This document shows, piece after piece, positions 1 to 64,000 of a DNA stretch of 64,000 nucleotides (positions are counted from its first letter, which is position 1; each line of letters opens with the position of its first letter). The notes below the pieces were generated by a model that saw only the letters and a program-made list of their open reading frames with translations, had not been told where the DNA came from and searched no databases. The DNA is from Macrostomum lignano (lineage: Eukaryota). The DNA lies in NCBI GenBank assembly GCA_002269645.1, contig NIVC01000487.1, forward strand, positions 376,893-440,892, in the 5' to 3' direction. The translations under genes and the position numbers were made by a program.

Positions 1-386
1 AAGGCCTGAGGCGGTCGGGGGGTTGGGAGGGCTGCCGCCTCTGCTCAGCCAATAGCAGATTGAATACCGAATTTTGTTCCCGGCGCTCGGAGCGTGCTCA
101 TGTGAAGCTGGATTTCCTTTTACTCGAACCTGCTTCTAGCAATTCTGGCTAAGCTTGTTTGAGTCGCGCGTGCTCAATCTGAGATGATGAAGGACCAGTG
201 TCCATTTGTTTAGCATTGCGCAAGATCTGTTTTTAACTTAGTCATTTTGTATTTATTAATATATTTATGTCATTATTATGAAAGTATTTTAATCTCAACA
301 AAGCCGACCACCAGACTGAGAGTGCTTTAGAAGGAGTGACAGAGGCCAGGTGTGCGAGTTAGGAGTGCCCACTGGAAGTTCCTGAG

Positions 387-685
387 GGGGGGGCATCACA
401 AACCCGAAATATCGCAAATCCGAAATATCACAAACCCGAAATATCACACACCCGAAGTATCACAAACCCGAAATATCACACACCCAAAGTATCACAAACC
501 CGAAATATCATAACTCTGAAATATCACAATCCCGAAATATTACAAACCCGAAACATCATAACTCCGAAATATCCTAGTGCTAGCAACGCCCAATGTTTTT
601 TTTGGTTTTTAGAATTATGGCATTTGGGGTTAATGATAGGAACTGCTTACGGAGTTGTGATTTTTTGGGTTTATGATGGCGACCC
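387..685. mobile_element. Candidate MITE-like element with imperfect terminal inverted repeats and an internal 16-bp tandem array
   Basis: Left end gggggggcatcacaaaccc (387-405) matches the reverse complement of the right end 667-685 (gggtcgccatcataaaccc) at 15/19. About 11 copies of cacaaacccgaaatat lie at 394-573. Related ggagtgacagag repeats flank both sides. No clear TSD. Confidence 0.4.
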
Positions 686-1313
686 GTTACTGAGTGACTG
701 AGTGGAGTGACAGAGGTTAGATGCCTGAGTTATAAGTGTCCACTGGGAGTTTCAGAGTGACTGAGAGTGCTAGAAGGAGTGACAGAGTAGTGACAAAATG
801 AAAGAACTGATTCAGCCACCGTTTAGAAAGCATTGAAATCTGTTATTTTTTATCAGTTGTGAATCTCGCACAGTGCAGACTTTCGACTTGCTCAACCTTT
901 TGCCTCATCATTGAGTAATCTGGAGGCTGAATGAGTCCACAAAACAAAGTTGCGAAACTGCACAGATCCCCTTCTGCATGCTTCATCTTCGTTATCCCAT
1001 GCTCACCTGCTGTCATTTGGATTCACAAGTCTGGGAACTCAGTTTAGAACAGACTGCAGACAGGCGGACCGTTTGACTGTTGGGACACATATAATATATA
1101 TAATATAAATCATATATGGCAAAACCTAAACTCCATCGCTGATTCTGGAAACTGATAATGGGGACTTCCCTCCATCATATTTGAGCCCCACCCCTAACTC
1201 ACTCGTCTTAGCAGTATGCAACATGTGCCCGGGATGACAGAGCAGAGGTGAGAGGTGAGCCATGCAGCCTAGCTATACATGACCTGGTTTGGATAAAAAT
1301 TGAGCTAAGTATA

Positions 1314-1846
1314 ACTATAGAAACTTCACAAACTATAGAAACTTCACAAACTACAGAAATTTCACAAACTACAGAAACTTCACAAACTACAGAAACTTCA
1401 CAAACTACAGAAACTTCACAAACTACAGAAGCTTCACAAACTATAGAAACTTCACAAACTATAGAAACTTCACAAACTATAGAAACTTCACAAACTATAG
1501 AAACTTCACAAACTACAGAAACTTCACAAACTACAGAAACTTCACAAACTACAGAAACTTCACAAACTTCAGAAACTTCACAAACTTCAGAAACTTCACA
1601 AACTACAGAAACTTCACAAACTACAGAAACTTCACAAACTACAGAAACTTCACAAACTACAGAAGCTTCACAAACTATAGAAGCTTCACAAACTATAGAA
1701 ACTTCACAAACTATAGAAACTTCACAAACTATAGAAACTTCACAAACTATAGAAACTTCACAAACTACAGAAACTTCACAAACTACAGAAACTTCACAAA
1801 CTTCAGAAACTTCACAAACTACAGAAACTTCACAAACTTCAGAAAC
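1314..1846. repeat. 18-bp minisatellite (actacagaaacttcacaa)
   Basis: Direct tandem units; source of the TETSQT ORF. Confidence 0.95.
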
Positions 1847-2963
1847 TAGAAGAAGCGGGCCAGATGACCCTTCAAAAGCTAGCGATAACTTATGCTGGCC
1901 TCTTTTGTTGGATTCATCGCCGTCTGTCGGGCTCGAAAATTCTTTAAAAACTTTCTCGCTTTACCTGCCAGACTGGCTGGATGCGTGCAGTTCCCGTTCA
2001 TATCTGTGCTCATATCTGTGCTCACGATCTCGCCGCGGATGACCAACTATCTATAAGCCCGCAATAATCACAGTCATAACTCTATAGCAATATATGGTTG
2101 ACTTGTTGACAACGGACTGCTCCAGTTCACCGTACACTACATACATACATCAATAAACCACACATTCCACTTGACATGCCAGAGTCTCATAATGTAAAGT
2201 AGAGGCAAAACCCGATCATTTCAGTCTGATAATAAGCTTCCGAACTAGACAAAACATTTACGGTCTCTATGCAGTCAACCGTGCCCTATAAGTTACCCTT
2301 ATATAAGCTATCAATTACCGACATCAATTAAGGCCAGAGACAAGTAGACATACTACATGCTCAACTAGTTGAGCATCCTATATTTCTCATATTAGTTTTC
2401 ACTGCCAAGAAGCAGTGGAGGGTATCCCACTTCCCCTATGATCCCGAAAATCAAGGATTGAACACGAACGAACAGTTAATAGTTGAGTTGATTGCTAATA
2501 CTATATAGTTTTCCCAAATATTAGTTGGGATCAGGGCATTCTTCCAGTGTGTGTGGGTGTTGTGGGCGGAGTTGGCGGGGCATCTAGAATGGATCCATCT
2601 TGACGGCACCAAAACTCTGTCACATGTTCGAATCTGCGTTTCGAGCACAGACTGTATTCGGGAGCTGTAATTAAGCAGTAACTACAGTACGACTAACTCA
2701 TAACTTTTACTTTTTTAGGTCTGTGAAATTAGAGGTTTGTTCACCAAAAGTTGCAACAAAATTATGTTCTTTTTTCAACAAGAAACTAAATGAAGTTTTT
2801 GACTAAAAATAATAAGGGCTCCAATGTTGACAAACGGTGATACTTTTTTCGGCTTTTCATATGATAAGCATGAAGTCATGTGAGTGAAAATAATCAATGC
2901 AAATCTTTGCTCTTTTTTAACTAAGCGAATGGGTGCTACTTCTACGAATTTATGGGCTATCCC

Positions 2964-4099
2964 GGATAGAGTCAGTAGGTTAGCTTCAGTCAGTAGGATA
3001 GAGTCAGTAGGTTAGCTTCAGTCAGTAGGATAGAGTCAGTAGGATAGAGTCAGTAGGATAGAGTCAGTAGGATAGAGTCAGTAGGATAGAGTCAGTAGGA
3101 TAGAGTCAGTAGGATAGAGTCAGTAGGATAGAGTCAGTAGGTTAGCTTCAGTCAGTAGGATAGAGTCAGTAGGTTAGCTTCAGTCAGTAGGATAGAGTCA
3201 GTAGGTTAGCTTCAGTCAGTAGGATAGAGTCAGTAGGATAGAGTCAGTAGGATAGTCAGTAGGATAGAGTCAGTAGGATAGAGTCAGTAGGATAGAGTCA
3301 GTAGGTTAGCTTCAGTCAGTAGGATAGAGTCAGTAGGTTAGCTTCAGTCAGTAGGATAGAGTCAGTAGGTTAGCTTCAGTCAGTAGGATAGAGTCAGTAG
3401 GATAGAGTCAGTAGGATAGTCAGTAGGATAGAGTCAGTAGGACAGAGTCAGTAGGATAGAGTCAGTAGGATAGAGTCAGTAGGATAGAGTCAGTAGGATA
3501 GAGTCAGTAGGATAGAGTCAGTAGGATAGAGTCAGTAGGATAGAGTCAGTAGGATAGAGTCAGTAGGATAGAGTCAGTAGGATAGAGTCAGTAGGATAGT
3601 CAGTAGGATAGAGTCAGTAGGATAGAGTCAGTAGGATAGAGTCAGTAGGATAGAGTCAGTAGGATAGAGTCAGTAGGATAGAGTCAGTAGGATAGAGTCA
3701 GTAGGATAGAGTCAGTAGGATAGAGTCAGTAGGATAGAGTCAGTAGGATAGAGTCAGTAGGTTAGCTTCAGTCAGTAGGATAGAGTCAGTAGGTTAGCTT
3801 CAGTCAGTAGGATAGAGTCAGTAGGATAGAGTCAGTAGGATAGAGTCAGTAGGTTAGCTTCAGTCAGTAGGATAGAGTCAGTAGGATAGAGTCAGTAGGA
3901 TAGAGTCAGTAGGATAGAGTCAGTAGGATAGAGTCAGTAGGATAGAGTCAGTAGGATAGAGTCAGTAGGATAGAGTCAGTAGGATAGTCAGTAGAATAGA
4001 GTCAGTAGGATAGTCAGTAGGATAGAGTCAGTAGGATAGAGTCAGTAGGATAGTCAGTAGGATAGAGTCAGTAGGATGGAGTCAGTAGGATAGAGTCAG
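2964..4099. repeat. 14-bp minisatellite (ggatagagtcagta) with ggttagcttcagtcagta variants
   Basis: Direct tandem units. Confidence 0.95.
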
Positions 4100-4344
4100 C
4101 ACGAGAATGAATCCCAGATCTCGCAGTCAGACAGGCGCACTGGCAGTGTTGGCCAGTCACCCCTCTTCATAAATTATTCTCAATCGTTAATTTACAATGT
4201 CCCGCTAGCCACAAGGCGGGAGTTGCCACCCGTCGAGTTTGGAGCAACTCCACAAGAAAAGAATTTATTTTCATTGTTCAAAATTATTCGGCCAGTTTGC
4301 TAATTGATACTGACACCCGGCAGTCCAGCCTCCTCCATCCTTCA

Positions 4345-4440
<96 letters not shown>

Positions 4441-5230
4441 CTACGGTTATCTATTAATAATTGGCTTGACCGCGGAGCACTGCAGGTGTCTCCCTCGCCA
4501 GTGGACACTCAGTGGGCGAGGAAATACGCCATATGCCCTAAGTAGCTGAGCTCCCTGGGCTATTAGGAATCCTGTTCAGCTCCCAAGTTTTGGGAGAAAC
4601 ACGAGAGAGATCAAATGGTTGGAGCCCGGTGTGGTCTGACATTAGAAAGTTTGCTTACAACAGGTGCAAAATTTGTACAGAGTTGAACTTGGCTGAGCAG
4701 GAAGAAAGGGGAGAATTCGTTACTTTTGCTACAGTGGAGTGTGGGAAGGGGTCGGTGGGTTTAACGCGATCACGCGCGCTTGAGCCCCCCCCCCCTGAGG
4801 CTAGGTGTGGGAGCACAGCATCACCTGCCGCCTCATTTGCTTTAGTTTGAAGAGATATAGCCCGCCGCTAGCAAAAGAAAAAAACTCCCACCTCCCCCTA
4901 AATCCATCGCTGCAATCTCCCTACACCCTCTGTAAGATAATATTTATGGGAAAATTGAAATAAAAATCTCCTAAACACGTGTTTTCAGCTTGTCATCTGT
5001 CAACCGAAGCCAGTGTGTCAGTAATGAACTGGTAGAATTCAACCACTTTTTTAGCATCTGGCTACATTGTGCGATTCTAACAGGCCGGCTTCAGTCGGAC
5101 AGACGTCTGCAGATGCCAGGGCCAGTGTTTCTGTATAAATCATAACTCGGCTCAAGAGATGGGTTTTTAATTTTCGGGGGTTGATTCGGGACTCCCCCGA
5201 GGCCAGCTGACCCTTTGACCCCCTTGCATC

Positions 5231-6459
5231 CTGCACGCTTGTGCCAGTGTGTGCTAATCAATCTGCACGCTTGTGCCAGTGTGTGATAATCAATCTGCAC
5301 GCTTGTGTCAGTGTGTGCTAATCAATCTGCACGCTTGTGCCAGTGTGTGCTAGTCAATCTGCACGCTTGTGCCAGTGTGAGCTAGTCAATCTGCATTCTG
5401 CACGCTTGGGCCAATGAGTGCTAGTCAATCTGCATTCTGCACGCTTGGGCCAATGTGTGCTAGTCAATCTGCACGCTTGTGCCAGTGTGTGCTAATCAAT
5501 CTGCACGCTTGTGCCAGTGTGAGCTAATCAATCTGCATTCTGCACGCTTGGGCCAATGTGTGCTAATCAATCTGCACGCTTGTGCCAGTGTGTGCTAATC
5601 AATCTGCACGCTTGTGCCAGTGTGTGCTAATCAATCTGCACGCTTGTGCCAGTGTGTGCTAATCAATCTGCACGCTTGTGTCAGTGTGTGCTAATCAATC
5701 TGCACGCTTGTGCCAGTGTGTGCTAGTCAATCTGCACGCTTGTGCCAGTGTGAGCTAGTCAATCTGCATTCTGCACGCTTGGGCCAATGAGTGCTAGTCA
5801 ATCTGCATTCTGCACGCTTGGGCCAATGTGTGCTAGTCAATCTGCACGCTTGTGCCAGTGTGTGCTAGTCAATCTGCACGCTTGTGCCAGTGTGAGCTAG
5901 TCAATCTGCATTCTGCACGCTTGGGCCAATGAGTGCTAGTCAATCTGCATTCTGCACGCTTGGGCCAATGTGTGCTAGTCAATCTGCACGCTTGTGCCAG
6001 TGTGTGCTAATCAATCTGCACGCTTGTGCCAGTGTGAGCTAATCAATCTGCATTCTGCACGCTTGGGCCAATGTGTGCTAATCAATCTGCATGCTTGTGC
6101 CAGTGTGTGCTAATCAATCTGCACGCTTGTGCCAGTGTGTGCTAATCAATCTGCACGCTTGTGCCAGTGTGTGCTAATCAATCTGCACGCTTGTGCCAGT
6201 GTGTGCTAATCAATCTGCACGCTTGTGCCAGTGTGTGCTAGTCAATCTGCACGCTTGTGCCAGTGTGTGCTAATCAATCTGCACGCTTGTGCCAGTGTGT
6301 GCTAATCAATCTGCACGCTTGTGCCAGTGTGTGCTAATCAATCTGCACGCTTGTGCCAGTGTGTGCTAATCAATCTGCACGCTTGTGCCAGTGTGTGCTA
6401 GTCAATCTGCACGCTTGTGCCAGTGTGTGCTAATCAATCTGCACGCTTGTGTCAGTGTG
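5231..6459. repeat. 32-bp minisatellite (aatcaatctgcacgcttgtgccagtgtgtgct) with 39-bp variants
   Basis: Direct tandem units; the variant carries an extra cattctg. Confidence 0.95.
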
Positions 6460-6624
6460 CGCCTAAATCACTGATTGGAAATTGAAAATGTGCACTTAAT
6501 CAGGCATCCTAAGAAATCATTAGAAAGGATTTTTGTAATCTTCAGAGATTTCAGCCCAAAGTTTCTCAGCCAGTTGAGCATCATAAACTGATCGGTCAAC
6601 TGTCAAAAGTCATTACTATTATTA

Positions 6625-6915
<291 letters not shown>

Positions 6916-6925
6916 TCATGTTTAT

Positions 6926-7497
6926 TTGGTGCCTCCTTCATCATTTGACGCTTCCTCTATCATTTGGCGCCTCCTTATCACTTGGCGCCTGCCTCATTCA
7001 ATATTTGGCGCCTCATACATCATTTGGCGCCTCATTCATCAGTTAGCGCCCCATTCATCAGTTAGCGCCTCATTCATCAGTTGGCGCCGTCTTCATCATT
7101 TGGCGGCTCTTCATTATTTGGTGCCTCCATCATTTGGCGCCGCCTTCATCATTTGGCGCCGCCTTCATCATTTGGCGCCGCCTTCATCATTTGGCGCCGC
7201 CTTCATCATTTGGCGCCGCTTTCATCATTTGGCGCCTCATTCATTATTTTGCGCCTGCCTCATTCATAATTATAATTATTTGGCGCCTCCATCATTTGGC
7301 GCCTCCATCATTTGGCGCCTCCATCATTTGGCGCCTCCATCATTTGGCGCCTCCATCATTTGGCGCCTCCATCATTTAGCGCCTCCTGATCACTTGGCGC
7401 CTGCCTCTTCATCTTTTGGCGCCTCCTGATCACTTGGCGCCTGCCTCTTCATCTTTTGGCGCCTCCTGATCACTTGGCGCCTGCCTCTTCATCATTA
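6926..7497. repeat. Degenerate 16-19-bp tandem array (tcatcatttggcgcc core)
   Basis: Repeated tcatcatttggcgcc(gcc/tcc) units, ending in three longer copies. Confidence 0.9.
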
Positions 7498-8598
7498 CGC
7501 GCGAAGTCTTATCAGCGTTCGACGTTCAACGTTTAAAATCTCTTCAAAATCAGGTTAGGCACTACAGTGCGATATTTTCATCATCATAAAGTATCTTCGT
7601 TAGGTATTTCTAAAAATAGACTCAGTCAGATTCCGGGCTTATAAAAAGAATATTTTGAACAGCTAAAATCCGTTTGACTTTGACTCATCCCCCCCCCCAT
7701 TGTCCGCCTGGTCCGGAGAGACGGGGACAAAACAGTTAATTAGTGGACTCCAGCTTGGCAACACACGGCGCCAGCCTCAGATTACCTGTCTGCCTAGCTA
7801 AATGCAGATGGCTTCCGTGATTCCCGGGCCCCTCCCTGCCCCGTCGAATTCCTTCACTACTACAGCAGCGTCATTCAAATGGAAGCAACAGCGGCCGCCC
7901 TATGCTGACACAATTCAGCCAAGCAAGAAAAACGGTGCTTTTAAGGCCAACCGACTTCGCCTTATCTTCCAGTTTGTTGAAGCGTGCCCGGAGCTCGATC
8001 TCAGATGAGGCGGGGTGGGTATTAGGTGTCGGACCTTCTGTTCTCACATCGGCCATTGGGCTTGTTTTATCAAACACGTGGTTTTTCTGTGTCTGCTGCC
8101 CCCCCCCCCCACGGATCAACTGGGCGACAGACGGCCGAGTGAAAGTGCGGGGCCGCCCCAGCAATCGGGCCCGATGATCTTCTTGCCAATCTGACAAGTC
8201 TTTGTGTGCCTCTGAGCACTGATCCGGGCGGTCATCCATCTCAATTAGTGCCACAGAACAGTTTGTTGTCGTCTGTCAGGTCGACTCAGTTTAGATTTCT
8301 GCATATATAGCTATCCAGTTGACATACGGGGCAGGGGATAGCTTGTTTCCTGTTCGAGGCGCGATAAGAACTCTGTTAATAATAGATTGAAATATATTTA
8401 TTATATATTATAGATCAAAATCAGGTAGCCGATGCAATAATTCGCTTTATTTTGAATTAGAAGTATCCGAAATATCATCATATATGAAATCTAGTTATTT
8501 ATATACAGTAGTAAGTCAGATAATTTGTCCATTACTTGGAATTATCCATCTCTGTTGTGCTGCAATGATTTCAGTGTGTAGGCTGCCTCTGTGAAACA

Positions 8599-9557
8599 CG
8601 GATCAGAGAGACTGGAGTGACGGATCAAAGAGAGTAGACTGAGGGATCAGAGAGACTGGAGTGACGGATCAAAGAGAGTAGAGTGCGCGATCATAGAGAC
8701 TGGAGTGACGGATCATAAAGACTGGAGTGACGGATCATAAAGACTGGAGTGACGGATCATAGAGACTGGAGTGACGGATCATAGAGACTGGAGTGACGGA
8801 TCATAAAGACTGGAGTGACGGATCATAGAGAGTAGAGTGAGGGATCATAGAGACTGGAGTGACGGATCATAGAGAGTAGAGTGAGGGATCATAGAGACTG
8901 GAGTGACGGATCAAAGAGAGTAGAGTGAGGTATCAGAGAGACTGGAGTGACGGATCATAGAGAGTAGAGTGAGGGATCAGAGAGACTGGAGTGACGGATC
9001 AGAGAGAGTAGAGTGAGGGATCAAAGAGACTGGAGTGACGGATCAAAGAGAGTAGAGTGAGCGATCATAGAGACTGGAGTGACGGATCATAAAAAGTAGA
9101 GTGAGGGATCATAGAGACTGGAGTGACGGATCAAAGAGAGTAGAGTGAGCGATCATAGAGACTGGAGTGACGGATCAAAGAGAGTAGAGTGAGGGATCAG
9201 AGAGACTGGAGTGACGGATCATAGAGAGTAGAGTTTGGGATCAGAGAGACTGGAGTGACGGATCATAAAAAGTAGAGTGAGGGATCAGAGAGACTGGAGT
9301 GACGGATCAAAGAGAGTAGAGTGAGGGATCATAGAGACTGGAGTGACGGATCATAGAGACTGAAGTGACGGATCATAGAGACTGGAGTGACGGATCATAG
9401 AGAGTGAAGTGACAGATCATAGAGACTGGAGTGACGGATCATAGAGACTGAAGTGACAGATCATAGAGACTGGAGTGACGGATCATAGAGACTGGAGTGA
9501 CGGATCATAGAGACTGGAGTGACGGATCATAGAGACTGGAGTGACAGATCATAGAGA
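8599..9557. repeat. Composite 21/22-bp minisatellite (ggatcatagagactggagtgac / ggatcaaagagagtagagtga)
   Basis: Alternating tandem units. Confidence 0.93.
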
Positions 9558-10155
9558 ATAAAGTGAAGAATCATACGGACCAGGGTCATAGAAAACAAAG
9601 TGAGGGATAATAGAGAGCAGAGTGAGGCATCACAGTGAGTTCAGAGCAGGACTCACCGAAACTGCTCCACTTGATCATAGGGGACACTGCCAGGAATGTA
9701 AATGTAGTGATAGTGGCAGCAGGGCTCTCGAACTCCTCGATGCTTCGCGTGCTTACGAGCTTTTCTACAATCGATTGAACGAAAAATGAACACATTTCCT
9801 GCTCTACTATCAGTAGTACTAAGAAAGCAAGTTTTATTGGGACCGCCGATACCTGCAATCGGAGCAGCTGATGCGAAATGGGCAGCAGATTAAAATCCAA
9901 GGCATGTTTATATAACAGAATTTACAAATTTATTTAAGTTCATTTAAGTTATTAAATGGTTAGAAAAGCTGACTGGAGACAGTGGAGTACAATGTGCTCA
10001 ATTTATGCCAAGTTAGGCCATTAGGTACTACCTTTCATATTTTCAGTTATGGCGTTATTCGGAGGCTAAATATGATGTAGCTCGTATACGGTAGTGCCAC
10101 AGTGATAAATTCTAGTGATGAGTATTCTTCACGAGAGTAAGTTTTGCCATTAAGA

Positions 10156-10281
10156 GGACATTGGGGTGCCGAAATGGACATTGGGGTGCGGAAATGGACA
10201 TTGGGGTGCCGGAATAGACATTGGGTGCCGAAATGGACATTGGGGGGCCCAAAGTGACATTGAGGGTGCCGAAATCGACAT
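10156..10281. repeat. Short 20-bp tandem array (gacattggggtgccgaaatg)
   Basis: About 6 imperfect copies. Confidence 0.85.
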
Positions 10282-10512
10282 GAAAATTTTGGCTACTTTA
10301 AACCTAGAATTTTTTAGAACAATGGCCTCTGAGATCCACTCAAATAGACACCAAGTAGTCCCTAGAAAATTTCTTTTATGTAATTTCTTGGAATTGGAAA
10401 GCCAAGGGTTGCTATTTTTATCTCTGATGTTGGAAACTGGACTGCACCATTTAATAATAGAATTGAGTACAAAAAGCTGCATATTACTCGTTATCCACTA
10501 CAGTTATAATAT

Positions 10513-10596
10513 TGACTGACTGACTGACTGACTGACTGACTGACTGACTGACTGACTGACTGACTGACTGACTGACTGACTGACTGACTGACTGAC
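10513..10596. repeat. (TGAC)n microsatellite
   Basis: 21 perfect tetranucleotide units. Confidence 0.97.
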
Positions 10597-10985
10597 AGTG
10601 ATGATAAGCTATGATATTTTAATGGAAGCTTCTTCCGGCGACACTACTAACAACAGGCATAGGGCAATTTTCATTCTAAAAAATCTAAAACCATTCATTT
10701 CAGTAACTGTATGGTTTAAAAAACTTTCAGTAAAAATGATTACTATATTAGCAAGATGCTACTGATTGCATCAAAGCGTTAGGCTTGTATTTCACAAATT
10801 TTCGCGTGCGATCTCAATTTACATGAAAACCAAAGAAAACAAAAGCAACAGGCAAAAGAGAGCAGAAAATCAGCGGAATTTGAAGGGCCAACAGACCAAA
10901 AGCGCACACAAGCCAACTACAGTCAATACTGGAGAAGCAGATGAGAGGTAAAATCGTAAAATAGTGCTCACGGATGTTCTTTGAG

Positions 10986-11421
<436 letters not shown>

Positions 11422-11430
<9 letters not shown>

Positions 11431-11620
11431 AGTATAACTCACAGCTCTGTCCGAAGGTTCCGGGATCTCGCTCTCCAGCATGGTGTTCAGTGCGCCGATG
11501 TACTGGATGGCCAGCTGCAGAATCCGCTTCTTGCTCAACTTGGTGTCCCGTGGGATGTGAGGAATGCAGTTGCGCAGGCATTCGAATGCTCGGTTTAACG
11601 TCTCTGTGCGTCTGTGCTCC
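11422..11620 (-). CDS. HAND: HAND-like class II bHLH transcription factor, exon 2 (helix-loop-helix)
   Basis: Not in the ORF track. Minus strand after acceptor cccag| reads (R)EHRRTETLNRAFECLRNCIPHIPRDTKLSKKRILQLAIQYIGALNTML, matching the HAND pattern ERRRT..IN.AF..LR.CIP..P.DTKLSK...L.LA..YI. It ends either at TAG 11424-11422 or at a GTGAGT donor at 11442. Confidence 0.88.
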
Positions 11621-11658
11621 CTGGGATTTGGGGTTGACCGTGCCAGACTTTTTTAATT

Positions 11659-12006
11659 AATCGCCATTCTCCCAGACTGAATCGCCATTCTCCCAGACTG
11701 ATTCGCCATTCTCCCAGACTAAATCGCTGTTCTCCCAGACTAAATCGCTGTTCTCCCAGACTAAATCGCCATTCTCCCAGACTGAACCGCCATTCTCCCA
11801 GACTGAACCGCCATTCTCCCAGACTAAATCGCCATTCTCCCAGACTGAATCACCATTCTCCCAGACTAAATCGCCATTCTCCCAGACTGAATCTCTATTA
11901 TCCCAGACTGAATCACCATTCTCCCAGACTGAATCTCTATTATCCCAGACTGAATCACCCTTCTCCCAGACTGAATCGCCATTCTGCCAGACTAAATTGC
12001 CATTCT
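11659..12006. repeat. 22-bp minisatellite (aatcgccattctcccagactga) filling the bHLH intron
   Basis: Tandem units between acceptor 11621 and donor 12029. Confidence 0.92.
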
Positions 12007-12029
12007 TTCTACATCGGAGTCAGACTGAC

Positions 12030-12385
12030 CTTCTTTGATAGGCCACTCGTGGTGGTTTCACAGCACGCTGCGGCGGCTGCTGCTTCGGCGGCGGAGGCGG
12101 CGGTGGAGGCGGCGGTGGCGGCGGCGGTGGCGGCGGCGGAGGCTGGTACAGCGGCTGAGACACGGGCGGAGACGAGCCTGCCACCTGCTCAAAGCAGCAA
12201 CAGGCCATGCTGCACTGCATCAACTGTTGATGCTGTTGCTGCGGGGAGATCGAGCTTTCATCAGTCGGACTCGACATCTGCCAGTAGCCGCTAATCTCTG
12301 CTTGAGCAGCAGCTTCGAACTCGAGCTGGCAGCAGTACCCCGCCAGCTGCTGCTGCTGCGGGTAACACGAATATTCGCTAGCCAT
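12030..12385 (-). CDS. HAND: HAND-like bHLH factor, exon 1 (Gln/Pro-rich N-terminus plus start of basic region)
   Basis: ATG at 12385 reads MASEYSCYPQQQ...poly-Pro...VAYQR, then ag|gtcagt donor (phase 2), which joins exon 2 in frame to give YQRREHRRTETLN. Confidence 0.82.
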
Positions 12386-12906
12386 GTTTCTCAATCGACA
12401 ATAAAATTTTCAATGGAAAAATTTCGCTTTCAAATTCTGCAAAGAGCGTTGGAAGGCAGATTATTTATTTTAACGCGGGTTTTAGCGCAGCCTCCGCCAC
12501 CACCCAGGACTCCCATTGGCTGGCAGCCGGCCGACTGGATGGGGCCAGGGTGGAAGGCCTGTCCCTCTGTGCCTGTCGGCTCTGGTGTTGCTTTCCCAAT
12601 GCTAATTAGAATAAATTGTTTCTCTCAACAACTTTGATTGCGCAATACGGATTCGCTATCAAGCGCCTCCATCTCTTAGCACAGAAGCTTTAACCTGCTA
12701 TGCAGGTGTGTTCTTGTCTAATTAAATGTGGGTCGGCAGAACTGGTTTACTTTATTAAGTCTTGCATTATTTTATGGCACCTTTTCTTATCTGAGTTTAA
12801 AGCTTAGGATGCTGTTAATAAGGCTCTCTACAGGTCTGTTTAAATTGTCCCGTTTTATCGCTTCATTCAATCTCGCTATCTTCATCTCTATTGGTATCTC
12901 TATCGC

Positions 12907-13530
12907 AATCTCACTTGGTCTCACCTAGTCTCTCTCCCTCTGTCCCAGTCTCTCTCCCTCTCTCTCAGTATCTATCGATCTCTGTCAGTCTCCCTTCCTC
13001 TCTCTCTCTCAGTCTCTCTCGATCTCTGTCAGTCTCCCTTCCTCTGTCAGTCTCTCTCTCTCTCCCTCTCTCTCTCAGTATCTATCGATCTCTGTCAGTC
13101 TCCCTTCCTCTCTCTCTCAGTCTCTCTCGATCTCTGTCAGTCTCTCTCCCTCTCTCTCTCTCCCCCTCTCTACCTCTCTCTCAGTCTCTATCGATCTCTG
13201 TCAGTCTCTCTCTCCCTCCCTCTCTCTACCTCTCTCTCAGTCTCTGTCGATCTCTGTCAGTCTCTCCCCCCTCTCCCCCTCTCTACCTCTCTCTCAGTCT
13301 CTATCGATCTCTGTCAGTCTCTCCCCCCTCTCCCCCTCTCTACCTCTCTCTCAGTCTCTATCGATCTTTCTCAGCCTCTCTCCCTCTCTCTCTCTCTCAG
13401 TCTCTGTCCCTCTCTCTCAAATCTCTGTCAGCCTCTCTCTCTCAAATCTCTGTCAGCCTCTGTATATCTATCAGCCTAATAGATAGAGTCTCTCTACCTA
13501 TCCTCCAGTCTCTCTTTTCCCTCTCTCCCG
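12907..13530. repeat. CT-rich low-complexity tract
   Basis: Degenerate (ct)n with ctcagtctc motifs. Confidence 0.9.
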
Positions 13531-13790
13531 TCGATTCACATCAATCTATATTTTTTTTTCAATGACTAACCCCTTGACTCTGCATTGCAATGTTCAGATT
13601 CTAAAGCTTGTTTAATTGACCTGACAGGTAGAGATAAGAGCCATTACCATCAGGCTCTCCGCATGACCCCAGATCCAGCCCATCTAAACCAATGCAGTTC
13701 ATTATAAATGCAGTAACCATGCCGTATGGCAAACCGAACGATTACTGCTATCAATTTGCATCAAATTGAATCAAGAATGCAGCGATGCAA

Positions 13791-13792
<2 letters not shown>

Positions 13793-13832
<40 letters not shown>
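13793..13832. repeat. (AG)n microsatellite
   Basis: 20 units. Confidence 0.95.
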
Positions 13833-13834
<2 letters not shown>

Positions 13835-14269
13835 CTCGCCCAAACTTCATCAGCGTGTTTGTTAAGCTATTATTGCGCAACAAGCGGAGAGAGAACTGAT
13901 GCGCGCCACTTGATGGAGTTGACGTTTGACTGACAGTTCGCTAAGCCGGGGAGACTTAACGAAAGAGATAGCTGGCAAGAGGAAGAAATCGAGAGCGCTT
14001 GGAACAGAATGGGCTGGTAGGAACAAGTCTCGCACTGTTACCTCTTGACAACCACTGCCAACCATCGTGAGCAAGGGAGTGAATTTCTTTAAATGGCAAT
14101 TAAATTAGTACAGCCTGACGGCGACCCACCGCCTGACCTTCTTTGTCCCCATGGCGACAAAGTGGCCCGTGGAAAAGTTAAATACTCCAGAGGGTTAGAT
14201 GAACACTACATAGATTGTTCATAGACAATCAAAGTACGGAAAATTAAAACACGGGTCATACACAATTGA

Positions 14270-14688
14270 AACACCATAGACAATAACAGTCAACACGTAA
14301 GCCGTAGACAATCAATAGATTAGCCTTAGACAATGAAACATAGGCCATAGACAATCCACACATAAGCCATAGACAATCCACACATAGGCCATAGACAATC
14401 AACTCATTAGCCACCGACAATTAAACATATAGGCCATAGACAATCAACTCGTTAGCCATCAGCAATTAAACATATAGGCCATAGACAATCAACTCGTTAG
14501 CCATCGACAATTAAACATATAGGCCATAGACAATCAACTCGTTAGCCATCAGCAATTAAACATATAGGCCATAGACAATCAACTCGTTAGCCATCAGCAA
14601 TTAAACATATAGGCCATAGACAATCAACTCGTTAGCCATCGACAATTAAACATATAGGCCATAGACAATCAACACATTAGCCATAGAC
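14270..14688. repeat. 45-bp tandem array (catataggccatagacaatcaactcgttagccatcagcaattaaa) built of tagacaat subunits
   Basis: About 5 full units plus degenerate flanking subunits. Confidence 0.88.
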
Positions 14689-15947
14689 AGTGTCAGTAAG
14701 GGTCATAGATAATTAAAACACGGGTCATAGAATAATCAAAATAAAAGATGCCAAAATCCATGACTAATTAATTGTTTGCAGCCGCATATAACTAACACAA
14801 GAATTCTATCTTTAATCCTCTCTCCATCAAAACAAGACCCAATATTCGGACCAAAGCAATTCTAGATTGACAAACTTGAAGCAGCCGCTTGCTTCTGAAA
14901 AATACAGAATTATATAGGACTTCCATTTGCCAAAACAGCACGACAAATTCTCTGACGCCATTTTGGTTTTATAAATTATTCTTGTCCCAGTTGTTGGACC
15001 AGCGGATGCTGTTGGATTGCGAATTTAAACATCATGCTGGGTAATCCGACGCCTCTTGCTAAACTGCTGAAATTCGTCTATGGGACTGGAGAGAGAGGAG
15101 AGAGAGAGAGAGCTCTCCCACGGGTTCAAGCAGTGAACACTGTTACAGATTGACAGTAACCGAACGAAGGCCCAACCCACACCAGATCCACTGGAGTCTT
15201 ATTCTACCCCCCAAGTAACTTTTTCCTGCAAACACACATCGAGTCAAATATGCTTTTCCGGTTCGCTAGGCAGATTTGGGACCACACAGGAAAATATTCC
15301 ATATTTGGTTCGCTACACCAGATAGATCAGGGCGCAATGGCTACAGCAGAGATGCCGCAGAAATTATGACTTTCACTTCCGAGCTGCCGCCGAAAGCAAT
15401 CGCTCAAGCGGCAAGCATTCGACACTGTCCCTTCCTCCTTGTACGCGGCTTATTTGAAAAGCCTTCAATCCCAGGAAATCCGCATCCTCAGCTTGAACGG
15501 GGAGAAGAGATAAGCGATCTCCCACTCACAATAGGCAGTGTAAAATTAAGTTTGAAGAATTGCCGGTCGCTCATCCTTCTTCTGCGCTCAGGACCGCCCG
15601 CTGGGCACAAAGACCTCATCTTATCTTCCTGGCCAAGCGCGTGATTTGCTGAAGTCCAACAAAAGGAGGGCATGCTATGCTAGCAGAGATTCGCCGACCT
15701 GATAAAAAAGCAAAATGAAGAGCTTAGAAAGGAGAGGCTCGGATAAATTCCGTTGAAAATTTACAACTTTCAATTTTCTTCTGGGCATCTCTGCTTGGAA
15801 TCTGTGAAGTTTTTCTAGCGCCAATGTTGGCACAATCTGTTGCAGAGGGGAATAAACAAAATAAACACTTGATGTTGGGAATACAAAATTCTCGTTAACT
15901 ATAATTTGTCTTGTTCGTTTGAGTGGCCATTGCATAAATTCATTTGC

Positions 15948-16545
15948 ATTCACATGGCATGTTGATCTCGTACATGGCATGCAGATCTTGGACATGACAT
16001 GCTGATCTCGGACATGACATGCTGATCTAAGATATAACATTCTGATCTCGGACATGACATGCTGATCTAAGACATGAAATGCTGATCTCGGACATGGCAT
16101 GATGATCTCGGACATGACATACTGATCTCGGACATGACATGCTGATCTCGGACATGACATGCTGATTTCGGACATGACATGCTGATATCGGACATGACAT
16201 TCTGATCTCGGACATGACATGCTGATCTCGGACATGGTATGCTGATTTCGGACATGACATACTGATCTCGGACATGACATACTGATCTAAGACATGACAT
16301 GCTGATCTCGGACATGACATGCTGATCTCGGACATGACATACTGATCTAAGACATGGCATGCTGATCTCGGACATGACATGCTGATCTCGGACATGGCAT
16401 GCTGATTTCGGACATGACATACTGATCTCGGACATGACATACTGATCTAAGACATGGCATGCTGATCTCGGACATGACATGCTGATCTCGGACATGACAT
16501 GCTGATCTCGGACATGGCATGCTGATTTCGGACATGATATTCTGA
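15948..16545. repeat. 20-bp minisatellite (catgacatgctgatctcgga)
   Basis: Tandem units ending about 25 bp before the transporter ATG. Confidence 0.95.
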
Positions 16546-16571
16546 TCAATAAAGAACATGAAATTACAGCA

Positions 16572-17894
16572 ATGACTTTGTCTGCTAATAGAGAAGCTGA
16601 TGAATCTGAACGACTTCTCAATGAGCAGCGGCTGAGTTGGCGGCCTCTGCTATTCCTGCTGGGCATTGTCACTCTTGAGCGCTGCACCTACTACAACTAT
16701 ATGTCTATGGCCATCGGCGCTGGCGGCAGCGGCCAGCCGTACTGCGGAGCCCTGCTAGGCGAGAGCCCGACTGAACCGTTCGGCGCGACTTTACTGAGCC
16801 GCGTGCTGCCTCAGGGCCTGTCGTTCCTGCTCACCCTGGTTGGCGGCTACGTTGCCGACAATTTGATCGGATGCGCGAGAACTCTGGCTGCTGGCTGCTT
16901 CATGTCCACCCTGGCTGCTCTCATGCTGATCGGATTCGTGTTCTGTCCGGCCATGTGCCTGCCCGCTATGGTGACTGTTGGCAAGTTCGGCACCGCCTGC
17001 GGCTCCGGACTGATCCGGCCGTGTCTCCTGGTGCTCACCATTGAGTCTGGCAAACTGCTCGGCCTGTCGGTGCGGCGCGTCTGCCAGCTGCACTACGCGT
17101 GCGAGGCGTTGAGTCAGTTGCTAGGCAACCTGCTGGCCTTCGGATCGGACAGGCTGGCCTTCCCGCTTGGCTTCGTCACCTTGCCAACCAGCGTCATCAT
17201 GCTGCTGCTGGCCCTGCTGACTGCCGAGCGGCCCGGCTGGGACCCCAGCCAGTTCCAGCTGCCCGGCCTGCCAAGGTTTAAACGCGTCGTCGTGACAACG
17301 GCGCCCCTGATAGCCCTGTCCGCGAGCGTCCTGGCTGGCTATTTCTCGCTGAGCGTGTCGGATTTGAAAGGCGACATCCGGCGGATGGACGCGAACCAGT
17401 TCAGGTGGAGTCACAACCTGCTGCTGCTCTGCTACTCGGCTACTCTGCTTGCCGCGGTGGCCCTGCTCATGCTGGCCACGCGAGCGTCGGCTCTGGTGCG
17501 GCACCTGCCGGATGTCCGTATCGCCATTGGCGTCGCCGCCACCGCGCTGGGCCACCTGACGGCGCTGATCGTGTCCTCCAGCCAGCTGGCTGGCTCCTTC
17601 TGGTTGATCGCGGGCGGGCAGAATTTCTTGTACGCCATGGGCGAGGCGTTCGCCATCTCCACGGCTAACGAGGTGGCTTTCCGATCCGGATTCACCGTAT
17701 CCCGGGCCTTCATGGTCGGCCTGTTCATGGGCATCTGGGGCTCCGGCTATCTGTTTAACGAGTTTCTTGTGCACATTGCGACAGCCGTGATAGCGCACTG
17801 GATTGCTAGCGGCGCGATGCTTCTAACTAATGCTTATTTATTCTTCTTTGCGGTGCCGGCAATGGACTGGCTGCTGAGGGATGAGAGATCATGA
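16572..17894 (+). CDS. POT/PTR2 (SLC15 family) MFS oligopeptide transporter-like protein, intronless, 440 aa
   Basis: TM1 motif VTLERCTYY (ExxERFxYY-like), PTR2 signature GGYVADNLIGCARTL, GSGLIRPCL (GTGGIKP-like), TM10 GEAFAISTANEVAF; multiple hydrophobic helices; GC-rich codons. Confidence 0.85.
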   Translation: MTLSANREADESERLLNEQRLSWRPLLFLLGIVTLERCTYYNYMSMAIGAGGSGQPYCGALLGESPTEPFGATLLSRVLPQGLSFLLTLVGGYVADNLIGCARTLAAGCFMSTLAALMLIGFVFCPAMCLPAMVTVGKFGTACGSGLIRPCLLVLTIESGKLLGLSVRRVCQLHYACEALSQLLGNLLAFGSDRLAFPLGFVTLPTSVIMLLLALLTAERPGWDPSQFQLPGLPRFKRVVVTTAPLIALSASVLAGYFSLSVSDLKGDIRRMDANQFRWSHNLLLLCYSATLLAAVALLMLATRASALVRHLPDVRIAIGVAATALGHLTALIVSSSQLAGSFWLIAGGQNFLYAMGEAFAISTANEVAFRSGFTVSRAFMVGLFMGIWGSGYLFNEFLVHIATAVIAHWIASGAMLLTNAYLFFFAVPAMDWLLRDERS

Positions 17895-17897
17895 TTT

Positions 17898-18830
17898 AAT
17901 CGTGACAGTGTGAATTATGTGAGTGTGAATAGTGACAGTGTGAATTATGTGAATGTGAATGGTGACAGTGTGAATTATGTGAGTGTGAATAGTGACAGTG
18001 TGAATTATGTGAATGTGAATGGTGACAGTGTGAATTATGTGAGTGTGAATAGTGACAGTGTGAATTGCTAGACTGTGAATAGTGACAGTGCGAATCGCTA
18101 GACTGTGAATAGTGACAGTGTGAATTGCTAGAATGTGAATAGTGACAGTGTGAATTGCTAGAATGTGAATAGTGACAGTGTGAATTGCTAGAATGTGAAT
18201 AGTGACAGTGTGAATTGCTAGACTGTGAATAGTGACAGTGTGAATTATGTGAGTGTGAATAGTGACAGTGTGAATTATGTGAATGTGAATGGTGACAGTG
18301 TGAATTATGTGAGTGTGAATAGTGACAGTGTGAATTATGTGAATGTGAATGGTGACAGTGTGAATTATGTGAGTGTGAATAGTGACAGTGTGAATTATGT
18401 GAGTGTGAATAGTGACAGTGTGAATTATGTGAATGTGAATGGTGACAGTGTGAATTATGTGAGTGTGATAGTGACAGTGTGAATTATGTGAATGTGAATA
18501 GTGACAGTGTGAATTGCTAGACTGTTAATAGTGACAGTGTGAATTGCTAGAATGTGAATAGTGACAGTGTGACTTGCTAGACTGTGAATAGTGACAGTGT
18601 GAATTGCTAGAATGTGAATAGTGACAGTGTGAATTGCTAGAATGTGAATAGTGACAGTGTGAATTGCCAGACTGTGAATAGTGACAGTGTGAATTGCTAG
18701 AATGTGAATAGTGACAGTGTGAATTGCCAGACTGTGAATAGTGACAGTGTGAATTGCTAGACTGTGAATAGTGACAGTGTGAATTGCTAGACTGTGAATA
18801 GTGACAGTGTGAATTGCTAGAATGTAAATT
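17898..18830. repeat. 30-bp minisatellite (gtgacagtgtgaattatgtgagtgtgaata)
   Basis: Starts immediately after the transporter stop codon; two unit variants (tatgtga / gctagac). Confidence 0.95.
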
Positions 18831-19635
18831 GTGATAGTGAGAGTCATTGTGAATGCGAATAATTTCAATGTGAATCGCGAGTATGTGAACAAAGAAAGTA
18901 AAAATCATGAGAATGTAAAAAGTGAAAGAGAAAATCATGTGAATGTGAAAATCACAAGAATGTGTTACCTTAATTTTGTAAGGACGATTCAGTGGCTTAT
19001 TTTATATTATGAAATCTAGATTAGCTAAAATAACAACGTTACACTTAACGCACTACTCAGTAGAGCTTTTTCAAGTAGCCAAATTGCAATTTAAATTGCC
19101 AGTTGAAAAATCCTAGTGCTATTACAGAATTGCGTTCTGCTATTTCCTTTGAATTTATTGCCAATCCCACAGAATCCTCAATTTCAGTCAGTGGGAGCCT
19201 GGAATTGTTGAATAAAACTACCCATTTTTCGATTGCCCATGGAGACACAGAAAAAGTCAGAATTCTGCCATATTTTTATTTCTGACTGGCTGGCCCCGTC
19301 TCTGCATCCCATCTTCAGTCGATTCTTCCCAGAGATTTTTTATGCGCACGGATTGGGATTAAACAGGCACACAGCAGGGAGTGGGGGGGGGCTTGGGGAA
19401 TAGGAGACTTAGACTGGCCTGGGATGTAAATTATGCATCAGGCGCGGTACACTTTAGCGATTCCTTCTAAGCCGAAATGCCTCGCGGGCCAGATTGACGC
19501 GGCTCACCGTGATCTTGTCACACGGCTTTTCTCTGCGATTTGGGCCCTGGAGCTGAAATGTGAAATGAGGAGAGTGCAGCTGGGACCAGACTCAACTAGG
19601 GTAACTGCATGAGTTGTTCATGAGTTTTGGAGAAA

Positions 19636-20917
<1,282 letters not shown>

Positions 20918-21511
20918 GAAGTATGGCCAAACGCTCATCAAACCGATTAAATCCAGCTTAAGCTGCACTGAGGATAGCTAAAAATAGCAATCCATCTATC
21001 TGGAGTTCTGGTGCTTGATGCAGCTCTAGTCGGCCCCACTGTCCGAATTGAAGTGTCCGTCACGGATTACCGCAATCAATTGCTGCTGCTGAGCAGATGG
21101 GGATGCAGGGGAGTCGGGAGTCGGGGGATACAAAAATTAGATTTATCACTTAGTCAATCTGAATGGGATTAACCTTCCCTATTTGCTTGCAATCCCCGCC
21201 CGTGATTGGCCTGTGCTCAAGGACCGTTTCTTCTATCAATTCTGTGCTCTGTGCTCACAAAGTCTCTTCCTAACTGCAGTTAACGATGGTTTTACAACTG
21301 CAGTGCGGCTTGAGGCCTTCTGGTTGTTAATTAATAATTAGAGCTAATTAGGCAAGCTGAGATGCCTTAATTAATAATAGTGATTACCTAGGGAGCTGAG
21401 GGCCAGCCCGACAGTCAATTTGCTCAAGAGCTTTTGTGCTCATAAACTGGGAAAAAATAAACTGTCCGCACTGACTGCGGTTGAATGCTAAAATTCAGCA
21501 CTATTACATTG

Positions 21512-22250
21512 CATGCATTTGAGCAGTCATCACTATGAGCAATGCATTTGAGCAGTCATCACTATGAGCAATTCACTTGAGCAGTCATCACTATGAGCAA
21601 TTCACTTGAGCAGTCAACACTATGAGCAATTCACTTGAGCAGTCATCACTATGAGCAATGCATTTGAGCAGTCATCAATATGAGCAATGCATTTGAGCAG
21701 TCATCACTATGAGCAATTCAATTGAGCAGTCATCACTATGAGCTATGTATGAACTTAAGAAGTCATCACTTTGAGCTATGTATGCATTTGAACAGTCATC
21801 ACTATAAGCAATGCATTTGAGCAGTCATTACTATGAGCAATGCATTTGAGCAGTCATCACTATGAGTAATGCATTTGAGCAGTCATCACTATGAGCAATG
21901 CATTTGAGCAGTCATCACTATGAGCAATGCATTTGAGCAGTCATCACTATGAGCAATGCATTTGAACAGTCATCACTATGAGCAATGCATTTGAGCAGTC
22001 ATCACTATGAGCAATTCACTTGAGCAGTCATCACTATGAGCAATGTATGAACTTGAGCAGTCATCACTATGAGCTATGTATGAGCTTGAGCAGTCATCAC
22101 TATGAGCAATGTATGAACTTGAGCAGTCATCACTTATGAGCTATGTATGCATTTCAACAGACATCATTATGAGCAGTGCATTTGAGAAGTCATCACTATG
22201 AGCAAATGTATGCTAAATGCAAATGTATGCATTTGAATAGACATCACTAT
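21512..22250. repeat. 29-bp minisatellite (gcatttgagcagtcatcactatgagcaat), left part
   Basis: Tandem units interrupted by a retroelement; the array resumes at 25767. Confidence 0.95.
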
Positions 22251-23016
22251 GACGTACCGTGACGTACCACTCATGGCGTACCGTTCGAGCGTTCATCGTG
22301 GTACGGGATATTCGCCGTTTTTTCTTCTGCACGGCCACGAGATGGCCCTACCAGTTGATATAGGAATAGCCCGGCCCCGGAAGATTGAGCCATATTGCGA
22401 GGAAGTTCAGCACCTGCGAGAGATTCTCGAGGAAGCTCACCGAGAAGTACGGGAGAAGACAGCGTCCTATCAGAGAGTGCAGAAGGATTGGTATGACAGG
22501 AGGGTGAAAGGTCGAGAGTTCGCTCCCGGGGACAAGGTGTACGTGTACAATCCGGTACTGAAACCCGGTGCGAAGGCGAAGCTCCATTCACCGTGGTCGG
22601 GACCAGCCGTCGTCTTAGATCGGCTATCAGAAACTCGCTACAGGATCCGACAGGAAGGCCGACGGAAGCCGACAAAGGTGGTGCACTTCAACAATCTCTT
22701 GCCTCGCTACCGGCCGAAACCCGTTGACGACGCTAAAGGGCCCCGTCGAGCTCCCCGGATGGAGCGGCAGCCCGACCCTGCTGCGGAAGCGGAACCAGCG
22801 GGCGAGGAGCCGGAGGAATCTGAGGACGACGGTGAATACAAGTGGCAGAGACGGATGGAAGCGCCTGAGATGGAAGCACCGGAGATGGAAGCGCCTGAGA
22901 TGGGAGCGCTGGAGGAAGAAGCACCCGAGAGAGAGGAGACCGGCGATACAAGGGCGGGCCGGCCACTCCGGACTCGAAGGGTTCCGCAGCGCTACGGGGT
23001 GCCTCTGTACTACTAG
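22249..23016 (+). CDS. pol: Gypsy Pol fragment: C-terminal integrase with GPY/F-type domain (5'-truncated)
   Basis: LMAYRSSVHRGTGYSPFFLLHG, YDRR...FAPGDKVYV, KLHSPWSGPAVVLDRLSETRYRI, VVHFNNL, and terminal RPLRTRRVPQRY are typical of Gypsy integrase tails. The ATG comes from the host-repeat junction. Confidence 0.92.
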   Translation: MTYRDVPLMAYRSSVHRGTGYSPFFLLHGHEMALPVDIGIARPRKIEPYCEEVQHLREILEEAHREVREKTASYQRVQKDWYDRRVKGREFAPGDKVYVYNPVLKPGAKAKLHSPWSGPAVVLDRLSETRYRIRQEGRRKPTKVVHFNNLLPRYRPKPVDDAKGPRRAPRMERQPDPAAEAEPAGEEPEESEDDGEYKWQRRMEAPEMEAPEMEAPEMGALEEEAPEREETGDTRAGRPLRTRRVPQRYGVPLYY

Positions 23017-23026
23017 GGCGCCGGCC

Positions 23027-23451
23027 AGTTATCATCATTTTGCGTCATCAACCGCCTAGTTATCATCATTTTGCGTCATCAACCGCCTAGTTATCATCAT
23101 TTTGCGTCATCAACCGCCTAGTTATCATCATTTTGCGTCATCAACCGCCTAGTTACCGTCATTTTGCGTCATCCGCCGCCTAGTTATCATCATTTTGCGT
23201 CATCAACCGCCTAGTTACCGTCATTTTGCGTCATCCGCCGCCCAGTTATCATCATTTTGCGTCATCAACCGCCTATTTACCGTCATTTTGCGTCATCCGC
23301 CGCCCAGTTATCATCATTTTGCGTCATCAACCGCCTAGTTACCGTCATTTTGCGTCATCCGCCGCCCAGTTATCATCATTTTGCGTCATCAACCGCCTAG
23401 TTACCGTCATTTTGCGTCATCAACCGCCTAGTTACCGTCATTTTGCGTCAG
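23027..23451. repeat. 31-bp internal tandem array of the retroelement (gttatcatcattttgcgtcatcaaccgccta)
   Basis: 14 units, each with ttttgcgtca, starting about 10 bp after the pol stop. Confidence 0.95.
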
Positions 23452-23479
23452 TAACTGCCCAGTGAGAACTTTTCCCCAG

Positions 23480-24467
23480 GCAAGACCACCCGACCCACCC
23501 CGGACCAGAGCGAATCGGCGACTCCTCGAGGTCACAACGCGAATCATCCCAGTCTAAGCCGAACCCGGCCCATTGCAGGCTTTGCTTCCCGGGTCTAGAC
23601 CTTTACGCTGAGTTCGGTGTCGCACCGTCAGCATCTGAAGAGGAGCTGCGGAGAGCGTCTACGACGGCATCCAGATAAGTGCGGGCAGCAGGGAACTGAG
23701 AGCTTCCAGAAGCTCCAGCATGCCAGTGCAATCTTGCTGTGCCCGTTTCGGCGAGCGTTGTACGACCGGTTTGGTCAGGAGGCGGTCTCTAACCCGATTG
23801 AGTGCGCCCGGTATTTTGTGCCGCCAGACGGTGTGTCGGTGCCGGAGGAGTTCTGTATCACTATTGACGACGAGTCAGCCAGTCCGAGTGAGAACGGTGA
23901 AACGGATGCGAGCGAGCGGGCCGATGGGATGGAGGAGGATCTCTCAGATTACGAGGCTAGGTACGCGTACGGCTACACCCAGTCCGAGGAAGACGAGCTC
24001 CTGAACGACTCGATGGAGGATTTCGTCGTGGTGGAAGACGACCAGGGTGGTCAAGCAATGCCAGCAGCTGTGGCCGTGGTAGCCGGTTCCGGCGAGCGGG
24101 ACAGTAGACCCTGGGTCGGGGAGACCGCTCGAGAAAGAGTGCGACTGAGAAAGCGGCTTCAGCGCAACATTCCTGCATGGAGCTTCGGCAGCCACGTTCC
24201 GGGTCCTCACGAAGAGTGTCGAGCTTATGTCGCCGCGAGCGTCGGGACCACCGGCGAGAAATTACGGCTCTGCTTGAGCAGGTTCTGAAGTTCCTCAGCC
24301 GGGATGTTGGTAAAAAGTTTCGTGGTCACTCACAGCGCAAGTGGCGGCCAGATGCTTTCATCCGGAGCTCGAGGTTCATCACCGAGGTCGCGATTCCGGA
24401 GTTCCGACTGTTTAACGGCGGGCGTCTGCTGGGGCTTCTGCGGGGATTGGCATGGATCGCGGGGTAG
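23480..24467 (+). pseudogene. Retrotransposon-borne DnaJ/J-domain protein ORF, frameshifted
   Basis: One frame reads LDLYAEFGVAPSASEEELRRA (J helices I-II, 23595-23657). The next frame reads LRRHPDKCGQQGTESFQKLQHASAILLCPFRRALYDRFGQE (HPD motif, helices III-IV), then an acidic region. A probable second shift near 24230 leads into RRERRDHRREITALLEQVLKFL...AWIAG stop. Confidence 0.85.
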
Positions 24468-24838
24468 GGGGGTCGGTGCGGACGGGCTGGGAAGCGGTGT
24501 CTTCTGTTCTCTTTTCATCTTCATCTTATCATAGTCGTCCCCTTCGAACGCGAATGCGTGTCCCAGAAGCTCACCGGGGTAGTCCCCAAGATTCATTGAG
24601 ACGAGGGCTGACAGAGGAGTGGGAGTGCGTGTCCAACGCCTGCGGCCCCGCTTCCCGACGCCAGTAGCCCACTCTCCCGCGCCATTTGCCATTTGCGTCA
24701 TTATGTCATTCTCCCCTGCCAGTTGCGTCATGATCACAGCGCGGCACGTACAGTACGATTTTTTGCTGCTGCTGGAGTCATCCCGTTGTTTTTTCGTTTT
24801 TGTGTTTTTTCCCTTTTTGTTTTTTTTGCGGGGGAGGG

Positions 24839-25766
24839 TGTTGTGGCCTGCGCCACAATGACCTTCTCCTCAACTTTTTTTTGGTGCATGCGAACCGCCC
24901 GGTCTGCCGCCCTAGCCGGTTCTATCTGGTTTGAGCTGGTTCAGCCCGGTTTTGGTTTTGGGCAGCCGGCGTGTGCGCGGATTGGCTGGCTGGGCCGGCA
25001 GACCCTCTCTTTTCTACCCCCCCCCCCTCGTGGAGCCTTACCCAGCGCGTGTTTTGATTGGCTGGGCTGGGGTTGGGTGCTCGCGGGGTTCTGTTTTGTG
25101 TACTTGCGCTCAGGCCGGTTTGGCCCACTCCCCCATTTTTGGCATACTATTTATTAGCTGGCTTGGAGCCGGCCGGTGGCACGCCGCTTGGTTTTCGGTT
25201 AGGGCTACACCAGCTACTGAGTAGTGAAACTACTGTAAAAGTACAAAAACTGCACGAGCCCAGTGAACTCTCGAACAGCGCACCACCAGCGAATCCGTGC
25301 CACCCGCCGTCTCCGAGCTACCAGAACAGCTATTAAAATGGCTAAATAAACTGCGCCACGCCGTATGAGTCGGTTTGACCCCGCCCGGTGAGCTTAAATT
25401 ACGTTTGTTCGGGTCGCGTTCGCGTTTTTGGACTCTCTGCACGTGTCTTCCCTCCATCCTCGCCGCCTCATCGCTTCACCTACTCACCCCCTTGCTCACC
25501 TCCACTCTTCGATTGGCTTGGAGTGTCTGTACGCCCCAGCTAATCCATCACCTCGTATCTCTTGATTGGTCCGGAGTGTCTGTACGTAGTGTCGGGTCGC
25601 ATCTCTCCCTCTTCCCCTCGGAGTGGCCATCCGCCTCGAGGAGCGCCAGTCGTTCGTCCTCTGTCCATCCCTCCGCCGCGCGCCCGGGGCAGTCCCGCAC
25701 CGAACCCGCTACCCCGGGGAAACAAAACGACCGGGCTAGACGAGATCGCAGCCCGCGAGTACAACA
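24839..25766 (+). mobile_element. 3' LTR (928 bp)
   Basis: Starts TGTTGT directly after the PPT and ends ACAACA (6-bp inverted termini). ATTGG (CCAAT) boxes at 24981, 25057, 25512 and 25565; AATAAA at 25345. Confidence 0.85.
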
Positions 25767-25848
25767 TATGTATGCATTTAAACAGACATCACTATGAGCT
25801 ATGCATGCATTTGAACAGTCATCACTATGAGCAATGTACTTGAGAAGT
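25767..25848. repeat. 29-bp minisatellite, right remnant after the LTR
   Basis: tatgcatttaaacagacatcactatgagc... matches the 21512-22250 unit. Confidence 0.88.
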
Positions 25849-26198
25849 CGTTAAAAATTGGAATTGATTTCATCGTTGAGTCTGAGCCGATTTCATCGGG
25901 GTAGGAAAGTAAGTTGGAAAAGATTCCGCGGCAGATATTGTCCCGATTGAATTCGCAACGTTGCAAAGTTCCCCCATCCAGAGCTCCGGCATTGCAATTT
26001 GGCAAACAAGAAATAGGAAAATACCCGTCATTGATCCCAGATAATCCTTCTTATCGCCCAGCTGAGCCGCCGTGCTGAAAGACTTCGTGCGGCACAAAAA
26101 GTACATTACAGGTTTGGCTTGTTGGCGCTAAGCACTGCTGCTGACTAGCTAGATAAGTCGGCCGCGTCTGTTCAACTGGAATTCTTAAAATGGTTAGG

Positions 26199-26750
26199 GT
26201 TACAGGGTTTCATTCGGTTTAGGGTCATTAATAGTTTCATAGGGTGTATGGTTAGGTAGGAAAGTCTAGTTTCTCTAGAGTCGTAGGGTTTATAGTTACG
26301 TTCATTATGTTTATGGTTAGGGTCATTAGGTTTATGGTTAGGGTCATTAGGTGTATGGTTAGGGTCACTAGGTTTATGGTTAGGGTCATTAGGTTTATGG
26401 TTAGGGTCATTAGGTGTATGGTTAGGGTCATTAGGTGTATGGTTAGGGTCATTAAGTGTATGGTTAGGGTCATTAGGTGTATGGTTAGGGTCATTAGGTT
26501 TATTGTTAGGGTCATTATGTGTATGGTTAGGGTCATTAGGTTTATGGTTAGGGTCATTATGTGTATGGTTAGGGTCATTAGGTTTATGGTTAGAGTCATT
26601 AGGTGTATGGTTGGGTCATTTGATTTATGGTTAGGGTCATTAGGTATGGTTAGGATCATGAAGTTTATGGTTAGGGCAATAGAATATATGGTTATGACCA
26701 TAAGGTTTATGTTTTGGGTCATAAGGTTCATGGTTATGGTGATGGGGTTA
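26199..26750. repeat. 21-bp minisatellite containing TTAGGG (tttatggttagggtcattagg)
   Basis: Tandem units with degenerate ends. Confidence 0.92.
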
Positions 26751-27336
26751 CTTACATGAGGCTAAGGTCAGCTAATACAGCTAGCAGCCTCAGCAGAGAA
26801 GGCCTGTTTCTAATTTTAGCTTCGCGAGTCAACTTTAGACTCAACTAAATTATCTGCTAGAAGCACCGAGCCGGCTTAAAGGTTCTGCACTTTTCCAGTA
26901 AACAGTATTTAGCCTGGCCGCTTCTCATGTATTACATGGTTAGTTGGTGCGTCTACGGACGTGACACAGGGCTCTGGCTAGCCTCGTGTCACTGACAGAC
27001 CCGGGGCCAGGGGGGGGGGCGAGAGGGCAGGGCAGCCCAGGGAGGACCTGGGGGCCGGAATGACTTTTAAAAGTTGCGGCAGGGAGGGCAGCATAATTAA
27101 TCGTGCCAATCAAGGCGACCCTTGGGGTAGATTTTCCCTACGCCTTATATCCCAAGTCAATTTGTTCAGCAGCCGATCCCGATCCCAGGAGTGGCAGCTG
27201 GTTCGTTTTTAGCGTTTCAAACTCTGTGCGCTTTTTTCATCTGTCTGCTTGCTGTTATTGCTGTCCCCACACCTTGGACTCTTAAAGACTTGGGTGAAGA
27301 CCTAGAAAGCAAGTTTTAAACTGCTGAAATCGGCGT

Positions 27337-27693
27337 GGAGATGATCAGAGATCGGAGATGATCAGAGATCGGAGATGATCAGAGATCGGAGATGATCAGA
27401 GATCGGAGATGATCAGAGATCGGAGATGATCAGAGATCGGAGATGATCAGAGATCGGAGATGATCAGAGATCGGAGATGATCAGAGATCGGAGATGATCA
27501 GAGATCGGAGATGATCAGAGATCGGAGATGATCAGAGATCGGAGATGATCAGAGATCGGAGATGATCAGAGATCGGAGATGATCAGAGATCGGAGATGAT
27601 CAGAGATCGGAGATGATCAGAGATCGGAGATGATCAGAGATCGGAGATGATCAGAGATCGGAGATGATCAGAGATCGGAGATGATCAGAGATC
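27337..27693. repeat. Perfect 17-bp minisatellite (ggagatgatcagagatc) x21
   Basis: 357 bp = 21 identical units. Confidence 0.97.
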
Positions 27694-28512
27694 CCCCCGA
27701 GGAACATTGGCGGCCAGAAGGACAGCCAGCGGAGCGAGTCGCAGAAAGGCCAATTGAAACAGCGGACGCGAGCAAACACTAAGCTGAGCCGAGATCCAAA
27801 TTGGCTTTTAAAAATCGGTCTGGACGCAGCGGGAAACTGGCTTTCCACGCCAGCTCACCCGGGAATCAATTGCTAACCCGGGCGGAACAATTTGCTCCGC
27901 AAAGATTGCAGCTCCGCTCGGGCCAGTGATTGATTTATCAGCAAATAGGTCGTCAGGGAAATTTTAAACAATTTCGGTTATTAATAGTCGCAAAAACTTA
28001 TCTGGATCTGAAAGCACCGGCTTTAATGCGATATTGTTTCTCGTCAATGAGACTTCCCATTTATCCCATCTTCTCTCCCCGCCTATTTCTCATGCAGCAC
28101 CGAGAAATCTCCCAGGGGGAATCGGAGCGGATGAAGATGGGATGGGGGAAGCTGCGACACTTCCTCCACCCGGATGGGGCGCCTCATCGGCTGGATTATT
28201 GTTCTTAGAAAATCTATTTGAGCTTGCATCGCATTCGCGGAACTCGAATATCCGGCTCGCCCCCCCCCAGCCCACCTTAAGTCGGAGCTCTGGGGGACAG
28301 GGCGGAGATCAGCAAATTCAAGTGCAAAATAAGCTGCATCAGATTTGCCAGCCAATGGGCGGCTCAGCAGGGCGTCATTGGCCTCGGAGGCGAGCATTTC
28401 AGAGGGGCGCAGGCCCGGGCGGCATAGAAGACCAAAGAGCTGGGCAGGCTGCGGCGGCAGGCAGATCTGTGGAAGCCTCCCTTTCTTCCTGACACATTCA
28501 GCACTAGCCAGG

Positions 28513-30024
28513 ATGCCTAGCCAAACTCGTTCCTCTCTTATCTTGCTGCTGCTGCTCGTTGCCATGGCAACAGCAGAGGCACTCAGAAGGACGCCGCGGG
28601 AGCAACCGGTCATCACCGACGGTGTTGACAGCGGCGCAGAGTTCGAGGACGCCTCCTCCTCGCCGCCGCCGTCGCCGCAGCAGCCGCCGCCAGCGGACTC
28701 GGTGTACATCGTGATCCTGGACGCCGGATCGTCGGGCACGCGGGCCGTGGCCTACCAGTTCCGCGTGAAGCGCTCCAGCCTCATCGGCCTGGAGTACATC
28801 AGCGTCTACAAGCGCAAGAGCGACCAGGGCCTGTCGAACTTTGAGCGCAATCCGCCCCGCTGCCGCAAGATGCTGCAGGACCTGCTCGGCGAGGTGGCCG
28901 ACGGCATCCCTCGGGAGGTGCGCGGAAAAACCGTGGCAATCCTGCGCGCCACCGCCGGCTTCCGCCTGATGAAAGACAGCGCCAGGGCGAAGATCGCCAA
29001 AGAGGCCCGCGACGTCCTTCGCCGGTCGGCGTTCCGCATTCCAAACAAGGACGCGGAGCTGGTCCGGATGCTGAGCGGCAGCGATGAGGCCAAGTACTCT
29101 TGGATCGCCGTCAATTACCTGCTGGGCAATTTCCAGGAGGAGGGCGCCGCCACCAAGCCCATTGTTGAGATGGGCGGCGGCTCGCTTCAGGTGGCCTTCG
29201 AGGACCCGAAATTGGCGGCGGCAGCTGACGGCGAGGGCGGCGGCGCCACCTTCCGACTGCACGGCGGGCGCACGTACGCGGTGCACACGCACAGCTACCT
29301 GGGCCTCGGCTTCAGGGAGTCTGTGCTCCGCATCATCGGCTACCAGCAGCCCGATTCCGAAGAGAAGGCCTGGGCGCAAGTCTCTACGCCGTGTCTGGCG
29401 CCGAATCTAGCGCTAAATTTCAGCTTCGGCTCGACGAACATCGGCGTGATGGGTGAATCAAGCGTTGGCGGCGAGCGCCGTGTGAGCATCTGCTCGGGTC
29501 TGGCCAGACGCCTCGTCCAGCAGCTTGATGTTCACGACGAAGTCGAACTGGCCGGCGACGGCGCCAACTGGCCGCTGTACGGGATCGGCAGCATCTACTT
29601 CCTGGCGCAGTTCCTGCAGCAGAGACGCCTGGTGCCGGACATCCGGCCCGACGAGGCCACCTGCCAGGCTATGGTGAGCCGCGGCCTCCGCTGCGGCGCC
29701 TTCGCTGGCACCGTGGGCGACTTCACCGCGGCAGCCCGGCAAGTGTGCAGCGACCCGCCGAGGGCTTCCCGCTTTCCGCCCTACTACTGCATCAGCACCT
29801 CCGTGGTGTCCGCCCTGCTCAGCCAGGGCCTGCGCCTGCCCGAAACCGCCAGGATCACCGTGCTGGGCAACAACGACGCTCTCGGCTGGAGCCTCGGCCT
29901 TGGCCTTGAATTTCTCGCCTCGGCGGAGTCGGGCGGCTCACCGTCGGCCAGTCCGAGGTGCGGCGACGTGGTCAGCTTAGCGATGGTTGCCATGATGATG
30001 CAGCTGCTCAGGAGGTTGAGCTGA
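28513..30024 (+). CDS. GDA1/CD39-family NTPDase (apyrase; ENTPD5/6-like), intronless, 503 aa
   Basis: Signal peptide MPSQTRSSLILLLLLVAMATAEA. Apyrase conserved regions: ACR1 VILDAGSSGTR, ACR2 ATAGFRL, ACR3 SGSDEAKYSWIAVNYLLG, ACR4 EMGGGSLQVAF, ACR5 LGWSLG. The ATG at 28513 is preferred over the track start at 28345. Confidence 0.93.
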   Translation: MPSQTRSSLILLLLLVAMATAEALRRTPREQPVITDGVDSGAEFEDASSSPPPSPQQPPPADSVYIVILDAGSSGTRAVAYQFRVKRSSLIGLEYISVYKRKSDQGLSNFERNPPRCRKMLQDLLGEVADGIPREVRGKTVAILRATAGFRLMKDSARAKIAKEARDVLRRSAFRIPNKDAELVRMLSGSDEAKYSWIAVNYLLGNFQEEGAATKPIVEMGGGSLQVAFEDPKLAAAADGEGGGATFRLHGGRTYAVHTHSYLGLGFRESVLRIIGYQQPDSEEKAWAQVSTPCLAPNLALNFSFGSTNIGVMGESSVGGERRVSICSGLARRLVQQLDVHDEVELAGDGANWPLYGIGSIYFLAQFLQQRRLVPDIRPDEATCQAMVSRGLRCGAFAGTVGDFTAAARQVCSDPPRASRFPPYYCISTSVVSALLSQGLRLPETARITVLGNNDALGWSLGLGLEFLASAESGGSPSASPRCGDVVSLAMVAMMMQLLRRLS

Positions 30025-30042
30025 CTGAGCCAGCTGGCAAAG

Positions 30043-30400
30043 AGATAGAGGGGGAGAGAGAGAGAGGGAGAGAGGGAGAGAGGGAGAGAGAGGGAGAGGG
30101 AGAGAGGGAGAGAGGGAGAGAGAGGGAGAGAGGGAGAGAGGGAGAGAGGGAGAGAGGGAGAGAGGGAGAGAGAGGGAGAGAGAGGGAGAGAGAGAGAGAG
30201 GGAGAGAGGCAGAGAGGGAGAGAGAGGGAGAGAGAGGGAGAGAGAGAGAGGGAGAGAGAGGGAGAGGGAGAGAGGGAGAGAGGGAGAGAGGGAGAGAGGG
30301 AGAGAGGGAGAGAGGGAGAGAGAGGGAGAGAGAGGGAGAGAGAGGGAGAGAGGTAGAGAGAGGGAGAGAGGTAGAGAGAGGGAGAGAGGTAGAGAGAGGA
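30043..30400. repeat. Purine-only GA/GGA tract
   Basis: Nearly pure A/G (gggagagaga units) just after the NTPDase stop. Confidence 0.93.
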
Positions 30401-30519
30401 GAGCCTCCATTCCCAGGCACTGACACGGTAAAAGATCAGGAGCAAAGAGTTTGAATTGTTATAGTTGCCGATATTTCGAAATTATTATATTACTTCGTCA
30501 AGGAAAGTAAAAAGAAAGA

Positions 30520-30742
30520 AGAGGGAGAGAGAGGGAAAAGGGGAGAGAAGGAGAGAGAGAGAGAGAGGGAGAGAGGGAGAGTGTGAGAGAGGGAGAGAGG
30601 GAGAGAGAGGGAGAGTGTGAAAGAGAGAGAGAGAGAGGGGGAGAGAGGGAGAGGGAGAGAGGGAGAGAGAGGGAGAGAGAGGGAGAGGGGGAGAGGGAGA
30701 GAGAGGGAGAGAGAGGGAGAGGGGGAGAGGGAGAGAGGGAGA
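30520..30742. repeat. Second purine-rich GA tract
   Basis: Same composition as 30043-30400. Confidence 0.9.
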
Positions 30743-32833
30743 CGAGGCTGGATCTCGAGACTGATGTCTCACAGCCTGCTCCGCCCAGCCAGCTAAATGA
30801 GTAGAAAAAGTTCAGACCCCAACAAGTTGGAAACAGATTTGGGAGGAATTGCAATTAACAACTAACCGACAGATCTCAAAGCGAGTGCCGAGCCTGCCCC
30901 CCCCCCCGGCCTGAGCAGGAGTTCAAGTGCAAACGGGAAAGTTTTTAAAAAGTACAGCCTCCATTCTCTTTGAATGCCTCGAACAAAAAATGTTCGCTTT
31001 GAGGGGGAGGGGAGAGTGATGTTAGGGTCTATCTAGATCCCAAGGGGAAATCGCACAAGAGTCCCACAAAAGGGTTATTTTTCTCATCTTCACTGCCGGC
31101 GGAGGGGGTCACACGAGGTTCCCAAGAGGCGACCCCCCTCTGTCTGCGCCAGCTCAGATGCACCCACAGCTGTACCCTGGATACCGGATTCTGTTGCACT
31201 GATTTAAGCTCCGTTATTATAACCATCAGGTGGAGGTTTTCGAGTCTTCATAGCGCCTAAAAAAATTATCTCTATTTTCAAACAAAATTTTCTATTAACT
31301 TTTCTAGCAGCACGAGCGGAAGTGAAAATTATTACAGGAAAATCAGCAAAACTGCGGGACAGATAGTGAATATTAATTATATTAAATTGCTAACCAAACC
31401 GTGTACATAATCTAAATAAGTCATATTTAAATTGAATTATTACAAAAAATATGTTAAATCTTGTGATATACAAATACCTTGGATATGCTTCATACCTGTT
31501 TGCTATTTGCATTGCAGATCTGTGTACATAAGCCTGTACCCTCTTGCTTATTATAATCTTGTTTATTCTGTCAAGCTTCATACCGCTATTGCATCAGCTT
31601 TAACCATAGGCCAAGTTTTCCAGAGAGCAATGCAACGCAGATGAAGAATGAATTAAGTACTTCAGCTGCAGCAAAACCAAGCTATAGATCAGGCCATCTC
31701 TGAAATAAATGCACCAAGCTTCGTTCTAGCATACGATTGTATCTATCTATCTCTGTTGGGTCGAATTTCTAGATGTACATCTATTGACTGTGCACCAGTG
31801 CAGTGTTCCTTGGACTTCGGCTTTTTGTCACCGGATGTGATAGTTTATTTGCATCAAAATGGAATCATGCAAAGCATACACACAGGCACAGGCCAGCTCG
31901 ATTCTAATGTGCAACAAATTTCAAACAAACTGAAGTAGTTTAAAAAAGGGCAAAGTTTATTTCTAACAAAAACAAGATGTAAATAAATGAAATTTTTCTG
32001 CGTCAAAACTTTTCAAATTCGATTTCAGAAAACTAAGCACGACGTAGATCATGCGTTCGAACTTTCCTGCCGCATGAATACTGAGCTCGGGCTCAATTAA
32101 ATTCGCGCCAGATGTGAAGATTTTATCCAGTTTTAAAACGAGACCAAGTTTGTAAGAATCAGTTTTGCTATTCTGAAATTATCGAGAATTTTGTGCATGA
32201 GGTTTCTTCGCGTAGCACAGTCGCCTGGGACCCATATCTCTGGGATGGGGGTGTCACTTCCCCTGGGCTAGGAATGTAAAGTTTGGTGGGAGGGTGGCAA
32301 CAAAAGTGCTTCCGAGACACAAAGTTATGGGGAATATTAAGGCATGGAAGATGGTAAAGTCCGGAGGGGAAGCTTGGGAAAATATGAAATTTGGGGGGGG
32401 GCGCTTATAAAAAGTGCGGCATCGATTGAATTTTAACTGTGCCTGGATGAGCAAATGCAATTATCAGCCATCTGTCAGCTTGAGTTTGCTCCAGCCTCAT
32501 CACCGCATAATATATCAAAGCTGAGGTTAAGCCTAAATGATAAAACCGATGTTACAGTCTACACTTGCTTTTTATTGTTGCATACAACACTATCTGGAGC
32601 TTTTAATGCGCCTGCCCCAATTAAATATGCGAGCTACAGTTTAGGAATGTCCGATCCAAAAGCACAAACAGTGAACAGCAAATCTTATACCCTTCCCACG
32701 GTCTTAAGCCAAACAGGAAATTTGCATGCACACTTGATGCAGACACATTAACGCGTTTGACTCTTGTGCTATGACCCCTGGTTCGATCCCACATCCATTT
32801 GGAGCTGTTGCACAAAAATTGACGGATGGGTTC

Positions 32834-33357
<524 letters not shown>

Positions 33358-33434
33358 CTAAGACACTAAGACACTAAGACACGGTACACCCTGTGTGAGC
33401 GTGTGCATGAGTACAGGATACAGGAGTCAGCGGA

Positions 33435-35172
33435 ATGGGCAGTTCAATTGCCTCAGCGCTGGTTTCGGGACGATGCCGCCGAAGGCGTTGCGCCAGGGTG
33501 GCCGCAAGCCTCCTGCGAATCCAGGCCTGTATAACTAAACACAGAGTGATGAATTATATATAAACCCTGCTGGTTGCAATCACAATTAAAAAGGCGTTTA
33601 AAAAAGCATTTTAGAAAGCAATTTAGAGAAGAGTGAGCTATTATTTCAAAAATCTGCAATAGGAAGAGCAACTGTTTGAGTCGCGTGACAGCTGGCTGTT
33701 GAATCGCACAAAATGATGCATTTGTCACTTGCCAGAGCCGGGTGCTCTCGTTGGCTTTCATATTTTCTAGTTAAAGAAGACTCAAGGCTAAGGCTTAAAA
33801 CCCTAACCTGTGTTTTGTACTAATAAGTGGACGATGCCATTCCGAATTTCTCCCTGTAGCTATTCATGTATCAGCTTGTCAACCGTAGGAAGACAGCCAG
33901 ACAGATAGACAGTGCGCATCAGTGCTTCTCTGTGCTCTGCTCTGTGTGGTCTCATTGATTTTTAGCATAATAGATTTTTTCCAACTCTTCCAAGATAGAA
34001 GGGCTAGGAGAGAGAGAGAGACAGAAATTGCTGAATGAATAGAAACTTATCTAATCAAGGCAGTTTCATTTTTTCTGTTCTACAGAGGCATGCAAGAAAA
34101 TTTAAGGTCAATAAAATATTATTGGAATGTAAAATACTGAGATTAGACTTGGGGTCATTAGTATATAGTTTATGAGTCAGGTGGCTGTGGAGTGAGGTGG
34201 ATACGGCGTGAGGTGGATACGGAGTGAGGTGGCTGTGAAGTGAGGTGGCTGCGGAGTGAGGTGGCTGCGGAGTGAGGTGGCTGTGGAATGAGATGGATAC
34301 GGAGTGAGGTGGCTGCAGAGTGAGGTGGCTGCGGAATGAGGTGGCTGCGGAGTGAGGTGGCTGTGGAATGAGGTGGCTGTGGAATGAGGTGGCTGCGGAG
34401 TGAGGTGGCTGTGGAATGAGGTGGATACGGAGTGAGGTGGCTGTGGAATGAGATGAATGCGGAGTGAGGTGGCTGCAGAGTGAGGTGGCTGCGGAATGAG
34501 GTGGCTGCGGAGTGAGGTGGCTGTGGAATGAGGTGGCTGTGGAATGAGGTGGCTGCGAAGTGAGGTGGCTGTGGAATGAGGTGGATACGGAGTGAGGTGG
34601 CTGTAGAATGAGATGGATACGGAGTGAGGTGGCTGCAGAGTGAGGTGGCTGCGGAGTGAGGTGGCTGCAGAGTGAGGTGGCTGCGGAGTGAGGTGGCTGT
34701 GGAGTGAGGTGGCTTCGAAGTTGGGTGGCTTCGGTACAGAGGCTGTAAACTGTAAACTAAAGTCGGCGTACAGTTTTCAGCTTGGGAATTAAAATGCATG
34801 AAACAAATAAAAATACCAAAATCTAAATAACCTACCCAGCTAATAGATCCAAGTGACTGTAATCTTGCCGAACAAGCGATCTACATCTAATTCGATTTAG
34901 CCGCGCATGCGAGCTGGCGGACAGCATTAAACTGCGAGGCGTCGGTGCGAATTATTAGTTAGCCGGCCATGATCGCGGGGAGAGAGGGAGAGGCCTGCTT
35001 TAATGGCAAAAACGGGGACAACTTTATCGACTGTAGAATATTCGCTGCACACCGCTGAACCCTCCAAGTCCTGCCCCTCTGCATGCTGGCACCCGCCAAC
35101 CCCAATACCTACAGCACTTGACCCAGACTGGGAAAATAGGCAGAAAAATCCTCGCGCCCCACTTGTTAGCCG
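33435..35172 (+). CDS. Tentative 5' exons of the orphan gene (33435-33545, 34086-34106, 35037-35172)
   Basis: MGSSIASALVSGRCRRRRCARVAASLLRIQACITKHR | RHARKFK | NIRCTPLNPP...APHLLA(g). Phases are compatible with the next exon and the acceptor at 34085 (ttttttctgttctacag) is strong, but the donors are weak. Confidence 0.25.
34183..34712. repeat. 16-bp minisatellite (ggagtgaggtggctgt), array 1
   Basis: Tandem units. Confidence 0.93.
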
Positions 35173-35651
35173 GTGTTTTATGGCAGTAGAATGCGCCTTC
35201 AATTCGGCTTGATATTTGGCTACAGCAGAACACAGCGAATGTCCCTTATCAATTCGAAACTTGAATAGGATGATCTTAGCCAGATAGACACTGGCAGCTG
35301 TGTTCAACGTCGACTTCCGAAATAAATAAATAGCAAAGTAAAGTGCATCGTAAATATAGTTCAAGCCTAGCTAATGTTTATAACTCGAGTCTAATATTGA
35401 TAAGACTGCATGTGTAAGCTCGCGGCAGTATTTTTAGACGCAATTTCGGTAGGCTGGAAAATGCCATAGACAATTCAGCTATTCTTGCGCCAATTTAGGT
35501 AGCAGCATCTGATGCATAGAAACTCGCATATTAGGAGAGACCCACCTTGTTGGCGCACCTCGAGGCCAAGTGCGAATTGCTCTATTTATTTTTATGAAGC
35601 TTTATCGGCCGAAATGTGCTGGCTAACTTATTTGGTTGCATTTTTTTGAAG

Positions 35652-35839
35652 AGAAATTCCCCCTGCCCAGCCAAATCCCTGCTGCCATGCGGCGAGGCCT
35701 TCTCCCGCCTGTTTCAAACAGGCGAGGACCGCCCGTAGGCTTGCAACAGCCTGATAATTGCTCTGCTTCTAATGGACCGGAGCTTGAATCCAGCGACGGC
35801 CAGCACATGGGCAACAACGTCAACAAGAATGACACTTCG
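35652..35839 (+). CDS. Orphan multi-exon gene, internal exon
   Basis: Acceptor tttttttgaag|, open frame KFPLPSQIPAAMRRG...NKNDTS, strong donor tcg|gtgagt (phase 0). Confidence 0.55.
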
Positions 35840-35879
35840 GTGAGTTTTTATTAGCATTTCAAGATGGCTGCGAAGTTTT

Positions 35880-36396
35880 GGAGTGAGGTGGGTGCGGAGT
35901 GAGGTGGATGCGGAGTGAGGTGGGTGCGAAGTGAGGTGGCTGTGGAGTGAGGTGGCTGTGGAGTGAGGTGGATACGGAGTGAGGTGGCTGTGGAGTGAGG
36001 TGGCTGCGGAGTGAGGTGACCGCGGAGTGAGGTGGATCTGGAGTGGGGTGCATGAATACGGAGTGAGGTGGACGGAGTGAGGTGGATGTGGAGTGAGGTG
36101 GCTGTGGAGTGAGGTGGCTGTGGAGTGAGGTGGCTGCGGAGTGAGGTGGCCGCGGAGTGAGGTGGATCTGGAGTGGGGTGCATGAATACGGAGTGAGGTG
36201 GACGGAGTGAGGTGGATGTGGAGTGAGGTGGATGTGGAGTGAGGTGGCTGTGGAGTGAGGTGGCTGCGGAGTGAGGTGGCCGCGGAGTGAGGTGGATCTG
36301 GAGTGGGGTGAATGAATACGGAGTGAGGTGGACGGAGTGAGGTGGATGTGGAGTGAGGTGGATGTGGAGTGAGGTGGCTGTGGAGTGAGGTGGCTG
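35880..36396. repeat. 16-bp minisatellite (ggagtgaggtggctgt), array 2
   Basis: Same family and orientation as 34183-34712. Confidence 0.93.
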
Positions 36397-36768
36397 GGTG
36401 AATCTAATCGAGAGGACACCGAAGTCTCATGCAGTAGACTTCTATGCTGAAAAACTGCCGCGTCAAAGAGCAAAGAGCTGATTTAATTCTTGCCTCCCCT
36501 GTTGCTGAAATTATTAGGCTACATAATAAAAATGATTTCAATATAAATGCAACTAAATGATATTCTGCCGGTCGGAACGAAAAAAGTTATGAATTTTTTG
36601 TCTATTCGATCCAATTAGGCAAAGTGTAGAGCAGAATTGAGATAAGCGATGAGCTGCTGCCCTGGCCGTGAAATGTTTGATCTAGGAGACAGATTTTTTT
36701 AGAGTAAATTAGCCACATATCCAATCAGTTTTATCTTGAAATGAAAGCTTCCGCTTGGGTCATTTCAG

Positions 36769-36832
36769 GACATTGACGAGACGGAATCAGTGGAATTGTG
36801 GAGCGGCTTCATTGAAGGCCAGGTCGAAGTTG
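36769..36832 (+). CDS. Orphan gene, internal exon
   Basis: catttcag|GAC...: DIDETESVELWSGFIEGQVEV(g)|gtgggt, phase 1. Confidence 0.55.
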
Positions 36833-36909
36833 GTGGGTTTAAAGGCTTATATTTAGAAATTTTCTTACTGCAATTTAGCCCTACAACAATGTTTGAACTT
36901 TTCCTGCAG

Positions 36910-36995
36910 ATCTGGATGCAGTAAAGAGCGAAGTGTCGCGCAGAAGTGTCTACCAGAGGGCGTTTTTCATTGAGGATGACGATGAAGATGATCTG
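36910..36995 (+). CDS. Orphan gene, internal acidic exon
   Basis: 77-bp intron ending ttcctgcag|; (D)LDAVKSEVSRRSVYQRAFFIEDDDEDDL|gttcgt, phase 0. Confidence 0.6.
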
Positions 36996-37061
36996 GTTCG
37001 TTTTTGTAACTTTTTCTGCTCCAGAAATGTATATAGTTATCTGATATAAATGGGGACAAGA

Positions 37062-37997
37062 CTGATTGGGACTCTGAATCACTTGTCTAGGAGACTGATT
37101 CACCTGTATAGGAGACTGATTCACCTGTCAAGGAGACTGATTCACCTGTCTAGGAGACTGATTCACCTGTCTAGGAGACTGATTCACCTGTCTAGGAGAC
37201 TGATTCACCTGTCTAGGAGACTGATTCACCTAGCTAGGAGACTGATTCACCTAGCTAGGAAAATGACTCACCTGTCTAGGAGACTGATTCACCTGTCTAG
37301 GAGACTGATTCACCTGTCTAGAAGACTGATTCACCTGTCTGGAAGACTGATTCACCTAGCTAGGAAAATGACTCACCTGTCTAGAAGACTGATTCACCTG
37401 TCTAGGAGACTGATTCACCTGTCTAGGAGACTGATTCACCTAGCTAGGAGACTGATTCACCTAGCTAGGAAAATGACTCACCTGTCTAGGAGACTGATTC
37501 ACCTGTCTAGGAGACTGATTCACCTAGCTAGGAAAATGACTCACCTGTCTAGGAGACTGATTCACCTGTCTAGGAGACTGATTCACCTGTCTAGGAGACT
37601 GATTCACCTGTCTAGAAGACTGATTCACCTGTCTAGGAGACTGATTAACCTGTCTAGGAAACCGATTCACCTGTATAGGAGACTGATTCACCTGTCTAGG
37701 AGACTGATTCACCTAGCTAGGAGACTGACTCACCTGTCTAGAAGACTGATTCACCTGTCTAGGAGACTGATTCACCTGTCTAGGAAACCGATTAACCTGT
37801 ATAGGAGACTGATTCACCTGTCTAGGAGACTGATTCACCTGTCTAGGAGACTGATTAAACTGTCTAGGAGACTGATTCACCTGTCTAGGAGACTGATTAA
37901 ACTGTCTAGGAGACTGATTCACCTGTCTAGGAAACCGATTCACCTGTCTAGGAGACTGATTCACCTGTCTAGGAAACCGATTCACCTGTCTAGGAGA
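37062..37997. repeat. 21-bp minisatellite (gactgattcacctgtctagga), intronic
   Basis: About 44 tandem units. Confidence 0.95.
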
Positions 37998-38425
37998 CTT
38001 TTAGTTTACCCGAACAAAAGGTACGAGTTAACTGGTTGAGTTAATATTTTTAAGAAGTTTTCAGAATCGATTTGGGCCACTAATATCAAGGTGCGTAGTT
38101 CAGAGAGCGTAAAAATTTCAGCTATCGAGGTGTTGTTGGAACTTCAAAGCCGCCCGTTTACCTGTAGAGTTGTTTATATTCGATAAAATAGGCCAATTAA
38201 AAAGTTCGACACGCCTAAAAACTGCGCACTCATTCAAAAGTTTTGATCGTACTCCTCTGGAAACAGAAAAACTGTATATAACTAGTCTGGCTGTACTTTT
38301 AAACATTTGGAGAAGTTATAATGCGCGAGGCTTACCGTGTGTTTTCGGATCAACCAAGAGAAAGTAGAAATAATAAGATTATTTCCACACTTTTCGCTCA
38401 CTCAACTCTACTCTTGTCGGATTAG

Positions 38426-38950
38426 TTTGAAGAAGTCGAACTGTCGGCCGTGCTCAGCACCTGCTTCATGGAGATGACGGAGGTGCACATGTCAACTGAC
38501 CAGAACGACGGCTCGGAGATTATCGCCCCATCGCGCACTGATAAGCCCTTCTCGTGCTACATCTACGCAAGCATGGGTTGCCGCAGGCACTGGATGGCCA
38601 GCCTGGGTCATGTCTCCAGCGTGACAGAAGACGAGAAGGATGAGCTCACCTTCGATTGCCGCACCGCTGCCGCCGCCGCCGCCGCAGCAGCAGCAGCAAG
38701 CATATCAGCGTCAGAAACTAACTCAGTAACAACAACAATAGATGACACCAACAACTGCCTGACGTTGTGGTTCAGCTATCAGCCAGACAGGGTGCCTGAC
38801 CGAGAGCCTTCAACACTGCTGGTGTTTAAACTGGCGCGATTGGCCAATAATCTACGCAGAATCATGTACAGCAGGTCATCGACTAGGAACAGGGGCTCAA
38901 CTCTGTCAAAAACTAGCGAGAATAGAAGCGAAGATTCGCGGGATCTGTAA
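38426..38950 (+). CDS. Orphan gene, terminal coding exon
   Basis: Pyrimidine-rich acceptor ...gattag|TTT continues EDDL into FEEVELSAVLSTCFMEM...; strong GC3 codon bias; poly-Ala run; stop TAA at 38950. Confidence 0.65.
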   Translation, partial: FEEVELSAVLSTCFMEMTEVHMSTDQNDGSEIIAPSRTDKPFSCYIYASMGCRRHWMASLGHVSSVTEDEKDELTFDCRTAAAAAAAAAAASISASETNSVTTTIDDTNNCLTLWFSYQPDRVPDREPSTLLVFKLARLANNLRRIMYSRSSTRNRGSTLSKTSENRSEDSRDL

Positions 38951-39062
38951 ACTGGGTGCATATTTGGACTTCGATTTTGCCACGCTGAAAGCTATTCCAA
39001 CAATCAGCTTGTATAGAGCTAATCAAGATTTTATTATGAATGCTGCGAGACACAGACACACA

Positions 39063-39335
39063 CCATGTCCATGCACTATCAACCCCCTTAACCATGCCCG
39101 CAAACCCACTTTAGTATAGGCGCGATTCTGATTGGCTGCGCAACTGACTTTCAAGCTAGCCACCCCACGCCATGTCCATGCACTATCAACCCCCTAAACC
39201 TAACCACAACCCCACTCTATAGTATAGGCTCGATTCGGATTGGCTGTGCGACTGACCTTCAAGCCAGCCACCTCACGCCATGTTCATGCGCGAATAACCC
39301 CCCCCCACTAACCATGTCCACAGCACCACTCTAGC
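39063..39335. repeat. About 108-bp tandem repeat, 2.5 copies
   Basis: catgtccatgcactatcaacccc...gattggctg...gccacc recurs at about 39063, 39170 and 39278. Confidence 0.8.
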
Positions 39336-39747
39336 AAAGGCATATATCACACCAGTTGCTCAGATATTTGCTGATCTGAATCTATGCAATGGATATCAAT
39401 ACAGACGTTAGTAACCACACCAATGTCGTAATAAACTTTTGTGTGGCAAACTCAAGTTCTCGCAAAAGTGCTTAGCCTGATCTCTACACTCCATGCTTGT
39501 TGCTTGCCTGTCTGCGACACTTTTACCACATCATTTTTCTCATTTACTCGCTTTTTTGCATTATAAATATAAAGCAATAGCACATTTGGGTCATATTTCA
39601 TTTTGGCAAAACATTTTTTCTCTCGCACAGCAGTGACTGCTGACGTTAATCTTAAAGTGCGCTTTTTAACAGCTTTTTCTAAAACGAAGATTTAAATCAA
39701 ACCAATAAAAAACAAAGAAAAGCTGTTCTTGGCCATCTATAAGCAGT

Positions 39748-40220
39748 CTGCATTGAGCTCTTGGCCACTTGAGCAGTCTGGTTGAGCTCTTGGCCATCTG
39801 AGCAAACTGCATTGAGCTCTTGGTTATCTGAGCAGTATGAATTGAGCTCTTGGTTATCTGAGCAGTATGAATTGAGCTCTTGGTTATCTGAGCAGTATGA
39901 ATTGAGCTCTTGGTTATCTGAGCAGTATGAATTGAGCTCTTGGTTATCTGAGCAGTATGAATTGAGCTCTTGGTTATCTGAGCAGTATGAATTGAGCTCT
40001 TGGTTATCTGAGCAGTATGAATTGAGCTCTTGGTTATCTGAGCAGTATGATGAGCAGTATGAATTGAGCTCTTGGTTATCTGAGCAGTATGAATTGAGCT
40101 CTTGGTTATCTGAGCAGTATGAATTGAGCTCTTGGTTATCTGAGCAGTATGAATTGAGCTCTTGGTTATCTGAGCAGTATGAATTGAGCTCTTGGTCATC
40201 TGAGCAATCTGCATTGAGCA
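39748..40220. repeat. 30-bp minisatellite (attgagctcttggttatctgagcagtatga)
   Basis: Tandem units. Confidence 0.95.
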
Positions 40221-40916
40221 CTGTACCAGTTAAGCAATAACTGTTACAATATGCCTGTCACATTAAAAAGACTAAGCCACAAGATTAAAATACCAAATAA
40301 TATTTGATAGATTTGCAATCGACAACACAACCAAACAATACTAAATGTTCTACACATCAAGATCCAACCAATTCTAAAAAAAAATTATAGGAAACAAAAG
40401 CTTCTATTCAGAGTATTCAAAACCTCATATCAGCAATGCTAGAAGCAGGACAAGTGCTTTATAAGCCAATATAAGAAAACTATTTCATATGAGGTCGTTT
40501 GCTGCGCTCTATCCGACCATACATTTTTAGCGGGTAGAATTAACTAAAAAAGCAAAACTACTCTAACGCATAGTTTTGTAAAGCCAAATACAAATAAAAA
40601 TATTTCAAAGTATATTCTATAAAAGCTAAAATGCACTTGCTAAATTATAGCTACGAGTATGGGGCAAAGTTGAAATTGATCAAAATGGTGCCAACCAAAC
40701 AGCTAAATCAAAACAGTGTTGTAGATAAACTATTTGAATGATACAAAAACATTTTGCGTGAAATAATTATTAAAGAAAAATATCACATTTCAATGGGCAC
40801 AACACATCTGACAGTGGGTACAGAACACCTGACACCTGACACAAGAGGCTGGACAATGGGCATAGTACACCTGACATTGAACACAGCACATAGGAAAAGA
40901 CACAACGGGTTGGAAA

Positions 40917-42290
40917 CAACAGGCCAGACACAGTAGGCAAGACACAGTAGGCCAGACACAACAGGCCAGACAAAGTAGACCAGACACAGTAGGCCAGACA
41001 CAACAGGCCAGACAAAGTAGACCAGACACAGTAGGCCAGACACAACAGGCCAGACAAAGTAGATCAGACACAGTAGGCCAGACACAACAGGCCAGACAAA
41101 GTAGACCAGACACAGTAGGCCAGACACAACAGGCCAGACAAAACAGACAAGACACAACAGGACAGACACAACAGGCCAGACAAAACAGACAAGACACAAC
41201 AGGCCAGACAAAACAGGCCAGACAAAACAGACAAGACACAACAGGACAGACACAACAGGCCAGACAAAACAGACAAGACACAACAGGCCAGACAAAACAG
41301 GCCAGACAAAACAGACAAGACACAACAGGACAGACACAACAGGCCAGACAAAACAGACAAGACACAACAGGACAGACACAACAGGCCAGACAAAACAGAC
41401 AAGACACAACAGGCCAGACAAAACAGGCCAGACAAAACAGGCCAGACAAAACAGACAAGACACAACAGGACAGACACAACAGGCCAGACAAAACAGACAA
41501 GACACAACAGGACAGACACAACAGGCCAGACACAACAGGACAGACACAACAGGCCAGACAAAACAGACAAGACACAACAGGACAGACACAACAGGCCAGA
41601 CAAAACAGACAAGACACAACAGGACAGACACAACAGGCCAGACAAAACAGACAAGACACAACAGGACAGACACAACAGGACAGACACAACAGGCCAGACA
41701 CAACAGGACAGACACAACAGGACAGACACAACAGGCCAGACAAAACAGACAAGACACAACAGGACAGACACAACAGGCCAGACAAAACAGACAAGACACA
41801 ACAGGACAGACACAACAGGCCAGACAAAACAGACAAGACACAACAGGACAGACACAACAGGCCAGACAAAACAGACAAGACACAACAGGACAGACACAAC
41901 AGGCCAGACAAAACAGACAAGACACAACAGGACAGACACAACAGGCCAGACAAAACAGACAAGACACAACAGGACAGACACAACAGGCCAGACAAAACAG
42001 ACAAGACACAACAGGACAGACACAACAGGCCAGACAAAACAGACAAGACACAACAGGACAGACACAACAGGCCAGACAAAACAGACAAGACACAACAGGA
42101 CAGACACAACAGGCCAGACAAAACAGACAAGACACAACAGGACAGACACAACAGGCCAGACAAAACAGACAAGACACAACAGGACAGACACAACAGGCCA
42201 GACAAAACAGACAAGACACAACAGGACAGACACAACAGGCCAGACAAAACAGACCAAACACAACAGACCAGACACAACAGGCCAAACACA
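40917..42290. repeat. Composite A/C-rich minisatellite (cacaacaggccagac / aaaacagacaaga)
   Basis: 13-14-bp subunits arranged in higher-order units. Confidence 0.95.
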
Positions 42291-43196
42291 AGAAACCAAT
42301 CATTGCGATTCTGCACGCCACTCAACCCTAGAAAGACGCCAAGTGAAAAAACTGCTTATTAAAAAATCAAATAAAAAAATCGCAATGAAAATGATGGCGC
42401 CAAACAGTTGCTAGGCAAGTTTCAGCCTGTGAAAACTGATTGTAGGCTGCGAAAAAAAAGCGAGCATAAAAGACATATGGCTCCTAGATGGAGAAAAAAT
42501 CCGCTTACAACAGCTAGTGGGCGATTCAGATTAAAATATTAAGAAGCCCGTCCCCGTTCAATCAGGCGAAAATACTGGGATAGCCCCAGGTGCGCGGCTC
42601 GACCAATTAAATCAAATTTTCTACCTACAAAATATTGACAAAATTGCGCTAGAAATTTTGCTGGCCTAGCCTAAAGCTTAGCTTTCTATTTTTTCTTTTA
42701 AAAGTAGAAATTCTATTAAGTAGACAGGGACAAATCTCATATATGAAACACTAGATAGGCCACTTCCTCAGCATAATCCGTATGATCATTGGTTCAGAGC
42801 TTTTGTCTATGGCCCAAACCGATAGATCCAATGTGTCATTGCAATTAGCACTCAATTGCCCCCAGAACAAGCATAGCATAGGTAATAACTAGTGGCCTAT
42901 CTAATGTTGGGTTGAATCTAAAATATAAGTCTGCGGTGAGTATTAAAACACAATAAATAATACAAATTGATAAATTAAGTTACAACAGAGACTCTAAACT
43001 GCCTTATTGAGCACGAGTACAGTTCACAGTGGCTAGGCCGGCGGTCTGAGCGAATACTCTTGCATTATTCTATCCAGACTTTGTCGGGAACCTGAAATGA
43101 TTCAAATTGGAATAGAATTGGAAACACAATATTATTAAACACTTGCGCTGTAAGCATATGAGATCCATAACTAAGTAAGATTGTATGGAAGCGGAG

Positions 43197-44158
43197 GCAG
43201 ATTCAAAGACTGATTGATGGAGAGCTGAGAGGCAGATTCAAGAGAACTGATTGATGGAGAGCTGAGAGGCAGATTCAAGGACTGATTGAGGGAGAGCTGA
43301 GAGGCAGATTCAAGGACTGATTGATGGAGAGCTGAGAGGCAGATTCAAGGACTGATTGATGGAGAGCTGAGAGGCAGATTCAAGGACTGATTGATGGAGA
43401 GCTGAGAGGCAGATTCAAGGACTGATTGAGGGAGAGCTGAGAGGCAGATTCAAGGACTGATTGAGGGAGAGCTGAGAGGCAGATTCAAGGACTGATTGAT
43501 GGAGAGCTGAGAGGCAGATTCAAGGACTGATTGAGGGAGAGCTGAGAGGCAGATTCAAGGACTGATTGAGGGAGAGCTGAGAGGCAGATTCAAGGACTGA
43601 TTGAGGGAGAGCTGAGAGGCAGATTCAAGGACTGATTGATGGAGAGCTGAGAGGCAGATTCAAGGACTGATTGATGGAGAGCTGAGAGGCAGATTCAAGG
43701 ACTGATTGAGGGAGAGCTGAGAGGCAGATTCAAGGACTGATTGAGGGAGAGCTGAGAGGCAGATTCAAGGACTGGTTGATGGAGAGCTGAGAGGCAGATT
43801 CAAGGACTGATTGAGGGAGAGCTGAGAGGCAGATTCAAGGACTGATTGATGGAGAGCTGAGAGGCAGATTCAAGGACTGATTGAGGGAGAGCTGAGAGGC
43901 AGATTCAAGAACTGATTGAGGGAGAGCTGAGAGGCAGATTCAAGGACTGATTGAGGGAGAGCTGAGAGGCAGATTCAAGGACTGATTGATGGAGAGCTGA
44001 GAGGCAGATTCAAGGACTGATTGAGGGAGAGCTGAGAGGCAGATTCAAGAACTGATTGAGGGAGAGCTGAGAGGCAGATTCAAGGACTGATTGAGGGAGA
44101 GCTGAGAGGCAGATTCAAGAACTGATTGAGTGAGCTGAGAGGCAGATTCAAGGACAGA
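43197..44158. repeat. 35-bp minisatellite (gattcaaggactgattgagggagagctgagaggca)
   Basis: About 27 units ending about 90 bp from the ASPG stop. Confidence 0.96.
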
Positions 44159-44250
44159 TTCAAAGTAGTAGTTGCACTTTGAATAAAAGCGCCGGAGCAG
44201 CATACAAAGCTTTACGCACCGCAACAGCCTCAACAGCCCTAAAAAAGGAA

Positions 44251-44937
44251 TCAGGCATAATCGGGCAGCGTTTCCAAGAAAGCGGTCACGGTGTCGCAGC
44301 CGCGGTCCCTGGCCAGCTGCAGCGGCGACCGGCCGAGCAAGTCGAGCGGCTTGGCCGGCACCCGGACCTCGCGGCAGAGAAATCGCACCACATGCAGGTG
44401 GCCGTGCAAAGCGGCCGTGTGCAGCGGAGTGAAGCGGTTGTAGTCGGTGAGGCGCAGGTCCGACCCGGCGGTCCAGTGCATTCGCAGGGAGGCCAAATCG
44501 CCGGTTGCAGCCAGGGCGTTCAGCCGGGAGCCAGTCTGGGCCAGGGAGCGGCCGCTGGCGCCACCAACGCTGGCTAGCAGCTGGGCGAGCTCGGCGTCGC
44601 CTCGGTCTAGCGCAATGTCCAAGGCGGTGCGGCAGCGCTCGTCCTTGGCGTGCAGAGCGGCGCCGCGGTGCAGCAGATAGCGGACCATGTCGGTGCGGCC
44701 GTGAGCGGCGGCCAGGTGAAGCGGGCCGGCGCGGAATTTATATTTGCCGGAGTTCAACGTGGCCAAGTTGAACTCGCTGCCGCGGAGCAGCTGCTCAGCC
44801 CGGTCAAAGTGGCCGGAGACAGCCAGGGCGTTGAGCAGGGCCGGGGCAAAGTAGTCGCGCGACAGGGTGATACCGGCGAATGCGCACTGGTCGGATAGGT
44901 GGGCGCACATGCGGTCTAGCAGGGCCGGCTGGTCGGT
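44251..44937 (-). CDS. ASPG: L-asparaginase/lysophospholipase (ASPG), exon 4: ankyrin repeats
   Basis: ccgcag|ACC acceptor; GPLHLAAAHGRTDMVRYLL, DERCRTALDIA, DYNRFTPLHTAALHG, DLLGRSPLQLA; 687 bp in frame. Confidence 0.9.
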   Translation of the reverse strand, partial: TDQPALLDRMCAHLSDQCAFAGITLSRDYFAPALLNALAVSGHFDRAEQLLRGSEFNLATLNSGKYKFRAGPLHLAAAHGRTDMVRYLLHRGAALHAKDERCRTALDIALDRGDAELAQLLASVGGASGRSLAQTGSRLNALAATGDLASLRMHWTAGSDLRLTDYNRFTPLHTAALHGHLHVVRFLCREVRVPAKPLDLLGRSPLQLARDRGCDTVTAFLETLPDYA

Positions 44938-45211
44938 CTGCGGATGGCGAGCCAATTCAGGCATATGGAGATAGGGCGGGAATGCAAAGGGGATGCTATG
45001 GCCTAGTTACTAGGTCACGGAAGCGCTTTAGGCGAGGAGGCTAGCAGTCATGCCCGTTTTGCTGACCCCTGAGTACGCACATGCATTATACGTAAGCAGG
45101 CACACGCAGTCACAGGTTGTACAGCGACCTTAACTTTCGTATTGATAGGCATGTAAACACTCTGCGCCTTGGGGCTTGGATCTCCGGGCCAAACCAATGT
45201 GGTCTACTACA

Positions 45212-45850
45212 GAATGGGAGCTGCAAAAAGGGAAGATGGAATGGGAGCTACAGATAGGCAAGATGGAATGGGAGCTACAGATAGGGAAGATGGAATGGGA
45301 GCTACAGATAGGCAAGATGGAATGGGAGCTACAGATAGGGAAGATGGAATGGGAGCTACAGATAGGGAAGATGGAATGGGAGCTACAGAAGGGGAAGATG
45401 GAATGGGAGCTACAGATAGGGAAGATGGAATGGGAGCTACAGATAGGGAAGATGGAATGGGAGCTACAGATAGGGAAGATGGAATGGGAGCTACAGATAG
45501 GGAAGATGGAATGGGAGCTACAGATAGGGAAGATGAAATGGGAGCTACAGATAGGGAAGATGGAATGGGAGCTACAGAAGGGGAAGATGGAATGGGAGCT
45601 ACAGATAGGGAAGATGGAATGGGAGCTACAGATAGGGAAGATGGAATGGGAGCTACAGAAGGGGAAGATGGAATGGGAGCTACAGAAGATGAGGATGGAA
45701 TGGGAGCTACAGAAGGGGAAGATGGAATGGGAGCTACAGAAGGGGAAGATGGAATGGGAGCTACAGAAGGGGAAGATGGAATGGGAGCTACAGAAGGGGA
45801 AGATGGGATGGAATGGGAGCTGCAAATGAGATGGAATGGGAGCTGCAGAA
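45212..45850. repeat. 27-bp minisatellite in ASPG intron 3 (gatggaatgggagctacagatagggaa)
   Basis: Tandem units. Confidence 0.95.
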
Positions 45851-45984
45851 GGGAAGGTGGGATTGGCGAAGATACAGCGGCGATGGATGGAGACTGAATC
45901 TATCTTAAATAAAAATGACATGCCACACAAGCAAGCTACTGCAAGTAGGCACACAGAGAACGGTAGAATAAATGAGCACTCAAC

Positions 45985-46425
45985 CCGAGCCTGATCAATC
46001 GGGGCGCGCCTCTCGCCGTCCTGCTCGACGCCTTCGGAAAAGTCGGCAACGGAGGTGGCCTCGCCGCGAAGGCTTCGCTGTAATTTGCGCCGCTTGTGCT
46101 CCAGCGGCCAGTCCTCCTTGCTGAGCACGTAGGCCAGCTTGGACAGAGCCGCCTCCGGGACCATGTCGGCGCCGGACAGGACACCGGCCTCGGCCAGCAC
46201 CTGTCCGGTGCGATAGATGACGGAGACTGGGCCGCGCTGGCACTGGGATATGTTAACAACCAGCACGCCGCGGTCGCTGGCCTCGCGCAGTGCGGCCAGC
46301 ATAGAGTCATTAATTGGGAAATTTCCGGCTCCGTAGGATTGCAGCACCAAGCCGCGGATTGGCGGCTTGAGGAACTCGCAGATTAGCTGCGTTGTCATGG
46401 AGGGGAACAGGCGGAGTAGGATCAC
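45985..46425 (-). CDS. ASPG: ASPG exon 3: asparaginase C-terminal domain
   Basis: ttgcag|GTG; LRLFPSM...GLVLQSYGAGNFP...VNISQC...GADMVPEAALSKLAYVL; 441 bp; donor cgg|gttgag. Confidence 0.92.
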
Positions 46426-46519
46426 CTGCAATTCGAATTTGGGTTAGTAACGGTATTAACTGTGCAGCAACTGATCTGAAATGAGCAATCAATCATGTTG
46501 TCTTTTGTGAGTATGCACG

Positions 46520-48938
46520 CGTTCACACCTGTCTTTCATGACTATCTACCAGTGTTCACACCTGTCTTTCATGACTATCTACCAGTGTTCACGCCTGTCT
46601 TTCATGACTATCTGCCAGTGTTCACGCCTGTCTTTCATGACTATCTGCCAGTGTTCACGCCTGTCTTTCATGACTATCTACCAGTGTTCACGCCTGTCTT
46701 TCATGACTATCTGCCAGTGTTCACGCCTGTCTTTCATGACTATCTGCCAGTGTTCACGCCTGTCTTTCATGACTATCTACCAGTGTTCACGCCTGTCTTT
46801 CATGACTATCTACCAGTGTTCACGCCTGTCTTTCATGACTATCTGTACCAGTGTTCACGCCTGTCTTTCATGACTATCTACCAGTGTTCACGCCTGTCTT
46901 TCATGACTATCTACCAGTGTTCACGCCTGTCTTTCATGACTATCTGCCAGTGTTCACGCCTGTCTTTCATGACTATCTACCAGTGTTCACGCCTGTCTTT
47001 CATGACTATCTACCAGTGTTCACGCCTGTCTTTCATGACTATCTACCAGTGTTCACGCCTGTCTTTCATGACTATCTGCCAGTGTTCACGCCTGTCTTTC
47101 ATGACTATCTACCAGTGTTCACGCCTGTCTTTCATGACTATCTACCAGTGTTCACGCCTGTCTTTCATGACTATCTGTACCAGTGTTCACGCCTGTCTTT
47201 CATGACTATCTACCAGTGTTCACGCCTGTCTTTCATGACTATCTACCAGTGTTCACGCCTGTCTTTCATGACTATCTGCCAGTGTTCACGCCTGTCTTTC
47301 ATGACTATCTACCAGTGTTCACGCCTGTCTTTCATGACTATCTACCAGTGTTCACGCCTGTCTTTCATGACTATCTACCAGTGTTCACGCCTGTCTTTCA
47401 TGACTATCTGCCAGTGTTCACGCCTGTCTTTCATGACTATCTGCCAGTGTTCACGCCTGTCTTTCATGACTATCTACCAGTGTTCACGCCTGTCTTTCAT
47501 GACTATCTGCCAGTGTTCACGCCTGTCTTTCATGACTATCTGCCAGTGTTCACGCCTGTCTTTCATGACTATCTACCAGTGTTCACGCCTGTCTTTCATG
47601 ACTATCTACCAGTGTTCACGCCTGTCTTTCATGACTATCTACCAGTGTTCACGCCTGTCTTTCATGACTATCTGTACCAGTGTTCACGCCTGTCTTTCAT
47701 GACTATCTACCAGTGTTCACGCCTGTCTTTCATGACTATCTACCAGTGTGCACGCCTGTCTTTCATGACTATCTACCAGTGTTCACGCCTGTCTTTCATG
47801 ACTATCTACCAGTGTTCACGCCTGTCTTTCATGACTATCTACCAGTGTTCACGCCTGTCTTTCATGACTATCTGTACCAGTGTTCACGCCTGTCTTTCAT
47901 GACTATCTACCAGTGTTCACGCCTGTCTTTTATGACTATCTACCAGTGTTCACGCCTGTCTTTCATGACTATCTACCAGTGTTCACGCCTGTCTTTTATG
48001 ACTATCTACCAGTGTTCACGCCTGTCTTTCATGACTATCTGTACCAGTGTTCACGCCTGTCTTTCATGACTATCTACCAGTGTTCACGCCTGTCTTTTAT
48101 GACTATCTACCAGTGTTCACGCCTGTCTTTCATGACTATCTGTACCAGTGTTCACGCCTGTCTTTCATGACTATCTACCAGTGTTCACGCCTGTCTTTCA
48201 TGACTATCTACCAGTGTTCACGCCTGTCTTTCATGACTATCTGTACCAGTGTTCACGCCTGTCTTTCATGACTATCTACCAGTGTTCACGCCTGTCTTTC
48301 ATGACTATCTACCAGTGTTCACGCCTGTCTTTCATGACTATCTACCAGTGTTCACGCCTGTCTTTCATGACTATCTGTACCAGTGTTCACGCCTGTCTTT
48401 CATGACTATCTACCAGTGTTCACGCCTGTCTTTCATGACTATCTGTACCAGTGTTCACGCCTGTCTTTCATGACTATCTACCAGTGTTCACGCCTGTCTT
48501 TCATGACTATCTACCAGTGTTCACGCCTGTCTTTCATGACTATCTGTACCAGTGTTCACGCCTGTCTTTCATGACTATCTACCAGTGTTCACGCCTGTCT
48601 TTCATGACTATCTACCAGTGTTCACGCCTGTCTTTCATGACTATCTACCAGTGTTCACGCCTGTCTTTCATGACTATCTACCAGTGTTCACGCCTGTCTT
48701 TCATGACTATCTACCAGTGTTCACGCCTGTCTTTCATGACTATCTACCAGTGTTCACGCCTGTCTTTCATGACTATCTGTACCAGTGTTCACGCCTGTCT
48801 TTCATGACTATCTGTACCAGTGTTCACGCCTGTCTTTCATGACTATCTACCAGTGTTCACGCCTGCCTTTCATGACTATCTACCAGTGTTCACGCCTGTC
48901 TTTCATGACTATCTACCAGTGTTCACACGTGTCTTTCA
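46520..48938. repeat. 33-bp minisatellite in ASPG intron 2 (ccagtgttcacgcctgtctttcatgactatcta)
   Basis: About 73 units, with recurring 35-bp variants. Confidence 0.97.
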
Positions 48939-48971
48939 CAAGTCCCCTACAGTTAAAATTATGGCTCGCAC

Positions 48972-49697
48972 CTGATTGCACAGTGTATCGTGCACCCGGA
49001 ATTTCCTAGTATGATCGGCTCCAAGCACCCGGTGCCAGTACACGTGCACATCAATGCCCAGCTTAGCCAACGGATTACAATTAGGCGAGGCGAATGCGTC
49101 AAAGTCGTTAGTTGAAATCTTCGTACACCGGTTGCCGCGCAACAACTCGTTATGAAAGAAGACGCAAACCTCGGGCACGCAGTAGAATCCAGCCAAGATT
49201 AATGCGCCTAGAAAGTTGTCGCGGCCATCGCTGCGGCATTCAATAATAGGAATCTGGGAGCCAGTGACAATAACCGGCTTGCCGAGATTCTCAAGCAGGA
49301 AGGACAGAGCCGAGGCTGTATAGCACATCGTGTCCGTGCCGTGCAGTATGACAAAGCCGTCAAAGAAGTCGTACTCAAGGCCAATATCGGCCGCTATGCG
49401 CAGGTGATCGTCCATGGTCATGTCGGACGAGTCTAGCAGCGGCTCGTACTCGTAGATGACGTACAACAGGGTCCGGTTGCCAACGCTAGTGGGCAGAGCG
49501 AATGGCAGGTCAACGGCGCCCAGACTGGTGTCAGTGGCGATCTCCCAATCGTCCTCGGTCATTAGGGAGCGCAGGCATTGGTTATCGTGCAATACCTTTG
49601 TGTGGCGAATAGCATCTCCCAGGTAATTGGCTACGGGTACGTAGGCGCCGTTCTCTGATTTCATACCGATTGTGCCGCCAGTGTACAGTACCAGGAC
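48972..49697 (-). CDS. ASPG: ASPG exon 2: asparaginase N-terminal catalytic domain
   Basis: ctctcag|GTC; VLVLYTGGTIGM, DSSDMT, GFVILHGTDTMCYTASALSF, KPVIVTGSQIP, RGNRCTKIS; 726 bp; donor cag|gtgcga. Confidence 0.96.
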
Positions 49698-49980
49698 CTG
49701 AGAGTAGAAGTTGAATAACAAATAGCCTTATATTACTTGATGATTTTCGCCCGGCGCTCCTACTGAATAGTAGCAAGATAAGAATGTGAAGCGAATCTTT
49801 ATAGTGTACACAAAAACAGTTGCGCAATTTTAGGTAAACTAGCAATCATCGCCCCACGTTAGGGAGGCAACAGAGAGAGGAATTATATTTTTCGAATAAA
49901 CTATAAATGTAGCATTTGACCTTTCACAGTCACAAAGTTAGTTTCTGAAGAAAAACATCTTTTTAAAGCAAAAACATGAA

Positions 49981-50397
49981 CTTTCACATCTCAGCAGTTC
50001 CCTCATGAGCCTTGAAATCTTAGTGATTCCCCCATGAGCCTTGACATCTCAGTGATTGCCCTATGAGCCTTGACATCTAAGCAGTTCCCCATGAACTTTG
50101 ACATCTTCGCAGTTCCCCATAAGCCTTGACATCTTAGCAATTCCCCCATGAGCCTTGACCTCTCAGCAGTTCCCCCTGAGCCTTGACATCTCAGGGATTC
50201 CCCCCTGAGCCTTGACATCTAAGCAGTTCCCCATGAGCTTTGACATCTTCGCAGTTCCCCCATGAGCCTTGACATCTCAGCAGTTCCCCATGAGCCTTGA
50301 CCTCTCAGCAGTTCCCCCTGAGCCTTGACATCTCAGGGATTCCCCCCTGAGCCTGGACATCTCAGCAATTTCCCCATGAGCCTGGACATCTCAGCAG
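49981..50397. repeat. About 29-bp degenerate minisatellite in ASPG intron 1 (gagccttgacatctcagcagttcccccat)
   Basis: Tandem units. Confidence 0.9.
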
Positions 50398-50519
50398 CCT
50401 GTAATAATACTAAAATAAAGTAGATGTACCCGTACTGGCTTAGCAATAACCAAGGCCAATTCTGCTTAGCTTGGAAAGACGAAAAATATGGAAACGGGAG
50501 TTATGCTATAAACTTTTAC

Positions 50520-50852
50520 CTTTGACACCTTGGTTAGTGTCAGATCGAGCAGTTCCATAGCTTGGAAAGCCATAGTGAAGTTGAATTTTTTCAACTGCTT
50601 AGGCTGATAATTCTGGTCAATAGTGCTTTGAAACGGAGCCGACAGGCTGTGAACCCGGCCGCGGTGCTGCGCCTCGGCCAGCATGCGGGCCATCCGATCG
50701 CCGAATTCCTTCTTACGCGATTGCAGCACCTTTGACGGGCTCATTGGAGTCTGTGAGGAGCTGGAGCTGCCAGTGGCAGCGGCGGCAGCTTCATTAGATT
50801 CCGATGGCACAGCGCCGCTGTTGCTGCTGTCGGCAAATACTTCGGGATCCAT
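50520..50852 (-). CDS. ASPG: ASPG exon 1: low-complexity N-terminal extension
   Basis: ATG at 50852 reads MDPEVFADSS...LTKVSK, then aag|gtaaaa donor (phase 0), in frame with VLVLYTGG. Joined CDS is 2187 bp = 728 aa. Confidence 0.7.
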
Positions 50853-53800
50853 CTGGTCTGTTCAGGCTTGGTAGCGTGTAGCGCTGCAATTCATTTAATA
50901 AACTGCATAGACCATGTATATCTCAGGACAATGTATAGCTTACCCTTTCTTGGAGATACTAACCTATTATAGTCAAATTGGATTGAAGCTTGGCCTAATT
51001 TGCCTTGCATTTGATATAATTTCCTTTCAAACTGTTATGGAACACAAGTACTAACCATAGCTAGTTCTGCTTAACTTGAAAGTCTAGTTGCAGATGCATG
51101 AAAATATTTAGTAAGCAAGCTTTTATCTTTGCTGACTCAAAATCTTTATCAATACTTGCTTTATCTTAACTGAAACATAGGCCTGAGAAATTAAAGGCTA
51201 AGTTCTAACTACTAGATTCTATTTGTCTTTTTCGATATATTGCTTCTAGAATATAATCTTATAAGCAAGTAATAAATGAGAAAAGCATTTGATAGGACAT
51301 AACATAAGAATTTGTTCATAAAAATAACTTATATGCTGAATAATAATAGAAAGTTGCTTTCAGACTAGCTTAATTTATAGATATAGAAATGAATATTGTC
51401 AAAAATATCAAAATACCTATAAAAATATATTTTTATTCATAGAGAAATATTTTTTAATAAAAAAACTATACTTTCATTGGTCTATAGCCCTAATCTACTT
51501 GATTCCAATAGTTCTGTTTTATGTTTTTCTAAATTAGGCCTATATATGTGCAATCCCCATGATTTACACTGGCTTGGCTATGCAATTTTCTTAAGTTTTT
51601 TTATACTTAGTTTTTTAATATATTGAATTTCTACTAGCTTCCTAAAATAATATAATATTGTCATTGATACTTTAGGACAAACAATAATGAACTTTTAATA
51701 TTTGGATAGATAGTTCAATTTGGCACTAGTGCAGTTCTGTTAACAATTTTTTTCTTTTGAATTTGTGCCAGTTTCAATTATATTGTAGTGCCTTCAATTT
51801 AATATAATAGTATAATAGCAATAGCCAATAATAATATGCATAGGAATTATATGTAAAGTAAAGATAAACTCCTAGTCTCCTATTGTGTTTTTTATTTAGG
51901 GACTAACAAAGAATTGGTAAAGTCAAAGAGCAAATAAATAGCTTAACTTGAACTAAAAAAAGATGTAAATTTTATACCAAATTGGCTTAGAAAAAACACA
52001 GTAAGCTGGCCTTAGTGGTCCAGCAAGCTATAGTATAGATTAGGCTTTCTAGCCTTTAGAAGGCAATAAAATCAAAATAATGCTAAAAATAGTTATGAAT
52101 GGTTATGGCATTAATTATATGTTTTTCATTAGTGATTAGTGCTCAACTTTCAAGGTGCTATCAAATCAAATCTTAGTAGAGCTTTGTTTAGGCTACATTG
52201 ATAAAATATTTAAAATGGCAGAATAAAACGCCATAATTATTTAACAGCAAACACTGAGCACAGTATGAAGTCAAGGACTACAAGATCTGCTTTGTATAAA
52301 ATTACAAATTAGGCAACAAACCAAGGACATAGTTTCAGCGGTCGTCTGGTTAGCGGGGTGTGTCTCTTCTTATTTTTTTACTTTTAACCATTTATTCTTC
52401 ATTTTTAAGGGTTAAAAGCTATCTTTTGTTTCCTATACTAGAGTTTTACGACGTTAAAAACGGTTTTCTATAGCTGAATGTTCGACTTTGTTATTACTTG
52501 CGCGAAATTTTGTAGCACTTTTTCAATTTTAGATTGACAATTTCTTTGGCCTCCTTCGAACGGCCTGAGTCATGGTAAGCATTTATTCTAAAGTAATATT
52601 ATATGTTGCTAACTATTATTTTGTATTTAGGTAGCTTCCACCATCCAACAAATAGGAGCTTAACCTTCAAACCAAAGCGTCAATAGCCATGTATAGAGAT
52701 GAAAAATTTAAAGACCACGTAGACCAGTCCGACGAGCTCGGCTGTCTCGCCGGCAGGATGAACAATTGTCGAAAATTGTCAGAGATTGCAAACGAACCAC
52801 ACAAGTCCCATTATTCAGCGCACTTAATGTAGCACAGTACACCCCGCCCTGCTAAGATCTCGGATCTCGGAGTGAAACAGAGAGTTAATCTGGATTATTT
52901 CTGAACCGGACGTGAGCAAAAAGTACTTGTAGAAAGCAAAGTTTCAATTTAATTTATTTGATTTGATTTAAATACTTAGTTTAGGTAGCAAGGATTTAAA
53001 GAATGTTTTATACAGGTAAAAAATTCATTTAAGAGACTGCATAATCTTGGATATGAAGCACGATAATACATAAAATTATTTCCATCTGTATAACAGCTCA
53101 AAATGCCGTAAAAATAGATTTTCTACTTAAAGTAGTATATTGTTATATACGAGCGTCAGTGGAAGTTGGAAGAACTGAAGGCCCACAGGTGCAACTAATA
53201 TTGAGATTTTTTTTCTTACCTACTCGTCCGTGTAGTACATGCTTTTCGTTGCGCTGCCTTCAGCAAACCGTCCATTCAATTTCGAGTTTGGTGGGTCATG
53301 ACCAGGTTAAAACTAAATTTACTTCAACCCACCAGAGTATGATCGAGGGAAAATCTGCCAAATGGTATGCCCATCAAATAGAAGAAGTTCGTGAACACTG
53401 TATGTTTACGTTGGGTGATCATTCTACATTCGATCGATTCCATTGGACTTGTATACTTTTACTGACTGCTGGGGCACACACATAGGCAAGCAGAAGTGCG
53501 ATGTAATGCATTATAGTTTTTCTAACCTTGCTACAGCAGCAAAAAAGAGGAAAGTTTGAAGAGAGTTGCAGAAAATTATTATTATAGATAAAATCACATG
53601 TGCAAAACAGGTATTTATGCGTCGTACGAACGCAACCGTGCTATGATGGATAGCATAGCATAGTCAGAAGGTCAGTAGGGAGAGATGTGTCAGAATGGAA
53701 AAGGATATAGCGAGTCGCTAGAGTACGCGCGCGAGCACAGATACTACTGCAATGACTATGGAAAGAAGTCGCTCTGTGCCCCAGCGCGTGACTGACAAAG

Positions 53801-54036
53801 TAAATGAAGCGAGTTTCGTACTGCGCCTGATATATATCGGACTTCTGCATGAACACAAACCAGATTCCCTAGCTAACAGAAAATAAGTTAAAAATACATG
53901 TCTGAAAAAAATTGCCATTCGGTTTGGCTATAATTCAAACTGCCACCAAATTTTCTTTGTAATGCAGCTTAAAAAATTACGCAGGGTAATTTTTTTACCT
54001 TCTTTACCTTCTCTACAGGCTTTTCTCTACAAGTTA

Positions 54037-54805
54037 GCCCCTCTCCTGCCTACCCTTCACTTCCCGCTACCCTACCCTCTCCTTCCCGCTATCCTCTCCT
54101 TCCCGCAACCCTCTCCTTCCCGCTACTCTCTTCTTCCCGCTACCCTCTCCTTCCCGCTACCTTCTCCTTCCCGCTACCCTCTCCTTCCCGCTACCCTCTC
54201 CTTCCCACTACCCTCTCCTTCCCGTTACCCTCTCCTTCCCGCTACCCTCTTCTTCCCGCTGCCCTCTTCTTCCCGCTACCTTTTCCCTCCCGCTACCCTC
54301 TCCTTTTCGTTACCCTCTTCTTCCCACTACCCTCTCCTTCCCGCCACCCTCTCCTTCCCACTACCCTCTCCTTCCCGTTACCCTCTAGTTCCTTCCCGCT
54401 ACCCTCTTCTTCCCGCTACCCTCTCCTTTCCGCTACCCTCTCCTTCCTGCTACCCTCTCCTTTCCGCTACCCTCTCCTTCCTGCTACCCTCTCCTTTCCG
54501 CTACCCTTTCCTTCCCGCTACCCTCTCCTTTTCGTTACCCTCTCCTTCCCGCTACCTTTTCCTTCCCGCTACCCTCTCCTTTTCGTTACCCTCTACTTCC
54601 CGCTACCCTTCTCCTTCCTACTACCCTCTCCTTCCCGCTACCCTCTTCTTCCCGCTACCCTCTCATTCCCGCTACCCTCTCCTTTCCGCTACCCTCTCCT
54701 TCCCGCTACCTTTTCCTTCCCGCTACCCTCTCCTTTTCGTTACCGTCTACTTCCCGCTACTCTCTCCTACTCGCTACCTTCTAGCTCCTTCCCGCTACCC
54801 TCTCG
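54037..54805. repeat. Pyrimidine-rich about 17-bp degenerate array (cttcccgctaccctctc)
   Basis: Tandem CT-rich units. Confidence 0.9.
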
Positions 54806-55045
54806 TTCTCGCTGAAATTTCCTGCAAACTACAGTGCACTCCTTGAATTAAAAATGGGCTAAGATAGCCGACCGTGATGCAAACCAACAACAGATATAAC
54901 AAGCATTCAGATTCTACATAAAGTATATTCATTTTAACTGCACTGCACTGCACTTGGCTACACTTCAATAATATATCTTAAAATATAGCCAAAAATTCCA
55001 GCCCTCTTGTGACCAGTTTCGCCTCTTCCATCTTCCCACAGTTTT

Positions 55046-56632
55046 TCACACAATGGACATTGGTGAAAAGTAGGCAACGCTCCCACTAGATGAGGCAGAT
55101 GCTGCTCCAGATGATGGCGCTAGCAGCTGCAGCTGGGGCTGCGGCGGCGGCGGCGGCGGCGGCGGTACGGGAGTATGGTGAAGCCGCCGCTGCCACTGCC
55201 TGCCGCTGTCTCTAGAGCCGGACGCCCAGATCTCTGGGATCGCCTGATCGCAGCTGCAATCTTCATCCCAGTGCTGTGACTGGCGAGCGCCGCCGCCAAA
55301 AACGACAGCAACTTCGTCGCCCGTCGAGTCAACTCGCTGATGTCGGGCCGTAGCGGACAGCAGAGGAGGCGGCGGCGGTGGCGGCAGCGGCGGCTGTGAA
55401 AACGATTCCCGCTGCCGATCCAGGTGCCTTCGACTTCGGCCGCTGCTTTCATCTCCTCGGTGCAGCCAGAAGAAGCAACAGCCGCGCTGCCTGTGGCAGC
55501 ATCGGCAGAGACGCAGTGGCAGCCGGCCGAAGTCGCCATCGAATATCAGCAGCGCCAGCGGCTCAACGGCCGCCCTGGAGAAGCCGAGAATGGTGAGAAA
55601 CTTGTACAGCTCGACGGTGACACGGTACTGCGGGTCCATCAGGATCAGGGCGTACAGCGGATACCAGCAGATGAGATGCAGACACCACAGCCCGGCCAGC
55701 ACCCTCTGCCGGTTGTACTTCGCCGATGCCAGCTGTCCGAGGCGCCTGGCGAAGCTCTCAACCGGCTGATCGGGCGGCTGGCTGGCGTCGCCGGCGCGGG
55801 CCTTGTAGAAGGCCAGCTTGGCGCCGATGGTGCGTCCGATGGTTCGGCGGAACACGGCCAGATAGTAGGCGGCCGCCATCAGCGCCAGGGACACGATCAG
55901 CACCCACATGGTGTACACAACGTAGTTCTTCACCTGGCCGTACACGAACAGGCATTTCTCGCCGCTCCTGCTGCTACTGGACGAGCGGGCGCCGGCGCCG
56001 GCGCCAACCACGCCGCGGCCAGTTGAAGCTTCGAAATTGGCACCGATGAGGGTTGGGCCGAGGTGCAGGATGGCGCTGCCAGTGTACACCAGCGACACGC
56101 CAAATAACACGCAGCAGACGGAGCCCTCCGGTTGGCGGCCCTCGGACGCCTGCCGACTATCAAAGAAGTACACCTCGCAGCAGGCCATGGCGACCAGATT
56201 GAAGGCCGCCGTTGTCATCAGCACGATGTAGCTGGTGCCCAGCGAGTTGCAAGCGCTGCTGGACACGCCGCCGCCGTCAGAGACGAGGCCCCGGCCGAAC
56301 GGCAGGCAGTAGGCGGACATCGCCAGGTTGAGCAGCGCTGAGTGCCCTACGAACGCCGAGGAGAGTCGCCGGGTGCGCGGCCGGACCAGCAGGGAGGCCA
56401 TCAGCAGCGAGTTGGCGATGAGCCCGACTCCGGCGATGGCGAACATGGCGGCCTGCTCGAAGGCCTCGTGCAGCGAGTCGTCCTCGCCGTGCTGGTGCTC
56501 GTCCGGCCAGCCGGTGTCGCCCGGACCGGTCTGCATGAGCTGCCTTCGCGACCGGGTTGGCTGGGACTGCACGGGCGTGAGGATCTGGAGGGTCGGTGGA
56601 TGGCTTTCGTTAGTGTCTAATGATGGCTGCAT
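55046..56632 (-). CDS. Class A (rhodopsin-like) orphan GPCR, intronless, 528 aa
   Basis: Seven hydrophobic segments; TM1 GVGLIAN, TM3 Cys (ACNSLG), ECL2 Cys (EKCLF), TM6 ICWYP; N-glycosylation site NES; long low-complexity C-tail. Loose resemblance to SREB-type receptors (SAYCLPF, AAFNL). Confidence 0.85.
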   Translation of the reverse strand: MQPSLDTNESHPPTLQILTPVQSQPTRSRRQLMQTGPGDTGWPDEHQHGEDDSLHEAFEQAAMFAIAGVGLIANSLLMASLLVRPRTRRLSSAFVGHSALLNLAMSAYCLPFGRGLVSDGGGVSSSACNSLGTSYIVLMTTAAFNLVAMACCEVYFFDSRQASEGRQPEGSVCCVLFGVSLVYTGSAILHLGPTLIGANFEASTGRGVVGAGAGARSSSSSRSGEKCLFVYGQVKNYVVYTMWVLIVSLALMAAAYYLAVFRRTIGRTIGAKLAFYKARAGDASQPPDQPVESFARRLGQLASAKYNRQRVLAGLWCLHLICWYPLYALILMDPQYRVTVELYKFLTILGFSRAAVEPLALLIFDGDFGRLPLRLCRCCHRQRGCCFFWLHRGDESSGRSRRHLDRQRESFSQPPLPPPPPPPLLSATARHQRVDSTGDEVAVVFGGGARQSQHWDEDCSCDQAIPEIWASGSRDSGRQWQRRLHHTPVPPPPPPPPQPQLQLLAPSSGAASASSSGSVAYFSPMSIV

Positions 56633-56732
56633 TTATTTACCCCAGCTAATGCTGGCACCCATTTTACAGCTGGGTGAACTGAAGCAATGCAAAGTTAAGT
56701 GTCCTGCTCAAGAACACTAAAATCGTTCCGAC

Positions 56733-56801
56733 TAGGTCGAGAATCGAACCCCCGACCTTTCAGTGGTGAGTCCGACGCTCTGACCACTAGGCTACAACCC
56801 A
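56733..56801 (-). pseudogene. tRNA-derived pseudogene or SINE head (CAC at the anticodon-loop position)
   Basis: Minus strand tgggttgtagcctagtggtcagagcgtcggactcaccactgaaaggtcgggggttcgattctcgaccta. A box TAGCCTAGTGG, B box GGTTCGATT and a pairable acceptor stem are present, but the anticodon and T stems have deletions. Confidence 0.7.
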
Positions 56802-57182
56802 GTGAAGAATAACTATATTTATAAATCAACAACTGACAGAATGAAAGTACAAAGAGCTCAGACTATCAGTTCCCTTCTGCATGCCCCCGCGAGGGAGGTG
56901 TGCGGAGCACTCATTTTGCCAGAATTTTCTTCTACCAAAATCTATCCGAGGCTGAAAGGGTCAAGCGATTTCCCAGGAGAATTCCGTTCGGGAGATTTTT
57001 TTCACGCTGCCCTTAGGCAGTTGGAATATTTTTTCGGTGCCAAAGGCACAACTTTCTGCCCCTGCGTTTCCACTGCACTGCCAATGTACGTGTCATCTTG
57101 TCTGTTTAACTCTGGAGTGGTCTTTTTACATTCTGGCTAAAGTTGTTGAAATTATTGATTAGGGGGACGAATAGGAGGGGTA

Positions 57183-60027
57183 CCATGAGATGCTTAGTGG
57201 GGTCTGTCATGAGATGCTTAATGGGGTGTGTCATGAGATGCTTAATGGGGTGTGCCATGAGATGCTTAATGGGGTGTGTCATGAGATGCTTAATGGGGTC
57301 TGTCATGAGATGCTTAATGGGGTGTGTCATGAGATGCTTAATGGGGTGTGTCATGAGATGCTTAATGGGGTGTGCCATGAGATGCTTGATGTGGTGTGTG
57401 TCATGAGATGCCTAATGGTGTGTGTCATGAGAAGCTTAATGGGGTGTGTCATGAGATGCCTAATGGTGTGTGTCATGAGAAGCTTAATGGGGTGTGCCAT
57501 GAGATGCTTGATGTGGTGTGTGTCATGAGATGCTTAATGGGGTGTGTCATGAGATGCTTAATGGGGTGTGTCATGAGATGCCTAATGGTGTGTGTCATGA
57601 GAAGCTTAATGGGGTGTGCCATGAGATGCTTGATGTGGTGTGTGTCATGAGATGCTTAATGGGGTGTGTCATGAGATGCTTAATGGGGTGTGTCATGAGA
57701 TGCTTAATGGGGTGTGCCATGAGATGCTTGATGTGGTGTGTGTGTCATGAGAAGCCTAATGGTGTGTGTCATGAGATGCCTAATGGGGTGTGCCATGAGA
57801 TGCTTGATGGGGTGTGCCATGAGATGCTTGATGTGGTGTGTGTCATGAGATGCTTAATGGGGTGTGCCATGAGATGCTTGATGTGGTGTGTGTGTCATGA
57901 GAAGCCTAATGGTGTGTGTCATGAGATGCCTAATGGGGTGTGCCATGAGATGCTTGATGGGGTGTGCCATGAGATGCTTGATGTGGTGTGTGTCATGAGA
58001 TGCTTAATGGGGTGTGCCATGAGATGCTTGATGTGGTGTGTGTGTCATGAGAAGCCTAATGGTGTGTGTCATGAGATGCCTAATGGGGTGTGCCATGAGA
58101 TGCTTGATGGGGTGTGCCATGGGATGCTTGATGTGGTGTGTGTCATGAGATGCTTAATGGGGTGTGCCATGAGATGCTTGATGTGGTGTGTGTGTCATGA
58201 GAAGCCTAATGGTGTGTGTCATGAGATGCCTAATGGGGTGTGTCATGAGATGCTTGATGGGGTGTGCCATGAGATGCTTGATGTGGTGTGTGTGTCATGA
58301 GAAGCCTAATGGTGTGTGTCATGAGAAGCTTAATGGGGTGTGCCATGAGATGCCTAATGGGGTGTGCCATGAGATGCTTGATGGGGTGTGCCATGAGATG
58401 CTTGATGGGGTTCGTGCCATGAGATGTTTGATGGGGTACGCCATGAGATGCTTAATGGGGTATGCCATTAGATGCTTGATGAGGTGTGCCATGAGATACT
58501 TAATGGGGTGTGCCATAAGATGATTGATGTGGTGTGCGTCATGAGATGCCTAATGGTGTGTGTCATGAGAAGCTTAATGGGGTGTGTCATGAGAAGCTTA
58601 ATGGGGTGTGTCATGAGATGCCTAATGGTGTGTGTCATGAGATACTTAATGGGGTGTGTCATGAGATGCCTAATGGGGTGTGTCATGAGATACTTAATGG
58701 GGTGTGCCATGAGATGCTTGATGGGGTGTGCCATGAGATGCTTAATGGGATGAGCCATGAGATGCTTAATGGGGTATGCCATGAGATGTCTAATGGGGTG
58801 TGCTATGAGATGCTTAATGGGGTGTGCCATGAGATGCCATGAGATGCTTAATGGGGTGTGTCATGAGATGCTTAATGGAGTGTGCCATGAGATGTTTGAT
58901 GGGGTTCGTGCCATGAGATGCTTGATGGGGTATGCCATTAGATGCTTGATGGGGTGTGCCATGAGATACTTAATTGGGTGTGCCATGAGATGCTTAATGG
59001 GGTGTTTGATGAGATGCTTTATAGGTGAGCCATGAGATGCTTTATGGAGTGTGTGTCATGAGATGCTTGATGGGGTGTGATATGAGATGTTTAATGGGGT
59101 GAGCCATGAGTTGTTTAATGGGGTGTGCCATGAGATGCCATGAGATGTTTAATGGGGTGTGCCATGAGATGTCTAATGGGGTGTGCCATGAGATGCTTAA
59201 TGGGGTGTGCCATGAGATGCTTGATGGGGTGTGTACCATGAGATGCTTGATGGGGTGTGCTATGAGATGCTTGATGGGGTGTGTGCCATGAGATGCTTGA
59301 TGGGGTGTGTGCCATGAGATTCTTGATGGGGTGTGTACCATGAGATGCTTGATGGGGTGTGCTATGAGATGCTTGATGGGGTGTGTGCCATGAGATGCTT
59401 GATGGGGTGTGCCATGAGATGCTTGATGGGGTGTGTGCCATGAGATGCTTGATGGGGTGTGCCATGAGATGCTTGATGGGGTGTGTGCCATGAGATGGCA
59501 TGAGATGTCTAATGGGGTGTGCTATGAGATGCTTAATGGGGTGTGCCATGAGATGCTTGATGGGGTGTGCCATGAGATGTCTAATGGGTGTGCCATGAGA
59601 TGCTTGATGGGGTGTGTGCCATGAGATGGCATGAGATGTCTAATGGGGTGTGCTATGAGATGCTTAATGGGGTGTGCTATGAGATGCTTAATGGGGTGTG
59701 CTATGAGATGCTTAATGGGGTGTGCTATGAGATGCTTGATGGGGTGTGCCATGAGATGCTTAATGGGGTGTGCTATGAGATGCTTGATGGGGTGTGCTAT
59801 GAGATGCTTAATGGGGTGTGCTATGAGATGCTTAATGGGGTGTGCTATGAGATGCTTAATGGGGTGTGCTATGAGATGCTTAATGGGGTGTGCTATGAGA
59901 TGCTTAATGGGGTGTGCTATGAGATGCTTGATGGGGTGTGTGCCATGAGATGCTTGATGGGGTGTGTGCCATGAGATGCTTGATGGGGTGTGTACCATGA
60001 GATGTATAAAGAGGCGTCATGAGATGC
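57183..60027. repeat. 24-bp minisatellite (catgagatgcttaatggggtgtgc)
   Basis: More than 110 variable units with higher-order blocks. Confidence 0.96.
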
Positions 60028-60825
60028 TGAGTAGTGGGAGTCCTGAGATGAAGGCGATCCGTCTTCCGGGATGCCAGAAGCCATCAACTCGGCGAATAAT
60101 CCCGCCGCAACTCACCCTCACTGCACCGAGAACAGCACCTTGCCTGAATCCTCAAATCCGCCTCCCATCCCCTCAGAATCTCCAGCGAATGGAGCAGCGA
60201 TAGCCGCAGGGGGTTGTTGGGGCTGTTCGACCGGACATGAATAATTCAGATAACGAAAGAATGAATGAGTTGCAAGCAGCAAAAAGTTAAATTTTCAGCC
60301 CCACGGCTAAGAAGAGGATGGAAACGAGCCGCGTAAGGCTTGGCTCGGTCTATGGGCGATGAAGCGAGCACTTTCTCCCGATGAGGCGTTGTAGTTCTCG
60401 CAGCTTCCTATTGGAGCAACCGTCCAGCCTTCTAGTGTCAGATATAGAGGCTTAGCGCTAATGCCTCAGCGGCCCGCAGGGAGACGCAAAAAGCAGGGCA
60501 GGTCCCCTGCAGCGCGTATTACTATATCTTCCCAGCTGCCAGAACACCGAATCTCCGTACAAATCCAGCCCCAGAAAACATAGCAGCCTCTATAGTGTGA
60601 GAAAGTTAAAGGCAAAAACATACGAGTAGATATCGAATTTGTGCACAGGGAAAGACCATTGAGGGTTGGATAAAATCGAGGGAGTGTGCCAGATGGCATG
60701 TACTGAAGACTGTCGCAAAGGCTGCGAATATAGAAGGCTCACCTGGAGCTCTTCTTGTCACCCCTGACTCACCTGTAGCTCTCCCTGTCACTGGATTACC
60801 TTACCTGGTAAGTATCCCTGGCACC

Positions 60826-62331
60826 CCTGTCTCACCTGGAGCTCTCCCTGTCACCGGATCACCTGCTGAGCATCCCTGTCTCACCTGGAGCTCTCCCTGT
60901 CACCGGATCACCTGCTGAGCATCCCTGTCTCACCTGGAGCTCTCCCTGTCACCGGATCACCTGCTGAGCATCCCTGTCTCACCTGGAGCTCTCCCTGTCA
61001 CCGGATCACCTGCTGAGCATCCCTGTCTCACCTGGAGCTCTCCCTGTCGCCGGATCACCTGCTGAGCATTCCTGTCGCACCTGGAGCTCTCCCTGTCACC
61101 GGATCACCTGCTGAGCATCCCTGTCTCACCTGAAGCTCTCCCTGTCACCGGATCACCTGCTGAGCATTCCTATCTCACCTGGAGCTCTCCCTGTCGCCGG
61201 ATCACCTGCTGAGCATCCCTGTCTCACCTGGAGCTCTCCCTGTCGCCGGATCACCTGCTGAGCATTCCTATCTCACCTGGAGCTCTCCCTGTCACCGGAT
61301 CACCTGCTGAGCATTCCTATCTCACCTGGAGCTCTCCCTGTCACCGGATCACCTGCTGAGCATCCCTGTCTCACCTGGAGCTCTCCCTGTCACCGGATCA
61401 CCTGCTGAGCATCCCTGTCTCACCTGGAGCTCTCCCTGTCACCGGATCACCTGCTGAGCATTCCTATCTCACCTGGAGCTCTCCCTGTCACCGGATCACC
61501 TGCTGAGCATCCCTGTCTCACCTGGAGCTCTCCCTGTCACCGGATCACCTGCTGAGCATCCCTGTCTCACCTGAAGCTCTCCCTGTCACCGGATCACCTG
61601 CTGAGCATTCCTATCTCACCTGGAGCTCTCCCTGTCACCGGATCACCTGCTGAGCATTCCTATCTCACCTGGAGCTCTCCCTGTCACCGGATCACCTGCT
61701 GAGCATTCCTATCTCACCTGGAGCTCTCCCTGTCACCGGATCACCTGCTGAGCATCCCTGTCTCACCTGAAGCTCTCCCTGTCACCGGATCACCTGCTGA
61801 GCATTCCTATCTCACCTGGAGCTCTCCCTGTCGCCGGATCACCTGCTGAGCATCCCTGTCTCACCTGGAGCTCTCCCTATAACCGGATCACCTGCTGAGC
61901 ATCCCTGTCTCACCTGGAGCTCTCCCTGTCACCGGATCACCTGCTGAGCATTCCTATCTCACCTGGAGCTCTCCCTGTCACCGGATCACCTGCTGAGCAT
62001 CCCTGTCTCACCTGAAGCTCTCCCTGTCACCGGATCACCTGCTGAGCATTCCTATCTCACCTGGAGCTCTCCCTGTCACCGGATCACCTGCTGAGCATTC
62101 CTATCTCACCTGGAGCTCTCCCTGTCACCGGATCACCTGCTGAGCATCCCTGTCTCACCTGAAGCTCTCCCTGTCACCGGATCACCTGCTGAGCATTCCT
62201 ATCTCACCTGGAGCTCTCCCTGTCGCCGGATCACCTGCTGAGCATCCCTGTCTCACCTGGAGCTCTCCCTATAACCGGATCACCTGCTGAGCATCCCTGT
62301 CTCACCTGGAGCTCTCCCTATAACCGGATCA
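60826..62331. repeat. 49-bp minisatellite (ccctgtctcacctggagctctccctgtcaccggatcacctgctgagcat)
   Basis: About 30 tandem units. Confidence 0.96.
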
Positions 62332-62985
62332 CACACTGAGCAATCCCTCTAAAAAATCCTGAACGGCATTGCCCCCTTAGATACTTGGCACCCAATACTT
62401 TTTGGATAGTTAATTAGCCTTAGAGCTGGGCTTGCCACTGTAGCAGACGGCTAGTTAAGGCATATTTCCATCGTCCATTCGTCAGTTCCACCCCCCTCAC
62501 ACTCAACTCTGTCAAGGATGAAAACTGCAGTTAACCTGAGAGACTCGAAAGTCCAGACGGTTACATTTTTGGAGCTTTTAGGCACGTGAATTCGAAACAC
62601 AATCTTAATGAGGCAAGTTAGCATTGAGATTGAGTGCTCTGTAGGTGGGGGGGGAGTGTAGGTGGCGCGAATACTGCCAACGAATTCAGCCGCAGAATAT
62701 GGAACTGCAAAACACACTGGGCTGCAAATGCTAAACTGCGCAATAGCCTGCCGATCGTGGGGTGGCGGCCGCCCGCCTTCTATTGGGCGTAATTCAAATA
62801 AGAGACCAGCCGGGCCAGATGCAAGGTGCCAGCATAGTGTAGATAAACAGTAGAAGTAAAGACGGAAACAATTCTACTCAAAATTTCATTTCAAAGCCAT
62901 TGCGTCACCCGACTCCAACTCAATTCGCTCCTTCTGACACAATAAAGACTGAGCTCACGAGCTGAGTACAGTGTGAGTAGTGCTC

Positions 62986-64000
62986 ATGGCCAGCCGCATT
63001 CTCAGCTTGTTTAACTGCGCCGGAGACAGCAGCACAGGAGACGGCAAGCGGCCCCTCCATCGGAACAAGAAGAAGAAAAGAAGTGACAGAGCCGGAGGTA
63101 AAAGACCGGTGGGCAACCCGGACTCGCCGGATGAGTCCTACAGATTTGCCGCGGTTGCAGTACCGCAGCTTGGCGACGCAGCGGACGGAGATGGCGGCGA
63201 CGGCGACGGTCTCGGCTGGCGCACCTTCAACTACCTGTGCGACAAGGAGCAGAGCAGCGGCGGCTACAGCCTGGCCCAGGTGCACTTCGCCAGCCGCAGG
63301 CCGCTGCGGGCCCGTCGCCAGTTCGGCGCCGAGACCGAATTCTGGTGCTCCTTCGCTGGCAAGCAGCGGCAGCTCGAGGCCCGTCTGGTGTGTCTGCAGC
63401 CGGACTGCGGACTCCGGAGCGGCCAGCAGCAGCCGACCAGGTGTCCGACGTCAGTCATCGCCATCTCCGCGATCGGGCGGCACCAAGCCCGCTGCCGCAA
63501 CCTGGAATCCACGCATGGCCAGCTGCTCCTCCAGCTGGGCCACCAGCTGTTCCACGCGCCGCTGCTAGCCAGGCCGCGCGAGGCCACCCGCCTGATGACC
63601 GACTGCGCCGCCTTCTGCATCGCCCAGCAGAGGCTGCTGTTTGCCGTCTCCTCCGACTTCAGCTTGCTGAAGTGCGCGCCGCTCCAGCGTCTGGCCATTG
63701 ACGGAGCTTCAGCAGCTCGACAGCGGCTGATTTGGCGCCGCAGCTGGCGGCTGAAATCCCTCCTGCTGGCTGCCGGCTCAGCGGCAGAAGCGGCGGCTGA
63801 CGACGACTTTGACGATTTAAACGACGATGATGAACTAGACTCAGGAGGTTCGGACGACAACGACGGCGACGGCGACGAAGATGACGACGAAGAGGAAAAC
63901 GGCGTCGCCGAGGGTCCGGCGGGTTGCCACACGCTGGTGCACTGGCAGGCCGGCCACAGATTTTTCCTGGCCTCCAGACGCCGCGTCTGGGCGGTGGACG
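62986..64000 (+). CDS. Uncharacterised protein, 5' part (open to the window end, at least 338 aa)
   Basis: ATG at 62986 reads MASRILSLFNCAGD...RNKKKRS...WRTFNYLC...acidic DDDFDD...EEEN...FFLASRRRVWAVD. No stop through 64000; GC3-rich codons. Absent from the ORF track because it lacks a stop. Confidence 0.8.
   Translation, partial: MASRILSLFNCAGDSSTGDGKRPLHRNKKKKRSDRAGGKRPVGNPDSPDESYRFAAVAVPQLGDAADGDGGDGDGLGWRTFNYLCDKEQSSGGYSLAQVHFASRRPLRARRQFGAETEFWCSFAGKQRQLEARLVCLQPDCGLRSGQQQPTRCPTSVIAISAIGRHQARCRNLESTHGQLLLQLGHQLFHAPLLARPREATRLMTDCAAFCIAQQRLLFAVSSDFSLLKCAPLQRLAIDGASAARQRLIWRRSWRLKSLLLAAGSAAEAAADDDFDDLNDDDELDSGGSDDNDGDGDEDDDEEENGVAEGPAGCHTLVHWQAGHRFFLASRRRVWAVD

Follow-up and report, generated by a model that had tools for sequence, protein, structure and literature searches.

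Can an LTR retrotransposon of an animal own a gene for a J-domain protein, and what would such a gene do for the element? The question is raised by a stretch of 64,000 nucleotides of the Macrostomum lignano genome (hereafter the window), in which an initial annotation had noted a split J-domain in the env position of a Gypsy element. To our knowledge, animal LTR retrotransposons have few genes other than gag, pol and, in some cases, env. Our results confirm that the J-domain ORF (ORF3) is a family trait: many related elements have an intact version in the corresponding place, which matches the DnaJ profile above its cut-off and is under purifying selection. ORF3 is almost certainly an accessory gene that a single Ty3/Gypsy clade has had for a long time; the gene family is real and apparently undescribed.

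The window copy and its subfamily

The copy in the window is itself a dead pseudogene (Table 1). It matches a fuller sibling on contig C3200 from 22268 onward (98%), while the 5' LTR, gag, PR, RT, RH and the IN core are all missing. Among the PPT and LTR features it retains the PPT and the 3' LTR only, and no second LTR was found within the 64-kb window, nor were any tRNA genes. The end of the integrase ORF and the positions of the PPT and the LTR had been read correctly in the initial annotation, the integrase having a C-terminal PF22938 match and the LTR ends being backed by 4-bp target-site duplications (TSDs) at 12 of 15 solo LTRs of the same subfamily, W. Forty genomic relatives of this LTR were scored, the 39 others being 83-94% alike over the main segment.

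Table 1. Features of the element copy and its insertion site in the window
Feature	Position	Strand	Evidence
Host 29-bp tandem array, insertion site of the element	21513..22205	+	related repeats again at 25767-25836
Integrase C-terminal part, pol remnant	22268..23016	+	PF22938, 34.7 bits
31-bp tandem array, GCGTCA-rich, between pol and ORF3	23027..23450	+	13.7 copies
Predicted splice acceptor AG	23577..23578	+	19 nt 5' of first conserved J codon; predicted
Broken ORF3: J-domain, acidic linker, helical C-domain	23595..24467	+	translations; tblastn
J-domain, HPD at 23668-23676	23598..23775	+	PF00226 positions 27-63, 21.9 bits on window piece
Five-helix C-terminal domain and basic loop, specific to the ORF3 family	24110..24464	+	alignment; AlphaFold2 model of family-A domain
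Polypurine tract (PPT)	24830..24838	+	direct reading; same run precedes family A 3' LTR
3' LTR, 928 bp, TG...CA	24839..25766	+	genomic relatives; TSDs at solo copies
ATG (25365) and GTGAG donor (25388) inside LTR	25365..25392	+	ATG 23 nt 5' of donor; predicted

The ORF itself needed more correction. Both J-domain peptides quoted at first, with the HPD, are present, and so are the acidic linker and the basic helical tail. The ORF had been started at 23480, but homology to intact copies begins at about 23580-23595, and the window copy has no in-frame ATG 3' of the predicted acceptor at 23578. A single frameshift at about 23658 with a loss of some 14 nt had been proposed; the break near 23657 does correspond to a 14-base gap against sibling copies in the alignment, but the frame is broken at two further points, ~24165 and ~24225. 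In tblastn, the family-A ORF matches the window in pieces that lie in different frames and are 49-81% identical. The longest window piece falls short of the curated PF00226 cut-off of 27.8 bits, which the intact sister ORFs pass.

Subfamily W is old. LTR matches only were obtained from 17 of the 19 LTR loci fetched, and ORF3 is wholly or partly deleted in the three fuller copies examined (contigs C3200, C2269 and C24). Many of the 4-bp target duplications of W solo LTRs end in G, adjoining the TG of the LTR, perhaps a target preference. Elsewhere in the window, a hydrophobic ORF of 462 aa (16506-17894, +) is membrane-transporter-like and had no Pfam match at E<=0.1, and three long non-repetitive ORFs are probable host genes (28333-30021, +; 48939-49727, -; 55049-56632, -), the second asparaginase-like and the third receptor-like by eye.

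ORF3 in a clade of Ty3/Gypsy elements

The genome searched comprises 764 Mb in 5269 contigs. Genome-wide copy counts are lower bounds from searches and are possibly also inflated, because the M. lignano assembly is redundant (PMC12801592, in excerpt). A DNA search revealed a sister family, A, with about 73% identity to the window ORF, in which 13 of 20 loci have an open HPD frame from the J-domain to the C-terminus; its intact ORF3 scores 47.9 bits over PF00226 positions 1-63. A protein search with the ORF gave 154 matches in the genome, 40 of which were fetched: 26 have pol upstream of the J match, 4 are ORF3 pieces without pol context and 10 are host DNAJ genes. LTR pairs 96.7-100% alike flank 17 of those 26. 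The plan LTR-gag-pol-ORF3-LTR, of about 8.4-9 kb, is common to families B, C, D, E and F, and a 4-bp TSD was present at 8 of 9 full-length copies checked. Full elements of the related families have paired TG...CA LTRs, a PBS, which we take to be of the tRNA-Lys type, a PPT and a TSD. The family-A pol order by Pfam, PR-RT-RH-IN, is that of Ty3/Gypsy, its best PDB match is Ty3 RT (E 4.9e-90), and its RT is 100% identical to a named M. lignano protein. The long LTRs and the PBS suggest possible membership in the Gmr1/Osvaldo cluster; excerpts of PMC12801592 give 40 Gmr1/Osvaldo families for M. lignano. Rfam had no match in four element loci. At one locus (L084:2144-5440, contig C506; protein P0006), PR-RT-RH and the greater part of a family-E ORF3 have been joined in frame through an internal deletion, and the product is an NCBI-annotated protein.

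Integrases are only about 50% identical between ORF3-carrying families. An integrase search added family G, whose ORF3 of 558 aa has a J-like domain without HPD, the C-domain and a TatD-like tail. It has 10 full-length open frames (for example L127:6020-7693, contig C254) and is young, with LTR pairs at 99.4-99.9%. Family H, from the same search, has the TatD-like tail only, and 10 of 17 further loci have no ORF3. No ORF3 is detectable in family I, which is nested in the ORF3 clade and has LTR matches of 98.7-98.9%; frames of 207-247 aa occupy the ORF3 position there (L131 and L138; contigs C23 and C4067), the one of 247 aa having no Pfam match.

ORF3 is under purifying selection between subfamilies, although the best local identity between the proteins of six families is only 23-36%. 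Nei-Gojobori dN/dS values well under 1 were obtained for five pairs (0.16 A/window, 0.24 B1/B2, 0.15 B1/B3, 0.15 C/C2 and 0.08 D/D2), a sixth, F/F2, being saturated and synonymous sites being near saturation in most pairs. In the same analysis pol gave 0.05-0.24, and within ORF3 the J-domain gave 0.08-0.11 and the C-domain 0.09-0.22. Raw ORF3 pN/pS without alignment filter was 0.24-0.46, with third positions differing most. In the A/window pair, the LTR and the 3' UTR do not align at all. Within family A, the 14 variant codons comprise 6 synonymous and 8 non-synonymous ones, as expected for recent copies. In the C/C2 pair (C2: L075, contig C94) ORF3 dS is 1.33 and pol dS 0.18, and the ORF3 module has probably been swapped by recombination. 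As for the clade, the results speak against the other origins that had been considered for the window ORF, namely a one-off capture, an assembly chimera, or copies that are all degenerate and neutrally evolving.

The nine rows with ORF3 all fall into a single clade of the RT+RH tree (100/99), together with the ORF3-less I, I2 and K and an interrupted F-like copy, and the outgroup families O, M and P have no ORF3. Strict monophyly of the ORF3-bearing rows was rejected (p-AU 3e-7), as I, I2, K and the interrupted F-like copy nest inside. We read this nesting as loss, and the simplest reading of the tree would be one gain of ORF3 followed by losses. With public proteins added, the RT clade holds (SH-aLRT 98) and gains two JGI Pol proteins, cnidarian RTs remaining outside. 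The phylogeny suggested at the outset also sets the element J-domains apart: a branch (97/93) separates 12 of them from 25 generic and 5 host DnaJ, the host side being a sample of five paralogues, and a private J motif occurs in 12 of 12 element rows and in 0 of 30 others. RT and ORF3 trees agree for close pairs, for which alone co-divergence is shown, and deep ORF3 branching is uncertain.

Homologues also exist outside the assembly. A C-domain profile searched against 1.84 billion representatives gave 10 hits, of which 8 are of ORF3 type (two named M. lignano models and six others) and 2 are weak and repeat-like. For one of the proteins, P0004, identity to the sequences scored in the M. lignano genome does not exceed 43%. 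Two JGI proteins, P0008 (ORF3) and P0071 (Pol), are both B-like and stem from contigs of equal length (7008), and we infer that they lie on one contig; metagenome scans gave nothing for P0008 and, for P0071, 4 distant pol loci, 0 with ORF3. Word-based protein searches under-sample such relatives: with family A they gave generic DnaJ only, and with an ORF3 alignment nothing more than generic DnaJ, P0009 and the family-F cluster. In UniRef some copies are labelled 'J domain-containing protein', with the element not noted. The literature searched held no precedent for an LTR retrotransposon with a J-domain gene, although the ORF may be mentioned in Biryukov et al. 2020, Repbase, Dfam or GyDB, which lie outside that scope. 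The main text of PMC12801592 has no mention of DnaJ, Hsp40, J-domain, ORF or chaperone.

The ORF3 protein and its predicted expression

All seven HPD-bearing ORFs scanned (A, B, B2, C, D2, E and F) pass PF00226, with 47.9-65.3 bits. All 10 rows of the J alignment, which were chosen as HPD-bearing, have HPD without variation. Families A, B, C, D2, E and F retain it, as do five homologues outside the genome; it is absent in families G and D, G scoring 18.3 bits. In the AlphaFold2 models the J-domain (residues 1-90) has a pLDDT of 85-94 and superposes on solved J-domains at about 1-2 A, the acidic linker (residues 100-173) is disordered, and the five-helix domain with its basic loop, modelled for family A, reaches a pLDDT of 90.4. 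No full-length ORF3 is without the C-domain, not even that of G, which has no HPD (probability 96.4 in hhalign, 230 columns), and the domain is basic, with 18-27 K+R in full-length HPD-bearing rows. Foldseek searches of PDB and BFVD gave no match to its fold at E<=0.001; the best structural match (Z 8.8, rmsd 3.0, 88 aligned) is in a range common for helical bundles. The ESM Atlas offered no usable match for the C-domain and, for P0005, only generic J clusters under 0.9. The C-domain may be a new interaction fold. No transmembrane segment was found in 12 ORFs (highest 19-residue Kyte-Doolittle values 0.81-1.56), and the ORF3s scanned matched no env family in Pfam. PF01556 and PF00684 are absent from every ORF3 scanned, which sets ORF3 apart from class A/B DnaJ (Hsp40) with its G/F region, zinc finger and DnaJ C-terminal domain. 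LxCxE occurs in only 1 of 12 ORFs.

ORF3 is modular. Of 12 linkers, 9 contain a SIM-like motif where shuffled sequences would give 1.06, by a pattern defined after the sequences had been seen. The SIM consensus, like the details of VANC-type factors given below, is general background. The linkers without the motif are those of G and of the two chromodomain rows, F and P0009. In family F (L065:2023-3006, contig C245) the chromodomain lies in the ORF3 linker, where others have the SIM-like motif. On PF00385 (cut-off 25.1) F reaches 47.7 bits and P0009 48.7 bits, and the best PDB matches are Swi6/HP1. Chromodomains have defined aromatic-cage positions; the third, three residues C-terminal to the conserved W, is V in F against Y in Swi6, and L in P0009, so methyl-lysine binding by these domains is uncertain. 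A TatD-like tail occurs in D2, G and H. It gave 23.3 and 31.5 bits on PF01026 (cut-off 27), H alone passing, and the metal ligands are replaced in G and H (the His of the IIH motif and the Glu/Asp of the ETD motif), but the tail is constrained (pN/pS 0.34 for H/D2).

ORF3 is probably expressed from an env-style spliced subgenomic RNA in which a short exon of the 5' LTR would be joined to an acceptor immediately before the J-domain, judging from the signals in the DNA. A GTRAG donor is present at LTR position 481-680 in 8 of 8 families tested, some with further donors. In 8 of 8 families YAG lies 3-19 nt 5' of the first J codon, and in B, B2, C, D, E and F the distance is 3-6 nt (chance of YAG within 6 nt about 0.17); the acceptor position in family A is the same as in W. 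Neither W nor D has an ATG after the acceptor, and there the LTR exon would supply or create the start in the needed phase. The ATG of W precedes the LTR donor by 23 nt, in the needed phase 2, and that of A by 26 nt, also in phase 2; in D the predicted junction would itself create a start codon. The family-F ORF is an exact match to an NCBI M. lignano gene model, which starts at the ATG of the splice-signal analysis. Contigs of four sequencing runs, taken by guess as RNA, span the ORF3 of family A and continue across the predicted acceptor without a break; the predicted LTR-acceptor junction is not among the 9 joints listed from these contigs, which drop rare forms, and repeats were skipped. 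A start codon provided by SL trans-splicing was rejected for its phase misfit in W and D.

The LTRs of family A hold a sequence of another kind. In the element at L106 (L106:745-787, contig C958), each LTR has a TATA/AATAAA-like box and, some 30 nt downstream of it, a copy of the host's spliced leader. It matches the SL RNA genes at 43 of 45 bases, and its terminal ATG is lost because the last two bases differ. From 47 SL pattern matches 20 loci were fetched, comprising 11 family-A LTRs, 5 SL RNA genes, 3 other copies and 1 not printed. Run depth piles up at the family-A copy (9,000-47,000), which may be SL mimicry or the fixed relic of a trans-spliced template. The LTRs of W, B, B2, C, D, E, F and G have no SL copy. 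Isolated genomic SL copies outside SL RNA genes and LTRs (L107, L113 and L120) perhaps derive from retroposed mRNAs. In the 620 nt 5' of ORF3, GCGTCA occurs 14 times in W, 11 in A, 4 in C and 0-1 in 8 other rows; these repeats may be bZIP sites of an internal enhancer. The tandem arrays between pol and ORF3 in the window and in family A (L106:6250-6490) have different units, and both repeat GCGTCA.

Proposed function and comparison with known systems

Several functions may be considered for ORF3. In the one that we prefer, the spliced mRNA would give a soluble adaptor whose J-domain, where HPD is kept, stimulates host Hsp70. This recruitment and stimulation of Hsp70 by HPD-bearing ORF3 is likely, because it follows established J-protein biology. 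The constant five-helix domain and the lineage-specific modules would choose the client, and a nuclear client would be the most likely because the modules seen are of nuclear or nucleic-acid types. It could be a complex on the element's own DNA or RNA, either a SUMO/heterochromatin silencing complex that is dismantled or an integration complex that is remodelled. Overall, the best explanation is a soluble adaptor through which Hsp70 would reach a nuclear client; we give it slightly less than an even chance, its client step being what we infer. The J-domain of polyomavirus T antigen acts on Rb-E2F, and the action proposed for ORF3 is likened to it. Counter-silencing in particular would be a possible role, though distinctly less probable. 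Equally tentative is the wider picture of a modular counter-silencing factor, in which the J-domain, the helical domain and swappable SUMO, heterochromatin or nucleic-acid modules would strip repressive complexes and one family would mimic the host spliced leader. On the host side, TE silencing does involve J-domain proteins that work together with HSP70 and chromatin readers (SILENZIO; PMC8616336, in excerpt). Against an essential role of ORF3, G spread without HPD and I without ORF3, and help in trans is possible.

The main rival is the model of the initial annotation, a cytoplasmic co-chaperone that brings Hsp70 to Gag, RT or the ribonucleoprotein for assembly, uncoating or RT activation. 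The retention of HPD across most families and the outside homologues fits such a protein, the basic C-domain could bind RNA, and hepadnaviral RT depends on Hsp40/Hsp70. However, it leaves the chromodomain, the SIM-like motif and the TatD-like tail unexplained, the genome already has host DNAJ genes, and the HPD-less G and the ORF3-less I both spread recently. We consider it possible for these elements, but less probable than the adaptor with a nuclear client. A second rival, which we regard as improbable, places the function in the five-helix domain as a nucleic-acid or chromatin tether, for example in integration-site choice or RNA export, with the J-domain optional. The C-domain is indeed in every full-length ORF3 and selected too, and chromodomains guide integration in chromoviruses, but the J-domain is as constrained or more, and HPD does not vary among the rows chosen as HPD-bearing.

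A heat-stress accessory, protecting the element in heat-induced transposition bursts, is very unlikely. Some M. lignano LTR families are strongly heat-induced via HSEs, according to excerpts of PMC12801592, but 10 LTR sequences from ORF3 families contain 0 canonical HSE, and the LTRs of the heat-induced Gmr1/Osvaldo family, of about 340 bp, are unlike those of the ORF3 families. Three ORF3-related gene ids are absent from the differential-expression table, which uses another id scheme, so that their absence carries no weight. Finally, a passenger host DNAJ exon without function, or an assembly chimera, would suit the decay of the window copy and its subfamily and the 6 to 8 codons of family A, but for the clade it is refuted by dN/dS and has next to no chance against purifying selection, open frames at 23-36% identity, a separate J clade and outside homologues.

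ORF3 is an accessory gene under selection, with a recognisable putative activity, Hsp70 recruitment, and with swappable modules that would serve in targeting. It offers a direct route to what limits retrotransposition, be it the folding of element proteins or host silencing. The host animal is rich in stem cells and tractable for transgenesis, and natural families with HPD, without HPD and without ORF3 constitute built-in controls.

Among known systems, the env-bearing Ty3/Gypsy elements (errantiviruses; gypsy, ZAM, Osvaldo), in which env-style spliced expression occurs, likewise have a third ORF between pol and the 3' LTR. The likeness would extend to the predicted spliced subgenomic RNA and, in some ORF3 families, to a start codon supplied or made by the LTR exon. 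However, ORF3 has no transmembrane segment or env Pfam match, and a J-domain and a novel helical domain stand in their place. Chromoviruses are also Ty3/Gypsy elements with a chromodomain, theirs being at the integrase C-terminus, whereas that of family F and P0009 is in the ORF3 linker. Class C (type III) J-proteins such as SILENZIO (PMC8616336, in excerpt) resemble ORF3 in that their J-domain is not accompanied by a zinc finger, a DnaJ C-terminal domain or a G/F-rich region, and in that source they are likewise linked to chromatin readers. In contrast to these host proteins, ORF3 is transposon-encoded and forms a separate J clade with a private motif. VANC-type anti-silencing factors, the subject of titles in the reference list of PMC8616336, are, like ORF3, selected accessory genes, and counter-silencing is proposed for both. 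They differ in belonging to plant DNA transposons without J-domains, and the role of ORF3 is putative. Polyomavirus large T antigen, which carries a J-domain, differs in its helicase and LxCxE, the latter found in a single ORF3, and ORF3 is a separate ORF of a retroelement; nevertheless both give a mobile element its own J-domain, followed by an acidic region and by client-binding parts.
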